Origin: Candidatus Midichloria mitochondrii IricVA
GTDB lineage: Bacteria; Pseudomonadota; Alphaproteobacteria; Rickettsiales; Midichloriaceae
Direction: 5' to 3'
Length of the DNA: 32,000 nt
Assembly: GCF_000219355.1 (NCBI RefSeq)
Contig: NC_015722.1
Location: forward strand, 660,001 to 692,000
The notes under the pieces: model-generated
What the model saw: only the letters and a program-made list of their open reading frames with translations
Database searches by the model: none
What the model was told of the DNA's origin: nothing
Program-made: the position numbers and the translations under genes
Part shown: positions 1 to 32,000 of the stretch, piece by piece
Layout of the letters: each line of letters starts with the position of its first letter
Numbering within the stretch: position 1 is the first letter of the stretch

Positions 1-468
1 ATGTTTTGAATATGACTGTTGATGAGACAGCAGGATTTTTTTCAAATGTTCCATTAATTTTAGAAAAGGTAATGGCTTTAAAAGAAGTTGGTCTGGGATA
101 CATGAAAATTGGGCAATCCGCAACTACTCTCTCGGGCGGGGAAGCGCAGAGAATTAAGTTAGCGAAAGAACTTTCTAAAAAAATCAACCGGCCGTACTCT
201 TTATATACTTGATGAACCAACAACTGGGTTGCATATGCATGATATCCAAAAATTATTAGTTGTGCTACACAAATTAGTAGACGCAGAGAATACTGTAGTG
301 GTAATTGAACACAATTTAGATGTTGTTAAAACTGCTGATTATGTTGTAGATATAGGGCCAGAAGGAGGCAGTAAAGGTGGTGCTGTGGTTGTAACCGGAA
401 CTCCTGAGGAAATAATTTCAAGTAAAGAAAGTATAACTGGTAAGTATTTGAAGCCGCTCCTAATATAA
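1..468 (+). pseudogene. uvrA: Excinuclease ABC subunit A (UvrA), C-terminal part, entering from the left edge. The frame is broken by a 1-nt frameshift in an A7 run at 177-183.
   Basis: ORFs 6-212 and 229-468 together give the UvrA C-terminal ABC module: [24 protein letters not shown], then in the next frame [49 protein letters not shown]. With A6 instead of A7 at 177-183 the two parts join seamlessly. Confidence 0.85.
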
Positions 469-564
469 ATATATTTTTATATTTGCAAAGAAATACTTAA
501 AATGTAAAAATTTGTTATGGACTTTTTATAGCCCTATTGCTATAAGGTTCGTGACAATTTAAGT

Positions 565-639
565 TCCCCGGTAGCTCAGCGGTAGAGCAAGCGGCTGTTA
601 ACCGCTTGGTCGCTGGTTCGAGTCCAGCCCGGGGAGCCA
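565..639 (+). tRNA. tRNA-Asn (anticodon GTT), with CCA encoded
   Basis: Acceptor stem is TCCCCGG/CCGGGGA and the D arm is GCTC-AGCGGTA-GAGC. Anticodon stem-loop is AGCGG-CTGTTAA-CCGCT. The T arm is GGTTCGAGTCC and the 3' end is GCCA. Confidence 0.9.
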
Positions 640-659
640 CCTTTTTTTATCTGTGCCGT

Positions 660-1250
660 ATGCTTTTTATAGTAAAAGATGTGGTGAGCGCCTTGTCTAG
701 GGCTGAGCCGGTTGTTTTACCTACAGATACGCTTTTTGCTTTATCGGTCGATGCAACTTCAGAGAAAGCTGTGTCAAATTTATTTGAGATTAAGAGCCGA
801 AAGTTAGAAAAAGCTCTCCCTGTCTTTGTTAGCTCATTCGAACAAGCTGAAAGGTTTTTTGAGTTTAATGATTTAGCAATGAAATTAGCAAAGAAATTCT
901 GGTCTGGACCTTTAACCTTGATTTTGAAGTTAAAAGGCAAACTAGCAAAAAATTTGTCCATATCCGAAAAAATTGCAGTGAGGATGCCTAGCAGTTCTTT
1001 GATTATGGAAATAATTAATAACTTTGGAAAACCAATTACGGGAACGAGTGCTAATCCATCGGGTAATAATGATATTTTCGATTATCAGGAGTTATTACTA
1101 ACTTTTAAAGATAAAGTGCCAATTATTGTGAATGGAGAGATACAGAAAAATGCCAAGCCTTCAACGGTTATAGATTGCTCAAATAATACTGTACAATTTT
1201 TAAGAGTTGGTGGTATAAGTGAGGATAGCATATTACGCCTAATCTCATGA
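660..1250 (+). CDS. tsaC: L-threonylcarbamoyladenylate synthase (YrdC/Sua5/TsaC family)
   Basis: YrdC-domain motifs are present: VVLPTDTLFAL, FEIKSRKLEKALPV, FWSGPLTLIL, AVRMPSS, TGTSANPSG and KPSTVID. I moved the start to the ATG at 660 because the tracked ORF start at 606 lies inside tRNA-Asn. Confidence 0.8.
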   Translation: MLFIVKDVVSALSRAEPVVLPTDTLFALSVDATSEKAVSNLFEIKSRKLEKALPVFVSSFEQAERFFEFNDLAMKLAKKFWSGPLTLILKLKGKLAKNLSISEKIAVRMPSSSLIMEIINNFGKPITGTSANPSGNNDIFDYQELLLTFKDKVPIIVNGEIQKNAKPSTVIDCSNNTVQFLRVGGISEDSILRLIS

Positions 1251-1411
1251 TTATGAAAAAGATAAGTATGTTTATTAGGACGCGCTAAAAAACCCTTCGG
1301 CGCCAATAGAGAATTGTGTAGTGAGCAAAAGAAATAATTTTTTCTGGAAATGGGTTCCCTGCAGCCAGCAAAACAAGTTGTTTTGATTCGATAAATAGAG
1401 AAGATCGGCGT

Positions 1412-2216
1412 TTGTTTATTGCCACTTCAATGTTCGAAACTGACAAAATTACTGGCCACGCTGCAAATTGTCTTAATGAGTGTTTTGATATTGTTCCTGT
1501 GCCTGATCCCTATCAACAAGCAGGGGTAACAAAACCTATATTTTACCTGCCTCTTTTGGTCAACTTAGATGAGTTTTTGAGGGCGCCAATAAAAGTTAAG
1601 GCCAAATAAAGTTTTTACTTTTGGATATTTTTCCTCATTAGAGAACCGAAAAGAACAAGATAATCTAATTCAAGCTTTTAAGATAGTTTAATCTAAAAGA
1701 CCCGATATGCTCTATTCATTTCAGCAAGGCATGCAACTACTAGCTTATACAAGAATATAATGCGCTTTGTAGCTGAGAATAAGTTAAACAATGTTAAGGT
1801 TGAGATAAAAAACAAGGATAATGAGGAACATTTAGCTGATTTTCAGAAAATAGATGCGTACGTAAGCCCTTCAAGAGGCGGAGGATTTTCAATTATTCCA
1901 AGAAAAAGTTTGGCACTTGGTGTTCCGACGATTATAACGGATAAATACAGCGCAGAAAACTATATGTAACTCTCGTCTAGTTAGTTGTGTAGAGTCATAT
2001 AAAAATAAAAAGGCAAATTATGAGTCTATGCCTAATGATGACTGGGGTAATTACTATGACTTTAGGGTAGAGAATCTAGCTCAAGCCATGATAGGTATGT
2101 GTGACCATTATGACAGGTAGTTAAGAAAAGCTCAAAAGATGAGAGAATGGTATGCACAGTACAATATTAATGTTTTAGAGGGGTTATATTTAAATTTTAT
2201 CAATCCTAAAAAATAA
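1412..2216 (+). pseudogene. Family-1 (GT4-like) glycosyltransferase, degraded by multiple stops and frameshifts
   Basis: Fragments in different frames carry GT1 signatures: FE..DIVPVPDPYQQAGVTKPIFYLP; EPKRTR..NLIQAFKIV; DAYVSPSRGGGFSIIPRKSLALGVPTIITD; VENLAQAMIGMCDHYDR. No intact ORF exceeds 70 aa. Confidence 0.65.
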
Positions 2217-2615
2217 TTTTAGGTAATAAAAATGAAATTACTACTGATTATTTAATGACCAAAGATGTAGAGTTATACAAGAAGCTTCTGCGGTTAAAAA
2301 ATAGGATAATTATTTGTGTACCGAAGGTTTCTACTCTCTTGAAGAGCAACCAAAGAAGGGAGCGGATGATTAGGTAAATCGGTATCTTGATATTGCCATT
2401 ACGAGCTATAGTAAAAAAGCTTTAAGTGATTATTGACATATATTGTTAATAGGTATACTCTTTACTTGGGGAGACTGCATATAACAGAGATAACTCAGCA
2501 AAGCATTATCTCCTTAGCAGCCTTCTTAAAGAATTAACCCGGTCATTTATAATGATTTATGCCCTTGTTGTGGAGTCTTTTTACGATAGACGGTATATTT
2601 GAGCTTTCATCTATG

Positions 2616-3117
2616 TTAACCCCAGTTTGAGGTAAGTTTAAGGAAATTATCTGATATGGTCTTAAAGAAGCTGTGTAACCATTAAGTTTCTCTCAATTTC
2701 ACGATAAATAAGAAAAGTGGTTCCTCTAGTAGAAATATTTTGTTTGATTGATGATTTTTGCAAGCGACAACTCACGTACCAAAGAGATCCTTAAGAAACT
2801 CGCAGATACAAAGGAAACGAGAGTCTAGGATGATGCTTTCCGAAGTTATAACGATCCTCGTTTTGCTTCATTTGAGGGCATCACCGGATTCAAAGATTCT
2901 TACCTAAACTGTGTTCAAACCTCTCTCAGAGAGGAATTGCCGAAGCTTATCAGCTACAATCGCTTTGTTGAGCTGATTGCAAGACGCAGTCATCACGTTG
3001 GTCATTCTGCCGAATTGCTGCAAAGGCCGTTCACGCTGACTTCGGGTAAATACAGACGATCGAGCCGTTGTCGAAAAACTGACTCAATATTTGACGGGCC
3101 TTCTATTCGGAGATCGC
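2616..3117 (+). mobile_element. IS982-family element, copy A: left inverted repeat present, internally deleted and 3'-truncated, transposase frame destroyed
   Basis: It starts with the terminal repeat TTAACCCCAGTTTGAGGTAAG. It aligns by eye with copy C (22919-23865) through ..GGCCTTCTATTCGGAGATCG. About 150 bp after ..GAATTGCTG(C/T)AAAGG are missing, as is everything 3' of 3117. Confidence 0.8.
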
Positions 3118-3236
3118 TCCTTTATCGGTATTTGCAGGTTTATCAGGGCTACTGTCCTCGTTAACTTTCAACCTTATCGTTTTTAGGCGCTCCTTCTCCC
3201 CCTCCAGGACCTCCTACATTACTTGGCCCACCCGAA

Positions 3237-5336
3237 CTACCAGAACCCCCCGCCGCCCCCTTTACTTATCCACTTGTCTGGAGTATCAAAAGCTTGGGCT
3301 ACGCCGTCCCCTCTTCCTTCACCAACACCTTCGTCAAACTTAGCCAACATTCGTTTAGCCATATCAGCTCCTCTGTTTACAGTATCAACCACTTTAGCAG
3401 TTACTCCTCCATCAACATGAGCAATTGCGGCCATCGCTCCTTGATATGCTGCGGCTTTAGCTTGGCGAAGCTTAACTGCCACAAAACTATTTCTATACTG
3501 GTTAAGACCAGAGGCATACATCTCTTTTGTCGGCATTCTCCCTTGTCCTATTATAATATCAGCCATTTCAGGAGTTTTTTCCATTATTGAGAAAAACACT
3601 ATGGACATCAGCAAAAATGCGAAGAAATTAATAGCATTAATAGAACTGAGGAGCTCCGATGCAGACTGCGGGTACCAAAACTTTAAGTCTACGATAGTTA
3701 AGCCAAGAATTTCCAACTTCCAAACAGTTTGCCAACATACTCTAAAGAAGAGTAGAGCCTGTATTTGTCCAAAAATTAATTTTACCATTAAGCCAATACT
3801 AGTGGCTAGCATGATATATAATATACCTGTAGAAACAACTTGTTTAATCCACATATCGAATAACTCTTTCGTAATTTGGAAGAGCAACATCACGATGAAT
3901 ATAGGGGCCACAATTAGCAACAAAGCAAATTGTATAAGCATTAATAAATAAAGAACCAACGACTTGAGCATCGATACAATTATAAGATAAAATCCAACAT
4001 AAATGCATGGAATCCAATATAATTTCCACTCGTAAAACATTAATGACCAAGTTTTTGCATGTACTGGTATCTTAGTTAGTATTTTTAACAAAACATCATA
4101 AATAGTTAAGGGAGAAGCCTTATCAGGTAGGTAGTATATGGGAGAATTAGGGTTACCATCATAATATAAAGTGGCTCTAATAATCATGTCCGCTATATCT
4201 CTTGCTCCATCTCTGCACAGGCTAAATAAATATGTATTAAAAAAGTTCCAGCTTTGATCAGAGATAAGAGTTGCAACAATTGAAAACTTAAATAATCGTA
4301 CTATCAGCTCCCTTTGACTCACTTTAATGGTGCCCAGAGCAAACATCACCCCTGTTATTACTATGTATAACAATAAAAACGCCCTTATTATTGTGATAAG
4401 CTTGAGGTTATGAACTATATTCTCATAAAGGGACTTGTTAACTCTGTCTATTTGCTTGTTAAACATATTAATAGTTCTTTCTATGAAGCCTTTTTCCGTA
4501 TAGACTCCATTAGTTACTGTAACATTGTAAACCCCAGAGTTGTCTTGGTAATAACCATCTTGGATTTTAAAAAACAATCTTCCTCTTACTATGTATTCCC
4601 CCCCTTCCTTATGCACATCCTTAACACAGACGCTTTCATCGCAGTACTGTGTTGCGTCTAGCTCAAAATAATATTCATACTCTGGCTCTTCATCGAAAGC
4701 AGAAGAGTTGATCCTTGCTCCTTTGACGGTAGGTGCTACCCTAAAAGTTCTAAAAAGGCTTTTGGGTAAATTAATCGCTGCACTTAAGTCATTTGGGTTG
4801 TAATAGCTCTTTCCCCCAGAATCCGCCATAGCAATTAATCCATATAAGCCCCAACCGTTCTTTAAGGTGCAAGGCAATTTATCAATATCGCTATTTACGA
4901 CTTTTCCGCCTGGCAAACAAATCCTATCTTGCTTTTTGGTCGGACTACAATCTAATAATTCGCACTCGTTAACGTCCAATCCTTCTATATCTCCCCATGG
5001 GCTCCAACTGCCAGTAATCGTTAATTTCAACCTATTTTGGGTTGGGTTTTTAGGGTCTGGCGGATTGCCAAGAGTATATAGTCCGCTATCAATCCAAGGG
5101 GCAATTTGCTGTTTTTTTGGATTAACACGTAACAGTTTGGTAACCCCTTGAGTAGTAATACCTTCATCAGGATTAGCGGGTACTGTAATTGAGCCTCCCA
5201 ACCCGAAATCATCTGCTGCGATACATGCTCCTCCACCAGCAGCTGACGCTATTAGGATTAATTTATAGCTTATAGCTAAGATAAAAAAAATAGTTCTGAA
5301 GGCTGATAAGGATAACTTATAAAGATTATGATTCAT
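3237..5336 (-). CDS. virB6: VirB6/TrbL-family T4SS inner-membrane protein, paralog 3. It has a signal peptide, a soluble N-terminal domain of about 330 aa and a polytopic domain. The C-terminus is possibly truncated by a frameshift, with the alternative end at 3161.
   Basis: There is a signal-like N-terminus and multiple TM helices. The conserved block LLFQITKELFDMWIKQVV is shared with the other two paralogs. The block RAFLLLYIVITGVMFALG..QRELIVRLFKFSIVATLISDQSWNFFNTYLF closely parallels paralog 2. A strong SD (GGAGGGAG) precedes the ATG at 5336. Confidence 0.85.
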   Translation of the reverse strand: MNHNLYKLSLSAFRTIFFILAISYKLILIASAAGGGACIAADDFGLGGSITVPANPDEGITTQGVTKLLRVNPKKQQIAPWIDSGLYTLGNPPDPKNPTQNRLKLTITGSWSPWGDIEGLDVNECELLDCSPTKKQDRICLPGGKVVNSDIDKLPCTLKNGWGLYGLIAMADSGGKSYYNPNDLSAAINLPKSLFRTFRVAPTVKGARINSSAFDEEPEYEYYFELDATQYCDESVCVKDVHKEGGEYIVRGRLFFKIQDGYYQDNSGVYNVTVTNGVYTEKGFIERTINMFNKQIDRVNKSLYENIVHNLKLITIIRAFLLLYIVITGVMFALGTIKVSQRELIVRLFKFSIVATLISDQSWNFFNTYLFSLCRDGARDIADMIIRATLYYDGNPNSPIYYLPDKASPLTIYDVLLKILTKIPVHAKTWSLMFYEWKLYWIPCIYVGFYLIIVSMLKSLVLYLLMLIQFALLLIVAPIFIVMLLFQITKELFDMWIKQVVSTGILYIMLATSIGLMVKLIFGQIQALLFFRVCWQTVWKLEILGLTIVDLKFWYPQSASELLSSINAINFFAFLLMSIVFFSIMEKTPEMADIIIGQGRMPTKEMYASGLNQYRNSFVAVKLRQAKAAAYQGAMAAIAHVDGGVTAKVVDTVNRGADMAKRMLAKFDEGVGEGRGDGVAQAFDTPDKWISKGGGGGFW

Positions 5337-5353
5337 TATCTCCCTCCCTCTAT

Positions 5354-6817
5354 TTACTCAATACCACTATTATTCGAATCGCGATCTGATCCTTTAGACT
5401 GTTCTTGAGTGTTCTCTTCCTCTTTCCTATTATTAGCATTAATATCGTCCAGCCTTAAATTTTCACCGAATGGAGCTCTTCTTGCTTTATCATACTGCCC
5501 ACCCACACGATCCTTGCCGCCTCTACCACTTGCGCGCGCGCCCGCTCTTCCAGCCCCTGCTGAGCCACCCCTAGGCGATCCAAAAGCTGATAACAAAGCA
5601 TTGACAGGATTAGCATTAGCTGCAGCTTCGGAAAGATTTAACCCCATAAAGCTTGATGTTACTATCATATTGGCAAGGGAAGAAGAAAAATTACAGAAAA
5701 CATACATCGCCTGCCCTATAATCAAGAAAAAGATAGCGCTTGCTAAAGAATTAATTGGAATCCCAAAAGAATCAGTTGGTGGATGGTGAGCACTTGCCAA
5801 GCTCATGTATCCAGGAATTAAACAGACATCAAAGCCTAAAATAGAAAAACCTAATATGCATACTTTACAAGCCGTAAATCCTAAAGTCACATATAATGCT
5901 GTCATTAATAGGGTATTTAAAAATGCAACAGCCGTAATGACAAACACTGGTTGTAACGCAAATGATAGCATTTGTTTAAACCAAGAATCAAAAAACTGCT
6001 TTGTAAAAGGAAATAATATAAAACAAATAAATATAGGGCCTACTAAGAAAAGGATACCTAAAGATATGATAGATACTAAATACAACATTAAAACTTTTGC
6101 AATACAAATTGCATACATCCCAATTGCAAATATGATCACTATTGCAATTAAAAAACCGAACAAATTAGCACATATTAGAGATGCTATTTTTACCCACACT
6201 TGAGCGCTAAATAATTGTTTAAATGGCGCGTCAAATACAGAAAATATAATCGAAGGATTATTAAAGAATTCTTGCTCATTAAATTGCATAGAACCATTCA
6301 TTGAGCTGGCTATTCTCACGATTAATTCCAACGAGCCAACAGTAAACAAATTAAATAAGTAATTGTTGAAAAAATCCCAACTTCTATCAGAAATCAATAC
6401 AGTAACTATACTTATTTTTGCTATTCTAATTATGGCCTCTTTTTGAGTCGTCTGCGCAAGTCCAGTAATAAAACTAATACCAGTAAATGCTATATAAAGA
6501 ACTAACAAAGCTCTAACAGCAGTAATAAAATTAGTATCTGTAACAAAGTGCTTAAACGTTTTTGGCACAATACCATTTCTAGGATTATTTGGGTCATCTT
6601 TAAATAAGTAATCAACTATTTCTTGTAGAATCTCAGCTAAACTCCCAGAAACTGGTGCTGCTTCCACTTCTTTTTCTACAGCAATATAATACTCACCAGT
6701 TGTGTTATAGGCTGCATATTTTGCCGGATTAGTAATATTATTCAAAGTACTTTGACAAGGCATCGGGAATAACCTTGGGCACGTTGGCTCTAACCCCTTA
6801 CTATAGTCCAGGTCCAA
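5354..6817 (-). CDS. virB6: VirB6/TrbL-family T4SS protein, paralog 2, membrane and C-terminal portion. It is in frame with ORF 6827-8293 across a single TAG.
   Basis: It carries RALLVLYIAFTGISFITG..KEAIIRIAKISIVTVLISDRSWDFFNNYLF and ILFPFTKQFFDSWFKQML, plus a Gly/Arg-rich tail. The tracked start is a TTG with no SD, and there is no signal peptide. Confidence 0.8.
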   Translation of the reverse strand: MDLDYSKGLEPTCPRLFPMPCQSTLNNITNPAKYAAYNTTGEYYIAVEKEVEAAPVSGSLAEILQEIVDYLFKDDPNNPRNGIVPKTFKHFVTDTNFITAVRALLVLYIAFTGISFITGLAQTTQKEAIIRIAKISIVTVLISDRSWDFFNNYLFNLFTVGSLELIVRIASSMNGSMQFNEQEFFNNPSIIFSVFDAPFKQLFSAQVWVKIASLICANLFGFLIAIVIIFAIGMYAICIAKVLMLYLVSIISLGILFLVGPIFICFILFPFTKQFFDSWFKQMLSFALQPVFVITAVAFLNTLLMTALYVTLGFTACKVCILGFSILGFDVCLIPGYMSLASAHHPPTDSFGIPINSLASAIFFLIIGQAMYVFCNFSSSLANMIVTSSFMGLNLSEAAANANPVNALLSAFGSPRGGSAGAGRAGARASGRGGKDRVGGQYDKARRAPFGENLRLDDINANNRKEEENTQEQSKGSDRDSNNSGIE

Positions 6818-6826
6818 TCTTTTATT

Positions 6827-8293
6827 CTAAAAACACGTTACCTTTTCCTTTCCAACAGCTGGAAAAAAATCTGATTTTATATCAACATCTTGCCAGTCTA
6901 TGTTGGGTGAATCTGGTAAATATTCTCCGGAGCTGTTCACGGGAATTATTGCATATTGCAGCCTCTCGCCTGAGCGAAAATTACAACCACGCCATTTTAT
7001 TGTGACATCTATCCCTCCTAAGTTATCAGCATAGTCAGTGGTGCTCCCCATGCCAACTGGCACATTAGGGTTGTCATAATGCCTTAATGCCAATCTAATA
7101 TACTTATCCGAAAACCCTTGCAGAACCCCAGAAAATGATAACATTCTTACCCTCTCTTTGCTCCGCTTAGTTGGATTATCAGATTCTGTGGGATCTGTAA
7201 TCCATGACAGTATAGACATTCCAAGAGAGCTGCCATAATCGCTTTCAAAAGTTGTAATATTATAGTCACTCGATAATGGCCTAGTTTCTGACCAGATACG
7301 TCCCTTCAGTCCATACCAATCCAGGGCATTATTGGCGTTATTTACTGCCTCAATATTACTATAATCAATTGAGGTTGGTATCCCATCTTTATCTCTACTT
7401 AATATATTGATTTCGGCTAACTTAAACTGAGATCCTGTCAACTCTATAGATTTCCAATTGCCAAAAAAACTGCCACCAAAAGCTTCCGGTTTCCAAACTT
7501 GTAGGCTTTGATTAAAAGGAGAACTGTACCCTATTGAATAAGGTTGAAACATATAATTACCGCCATATCGTAGCTCCAGATAATCTCCATCTTTGATATC
7601 TATTTCAGTATCAGTCCAATAATAGTTTCTTGCATGCCAATTCTCTTTATCATTTGTGATTTTTCCGTTAACTGTAGCACCATCAGGCCATTTGCTTTTG
7701 AGCATAGAGTTCCACACCGGAGTCAATTTCATTGTCTTAAAGCCACAAAGATATATAGAGCTACCAATTTCACTTTGCCCACTCTCATCCAGCATCTTGA
7801 TTCTGATCTTTTGATTCTTAGTGGGATCAATTACTAGATCAGATTGATAATAATTATAATTTGCACTTGAAATCCCACTAGTACCACAAGCCGCCTTTGT
7901 AGTAATTTCATCTTTCCAAACTACGTTGTGATTTTCATCATAATCTCTGTACTTGCTTTTAAAAAAATCGCCCTTTTGACAAGCTGCAATACAAGAATCT
8001 ATGATGTCAGCATTCAAATCATCACCAACCCCATTGATTGCACTATTATAAGCATCTTTATCCTTCCTGAGATCGGCATCATTTTTACCGCGCGCAAAAG
8101 AGTTACACTCATTTTGACATCTCTTATAGCATATCTGACCGATAGGCCTAACTATAACTAATTTTCGATCTTCGTCGCCGAACTCCCAACTATATACGCA
8201 ATCAGAATATAGCGCGGCATTGGCATTCGTATAGAAAATGCTTAACAACGTAAGGATAAAAAGGGTGATAAATGACGAATTGAGATGAAGCAT
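6827..8293 (-). CDS. Secreted Cys-rich soluble protein, probably the detached N-terminal periplasmic domain of VirB6 paralog 2
   Basis: Signal peptide is MLHLNSSFITLFILTLLSIFYTNANA, and no further TM segment follows. Several Cys clusters are present (CYKRCQNECNSF, DSCIAACQKG). It ends at a TAG 9 nt upstream of, and in frame with, ORF 5354-6817, and it sits inside the virB operon. Confidence 0.7.
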   Translation of the reverse strand: MLHLNSSFITLFILTLLSIFYTNANAALYSDCVYSWEFGDEDRKLVIVRPIGQICYKRCQNECNSFARGKNDADLRKDKDAYNSAINGVGDDLNADIIDSCIAACQKGDFFKSKYRDYDENHNVVWKDEITTKAACGTSGISSANYNYYQSDLVIDPTKNQKIRIKMLDESGQSEIGSSIYLCGFKTMKLTPVWNSMLKSKWPDGATVNGKITNDKENWHARNYYWTDTEIDIKDGDYLELRYGGNYMFQPYSIGYSSPFNQSLQVWKPEAFGGSFFGNWKSIELTGSQFKLAEINILSRDKDGIPTSIDYSNIEAVNNANNALDWYGLKGRIWSETRPLSSDYNITTFESDYGSSLGMSILSWITDPTESDNPTKRSKERVRMLSFSGVLQGFSDKYIRLALRHYDNPNVPVGMGSTTDYADNLGGIDVTIKWRGCNFRSGERLQYAIIPVNSSGEYLPDSPNIDWQDVDIKSDFFPAVGKEKVTCF

Positions 8294-8299
8294 AATCTA

Positions 8300-10900
8300 T
8301 CAACTACCACCCCCAGGCATTCCACCACCGCCACCTCCTCCACTACCAGCAGCACTAATCCCTTCACGCACTTTATCTCCGCCACCACCTTCTTCTTTAC
8401 CACCTTCACCTCCGCCCTTGTTGACTCCACCACTCTCATTTGCAGCAGCACTGGCACCACCAGCCGCTCCACCACCACTACCAGCTGCAGCCATGATTGC
8501 TGCGATATTAATACTTCCTTTGGCCATACTTCCTAAATCCTGCACTCCTGTTAATATAGCTAAGAAGCCCGAGACCGATCCAAGAAATAAATAGAAGAGA
8601 AAGGCAAATAACATTAATTTTAAAACAGCATCAAGATAGGTACCAACGAAGATATCTTTTAGGATGGTAAATTTGCCAAGAGGACCTAAATCAAGAGTTT
8701 CAGTCAGAGTACCATTAATATTCCCAAGATTAGCACCACAAGGATCTGCTCCCACTGCTTCATAAGTAGTACAAAATACAGAATCAACTCCAGCACAAGC
8801 TTTCTTTATGTCATTTCTATTGTTGACTAGGTCTATATCACCAAAAAATACCGAATCAAAAGTTGCAAGCATCAAGGCTATAAAAGCGAATAATAATGCA
8901 GGATATAAAATATAACCAATTATCAATTGCATCCATTTTTGGAAAATGCTTTTTGTGTAATCAAATAAAGCGAAACAAATAATTATAGGAGAGACTAAAA
9001 CCAATATTGTAAGTACAAACATTGATAGTATGAAAATATGTATAAATTTAAATATTACTAGTAATAACATTTGGCAATATATAAACGATACGACACCAAG
9101 CAGGAATCCTTCCATACTAACCAAAATTGCTGCTGATATTATCCATACTCCTATAAGACCTGCAATAGTGTACTTACATGAGCCCAGATTCAGGTAATTC
9201 AACAACTTACAGTCTATCAGATCCCAAACAGTGATTTTTACTTTATCCTTAAAGCCCATCGTAGGCTGTAAAGCTTGATTTAGTATATAACCAGAAGAAG
9301 CGTCCCCTGTTCCACTTGATTGTATGGCAGCAGATACCGGTATTTCCCTTTCTCCAAACAGATTAAAGCCCTCGAATTGATATTGGCAAAAACCTATTGG
9401 ATCATTATCATTCTGCGCGCCCATAAAAAACCCTGCTATCTCACTAGAAGCAGATAAGAGCGCTGGATACAACCCCACCTTCTCTCCATTTTTAACTTCA
9501 TACCAAGCATTACCAGTTGCGAAATAAAGAACTAGCCCAAACTTTACTACATACATTATTAACTCGCCTCTTTGCGGTAACTCAGCTGCAGTGATAATCT
9601 TTATACCAACTAAGGTGACATACAATACTAGTACCGCATACACTATCTGTTTTAAACGCTCTTGAACAATTTGGAAAAACGGTTTTTGCCCATTAACATT
9701 CACTCCACTAGGCTCAATAAACACCTTCACCAATAAATCCTGCATACAACCAATTACCGTGCTAATTATATGCATGTCACTGCTTAAGAAATCCTTCACG
9801 TATTTCTTTTGAATCCCAAGCTCATCAGTATCCCGTAAGGATTTACCCAAAGCATTCAAATCACTTCGTCCGGTAATAAAATAATAGCACCTAGTATCTT
9901 GTAAGTAGACTTTTAAGAATTCATCTAAATCAAGATCATCAGCAGGGGGCGGCACATAGCTACACCCAATTCTTATTGGTAATAATGTATAAGGAGTAAC
10001 CACGCATAACTGTACCTTACCAACTCCAGATACAAATCTATAATACGCGTGATAATGCGCAGGGAGCTGGTACTTATCGTTATCAGATTTTTTTGCAGCC
10101 AATATAAGCTCCTGCCTTTTTGGACTTCCTTGGCCTCCAGCTCTGCACCTGTTCAGGCCGCTCCAAAATCTATCCCATCCCGATACATAATGCACCACCA
10201 CCTTACCAACCATATCTTTTTTGGCATATTTGGCCGCATCGCCTGCACAATAAGGAGAAGCTGCTCCCATATATCCCCAAGTCCTTCCAATTAAGGCTTC
10301 ATCTTCCTCTACTCCTGATTTTAAAGTTGTGCCAGTGTCTGGGTCATAGAAAGGATCACAATGATAATAAAAAGGTACATCCACTGCAGTAAGCGCATTT
10401 GGATGAGTATTTAATACTAAGTTTGACCCCTTTTCTTCACATTGTACCCATCCTTGCTCAAAATTTATATATTCATGAGGAGCTACTATATAGGCATTGG
10501 TACAAAGATCTATCATGATTACATATTCTATACCCATAGCAAGTAAGGCAAATATAGTACCAAACGGCACAGCAGTAAGCATGGCCGCATAAACCACTCC
10601 TCTCCCCACGTTTGTTATTAGAGCAAGGCCACCAACACCCCCATCTTTACAGCTATTTTTATTTTTGCTGAGCATTGTTGGAATACAGGTATTGTTAAAA
10701 GCTCCATATTCCCAAGGCCATGTAGCTTTCCCACTTGTAAAGCAATTGTCTATGTTACCTAAATAACCAAATCCAGAATCAGTCACTGAACGAGATTCAA
10801 ATTCAATCATAGAGTCAAATGCAAGTGCTCTGCCATTTAACATTAAAATGGGGAGCATTATAATAAAAAAAAGTTGGAATTTTTTTATTATGTGTTGCAT
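8300..10900 (-). CDS. virB6: VirB6/TrbL-family T4SS inner-membrane protein, paralog 1 (866 aa)
   Basis: It has an N-terminal signal or TM segment and many TM helices. The conserved block is ALFDYTKSIFQKWMQLIIGY. The long Gly-rich tail reads GSGGGAAGGASAAANESGGVNKGGGEGGKEEGGGGDKVREG...GGGGGGGMPGGGS. Its start lies 2 nt after the virB4 stop, with a GAAGGAA SD. Confidence 0.85.
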   Translation of the reverse strand: MQHIIKKFQLFFIIMLPILMLNGRALAFDSMIEFESRSVTDSGFGYLGNIDNCFTSGKATWPWEYGAFNNTCIPTMLSKNKNSCKDGGVGGLALITNVGRGVVYAAMLTAVPFGTIFALLAMGIEYVIMIDLCTNAYIVAPHEYINFEQGWVQCEEKGSNLVLNTHPNALTAVDVPFYYHCDPFYDPDTGTTLKSGVEEDEALIGRTWGYMGAASPYCAGDAAKYAKKDMVGKVVVHYVSGWDRFWSGLNRCRAGGQGSPKRQELILAAKKSDNDKYQLPAHYHAYYRFVSGVGKVQLCVVTPYTLLPIRIGCSYVPPPADDLDLDEFLKVYLQDTRCYYFITGRSDLNALGKSLRDTDELGIQKKYVKDFLSSDMHIISTVIGCMQDLLVKVFIEPSGVNVNGQKPFFQIVQERLKQIVYAVLVLYVTLVGIKIITAAELPQRGELIMYVVKFGLVLYFATGNAWYEVKNGEKVGLYPALLSASSEIAGFFMGAQNDNDPIGFCQYQFEGFNLFGEREIPVSAAIQSSGTGDASSGYILNQALQPTMGFKDKVKITVWDLIDCKLLNYLNLGSCKYTIAGLIGVWIISAAILVSMEGFLLGVVSFIYCQMLLLVIFKFIHIFILSMFVLTILVLVSPIIICFALFDYTKSIFQKWMQLIIGYILYPALLFAFIALMLATFDSVFFGDIDLVNNRNDIKKACAGVDSVFCTTYEAVGADPCGANLGNINGTLTETLDLGPLGKFTILKDIFVGTYLDAVLKLMLFAFLFYLFLGSVSGFLAILTGVQDLGSMAKGSINIAAIMAAAGSGGGAAGGASAAANESGGVNKGGGEGGKEEGGGGDKVREGISAAGSGGGGGGGMPGGGS

Positions 10901-10902
10901 AA

Positions 10903-13323
10903 CTATTCCTTCAATTCTTTTAATCTGCTATTAAACTTCGGTAACCAAACATTTGGATCATCCCCATATTCCTTTCTTACTTCGTCCAGCACAATCACCG
11001 TATCTGCTCTACCTGATAAAACATTTATTATGTCTGGCATACTAGACAAATCTATACGCGCTACTACAGCATTATTACCTTGCTTCACTAAAAAGAATCT
11101 GCTCCCTGGATCAGTAGTTTTGATTAATTGATATTCTCTTTCACTAAGCATAAATGCTGTCTTATACACTTCAGTAGCTTTTAGGTTAGGAAGAAAGATT
11201 TGGGTTGCTGTTTGTTGTATTAAGGTATCGCTTATCGCGCTTTTGCTTGCATCTTCCACGCTCTGAGTTGCAAAAATCACAAAAGTATTAAGTTTACGCA
11301 GAACTTTTAACCAGTCTTTAATTTTGGGAGCAAATATTGGGTTATCAATTAGCGCCCAGGCCTCATCCAAAACTATCATACTTGGAGTACCATCCAGCGA
11401 TAAGTTAATTTTGTGAAAAATATAACTTAAAACAGGCCCAAGACTCGCCTTATCTTTAAGTAATTCGGCCATCTCGAAACCAAAAATATTAGCCTCGTCA
11501 AAATCTATGGTGTCGGTAGGATTATCAAAGATTTTTGCATGTGAACCACCGCTGTGCCACATAGCCATTCTGCTTGCAAGGCTCCCTGGTCCTTCCAACC
11601 CTAAAAATGGAGCAATGTTGCTTAAGCCTCTATTTGATTTATCAAGCTTGTAGTTACCATTAATTGATGTATTTAGTGCAGCGATATCTTCGGCGGTTAT
11701 GACTTCACCATTAACCGATACTAGCTGTTTTAGCCAATCTAATAAGAACGTTCTATTTTCACCCGTATCTGGTAATAATAAAGGATTTAAATTACAAGCC
11801 TGTGCTGGGTCTATTACTGTATAATGTCCATTCAGCGCTCTGATAAAAATTTCAGCGCCGCGGTCCTTATCAAAAAAGAATAGCCTGCACTTAAACTTTT
11901 GCGCCTGAGCACACAAAAAATTCATCATCACGGTCTTACCAGAGCCCGTGGGCCCTATGATGGTAGTATGCCCAACGTCGCGAAGGTGAAAATTGAAGTA
12001 ATAAGGAGTACCAGAAGTAGTGTCAAGAACAGTAACCGCGTCTCCCCAGTGATTTTTCTTAGGTCTACCTGTTGGGTAATTATGCAATGAATTAAATGAC
12101 GCCAGATTCATGGTATTTATTGTAGAGGACCTAACAATGAAATCAAAATTTCCAGGTAATTGAGCCCAAAATGCTGGCTCCATATTAATTTTTTCTCTAA
12201 CCCCGATACCTCCTGTATTTGTCAATTCTACAGCTGACATAGATAAAATATTTTCAAGTTCTTTTGGACTATCAGTCAAACACATTACGGTTAAATGATG
12301 CGTACCAAAGGCTATTTCTCCTCCCATTGCTTTATCGAGCGCTTCACTAATTTCCATGATCTGAGAGACAGCTTTATCGCCTGCTTGAATCATCCTATTT
12401 TGCTGCAACTGCATTCTGTTTATCGATGCTTGTCTATTAGCAAACTGAAAAGATTGAGTGATGACAAACTCAAAAGGCATACGTAAGAAGGAATCCAGCA
12501 TGCCAGCCCAGGTTTTTGGTCCATATTCTTTGACACTCACAATCCCAGCAAATTTACTTTTACCATTTTGTAATTTTGCTTCAATAGCGCGAGAACCAAA
12601 GTATAACCTTTGTCCACCAATTGTAGAATTCATATTATAGGGGGTGAATAATATCTTTGATTCTTGGCCACAGTTCACTATTTTAGCAAAAAATTCTGCG
12701 GGTTCTGAGTAATGTTTATCTCCAACTTTTTCGATACCAAGAATTCTTGCATCGTATTCTCTTAAAGAATTTACAACACGGCCCGTCGCTTCTTCCAATT
12801 GTTCATAAGCTCCCCAGAGTGGTTTGTACCATTCCTTACCATAGGATGCACTGATGAAACTAAATAATTTATCAAATACTGAGCTTTTTGAGCTAATTCC
12901 CTTTCTTATAATTGATATATAAAGTTCATTTATATAAGCTCTTCTAGTTTGATGGCGTTTACACCATTTTTGATCAAGATAACTCGCAAAGCCCTCTGGC
13001 ATATCAATATTATAATAACCTTCAGGATAAGCTTGATGCTCCTTTCTTATGATATGAAAATATAAAGCAATATTATTATCACTCATACCTTTAAAAAGCA
13101 GATTTCTAATGGTTTTTTTTATATCCAAGTCCTCATCATCTGCGGTTTCAAAAGAAAAGCCTCCTACTTTTACCACCTGTACTAACTGGTTATTTCTTGT
13201 ATAAACTGTAGTATCATTAAAATGATTAATATAAGGTATAAAGCCACTTACTGGATATTCGTTCTGGGCAATATATTGTCTTTCTATTTTAGTGCGTAAA
13301 AACTTTACCATGTTAGCAACCAA
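10903..13323 (-). CDS. virB4: T4SS ATPase VirB4
   Basis: The protein is 806 aa. Walker A is IIGPTGSGKTV and the Walker B-like motif is SMIVLDEAWALID, followed by FATQSVEDA. It lies immediately downstream of virB3. The start is TTG at 13323 or ATG at 13311. Confidence 0.93.
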   Translation of the reverse strand: MVANMVKFLRTKIERQYIAQNEYPVSGFIPYINHFNDTTVYTRNNQLVQVVKVGGFSFETADDEDLDIKKTIRNLLFKGMSDNNIALYFHIIRKEHQAYPEGYYNIDMPEGFASYLDQKWCKRHQTRRAYINELYISIIRKGISSKSSVFDKLFSFISASYGKEWYKPLWGAYEQLEEATGRVVNSLREYDARILGIEKVGDKHYSEPAEFFAKIVNCGQESKILFTPYNMNSTIGGQRLYFGSRAIEAKLQNGKSKFAGIVSVKEYGPKTWAGMLDSFLRMPFEFVITQSFQFANRQASINRMQLQQNRMIQAGDKAVSQIMEISEALDKAMGGEIAFGTHHLTVMCLTDSPKELENILSMSAVELTNTGGIGVREKINMEPAFWAQLPGNFDFIVRSSTINTMNLASFNSLHNYPTGRPKKNHWGDAVTVLDTTSGTPYYFNFHLRDVGHTTIIGPTGSGKTVMMNFLCAQAQKFKCRLFFFDKDRGAEIFIRALNGHYTVIDPAQACNLNPLLLPDTGENRTFLLDWLKQLVSVNGEVITAEDIAALNTSINGNYKLDKSNRGLSNIAPFLGLEGPGSLASRMAMWHSGGSHAKIFDNPTDTIDFDEANIFGFEMAELLKDKASLGPVLSYIFHKINLSLDGTPSMIVLDEAWALIDNPIFAPKIKDWLKVLRKLNTFVIFATQSVEDASKSAISDTLIQQTATQIFLPNLKATEVYKTAFMLSEREYQLIKTTDPGSRFFLVKQGNNAVVARIDLSSMPDIINVLSGRADTVIVLDEVRKEYGDDPNVWLPKFNSRLKELKE

Positions 13324-13325
13324 TC

Positions 13326-13616
13326 TTAATAGACGTCATAAGAATTTGCTCCATGGAACAATCTATTTTTACTCCGAGAACACTTTTCTGCCCTAACCTT
13401 AAAAAGCTCTATAAATAACGGTTCTTTTGAGCAAAGATAATATCCTAAAGCATGTATAGGAAACATTGAGACTAAATATTTAAAATTGGATGTACTGATA
13501 TACAATAACATACATGCCATACCATTTAGTATCGCAAAAGTATAGCTCACTCCAAAAAGCATCGGAGGACGCGTTAATCCTACAAAAAGTGGATCTGCCT
13601 TTACTACACCACTCAT
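13326..13616 (-). CDS. virB3: T4SS protein VirB3
   Basis: The protein is 96 aa. It has the motif DPLFVGLTRPPMLFGVSYTF followed by two hydrophobic segments. GAAGGAG lies upstream of the ATG, and the gene is directly followed by virB4. Confidence 0.88.
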   Translation of the reverse strand: MSGVVKADPLFVGLTRPPMLFGVSYTFAILNGMACMLLYISTSNFKYLVSMFPIHALGYYLCSKEPLFIELFKVRAEKCSRSKNRLFHGANSYDVY

Positions 13617-13845
13617 AAAACTTACTCCTTCTACCTATTTTCATAGCACATATAAAAGGATTAGCTTTTGAGCACTTATTGTCAATCTTAATTTATTCTT
13701 TATAAATTAGATAATATTTACATTCGACTAACATTTTGTTATATAAACATTATGCTGCGCTGCAAAATTTTATAATACCACCAATGGTTGCGCTAACTTA
13801 ACCGATGTGTAAGCCTTTTTTCTCCGAAATAAATTTTACTAATTT

Positions 13846-14334
13846 ATGCCATTCTTCGATAAAGTTATTTCTCATACAAACATACAAACAGATGCAAATT
13901 ACTTGTGCCCTAAGAGCGAAGAGATTCTTATTATGAAAGGTATAGCAAATTCAATCAAATTGCTGCTATCTTTCGCGATTGAAGGAACAAAAGCCTTCAC
14001 CATGTTAGAAAAAATGCATTATTTTTGTCTAAAAGAATTATGCTTGTACGAAAATGAAAACGATACAGAAATAAATAATGTTGCCTCTCTGGGTACACTA
14101 AGATATCTTAGCCTTGTATTTAAATATGTCTCAAGCGGCAATATACCTATAGCCTTCTCTGCAGTTGCTCCCTGTTTTTTACTTAAAAAAAAATATGATA
14201 ATGAATCAGAAAATATAAAAAATGAAATAAAAAATTTTCTTGATCTTATAGCAGAAGACCAAACTCTTGAAACCAAAAAGAATATGGAAAATATAATCTT
14301 AGACAGCACACGGATATATTTATCAATCAAGTAA
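13846..14334 (+). CDS. Hypothetical protein, divergent from virB3. It may be a remnant of a TenA/PqqC-like (haem-oxygenase-fold) protein, but this is weak.
   Basis: It is a 162-aa ORF. The only hint is AVAPCFLLKKKY, which resembles the TenA A-x-x-PC-x-x-x-Y segment, in a helical, Lys/Glu-rich context. I recognise no other motif. Confidence 0.3.
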   Translation: MPFFDKVISHTNIQTDANYLCPKSEEILIMKGIANSIKLLLSFAIEGTKAFTMLEKMHYFCLKELCLYENENDTEINNVASLGTLRYLSLVFKYVSSGNIPIAFSAVAPCFLLKKKYDNESENIKNEIKNFLDLIAEDQTLETKKNMENIILDSTRIYLSIK

Positions 14335-14619
14335 TATAAAAGTTGCAAATCAACTTTTAGTGCTGTAGGATAAGTCTGTGGTATTGTAATATTAACTTAA
14401 AAATTTAATTGAGGAGTTAATTACGTTGCACGCAACACCAAAAGACAAATCTCTCTACAGATTTAATTCAAACAAAGCTAAGCTTACAAGGTGAAGTAGA
14501 AAGCCTCAAACACCTTAAAGTGGCAAATGAAGCTCTAAAACGTCAAATGATTGCTTTAAACCAATTAAAAGCTGCCAGAGAAGATCGGGTCAAAGAGCAA
14601 GCTGGAACACATGTATACC

Positions 14620-15240
14620 ATTAACCTCAGTTTGACGTAAGGAGTAGGCCCGCAAGCCTATTTTCCATGAGATATACCGGGTTTGAAGACATAAGCCAAG
14701 AGCCCTGAGAAAAAGAGGTTTTGGCCAAGAAATTGTTTGGCGAGCGATGCCTTTAAAGATCTTATTACGGCTAGTACGTAAGTTATGACAAACCTTCCAG
14801 CTTTTTGTTGAGTCAACGCACCTGTTTGTTTCCCTTTGCAGCAATTCAGCAGAATGACCAACGGGGTGACCGCGTCTCGCATCAGCTCAACAAAGCGATT
14901 GTAGCTGACAAGCTTCGGCAATTCCTCTCTGAAAGAGATTTGAACACAGTTTAGGTAAAAATCTTTGAATCCGGTAATGCCCTCAAATGAAACAAAACGA
15001 GGATCGTTATAACTTCGGAAAGCATCATCCCAGACTCTCGTTCCCTTTGTCTCTGCGAGTTTCTTAAGGATCTTTGGTACGTGAGTTGTCGCTTGCAAAA
15101 ATCATCAATCAAACAAAATATCTCTACTAGGGAAACCACTTTCCTTATTTATCGTGAAATTGAGAGAAACTTAATGGTTACACAGCTTCTTTGAAACCAT
15201 ATCAGATAATTTCTTTAAAACTTACCTCAAACTGGGGTTA
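14620..15240 (-). mobile_element. IS982-family element, copy B: both terminal inverted repeats retained, with a 328-bp internal deletion (MITE-like derivative)
   Basis: The ends are TTAACCTCAGTTTGACGTAAG (14620-) and CTTACCTCAAACTGGGGTTA (-15240). It is collinear with copy C except for the loss of the copy-C interval between GGCGTCGCTC (23408-17) and GGCATCGCTC (23736-45). The junction GAGCGATGCC is at 14742-14751. Confidence 0.85.
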
Positions 15241-15375
15241 CTATGGACGAGTTGGAGAGCTGATTTACTCTCCTCTCATACTCTTCTTATACCGCTTTTA
15301 GTCATATTCCTGTATGCATTTTAGCGCAGAATTGAAGCTTACAGTGGGAATTTATATTTTGAACACGTGTTTAAA

Positions 15376-15451
15376 TGGTGCCCAGAGGCGGAATCGAACC
15401 ACCGACACAAGGATTTTCAGTCCTTTGCTCTACCGACTGAGCTATCTGGGC
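15376..15451 (-). tRNA. tRNA-Phe (anticodon GAA), with CCA encoded
   Basis: The reverse complement is GCCCAGATAGCTCAGTCGGTAGAGCAAAGGACTGAAAATCCTTGTGTCGGTGGTTCGATTCCGCCTCTGGGCACCA. This folds as a canonical cloverleaf with the anticodon loop CTGAAAA. Confidence 0.93.
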
Positions 15452-15493
15452 TTTTTAAACTACTTGAAGGTTTGTTTTTTAAAGCATTTTAGA

Positions 15494-15568
15494 TGGCAAC
15501 CCCTGCGGGACTCGAACCCGCGTTGCCACCGTGAAAGGGTGGAGTCCTAACCGCTAGACGAAGGGGTC
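15494..15568 (-). tRNA. tRNA-Glu (anticodon TTC), with CCA encoded
   Basis: The reverse complement is GACCCCTTCGTCTAGCGGTTAGGACTCCACCCTTTCACGGTGGCAACGCGGGTTCGAGTCCCGCAGGGGTTGCCA. The anticodon stem-loop is CCACC-CTTTCAC-GGTGG. Confidence 0.9.
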
Positions 15569-15674
15569 AAACTCGTGGAATCATTAATATAACGATTTAA
15601 TTTTAGAAGCAAGTTTAAATATGCATTTTTTGTAATAAAGTACTGCTGATAATAAATTTAATGAACTATATATT

Positions 15675-17756
15675 CTATAAGCATAGAAAAAGCAGTGCGT
15701 TACCGCAGATATTTAAAAGGCCTATAAAAGTTATAACTTTTATAGAAGAAGGTTGCTTAACCTGCGTCAAGTAACCCATTGGTATAAGAGGAACTTGCTC
15801 GATATGAGTATTGTTGTTTTGTGCGTCAAGATTTCCTTGTAGATAAGTGATTAACGTATTTACAATTAACCCTGTGTTAGCTTCTTCATTTGATACAACT
15901 GAAGCATCTGTGTTATTATCGGTAATTATAAGTGAACTATCTGAATATTCACTATTTCCATCGCCTTTTTCGTAAGCAGAAGAACCTTAACCAGTGCTGC
16001 TTCTGCCGCCTGGGCCGCCATCAGGATTATTATTAGAACCAAGTATCTGCGCTTGGTATTTTACCAGAGCCTAAAGGCATACTAATATCTAGAGGTGATT
16101 TTGATAACATGGTGCTTATGATAAGTGTTCTTCCACTCTCTACAAACTGAGTTATCTTGTTTATGATTGAATATCCAAAGCTATCTTCATTTGGCTGAAT
16201 CTGAGAGCTTGTCATATAAGCTACTGTATAGCTTGCAAGAAGCTACCTGTAGAATTTGTTACAAGAGAAGTAAGGAAACTAGCTGCTATTGTCCTTCATC
16301 GGTGACAGTGCGATCGCTATCTGCACTCTGCAGCTCATCTATTACTAAAGACTCTAAGCTAGCAGGAGGGGGGCAAGCAGAATAAGCTGAAGCATCTGCA
16401 AGAACTCTTTTTGAGCAGCTGCTTCCATTGCTAGCTGATCTTCTATTGTCTCAAGAGATATTGTGCCACCTTGAGCTTTCAGAGCTCGATCAAATTCTGT
16501 TTCTATAAAGTGTATGCCTGCGGGGGGTATTGAATGTTCAAATGGAGAAGCAAGATAACGAATAAGATCGAAATCAGCAACTGCAATACCGAGTTTTTGG
16601 AGTTCGACCTTTAAGGCTTCTAATTTTGCTGTTAGCTCTTTATAATCTTTTATCGTTTTGAGTTTTCACTTCTTCCTTAGTGCTAGCTTCTTTTGTTTGG
16701 GCTATATTGCCTATCTTTTTCTGCTAAAGCATGAATAGAAGATTTGAAATCTATATTGTATTTATGTCTTAAATGATTTACAGATTGTGACGATTTTAGA
16801 GCTGCGATTAGTATCTTAATTAAAGAATTTACACCATCTAGATTTCCTTCAATGCCTATATATAGTCGTAAGATTTCTTTAAGTACTTCCCTAAATACGG
16901 CCCGCAGTTGGGAATGAACGAGTTATTGCTTCTAGGTCCTCTGCTGTAAAGATTAGCTTGTCTATTACTAATGGCATAACTCACACTTTCAAGGCATTCG
17001 ATTGCTATATCATATGATAAGTTTTCTCTTGCATACGTAGTATCACTTTGATCTAAGTCAATAAAAAGCTTATTAGGCTATCTGGATAAAGAATATCATT
17101 GATAGTGACTCCGCACTTTTATTAGCAATTTCTTGGTCTTATTCTTGCGATTTTAGCCAAAATGGCTTTACTAAGATCACTATGAGCACTACTAGATTTT
17201 TCAGCTTTCAATATTACAAGTTTTGTTTTTTTTTATCTCAAGGTTTAATTTGTTAAGTTGATTGCTGAGTTTATCAGTTACAGCTTCTGTGCTTGCTGCT
17301 CCAGCTTCTTTCAAATTTAGTTTTACATCTTCTAATTCGGAATATTTTTATAAAAGCCGCAATTGTTCTTTAGCTATATAGGTTTCCCGCATTATTGCTA
17401 AATTAGCTGTTGTTAATTCTAGATTTGTTGGATTAATACAATTTCTGCAATTCCTTTGATTTCTCACCAATTTCCTGCAGTTTTTGTTCTAAGCTTATGA
17501 TTTTAAAAGCCTAAGATTTTTTTGTTGAAATCAGTAATAATTCTGGTTGGTTCAGTATTGTCTCCATTAGCAGATATGCTACCTGTACCTAAATTAGCAA
17601 TTGCATTGTTTGTATATTCACAACCACTTGATTTTTAATATCATCAGAAGCTGCTTGGATACACTGAACTGCTCCGTTCCAAGTAGGCAAAAAGGACAAA
17701 ATAAAAAAGCAAGACAAGTAGAATGAGCAAGAAGGTAATGCAATGAGCAACAACAT
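15675..17756 (-). pseudogene. Heavily decayed gene for a secreted coiled-coil protein with a C-terminal hydrophobic anchor
   Basis: The N-terminus MLLLIALPSCSFYLSCFFILSFLP is signal-like, with its ATG at 17756. Long minus-strand fragments sit in shifting frames, for example DYKELTAKLEALKVELQKLGIAVADFDLIRYLASPFEHSIPPAGIHFIETEFDRALKAQGGTISLETIEDQLAMEAAAQKE. The C-terminal piece ends ..SSIKVITFIGLLNICGNALLFLCL*. There are many stops and frameshifts. Confidence 0.6.
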
Positions 17757-17763
17757 AGGCTTA

Positions 17764-19413
17764 TTAAATCTTCCTAACCTTGCTTTCACCCATGCTCTCA
17801 CTTCGCTCTATCAAAGCTCCAACAAAAGATAAAAACAAAGGATGAGGGCTGAATGGCCGGGACTTATATTCTGGATGAAACTGTACTCCTATAAACCAAG
17901 GATGCCCTTCCAGTTCTAGAGCTTCAACCAAATTCCCATCAGCCGAGGTTCCGCCTACTCTCATACCTGCCTGCTCAAAATCATTTTTGTAGTTTATATT
18001 AAATTCAAATCGATGTCTATGACGTTCCAAAACTCTCTCAAGCTTATAGATCCCCTGGATTTTACTCCCGCTAGTCAAAGAACTTTCATAATTGCCAAGG
18101 CGCATGGTGCCACCTAAATTTGACACTCGAGTACGAGTTTCTTTTTCTTCGCCCTTATACCAATTAACCATCAAATCAATCACATTAGAGCAATCACTCG
18201 TAAATTCTGTAGAATTTGCATCTCTTATTCCTAGAGCATTACGCGCAAATTCTATAGCAATTAACTGCATACCAAGGCATATGCCAAATAAAGGAATTTT
18301 ATTTTTTCTGGAATATTCAATAGCATTCATCTTCCCCTCTATACCTCGCGTCCCAAAACCACCTGGGATCATGATCCCGTCAACGTTATCTAACTGCCTA
18401 TAGATTTGAGAATCAAGTTCATCCGCATCAATCCGTACTAAATTAACTTTACATTTATAGTGGATACCTGCATGCAAAAAGGCTTCCAAAAGAGACTTAT
18501 AAGCATCCTGTAATTGATTATATTTACCAACAATTGCTATATTCACGCTCCTTTCATGCGTAGTAATTCCGCTTTCAATTAAGTGCCATTTCTCCAAGTT
18601 GATTTTATCATTATGCTCTAAGCCAAAATATTCTATAATCTGTTTATCAACATTTTGCTTATAATAAGAAAGGGGAACATGATATATGGTTTTTTGATCG
18701 ATGCCTGCAATTACCCTATTTTCTGGCACGCTACAAGAAACTGCTATCTTATGCAATAAAGTTTCTGGAATTTCTCTATCAGCTCTACATATTATCAAAT
18801 CTGGTTGAATTCCTATAGATCTTAATTCCCTAACAGAATGTTGGGTAGGTTTAGTTTTAAGCTCGCCAGCAGTTGCAATATAGGGCAGCAAAGTTAAATG
18901 TACACACATAATATTAGCACTACCGCGCTCATATCTAATTTGTCTTACCGCTTCAAGATAAGGCAGAGCCTCTATATCCCCTACTGTACCTCCTATCTCG
19001 CATATCATGAAGTCCACCTCAGATTCACCAAATCTAATAAAATCTTTTATCAATTTTGTTAAATGAGGTATGACCTGCACCGTCCCCCCGAGGTATTCTC
19101 CCCTTCTCTCTTTACCTATAAGTTTTTCATAAATCTTGCCACTGGTTATAGTATCATTTCTAGAAGCAGAAATATCCGTAAACCTTTCATAGTACCCAAG
19201 ATCTAAATCCGTCTCTGCACCATCAGCAGTAACAAAAACTTCCCCATGCTGATATGGGCTCATAGTCCCAGGATCCACGTTTAAATATGGATCAAGTTTT
19301 TTTAATCTAATGCGGCGGCCGCGAGCCTGCAATAGTGCCGCTATACTCGCTGCACATACTCCTTTCCCTAGCGAAGAAACGACTCCGCCTGTAATAAAGA
19401 TATATCGACACAT
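17764..19413 (-). CDS. pyrG: CTP synthase
   Basis: The protein is 549 aa. It begins MCRYIFITGGVVSSLGKG, and the glutamine amidotransferase domain carries LFGICLGMQL and FIGVQFHPE. Confidence 0.96.
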   Translation of the reverse strand: MCRYIFITGGVVSSLGKGVCAASIAALLQARGRRIRLKKLDPYLNVDPGTMSPYQHGEVFVTADGAETDLDLGYYERFTDISASRNDTITSGKIYEKLIGKERRGEYLGGTVQVIPHLTKLIKDFIRFGESEVDFMICEIGGTVGDIEALPYLEAVRQIRYERGSANIMCVHLTLLPYIATAGELKTKPTQHSVRELRSIGIQPDLIICRADREIPETLLHKIAVSCSVPENRVIAGIDQKTIYHVPLSYYKQNVDKQIIEYFGLEHNDKINLEKWHLIESGITTHERSVNIAIVGKYNQLQDAYKSLLEAFLHAGIHYKCKVNLVRIDADELDSQIYRQLDNVDGIMIPGGFGTRGIEGKMNAIEYSRKNKIPLFGICLGMQLIAIEFARNALGIRDANSTEFTSDCSNVIDLMVNWYKGEEKETRTRVSNLGGTMRLGNYESSLTSGSKIQGIYKLERVLERHRHRFEFNINYKNDFEQAGMRVGGTSADGNLVEALELEGHPWFIGVQFHPEYKSRPFSPHPLFLSFVGALIERSESMGESKVRKI

Positions 19414-19418
19414 AATTT

Positions 19419-19721
19419 TTATTGTGAAATGGGCACTACAGGATCTTGATTCACTGCTTCTTTAATCGACTCTATGATTTTGCCAGATTTTTGTAAATCC
19501 ATTATAGTCAACTTAGCCAAACAGAGGCTATTTATCATAAACACAAAAGCTAGTATAAAAGTAGTTTTAGTAATAAAGTTTGCAGATGCTTTGCTAGAAA
19601 CAATGCCATGCCCACCTCCAGCAAGTCCAGAAACACCATCAGAGCTGCTTTGTTGTAACGATACAGCTAGAATTAAAGAAACAACAACGACGAATTGCAA
19701 AACTAACAACAAGGTTAACAT
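19419..19721 (-). CDS. secG: Preprotein translocase subunit SecG
   Basis: The protein is 100 aa with two TM helices flanking the Gly-rich loop SSSDGVSGLAGGGHG. It sits in the conserved secG-pyrG arrangement, 5 nt upstream of pyrG. Confidence 0.8.
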   Translation of the reverse strand: MLTLLLVLQFVVVVSLILAVSLQQSSSDGVSGLAGGGHGIVSSKASANFITKTTFILAFVFMINSLCLAKLTIMDLQKSGKIIESIKEAVNQDPVVPISQ

Positions 19722-19833
19722 AAAACTTTTTTATTATATACTATGAGGCAAAATCACTGTGAGTAATATCAACGAGATAGTATTACTAATCATCAATAAT
19801 TGCAATGTTTTTTTCACTAAATAAAAGAAACTT

Positions 19834-20130
19834 ATGAAAAGTGTTACAATAAAATCTACGGTAAATTTTTGTTTATTCTTGTTACTGGTTTACTTCATTT
19901 ATCATACAATAATTGGTAGTAGAGGTCTAATTGCGTATTTAAACTTGAAAAAATCTCTAGCGCAATCACACGATCAGCTTAATGAACTGATTATTACTAG
20001 AGAAAAAATCGAAAAAAAGGTGCAACTATTAAACCCTAAAAAGACGGATATGGATTTTTTGGACGAGCTAGCGCGTAAAGAATTAGGGTTAATCCACAAA
20101 AACGAAAGGTGTTTTATTCTTAAATATTAA
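19834..20130 (+). CDS. ftsB: Septum formation initiator (FtsB/DivIC family)
   Basis: The protein is 98 aa. It has a single N-terminal TM helix, then a coiled coil (GLIAYLNLKKSLAQSHDQLNELIITREKIEKKV). The family-typical end is DFLDELARKELGLIHKNE. Confidence 0.75.
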   Translation: MKSVTIKSTVNFCLFLLLVYFIYHTIIGSRGLIAYLNLKKSLAQSHDQLNELIITREKIEKKVQLLNPKKTDMDFLDELARKELGLIHKNERCFILKY

Positions 20131-20175
20131 AAATCCCCTATGTTTAAAAGCAATAAAAATCAGTGACTTAAACAA

Positions 20176-20198
20176 AGAATTGAAATATTTTCAATTCT
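20176..20198. repeat. Perfect 10-bp inverted repeat with a 3-nt spacer (AGAATTGAAA-TAT-TTTCAATTCT) between ftsB and the virB2-like gene
   Basis: The sequence was read directly and the two arms are exact reverse complements. Its function is unknown: it could be a weak terminator hairpin for ftsB or an operator. Confidence 0.5.
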
Positions 20199-20306
20199 AG
20201 GTATTGGTATACAACTTTAAGTATGCTAGTCTGCTCATAATTAGTTGAATCAACTTACAAAAAGTTGAGACAAAAATTTTGAATACAAATCATATTATGA
20301 GGATAC

Positions 20307-20642
20307 ATGAATATATTAGGCATAAGAAGTTGTGACATATCAGTTAAGTTGATGCTCTGGCTTAGCATTGCAGTTTTGATTATAGCTGCAAAAAATGCTT
20401 GGGCCGCAGATAATGACATGACTATGGTTACAAATGTCATGTGTGCTGCAATCAACCAATTGACTGGACCAATCGGAAGGGCTATTACGATAATTATAGT
20501 AATTTCTCTTGGTATAATGTTACTCCTTGGCAAGGTGACCTGGGGTGTTGCAATAGCTCTTGCGGTTGGAATGGGAGTTATCTTTGGAGCAAGGGATGTA
20601 GTTAATATCTTATCTGGTGGAACTGGCGCTATATGCTCTTAA
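20307..20642 (+). CDS. virB2: VirB2/TrbC-like T4SS pilin subunit
   Basis: The protein is 111 aa. It has a long leader ending ..AAKNAWA|ADND. Two hydrophobic helices follow (GPIGRAITIIIVISLGIMLLLG and VTWGVAIALAVGMGVIFGA), separated by a short turn. This is the typical TrbC/VirB2 architecture and size. A GAGGA SD lies 4 nt before the ATG. Confidence 0.7.
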   Translation: MNILGIRSCDISVKLMLWLSIAVLIIAAKNAWAADNDMTMVTNVMCAAINQLTGPIGRAITIIIVISLGIMLLLGKVTWGVAIALAVGMGVIFGARDVVNILSGGTGAICS

Positions 20643-20855
20643 AGTTAAGCTAGTTAAAAAACTTCTTTCTACGGTATTTTTTATTTGCCATAAAAGTCAT
20701 CAATAAATATGCTATAGCAGTCTTAACAGTATTAGGTGATTTTTAGGATGAATAATACCACTCTCCAGACGTACAAGAAGCGAGGAGCAAAGTGTATAGA
20801 CAATACCCAAGCGACGAGCGATAGAGTTTCAGATGGGAATTGGTGTAATTTGGCA

Positions 20856-21824
20856 ATGGTAAGCAGCAAACTTAAATCAGAAATACTGAAAATCGACCAG
20901 ATTATAACTGATGCCGCGGAAGGTGCTGATGAAATGTTAGTAAATGAAGTAATCAAGCATATAGCCAAAGCAGGTGGTAAGAGATTAAGGCCTTTATTTA
21001 CGTTAATATCTGCAAAAATTTTTTCAGATTCTAATGAAAATGCAGTATCACTCGCAGCAGCTGTAGAATTCGTACACACTGCAACTCTACTTCATGACGA
21101 TGTTGTAGACGAGAGTAGTGTCAGAAGAGGCTTACAAACTGCTAATGACCTTTGGGGAAATAAAACCAGTATATTGGTCGGTGATTATTTATTCAGCCAA
21201 GCATTCAAGCTAATGATAAAAACCGAATCATTACAAGCTCTTAATTGTTTGGCCGCCGCTTCTTCCTTGATTTCAAAAGCTGAAGTTAGCCAATTGAGGC
21301 TTATCGGAATGGTTGAAATGCAAATAGATGATTATGTAAAGCTGGTTACTGAAAAAACTGCTATACTGTTTGCAGCTGCCTGTCAAGTTGGTGCTATTGT
21401 TTCAGGCGCTAAGGACCATGAGGTAGATCATCTTTATGCCTACGGACTAAATTTTGGTATCATCTTTCAGATAATTGACGATTATCTTGACTATTTCGGC
21501 CAAGAAGAATCACTAGGCAAACAAATAGGAGGAGATTTTTTAGAGAATAAAGTAACTCTACCCATTATTTTGCTTAAAAACCATTGTAGTGAAGCAGAAA
21601 AAGATTTTTTAAGTCAGGTCTTTGCGCGTAGTGATATTAAAAGCGCTGATGAGTTATCAAAAATAATAAATCTCTTAAATAAATACGATATAACCACTGC
21701 AATAAAATCAATTGCTAACAAGTATCTAGAAAAATGCTTAAGCGCTCTAGAGCTACTGCCGCAAAACGAATTCGTTCACCATATGGATATGCTAGCCCAA
21801 GATTCTTTGCAAAGAATGAGGTAA
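20856..21824 (+). CDS. ispB: Long-chain (octaprenyl-type) polyprenyl diphosphate synthase
   Basis: The first Asp-rich motif is LLHDDVVDESSVRRG and the second is FQIIDDYLDY. The GKRLRP motif is present. I chose the ATG at 20856 (322 aa) because the upstream 40 codons of the tracked ORF (start 20736) do not resemble the family N-terminus. Confidence 0.85.
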   Translation: MVSSKLKSEILKIDQIITDAAEGADEMLVNEVIKHIAKAGGKRLRPLFTLISAKIFSDSNENAVSLAAAVEFVHTATLLHDDVVDESSVRRGLQTANDLWGNKTSILVGDYLFSQAFKLMIKTESLQALNCLAAASSLISKAEVSQLRLIGMVEMQIDDYVKLVTEKTAILFAAACQVGAIVSGAKDHEVDHLYAYGLNFGIIFQIIDDYLDYFGQEESLGKQIGGDFLENKVTLPIILLKNHCSEAEKDFLSQVFARSDIKSADELSKIINLLNKYDITTAIKSIANKYLEKCLSALELLPQNEFVHHMDMLAQDSLQRMR

Positions 21825-21912
21825 GAAATTTACTTTGAAGAAAGCGCGGCTTTTAAAAATAATTATTTAGATAATCTCTCTTAGGGTCAACTTCTTTAGG
21901 GCTTGTAAATTA

Positions 21913-22230
21913 ATGGGATTACGTCTATCTAATGATTGGACAGGGTCTTCTATATCATCAGCAGGGGACATCAATGGAGATGGGCAGAGAGGACTTGAAA
22001 TTATTGGAGCTCATTGGGCTAATCCAAGTGGTAGAAGCAACACAGGGCAAGGGGGCGTATGTAATTTTTGATTACTCAAGCTCTCTTCTACAAGCCCATC
22101 GGCAATAGGCAGCGTGGTTGTCAGAATTATAGGATTAGGGTTAGTAGTTGGCAGCTATATTTTATATAAAAGGAAACAAAATACTCCAGATTTTACGGAT
22201 GATGATAATTACCTACTGCAATTCAAGTGA
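21913..22230 (+). pseudogene. Remnant of an FG-GAP-repeat surface protein: one repeat plus the C-terminal TM anchor, frameshifted
   Basis: The fragment reads GDINGDGQRGLEIIGAHWANPSGRSNTGQG, then after a frameshift in a G run GAYVIFDYSS. A third frame gives IGSVVVRIIGLGLVVGSYILYKRKQ..*. Confidence 0.45.
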
Positions 22231-22619
22231 GACCAGCTTGGATGTGCAGCGAGCTTAGCGATAAGGCTCTAAATGATATGTATCTAGGGGAAATCTTTCC
22301 AGCTGCAGAACCTTTATTCATCAAACTACCGCTTCTGCAAGCGATTATTTTGGTGGCAGTTGCCGTAAGGTCGTTGCATTTTATAACAATTATTTCGGCA
22401 CTTTGAAAGTGAAATACACGAGCTAAGCAAAATATTAGTCGGTAAAGAAAACATGCGAGTAGAAACTATTGCTAAGATAGGAAATATCTTTAATATAGCT
22501 GGCAGTATGGTTCCAGATACCGTATTAGTATTGCTACCAAATTTATTGCAAGCGTATTTAAGCACGTTGACAACCGGCAACAACAACCAAGGATTAATCA
22601 ATTAGCTAAAATAGTTTCT

Positions 22620-22931
22620 TTGCCACTGGAGGAGATTACTGGACTAGCTCGTTTTGCTGCCAAAACTCCAGCGAAAAGTTATGCAACCCAAATTGCTCGC
22701 CTTGATAATGAATCAATCGTGAAACTTTCCTATGTAGCAGTGTCACGAGCTTTTGAGTATCTTGGAAGCTTAAAGAAAACTTGGATAAAGCTTGAACCTA
22801 AATATTTGGTAGAAGGTGCAAGACATGGAAAATCCAGTGACTGGACTAATACTAAATTATCCGGAGAAAGTATTAATTTGGAGCCGAAGGATTACTCAGC
22901 AGGTTTGGTATTTATTCCAACCCCAGTTTGA
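22620..22931 (+). pseudogene. Fragment of an unknown gene truncated by IS982 copy C
   Basis: The 103-aa ORF has its last codons (..PTPV*) encoded by the IS terminal repeat. Upstream sequence (about 22430-22620) continues as coding-like fragments in other frames. No family was recognised. Confidence 0.3.
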
Positions 22932-23865
22932 GGTAAGTTTTAAAGAAATTATCTGATATGGTTTTAAAGAAGCTGTGTAACCGTTAGGTTCTTCTCAATT
23001 TCACGATAAATAAGGAAAGTGGTTTCCCTAGTAGAAATATTTTGTTTGATTGATGATTTTTGCAAGCGACAACTCACGTACCAAAGATCCTTAAGAAACT
23101 CGCAGAGACAAAGGGAACGAGAGTCTGGGATGATGCTTTCCGAAGTTATAACGATCCTCGTTTTGTTTCATTTGAGGGCATTACCGGATTCAAAGATTTT
23201 TACCTAAACTGTTTTCAAATCTCTCCCAGAGAGGAATTGCCGAAGCTTATCAGCTACAATCGCTTTGTTGAGCTGATGCGAGACGCGGTCATTCCGTTGG
23301 TCATTCTGCTGAATTGCTGTAAAGGGAAACAAACAGGTACGTTGACTCAACAAAAAGCTGGAAGGTTTTGTCATAACTTACGTATTAGCCGTAATAAGGT
23401 CCTTAAAGGCGTCGCTCAGCGTGGGAAAACGTCGACCCGGATGGTTCTTTGGCCTCAATGATCAAGGAGAGATTATGTCATTCACACTGACTTCGGGTAA
23501 TACAGATGATCGAGCCGTTGTCGAGAAACTGACTCAATATTTGACAGGCCTTCTATTCGGAGATCGGTGGTATATAAGCAAAAACACTGAGCAATCAAGG
23601 TATTGAGCTCATCACACGGCTTAAATGAAAAACAAAACCCGGCTTGCGGCTTTTAAACAACTGCTTCTTGCAGGGCGTGGATTGATTGAAACAGCCATCG
23701 GACAATTGAAAGAGATTTGCCAAATCCAGCGCCACGGCATCGCTCGCCAAACAATTTCTTGGCAGACCTCTTTCTCAGGGCTCTTGGCTTATGTCTTCAA
23801 ACCCAATATATCTCATGGAAAAATAGGCTCACGGGCATACTCCTTACGTCAAACTTGAGAGGTTA
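22919..23865 (+). mobile_element. IS982-family element, copy C: near full length (about 947 bp), with the transposase broken into at least 4 frames
   Basis: The left inverted repeat is AACCCCAGTTTGAGGTAAG and the right is CTTACGTCAAACTTGAGAGGTTA. The encoded pieces are MVSLVEIFCLIDDFCK.., ..LISYNRFVELMRDAV.., ..CHNLRISRNKVLKGVAQRGKTS.., ..NDQGEIMSFTLTSGNTDDRAVVEKLTQ.LTGLLFGDR.YISK.. and ..LIETAIGQLKEICQI..GLLAYVFKP. All are typical of IS982 transposases. Confidence 0.85.
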
Positions 23866-23982
23866 TTTTAATATATCCTTTAGATTTCAATAGGATAGGC
23901 AAGGCTTTAAGAAAAGAGGCTATAAGACGATTTTAAAATTTAGTTTAGGAGATATAGCATTGTCTGCTCGTAATAGTTTGAC

Positions 23983-25338
23983 TTAAATTATTAAATTGTG
24001 AATTCTATTTATCACCTCCTCTTTACCTAAAATTGCCATAGTTTCGTATATAGCAGGCCCCTTGAAACTGCCCATGACCGAAGCTCTCATGATTTGCATC
24101 ATCTTACTCCCACTTAAACCACTTTTTGTGGCAACTCCGTCTAATACTCCTTTTATTTCGATAGCTTCCCAGTTGCTTAATGCTTCTAATGCCCCTTTAA
24201 TCTCTACTAGATGTGCCCTGTTCAAGCCATTTATTATTTCTTGGGATTTATTATCTATAGGTTTTTGCTTTTTAGAATAAAGATCAGCTAACTCTTGAAG
24301 TTCAATTAAAGTGCTAGCTCTAATTTTTAAATCGCCTATAGCTTTTTCAACTCTTTTTTGCACAACTTTACCGTCAAATTTTAATAACTTTAGCAAATCT
24401 GCATCGCTCTTTTTGCTGATATAATAGGCATTTAAAAAGTTTAGTTTCTCATAATCAAACCGTGCCGGAGCTCTATTTAATCCTTCTAACGTAAATAACT
24501 TAGCGGCTTCTTCTTTAGTTATAATTTCTAAATCACCGCTGCTCCAACCAAGACGTAAAAGGTAGTTACAAATTGCTTCGGGCAGATATCCTGCTTGCTT
24601 ATAAGCATCGATTCCTAAGGCGCCATGTCGTTTAGAAAGCTTAGCTCCGTCTGATCCATGAACTAAAGGGACATGAGCATATATCGGCACAGGCCATGAA
24701 AGCGCCTTAATGATTTGTTGTTGTCTAAATGTGTTGGTAAAATGGTCGTCACCTCTGATAACATGCGTAATGTTCATATCATAATCGTCCACTACAACTG
24801 CCAACATGTAAGTTGGAGTCCCGTCAGATCTTAGTAGTATCATATCATCTAGCTCGTTGTTAGAGATAGTAACAGAGCCTCTAATTTGATCTTCAACGGT
24901 TGTTTGAGAATGTTTATCTACTTTTAATCTAATAGTCGGTTTAACTCCTAAAGATGCTGACCTTTCGCCATCTCGCCAAGGACTTTCTATTTTAATATAA
25001 GGATCTTTTTCTCTTATCTTTTGAATTTCTTCAGTTGATAAATAACACCTATATGCAAAACCGGTGTCTAAAAGTTGTTCAGCAACTTCAGTATGGCGCT
25101 TACTTCTCGAAAATTGCATTACAACTCCGCCATCCCACTCTATTCCAAGCCATCTGAGACCTTCGATAATTGCATCAACTGCTTCTTGGGTTGATCTTTC
25201 TCTGTCGGTATCTTCTATTCTAAGCAAAAATTTACCATTGGTTGTCTTACTAAAAAGCCAATTAAATAAAGCGGTTCTTGCTCCGCCTATATGCAAGAAG
25301 CCCGTTGGACTTGGGGCAAACCTTGTTATTACTGACAT
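23983..25338 (-). CDS. gltX: Glutamate--tRNA ligase
   Basis: The protein is 451 aa. The HIGH motif is RFAPSPTGFLHIGGARTALFNW and the KMSKS motif is KLSKRHG. Confidence 0.93.
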   Translation of the reverse strand: MSVITRFAPSPTGFLHIGGARTALFNWLFSKTTNGKFLLRIEDTDRERSTQEAVDAIIEGLRWLGIEWDGGVVMQFSRSKRHTEVAEQLLDTGFAYRCYLSTEEIQKIREKDPYIKIESPWRDGERSASLGVKPTIRLKVDKHSQTTVEDQIRGSVTISNNELDDMILLRSDGTPTYMLAVVVDDYDMNITHVIRGDDHFTNTFRQQQIIKALSWPVPIYAHVPLVHGSDGAKLSKRHGALGIDAYKQAGYLPEAICNYLLRLGWSSGDLEIITKEEAAKLFTLEGLNRAPARFDYEKLNFLNAYYISKKSDADLLKLLKFDGKVVQKRVEKAIGDLKIRASTLIELQELADLYSKKQKPIDNKSQEIINGLNRAHLVEIKGALEALSNWEAIEIKGVLDGVATKSGLSGSKMMQIMRASVMGSFKGPAIYETMAILGKEEVINRIHNLII

Positions 25339-25357
25339 TTTTTATTCTTTAAATTAT

Positions 25358-27235
25358 TTAGGGTAATAAATTTTTTATAGTTTGGCACATATCGCGGGTA
25401 TTTAACCCAGCTTCTTCATACATCTGTTGTACTGTATTTTGTTCTATAAAATAATCTGGTAAGCACAAAAGTCTAAATTTTAATTTGCCATCTAATAAAC
25501 CATCGTTCAACAAAAATTGGGCAACACTTGAGCCAAATCCGCCAATAGCTCCTTCTTCTACGGTTAATAGTATATCATGAGAAGAAGCTAAATCTCTAAT
25601 TAACTCTGTATCTATAGGTTTAGCAAATCTTGCATCAGCAATTGTTATATCAAATCCATCCTTTTTTAGCATTTCAGATGTTTTAATGCATTCCTGAAGC
25701 CTAGTCCCCAGAGATAAAATGGCTATTCTTTCTCCTTTCTGTATCACCCTGCCTTTACCAATTTCTAAGGGTTCTAGTTCATAATTAAATTCAATAGAGT
25801 TAGTTTTAGCTTTTGGATATCTTACCGCTGAAGGGCAGTGATTTATTTGATAAGCAGTGAAAACCATTTTTGCAAGCTCAGCCTCATCGCTCGGTGCCAT
25901 ACATATAAAATTTGGTAAGTTACATAAATAAGCTAAATCAAAAGATCCAGCATGAGTTGGGCCGTCAGCGCCAACAAGCCCGGCTCGATCTAGCATAAAA
26001 CGTACGGGTAGGGACTGAATTGCAACATCGTGAATAATTTGATCATATGCACGCTGCAAAAATGTTGAGTATATGGCAACGAACGGCTTAGTTCCAGCAG
26101 CTGCAAGCCCTGCGGCAAATGTTACCGCATGCTGTTCCGCAATACCCACATCATAAACCTGATCTGGTAATTCTTTAATCATTAAATCTAGCCCAGTACC
26201 CGAAGGCATAGCAGCAGTAATTGCAACGACCTCTTTATTCTTTTTGGCTATCTTGGTTAGAGTGCTAGCAAAAACTTTACTATAACTGAGGTAAGATTTT
26301 TCTGGCTTTTTTTGAATTTTGGTTTGCAAGTCAAACGGCAGAACTGCATGATAACTCTCCAAAGATTTTTCTGGAGAATCAAAACCTCTACCTTTCTCAG
26401 TCCTTATATGCAACAAAATTGGCTTATTAACCTGATCATTATCTCGAATATTTCTTAGAACTGGGATTAACTGGTCGAGGCTATGACCACCAACTGGTCC
26501 TATATAATGAAAGCCAATCTCTTCAAAGAAGTTGCTGCCTGTTGCTAGACGCTTTGTACATTTTTGTACATTTTTTACTACTTTTTCAAAGAAGGGAGTG
26601 TAATGTAGTGCATTTTTTGCAATGTTTCTAGCTTTGTAGTACTGCCTTGATGACAAAAGCTTTGCTAAATATGAACTCATTGCCCCAACCGCTGGAGCAA
26701 TTGACATTTTATTATCATTTAGAATAACTAGCATTTTAGTATTAAGCATTGAGGCATTATTAAGAGCCTCAAAAGCCATACCTGCGCTCATTGCTCCATC
26801 TCCTATAACTGCTATAACGTGATTATTCTGCTTCTTTATATCGCGAGCAGCAGCAAACCCTAAAGCTGCAGAAATTGATGTCGAACTGTGTCCCGCGCCA
26901 AAGGGATCATATATACTTTCATTACGCTTAGTAAAACCAGCGATACCACCAGGTTGCCTTATAGTGGACATTAGGTCTTTTCTGCCGGTTAGAATCTTAT
27001 GGGGGTATGCTTGGTGTCCTACATCCCAAATCAGTATGTCTTCTGGAGTATCGAAGATGTGATGGAGAGCGACTGTTAACTCAACAACACCAAGGCTAGC
27101 ACCTAAATGTCCTCCTTTTTCTGAAGCAATTTTAATAATCATTTCCCTGATCTCATCAGACAGGACCTTCAAGTCCTCAATCTTAAGCCCTTTTAAATCA
27201 AAAGGCAAAGAAACCCTACCTAACAAACTCATCAA
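25358..27235 (-). CDS. dxs: 1-deoxy-D-xylulose-5-phosphate synthase
   Basis: The protein is 625 aa. It carries GGHLGASLGVVELTVALHHIF and DVGHQAYPHKILTGR. The TPP-binding motif is IGDGAMSAGMAFEALNN, followed by DVGIAEQHAVTFAAGLA. Confidence 0.95.
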   Translation of the reverse strand: MMSLLGRVSLPFDLKGLKIEDLKVLSDEIREMIIKIASEKGGHLGASLGVVELTVALHHIFDTPEDILIWDVGHQAYPHKILTGRKDLMSTIRQPGGIAGFTKRNESIYDPFGAGHSSTSISAALGFAAARDIKKQNNHVIAVIGDGAMSAGMAFEALNNASMLNTKMLVILNDNKMSIAPAVGAMSSYLAKLLSSRQYYKARNIAKNALHYTPFFEKVVKNVQKCTKRLATGSNFFEEIGFHYIGPVGGHSLDQLIPVLRNIRDNDQVNKPILLHIRTEKGRGFDSPEKSLESYHAVLPFDLQTKIQKKPEKSYLSYSKVFASTLTKIAKKNKEVVAITAAMPSGTGLDLMIKELPDQVYDVGIAEQHAVTFAAGLAAAGTKPFVAIYSTFLQRAYDQIIHDVAIQSLPVRFMLDRAGLVGADGPTHAGSFDLAYLCNLPNFICMAPSDEAELAKMVFTAYQINHCPSAVRYPKAKTNSIEFNYELEPLEIGKGRVIQKGERIAILSLGTRLQECIKTSEMLKKDGFDITIADARFAKPIDTELIRDLASSHDILLTVEEGAIGGFGSSVAQFLLNDGLLDGKLKFRLLCLPDYFIEQNTVQQMYEEAGLNTRDMCQTIKNLLP

Positions 27236-27276
27236 AAAAACAACGCCATTACGGACACCCCTGTAGCATATTCATT

Positions 27277-27831
27277 TTAATCAGTAAAGATTGTTGGATT
27301 AATCAAAATTATATTATAGCCTTCGTCGCCTTCATAACCGAGAAGAAGTACTTCTGCTTTATACTCAGGATAACTCTCTGTTGGAATATACCCTTCTTCA
27401 CTAGAGTATTTGCTAGGTTCGCGACCGAAATAATGCGAATCTTGATTACTTTCATAATGAGTGGCGGTTGCTGTATCAAGAGGGCTTTCATTGCCACAAT
27501 TACAGCCAGTTAGCCTTTGGACATGGGCATTATAATCAGTAAAGTGAACCGCTTTCTTAGCTTGCCGTACAAAAGAATCAGGATCTTGCCGGGCGCAACT
27601 TACAAATAGATTATGAATATAATCACGGACACAAGCTAATAAGAGTTTAACGTTTGTATCATTACCTTCTAGTGTAGGCTTTTCTAGAAGTCCTGTAACT
27701 TGCTTATGGAACTCCGTATTATTCGCACAATTATTCTTCCCGCTTAAATTGGCCTGACGTTGTGCATACCACGCATGAGGTAACACACTTGACAGCGGTC
27801 TGTGTAAATTTACTAAATAATTTGTAATCAT
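27277..27831 (-). CDS. Hypothetical protein (184 aa, orphan)
   Basis: It is an intact ORF between dxs and a dead IS. There is no signal peptide or TM segment, and the C-terminus is acidic and Tyr-rich. I recognise no family motif. Confidence 0.4.
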   Translation of the reverse strand: MITNYLVNLHRPLSSVLPHAWYAQRQANLSGKNNCANNTEFHKQVTGLLEKPTLEGNDTNVKLLLACVRDYIHNLFVSCARQDPDSFVRQAKKAVHFTDYNAHVQRLTGCNCGNESPLDTATATHYESNQDSHYFGREPSKYSSEEGYIPTESYPEYKAEVLLLGYEGDEGYNIILINPTIFTD

Positions 27832-27922
27832 AGGTCTCTACCTTATAGAATGATTTTGGTGGCTATTCAAGCATTATCTGATCAATTTTAACTGAAGTCA
27901 ATAAATAATAATCACAAACGTT

Positions 27923-28732
27923 GGCAATGCCTGGTAATTATAGACGGCAACAAGATGGTATGATATCTTCATAGTATAATAGGTGGAGTAGAAATGGACA
28001 ATCAAGTGTAAATATTGTGGCTCTCGAGCAGGTGAAGAATGGCGTGGTATAGGGACAGCAGAGGTATAGATGCAAGAATTGCAAAAAGAATTACCGAGAA
28101 GGTAATAAGCGACAGAAATACACTATGAATGATAGACTTAAAACCTAATCTTGAGGACTGCGGGATTAGGACGATAAGAGAGACTGACTGGAATCCATAA
28201 CAGCCAAATATCTTCATGGATCGAAGGACGGGGGGACGCTATGTGCAAGAAAAGTTAGATAAGAGCTGCAACAGCACAAAGTCACTTAAGGATATCGAGG
28301 TCCTAGAGATTGAGGAGCTGTGCACATATATAAAAAAAGACCAAAGAATGGAAGTGGGAGTACACCTTTATATGGATTACTGTTGATAGAGGAGCGGGTG
28401 AAATTATTGATTTTGAAGGTAGGTGACGGGAGCAAGGCAACCCACCTGAACCTGTCATTTAGGCTTTGAGGAACGTTATAAATTGAGCATGTACAGATGA
28501 TTACAGCGTTTACGAATACTATAAAATCTCCACGCACCATCACAAAACAAAGGCTGAGACATCATTGTGGTAGAATCAAAGAATTCTTTAAGAGGCATTA
28601 TCTAGCTAGTTTTAATCGAAGAACGAAGCGCTATAGCAAACCCCTGAGGATGCTTTGCGCTACTCTTACCCTCTTCTTCCATAGGCATTTGTTGGATTTG
28701 AAACTTCTATCTACTAAATATTAGGCAATGCC
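27923..28732 (+). mobile_element. IS1-family element, degenerate (transposase riddled with stops and frameshifts)
   Basis: The imperfect terminal inverted repeats are GGCAATGCCTGGTAAT and, on the opposite strand at the other end, GGCATTGCCTAATAT. An N-terminal zinc-finger remnant reads IKCKYCGS..(R)CKNCKK. The C-terminal remnant reads ..VESKNSL.RHYLASFNRRTKRYSKPLRML.., matching the IS1 InsB C-terminus pattern. The length of about 810 bp fits IS1. Confidence 0.65.
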
Positions 28733-28740
28733 GAATCTAG

Positions 28741-29024
28741 TAAAAGCGTCTAGAAATAGTTTTGAATTGTACTAAAATCGCATAACCAACTCCAGGGATG
28801 GCTTAAAGATCAACCAGGTCAGCGGAAATTGCTCCAATCAGGGAGCCAAATTTATTCAGCAGAGTTTTGCTAGAGCTTTAGTATCTCTTCTAGCTATCGC
28901 ATTGAATAGGGGCGTTTCTGGTATTTCATAATCCGGTAAAGTTCTATTAGGAGGGTTTGAAGAATCTCTTCTTTAATCTACCTCTATGGCCAGTCAATAT
29001 TGAAAGACTCTGCTCCTTATCCAT
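28741..29024 (-). pseudogene. radC: radC N-terminal remnant, with internal stops, truncated by the IS1-family insertion
   Basis: The minus-strand translation is MDKEQSLSILTGHRGRLKKRFFKPS**NFTGL*..PIQCDS*KRY*SSSKTLLNKFGSLIGAISADLVDL*AIPGVGYAILVQFKTI. This matches the RadC N-terminal pattern (GHRxRLxxRF, FGSL, GIG helix-hairpin-helix). Confidence 0.55.
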
Positions 29025-29036
29025 TGTCAAAAGATA

Positions 29037-30572
29037 TTATAAAGGCAGATTACTATGTTTCTTCCAAGGAGTATGGAAACTCTTAGTTTCAAGTACTGCA
29101 AATGCCTGACAAATCTTCCATCTGGTATTATAAGGTCTTATGATATCATCGATATAGCCTCTTGAAGCGGCTGCAAATGGCGAAGCAAATTTATTTTCAT
29201 ATTCTGAGATTAAAACTTCTTTTTGCTTGTCAGACACCTTGGAATTTTTATAAAGTACTGAGGCAGCGCCTTTAGACCCCATAACTGCGATTTCAGTAGC
29301 TGGCCAAGCGAAATTTATATCACCAGATAAGTGCTTTGAGCTCATTACTATATAAGCACCTCCATATGCCTTACGTACTATAATACTAACTTTTGGAACG
29401 GTAGCTTCTGCATAAGCATAGAGTAACTTTGCACCATGCGTTATGATACCGTTATGCTCTTGAGAAGTGCCTGGCAAAAATCCTGGGACGTCTATTAGCG
29501 TTAGTAATGGAATATTAAAAGCATCGCAGAACCTCACAAAACGAGCAGCTTTTATTGAAGCATTTATATCGAGACAACCTGCTAATTGTGTTGGTTGATT
29601 AGCAACTATACCTACGGTTCTGCCCTCAAAACGAGCGAAGCCAACCAATATATTTTTTGCAAAATTGGGCTTAATTTCGAAGAAATCACCTTCATCGACG
29701 ATTTTTTCGATTAGCTGCTTCATGTCATAAGGCCTGGTAGAGTTTTCTGGCACTAGGGTTTCTAATGACATTTCAACTCTATCGGCCGGGTCAAGAGTGT
29801 GTCTAGTTGCTGCTGGTGCTCTATTTGAAGAGGGGAAAAAGTCTACCAATTTGCGAATATTTTGTAAACATTCAACGTCATTTGCAAAAGAACCGTCGCA
29901 TACACCACTTCTGCTACTATGAATTGTAGCTCCACCAAGTTTTTCATGAGTGATTTCTTCGAGAGTTACAGTATAAACAACATCAGGGCCGGTGACGTAC
30001 ATATAAGACGTATTTTGTACCATAAAAGTAAAATCAGTTAAAGCTGGAGAATAAACAGCCCCACCAGCGCAAGGGCCCATTATAACTGAAATTTGCGGAA
30101 TAACTCCTGAGGCATTAACATTCCTTTGGAAAATTTCTCCATAGCCAGAAAGAGAGTCAACGCCTTCTTGAATTCTAGCCCCGCCTGAGTCATTTATACC
30201 AATTATTGGTGCTCCTAATTTAAGAGCCATATCTTGGATCTTTTGTATTTTTTTGGCATGTGCTTCACCAAGAGAGCCCCCCATCACAGTAAAATCCTGA
30301 CTATACACGCAAACCAAACGGCCATTAATAGTACCGTAGCCGGTTACTACGCCGTCACCTGGTATAATATTATCCTGCATACCAAAGTTAGTGCATCGGT
30401 GCTCAGCAAATGCATCAATTTCATTAAAAGAATCTGGATCTAATAGAACATCTAGTCTTTCGCGAGCAGTTAATTTACCTTGGTCATGTTGCTTATCTAT
30501 GCGTTGCTGCCCACCACCTATTCTGCTGGCCTTTTTAAGGCTTTCTAATTTTGCATTTATTTTTAATAACAT
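29037..30572 (-). CDS. pccB: Propionyl-CoA carboxylase beta chain (acyl-CoA carboxyltransferase)
   Basis: The protein is 511 aa. It carries [46 protein letters not shown] and [17 protein letters not shown], and both carboxyltransferase halves are present. Confidence 0.92.
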
Positions 30573-30823
30573 ATTTTATTTTACAAAACTGGATTTGGTA
30601 GTTGTTTTTAGCTGAAAAACTTTATAATGACAATAATTATCTGCTCTGCCCTTAAATTATCGGCCTTTGATATTAGCATATTAAAGGACAAATCATTAAT
30701 TTCAGTAAATTATTATTAACTCATTGGGATGACTTATTGCATTAAGCTGCGTTGCATGTTAAGACGTTGACTCGTTACAACTGTAACTTGTTGTAATTTG
30801 TAAATATATAATAATTTAACGGA

Positions 30824-31654
30824 ATGATAGCTATGGAATCCTTACAAAATCAGTTATTAAAAATTGGCTTAGATAAAATCAGAGAAGAAATTTATAACAA
30901 AGACCTGTTAAATACCGATTTAAATCAATGGTTGTACTATGCCGTAGTTACAAACTATAAAGAAATGGTAGAATTTTTAATAAACCAAGGAGCTAATATT
31001 AATCACATAGAGGAGCAAGATTCTATGCTGCATTATGCTATTAGAAAGGGTTTTTTTGATCTGGCAGAATTCTTTATAGAGAGAGGGGCAAATGTCAATA
31101 TAAAGGGTTTTAATGGAGATTTACCAATTCATTATGGAATTCACTCGGGAAATAATGCTTTTACCATGTTCTTAGTTCGAAATGGTGCCAGAATTAATAT
31201 TGGAGATGATTTTGGGGTAACTCCCCTACATTATGCATGCTTGTATGGAGATTCTACAATCATTAAATTTCTCATTCAAAACGGAGCCAATGTGAACGCA
31301 AAAGATAACTATAATAAATCGGTATTTTTTTATGCAATTAGCAGCAATAATTTTGAGGCAATTGAAATTTTAATAGACAATAATGCGGATATCAATGCTC
31401 ATAATAATGAAGGAAAAACTCCTTTCCATTATGCCTGTATATATAGTAACATCGAGATGATGCAGTTTCTTATAGATAGAGGGGCTTATATAAACATTAT
31501 AGATGAGAAAAATTCAACACCACTACACTATGTTTGTTACAACAGAAATGTAAAAAAGATTAAGTTTTTAATAGAAAATAATGCCAATACAAATATTAAA
31601 AATTATGCAGGCTATTTACCGCTTGATTATTGCCCTGACCTTGTTTTTGAGTAG
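30824..31654 (+). CDS. Ankyrin-repeat protein (seven 33-residue repeats plus a partial eighth)
   Basis: Repeated units follow the form G.TPLHYAC..G....IKFLI.NGANVN.KD... Examples are GVTPLHYACLYGDSTIIKFLIQNGANVNAKDNY and GKTPFHYACIYSNIEMMQFLIDRGAYINIIDEK. The start may instead be the ATG at 30833. Confidence 0.9.
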   Translation: MIAMESLQNQLLKIGLDKIREEIYNKDLLNTDLNQWLYYAVVTNYKEMVEFLINQGANINHIEEQDSMLHYAIRKGFFDLAEFFIERGANVNIKGFNGDLPIHYGIHSGNNAFTMFLVRNGARINIGDDFGVTPLHYACLYGDSTIIKFLIQNGANVNAKDNYNKSVFFYAISSNNFEAIEILIDNNADINAHNNEGKTPFHYACIYSNIEMMQFLIDRGAYINIIDEKNSTPLHYVCYNRNVKKIKFLIENNANTNIKNYAGYLPLDYCPDLVFE

Positions 31655-31951
31655 TGTAGGGAAGGGATACAGCTAAAGCAATATAAAAAGGAAGGAGATG
31701 TATTTGCAAAGAGATGACTATGGAGGCTTTGAAGAGGCGTCAGCTGACAAAGAGCTACCAATTTTCCTTGAAGTAGGGAGAAGTGGACTTCTAAAATTTA
31801 GTATTCTTTTTTATTCAGCTTTAGCTATAAATAAAGAGCTTCAGGTAGAGTGAGGCTTTTTGTTTGCTAAAACAGCTTTTTATTAACTGAAGTAGTTTTG
31901 ACAATTTCATTGACTTTTTTATTGCATTGGCTATAGGAAGCACGCAGAAGT

Positions 31952-32000
31952 GGGGCCATAGCGCAGTTGGTAGCGCGCTTGAATGGCATTCAAGCGGTCG
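31952..32000 (+). tRNA. tRNA-Ala (anticodon GGC), 5' part only, running off the window edge
   Basis: The 5' acceptor strand is GGGGCCA and the D arm is GCGC-AGTTGGTA-GCGC. The anticodon stem-loop is CTTGA-ATGGCAT-TCAAG. The 3' half lies outside the window, so G3:U70 cannot be checked. Confidence 0.7.

Follow-up and report, generated by a model that had tools for sequence, protein, structure and literature searches.

The in-frame stop that divides the middle VirB6 paralog of the Midichloria mitochondrii reference genome into two genes is very probably an assembly artefact. In the window, by which the whole analysed stretch of 32,000 nucleotides is meant (NC_015722.1, positions 660,001 to 692,000), the TAG lay inside a 27-nt frame-shifted patch whose bounding homopolymer runs were each one base short, giving a net change of -3. 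The difference from other assemblies was one of run length only, it was not reproduced in independent assemblies, and the same type of error was found elsewhere in this assembly.

Structure of the interrupted gene

Translation of positions 8293-5354 on the minus strand yielded a single internal stop (...GKEKVTCF*NKRLDLDYSKG...), confirming that the two ORFs share one frame and are parted by one TAG, as the initial annotation had reported. No further stop or frameshift was encountered across the 2.9 kb of the gene. Both halves, MIDI_RS03480 and MIDI_RS03475, are carried in the reference as 'type IV secretion system protein', and the supplement of bioRxiv 10.1101/2022.05.16.490919 lists them as two genes. 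Coordinates of all features are given in Table 1.

The false TAG begins with the last T of run 2, and the original frame is regained after run 3. The frame looks continuous across the patch because three one-base contractions sum to -3. A single nonsense mutation, as originally described, was thus wrong in detail: the stop corresponds to three one-base homopolymer contractions and to no base substitution.

Table 1. Features of the window around the middle VirB6 paralog
Feature	Position	Strand	Remark
Middle VirB6/TrbL paralog gene	5354..8293	-	very probably 980 codons in truth; second of three tandem paralogs
N piece, MIDI_RS03480	8293-6827	-	488 aa, ATG start
C piece, MIDI_RS03475	6817-5354	-	487 aa, TTG start
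In-frame TAG stop, very probably artefactual	6829-6827	-	absent from 9 independent loci
Run 1, A4 on coding strand	6846-6843	-	A5 in all other assemblies
Run 2, T5 on coding strand	6833-6829	-	T6 in all other assemblies, L001 and L002
Run 3, A4 on coding strand	6823-6820	-	A5 in all other assemblies
Sec-type signal peptide, residues 1-26 (...TNANA-AL)	8216..8293	-	read from translation by inspection
TrbL/VirB6 polytopic membrane core (PF04610)	5897..6505	-	C-piece residues 105-307
Upstream operon part: virB3, virB4, first VirB6 paralog	8300..13616	-	
virB3 (PF05101)	13616-13326	-	
virB4 (PF03135)	13323-10903	-	
First VirB6 paralog	10900-8300	-	
Third VirB6 paralog, 3' end also wrong	3237..5336	-	run at 3246-3251
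uvrA 3' end, falsely frameshifted at A7 run (177-183)	1..468	+	A6 elsewhere

By inspection of the sequence, the N piece opens with the signal sequence MLHLNSSFITLFILTLLSIFYTNANA, followed after the cleavage point by AL, and this signal peptide was conserved in the homologue P0005 and in loci L004-L012. A profile search with the N piece returned no Pfam or NCBIfam match, and a PDB sequence search with the ~530-aa N-terminal domain gave nothing significant. The C piece matched PF04610 at 80.3 bits (gathering cut-off 25.9), and the same domain was present in the intact 980-aa products of L004-L012. The signal peptide on the upstream piece and the VirB6 core in the downstream piece, both proposed from the letters of the window, were accordingly borne out, and the architecture envisaged for a fused product of about 980 aa (signal peptide, large periplasmic domain, transmembrane core) proved correct.

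The TTG at 6817 displayed no Shine-Dalgarno (SD) sequence, its best anti-SD duplex reaching -1.9 kcal/mol, as compared with -8.3 for virB3, -11.9 for the third VirB6 paralog and -5.7 for the first. This absence had been rightly noted, but the accompanying claim that every other gene of the operon has such a sequence was inexact, virB4 being devoid of one as well.

Independent assemblies across the junction

Nine loci spanned the junction: three complete genomes (OY973614, OY973616 and OY973620), four MAGs (JALDTF, JALDTG, JALDTM and JALDTL) and two Logan assemblies (SRR23565340 and SRR16767730). All nine (L004-L012) displayed A5, T6 and A5 at the three runs and encoded an uninterrupted VirB6 paralog of 980 or 981 aa. 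Their junction DNA read GGAAAGGAAAAAGGTAACGTGTTTTTTAGAATAAAAAGATTGG, which differed from the window only by one additional base per run, and the protein of the intact paralog across the junction was ...GKEKGNVFFRIKRLDLDYSKG... The fused translation of the window differed from those of L004 and L010 only in a patch of six positions. Over 11.5 kb, comparison of the window with L010 and L011 uncovered one substitution and exactly the three gaps of the junction.

The longer runs were also encountered in L001 and L002 (66 % aa identity), and no stop occurred at the position of the TAG in any of L001-L012; the stop is thus not conserved in related strains, a comparison that had been suggested as a check. 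The exact product of the neighbouring VirB6-1 gene was found on 14 contigs, all of which displayed an adjoining uninterrupted call of 980 aa (or of 965 aa from an alternative start). Reads showing a sense codon at 6827-6829 had been named as what would refute a real split; by proxy, the nine loci and these 14 contigs, all without the stop, give that answer. An exact-product look-up for the truncated 488-aa and 463-aa products found no gene on record in the assembly collection, and a metagenome scan with a 29-nt pattern beside the junction gave no match.

Homologues and selection

An exhaustive search with the N-terminal domain gathered 124 homologues, mostly 850-1150 aa long, whereas a word-indexed protein search had found none for the N piece and only four for the C piece. 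Homologues were aligned with MAFFT in its faster mode. The restored patch GNVFFRIK matches the motif G-x-[LIV]-F-F-R-I-K, which was nearly invariant in 45 distant homologues; at full occupancy, its glycine was present in 95 % and its arginine in 93 % of them, whereas the window displays V and N there. A convincing split at the junction was found in none of the 124 homologues. Several short ones, including P0007, P0016 and P0022, were considered as natural splits and rejected: they seem to have been truncated by contig ends or frameshifts, and a recurrent fission is not indicated.

The intact middle paralog is under purifying selection, with an omega of 0.19 between copies L004 and L008, and comparison of the window with L001 gave 0.15-0.16. 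Signs of a true pseudogene, namely relaxed selection and further lesions, were looked for in the middle paralog and were not found. Neither dN/dS nor outgroup-polarised changes are informative about the lesion itself, because conspecific intact copies share the substitutions concerned.

Probable homopolymer errors elsewhere in the reference

All 11 indels found against other assemblies were differences in homopolymer length of one base (once two). Positions 1-5253 of the window displayed no substitution and five one-base indels relative to L014 and L015, all of them in homopolymers, and positions 1-2719 displayed no substitution and four of the same one-base homopolymer indels relative to L016. 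Two further genes of the window, uvrA and the third VirB6 paralog, are damaged in this manner. The frameshift in uvrA, which is intact in other assemblies and encodes there a UvrA of 957 aa, provides an internal control for this assembly's type of error. The curated protein list of the reference contains UvrB and UvrC but no UvrA. At positions 3246-3251, the window displays C6 on the plus strand (G6 in coding orientation), as opposed to C5 in other assemblies; as a result, the third VirB6 paralog ends in ...GGGGGFW* after 699 aa, 25 residues short of the 724 aa encountered elsewhere.

The reference was described as 454 data in PMC12282096, whose authors flagged possible 454 artefacts. In that study, about 270-300 indels separated the reference from each new genome. 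These comprised near-constant numbers of deletions (170-191) and insertions (92-117) in all 11 new genomes, while SNPs relative to the reference varied from 317 to 625.

Origin of the stop codon

The window would stem from the 454-pyrosequenced M. mitochondrii reference, an assembly of 1,183,732 bp (CP002130.1), in which three runs within 27 nt would each have been called one base short (A5 to A4, T6 to T5 and A5 to A4). The first miscall would shift the frame, the second would make the TAG and the third would bring the frame back. The real gene would be a single 980-codon VirB6/TrbL paralog in a Rickettsiales-type T4SS operon. Its predicted protein would start with a Sec signal peptide, continue with ~530 aa of periplasmic domain and the polytopic TrbL core, and end in a hydrophilic tail at the C-terminus. 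The sequence differences, the intact ORF of other assemblies and the pattern of errors are observations; that base-calling or assembly, and not the sequenced bacteria, was the source of the miscalls is our inference. Like other 454 homopolymer miscalls, the differences are located in single-base runs, indels far outnumber substitutions and the affected genes are intact elsewhere. Unlike the usual ones, three occur within 27 nt, in short runs, and sum to -3; they therefore pass for a clean in-frame nonsense codon and not for an obvious frameshift. The runs are only four to five bases long, a range in which 454 miscalls are rarer than in long runs, and this counts against an artefact. That three undercalls cluster within 27 nt suggests that the stretch was locally of poor quality or low coverage.

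Four explanations had been offered at the outset. Sequencing error is the one that the evidence favours; functional fission and readthrough were not supported, and the stop is present in no other assembly. A genuine and very recent strain-specific lesion, in which three slippage deletions created a newborn pseudogene in the reference lineage only, is very unlikely. The stop is present in the sequence as deposited and T4SS decay does occur in the genus, the published L001 displaying ~19 indels in its middle paralog and a deletion in virB4. Polarised amino acid changes on the window branch were slightly higher for this gene (21, against 32 on the L001 branch) than for its neighbours (28 against 76), in small counts; L004 and L010 display these differences too, however, which places them before the lesion. 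Three independent one-base deletions in 27 nt are an implausible history for a gene that is otherwise the same in strains 99.99 % identical (one substitution in 11.5 kb). The lesion was encountered in no other assembly, and elsewhere in the reference assembly differences are likewise confined to homopolymers, with zero substitutions. The damage in L001 is real decay and differs in kind: this Midichloria of Hyalomma scupense, which is non-intramitochondrial, belongs to the same genus and has the same operon with VirB6 frames also broken, but its indels range from 1 to 78 nt, extend beyond homopolymers and accompany ~10 % nucleotide divergence, as opposed to the three homopolymer contractions of the window. 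It is equally improbable that the bacteria sequenced for the reference truly had the triple contraction; one VirB6 paralog would then have been inactivated or split only days before, as an allele segregating within one Ixodes ricinus population, and reinitiation might still produce the C piece.

More doubtful still is a functional fission, in which the N piece would be exported free into the periplasm or to the surface and the C piece reinitiated at TTG 6817 or ATG 6763 as a VirB6 of canonical size. Apart from the stop, both ORFs are open; the C piece, taken by itself, resembles a classical VirB6 in size and contains the full TrbL core; a start codon is situated 9 nt past the stop, and ATG 6763, in frame within the C piece, is preceded by a weak AAGG. 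Yet the C piece lacks an SD sequence, and the break, far from marking a domain boundary, destroys the nearly invariant periplasmic motif, so that the proposed division into a secreted soluble piece and a membrane piece was unsupported. It also cuts the N piece from a conserved Cys pair, a Tyr and an invariant Gly that follow within ~45 residues. No conspecific assembly displays the split, and no convincing one was encountered among the 124 homologues, of which the short ones look cut off.

Scarcely credible, finally, is recoding of the stop, whether by readthrough of the TAG or by frameshifting or transcriptional slippage past the patch, to give a full-length product. The frame is the same on both sides, and simple readthrough would therefore give a protein of 979 aa. 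The stop is nevertheless conserved in no relative, and a tRNA scan of the window detected only tRNA-Asn, tRNA-Phe and tRNA-Glu and no suppressor tRNA. Three separate shifts would be needed to restore the conserved motif, and the runs are only four to five bases long; the poly(A) lengths known to give useful transcriptional slippage in endosymbionts are far above this.

Operon setting and relation to known VirB6 proteins

The product belongs to the TrbL/VirB6 family (PF04610), virB3 and virB4 are encoded immediately upstream and on the same strand, and the VirB6 paralogs are of the extended, Rickettsiales type. The order virB3, virB4, first VirB6 paralog was the same in L002 and in L004-L012, and the three tandem paralogs measure 866, 980 and 724 aa. 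Judging from its family, the middle paralog presumably acts, as VirB6 proteins do elsewhere, as a subunit of an inner-membrane channel.

Expanded VirB6 paralogs are a feature of the rvh T4SS of Rickettsiales, where they are designated RvhB6a-e in Rickettsia and VirB6-1 to -4 in Anaplasmataceae. As in these systems, the VirB6/TrbL genes of M. mitochondrii are arranged in tandem directly 3' of virB3-virB4, and their products far exceed the classical length of ~300 aa, with extensions on the N- and C-terminal sides of the PF04610 core. M. mitochondrii differs in displaying three tandem copies with a further VirB6 elsewhere in the genome (MIDI_RS03930), and in an N-terminal domain of ~530 aa without Pfam, NCBIfam or PDB match. 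The polytopic PF04610 core and a place in an operon beside VirB3 and VirB4 are shared with classical VirB6 of Agrobacterium tumefaciens and with TrbL; in contrast to these, the middle paralog is about three times longer and displays, ahead of the core, a cleavable signal peptide followed by a large periplasmic domain.

Implications

Since every other assembly of this tick symbiont has one intact gene of 980 residues, the split is an ordinary finding. It would have no biological import, because neither a split VirB6 nor a free secreted T4SS domain nor readthrough would exist. The entries MIDI_RS03480 and MIDI_RS03475 are best joined into one gene. The M. mitochondrii reference is still used for read filtering, for annotation transfer and for counts of 'intact' versus 'pseudogenised' T4SS genes, and newer assemblies (e.g. 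OY973614) are preferable to it. Any comparison of gene content, and any tally of pseudogenes or paralogs, would be affected where it is built on the reference record.

The split gene and its operon

Translation of the middle VirB6 paralog (8293-5354, minus strand) displayed a single internal stop (TAG at 6829-6827; ...GKEKVTCF-stop-NKRLDLDYSKG...), and the two same-frame ORFs of the initial annotation were thereby confirmed. As it had also proposed, the upstream half (N piece) begins with a Sec-type signal sequence, recognized by inspection, and the downstream half (C piece) carries the TrbL/VirB6 core (PF04610, 80.3 bits). The N piece had no match in Pfam or NCBIfam; for the C piece, a Candidatus Midichloria mitochondrii protein named TrbL/VirB6 was a 100% match. 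The curated IricVA annotation lists the halves as two genes, MIDI_RS03480 and MIDI_RS03475, each labelled 'type IV secretion system protein' (supplement, bioRxiv 10.1101/2022.05.16.490919). The TTG at 6817 indeed lacks a Shine-Dalgarno sequence; that every other gene of the operon has one was slightly overstated, virB4 being also devoid of it. A weak AAGG precedes an in-frame ATG at 6763. The operon order is virB3, virB4, VirB6 paralog 1, split gene and VirB6 paralog 3. A VirB2-like pilin paralog (111-aa ORF), matching an L004 gene called PF04956 (TrbC/VirB2), lies ~7 kb from the operon.

Features of the window
Feature	Position	Strand	Remark
virB3	13616-13326	-	operon member
virB4	13323-10903	-	operon member
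VirB6 paralog 1	10900-8300	-	operon member, ahead of split gene
N-piece ORF	8293-6827	-	488 aa
N-terminal periplasmic domain	6830-8293	-	~530 aa
C-piece ORF	6817-5354	-	487 aa; same frame as N piece
VirB6 paralog 3	5336-3237	-	operon member, after split gene
Run 1, A4	6846-6843	- (coding)	one base short vs L001, L002
Run 2, T5	6833-6829	- (coding)	one base short vs L001, L002
Run 3, A4	6823-6820	- (coding)	one base short vs L001, L002
A7 in window/A6 elsewhere	177-183		within uvrA (1-468)
T7/T6 (window/other assemblies)	642-648		homopolymer indel
A6/A5 (window/other assemblies)	1287-1292		homopolymer indel
A6/A5 (window/other assemblies)	2296-2301		homopolymer indel
C6/C5 (window/other assemblies)	3246-3251	+	VirB6 paralog 3 end
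G3/G2	~14982		differs from independent assemblies
C6/C8	~16527		differs from independent assemblies
A4/A3	~23369		differs from independent assemblies
Transposase fragment	14658-15098	-	near-duplicate of next
Transposase fragment	23060-23461	+	near-duplicate of previous
VirB2-like pilin paralog	20307-20642	+	111 aa

Origin of the split

The lesion was compared with L001 (Midichloria of Hyalomma scupense, ~90% nucleotide identity) and L002 (a syntenic operon). Three coding-strand runs of the window were each one base short, a net loss of three, so that the frame is regained after 27 nt; it is the shifted frame alone that contains the TAG. Once the three bases are put back, this patch reads G-N-V-F-F-R-I-K. 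When 45 full-length homologues were aligned, this motif ranked among the best conserved of the periplasmic domain: its G and R occur in 95% and 93% of them at full occupancy, where the window has V and N. Since the next ~45 residues include a conserved Cys pair, a Tyr and an invariant Gly, the break lies inside the domain and not at its boundary.

Exact look-up of the VirB3 product located 18 contigs. Nine loci crossed the junction, all from independent assemblies of this species: three complete genomes (OY973614, OY973616, OY973620), four MAGs (JALDTF, JALDTG, JALDTM, JALDTL) and two Logan assemblies (SRR23565340, SRR16767730). All nine displayed A5/T6/A5, the rest of the stretch being identical to the window, and each encoded a single ORF of 980 or 981 aa without a break (...GKEKGNVFFRIKRLDLDYSKG...). 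The fused product envisaged in the initial annotation is the real architecture. JGI protein P0002 was colinear with the window translation across the stop. The fused window translation differed from two of these loci (L004 and L010) at the six patch positions and nowhere else. In 11.5 kb compared with the window, L010 and L011 showed one substitution and precisely the three gaps. The 980-aa call, or its 965-aa alternative start, adjoined VirB6-1 in all 14 contigs with the exact VirB6-1 product. In L009, L011 and L019 the called start lies 15 codons downstream, giving 965 aa, but their start DNA is identical to that of the 980-aa loci and the discrepancy is one of gene calling only. Exact-product look-up of the truncated products of either half matched no recorded gene.

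The split is very probably artefactual, the result of miscalled homopolymers in the reference assembly, sequencing error having been one option of the initial annotation. A genuine triple contraction specific to this strain is highly improbable. Functional fission and readthrough of the TAG, both also raised there, are each very unlikely: no relative shares the stop, a conserved motif is lost at the break, no Shine-Dalgarno sequence precedes the C piece and the window holds no suppressor tRNA.

Homopolymer differences elsewhere in the reference

Window 1-5253 displayed no substitution and five one-base indels, all in homopolymers, against L014 and L015 (loci covering the window start); against a third, L016, window 1-2719 displayed no substitution and four of the same five. 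The A7 run falsely frameshifts uvrA, an artefact of the kind seen in the VirB6 split; with A6, three other assemblies encode a complete UvrA of 957 aa. Among the curated IricVA proteins, UvrB and UvrC are listed and UvrA is missing. The C-terminus of VirB6 paralog 3 is also wrong in the window (3237-3251), with C6 giving 699 aa (...KGGGGGFW, stop) and C5 in the other assemblies giving 724 aa (...KGGGGGSGSSGGPSNVGGPGGGEGAPKNDKVES, stop). Homopolymer-length indels at 642-648, 1287-1292, 2296-2301, ~14982, ~16527 and ~23369 fall in intergenic, IS-remnant or pseudogene sequence.

The reference genome derives from 454 data, and each of 11 new genomes displayed 170-191 deletions and 92-117 insertions against it, with SNPs ranging from 317 to 625; possible 454 artefacts were remarked on by the authors (PMC12282096). 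Errors specific to the reference would be expected to give such a nearly uniform number of indels.

Both transposase fragments start MQATTHVPKILKKLAETKG..., and further short fragments lie near the pair; their homologous ORFs, with which L004-L006 begin (window ~23,600), carry DDE_Tnp_1_3. These IS remnants lie on either side of the region with tRNA-Phe and tRNA-Glu.

The fused family and its maintenance in Midichloria

When the N piece was searched exhaustively with phmmer, 124 homologues emerged, most of 850-1150 aa, a length indicating that the N domain is fused to a TrbL core. The top homologue, P0005 (965 aa), shares 66% identity and has ...GKAQGNIFFRIKKLDSSYNSGLEPSC... at the junction, and its operon (L002) is syntenic: virB3, virB4 and VirB6 proteins of 854, 965 and 751 aa. 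Together with P0002, these sequences show the fused gene to be the ancestral state. The N-terminal periplasmic domain, which had no Pfam, NCBIfam or PDB match, displayed conserved motifs (DC.[YF].W.FG, RP.G..CY.RC..EC, LQYA, G.[LIV]FFRIK and a Cys pair). As a domain of extended VirB6 proteins it is unannotated; it defines a family of at least 124 members, mostly of 850-1150 aa.

Omega, suggested in the initial annotation for both halves, was 0.15-0.16 for the N and C pieces against L001, and ~0.19 for the intact gene between two Midichloria lineages (L004 and L008). Published work describes the T4SS as intact in the I. ricinus symbiont, where it is transcribed, and as degraded in that of H. 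scupense. L001 (Midichloria sp. HscuESP) confirms the latter: its whole virB3-virB4-VirB6 operon (4200-15000) is genuinely decayed, virB4 having a deletion of ~0.8 kb and the middle VirB6 paralog ~19 indels of 1-78 nt, in agreement with published T4SS loss in non-intramitochondrial Midichloria. In L001, uvrA has the opposite orientation to its counterpart in the window.

The actual gene is an ordinary representative of the VirB6 paralog expansion typical of Rickettsiales T4SS operons. Consistent with the intact, transcribed T4SS of the I. ricinus symbiont, selection on its sequence points to a maintained, presumably functional T4SS component in intramitochondrial Midichloria.
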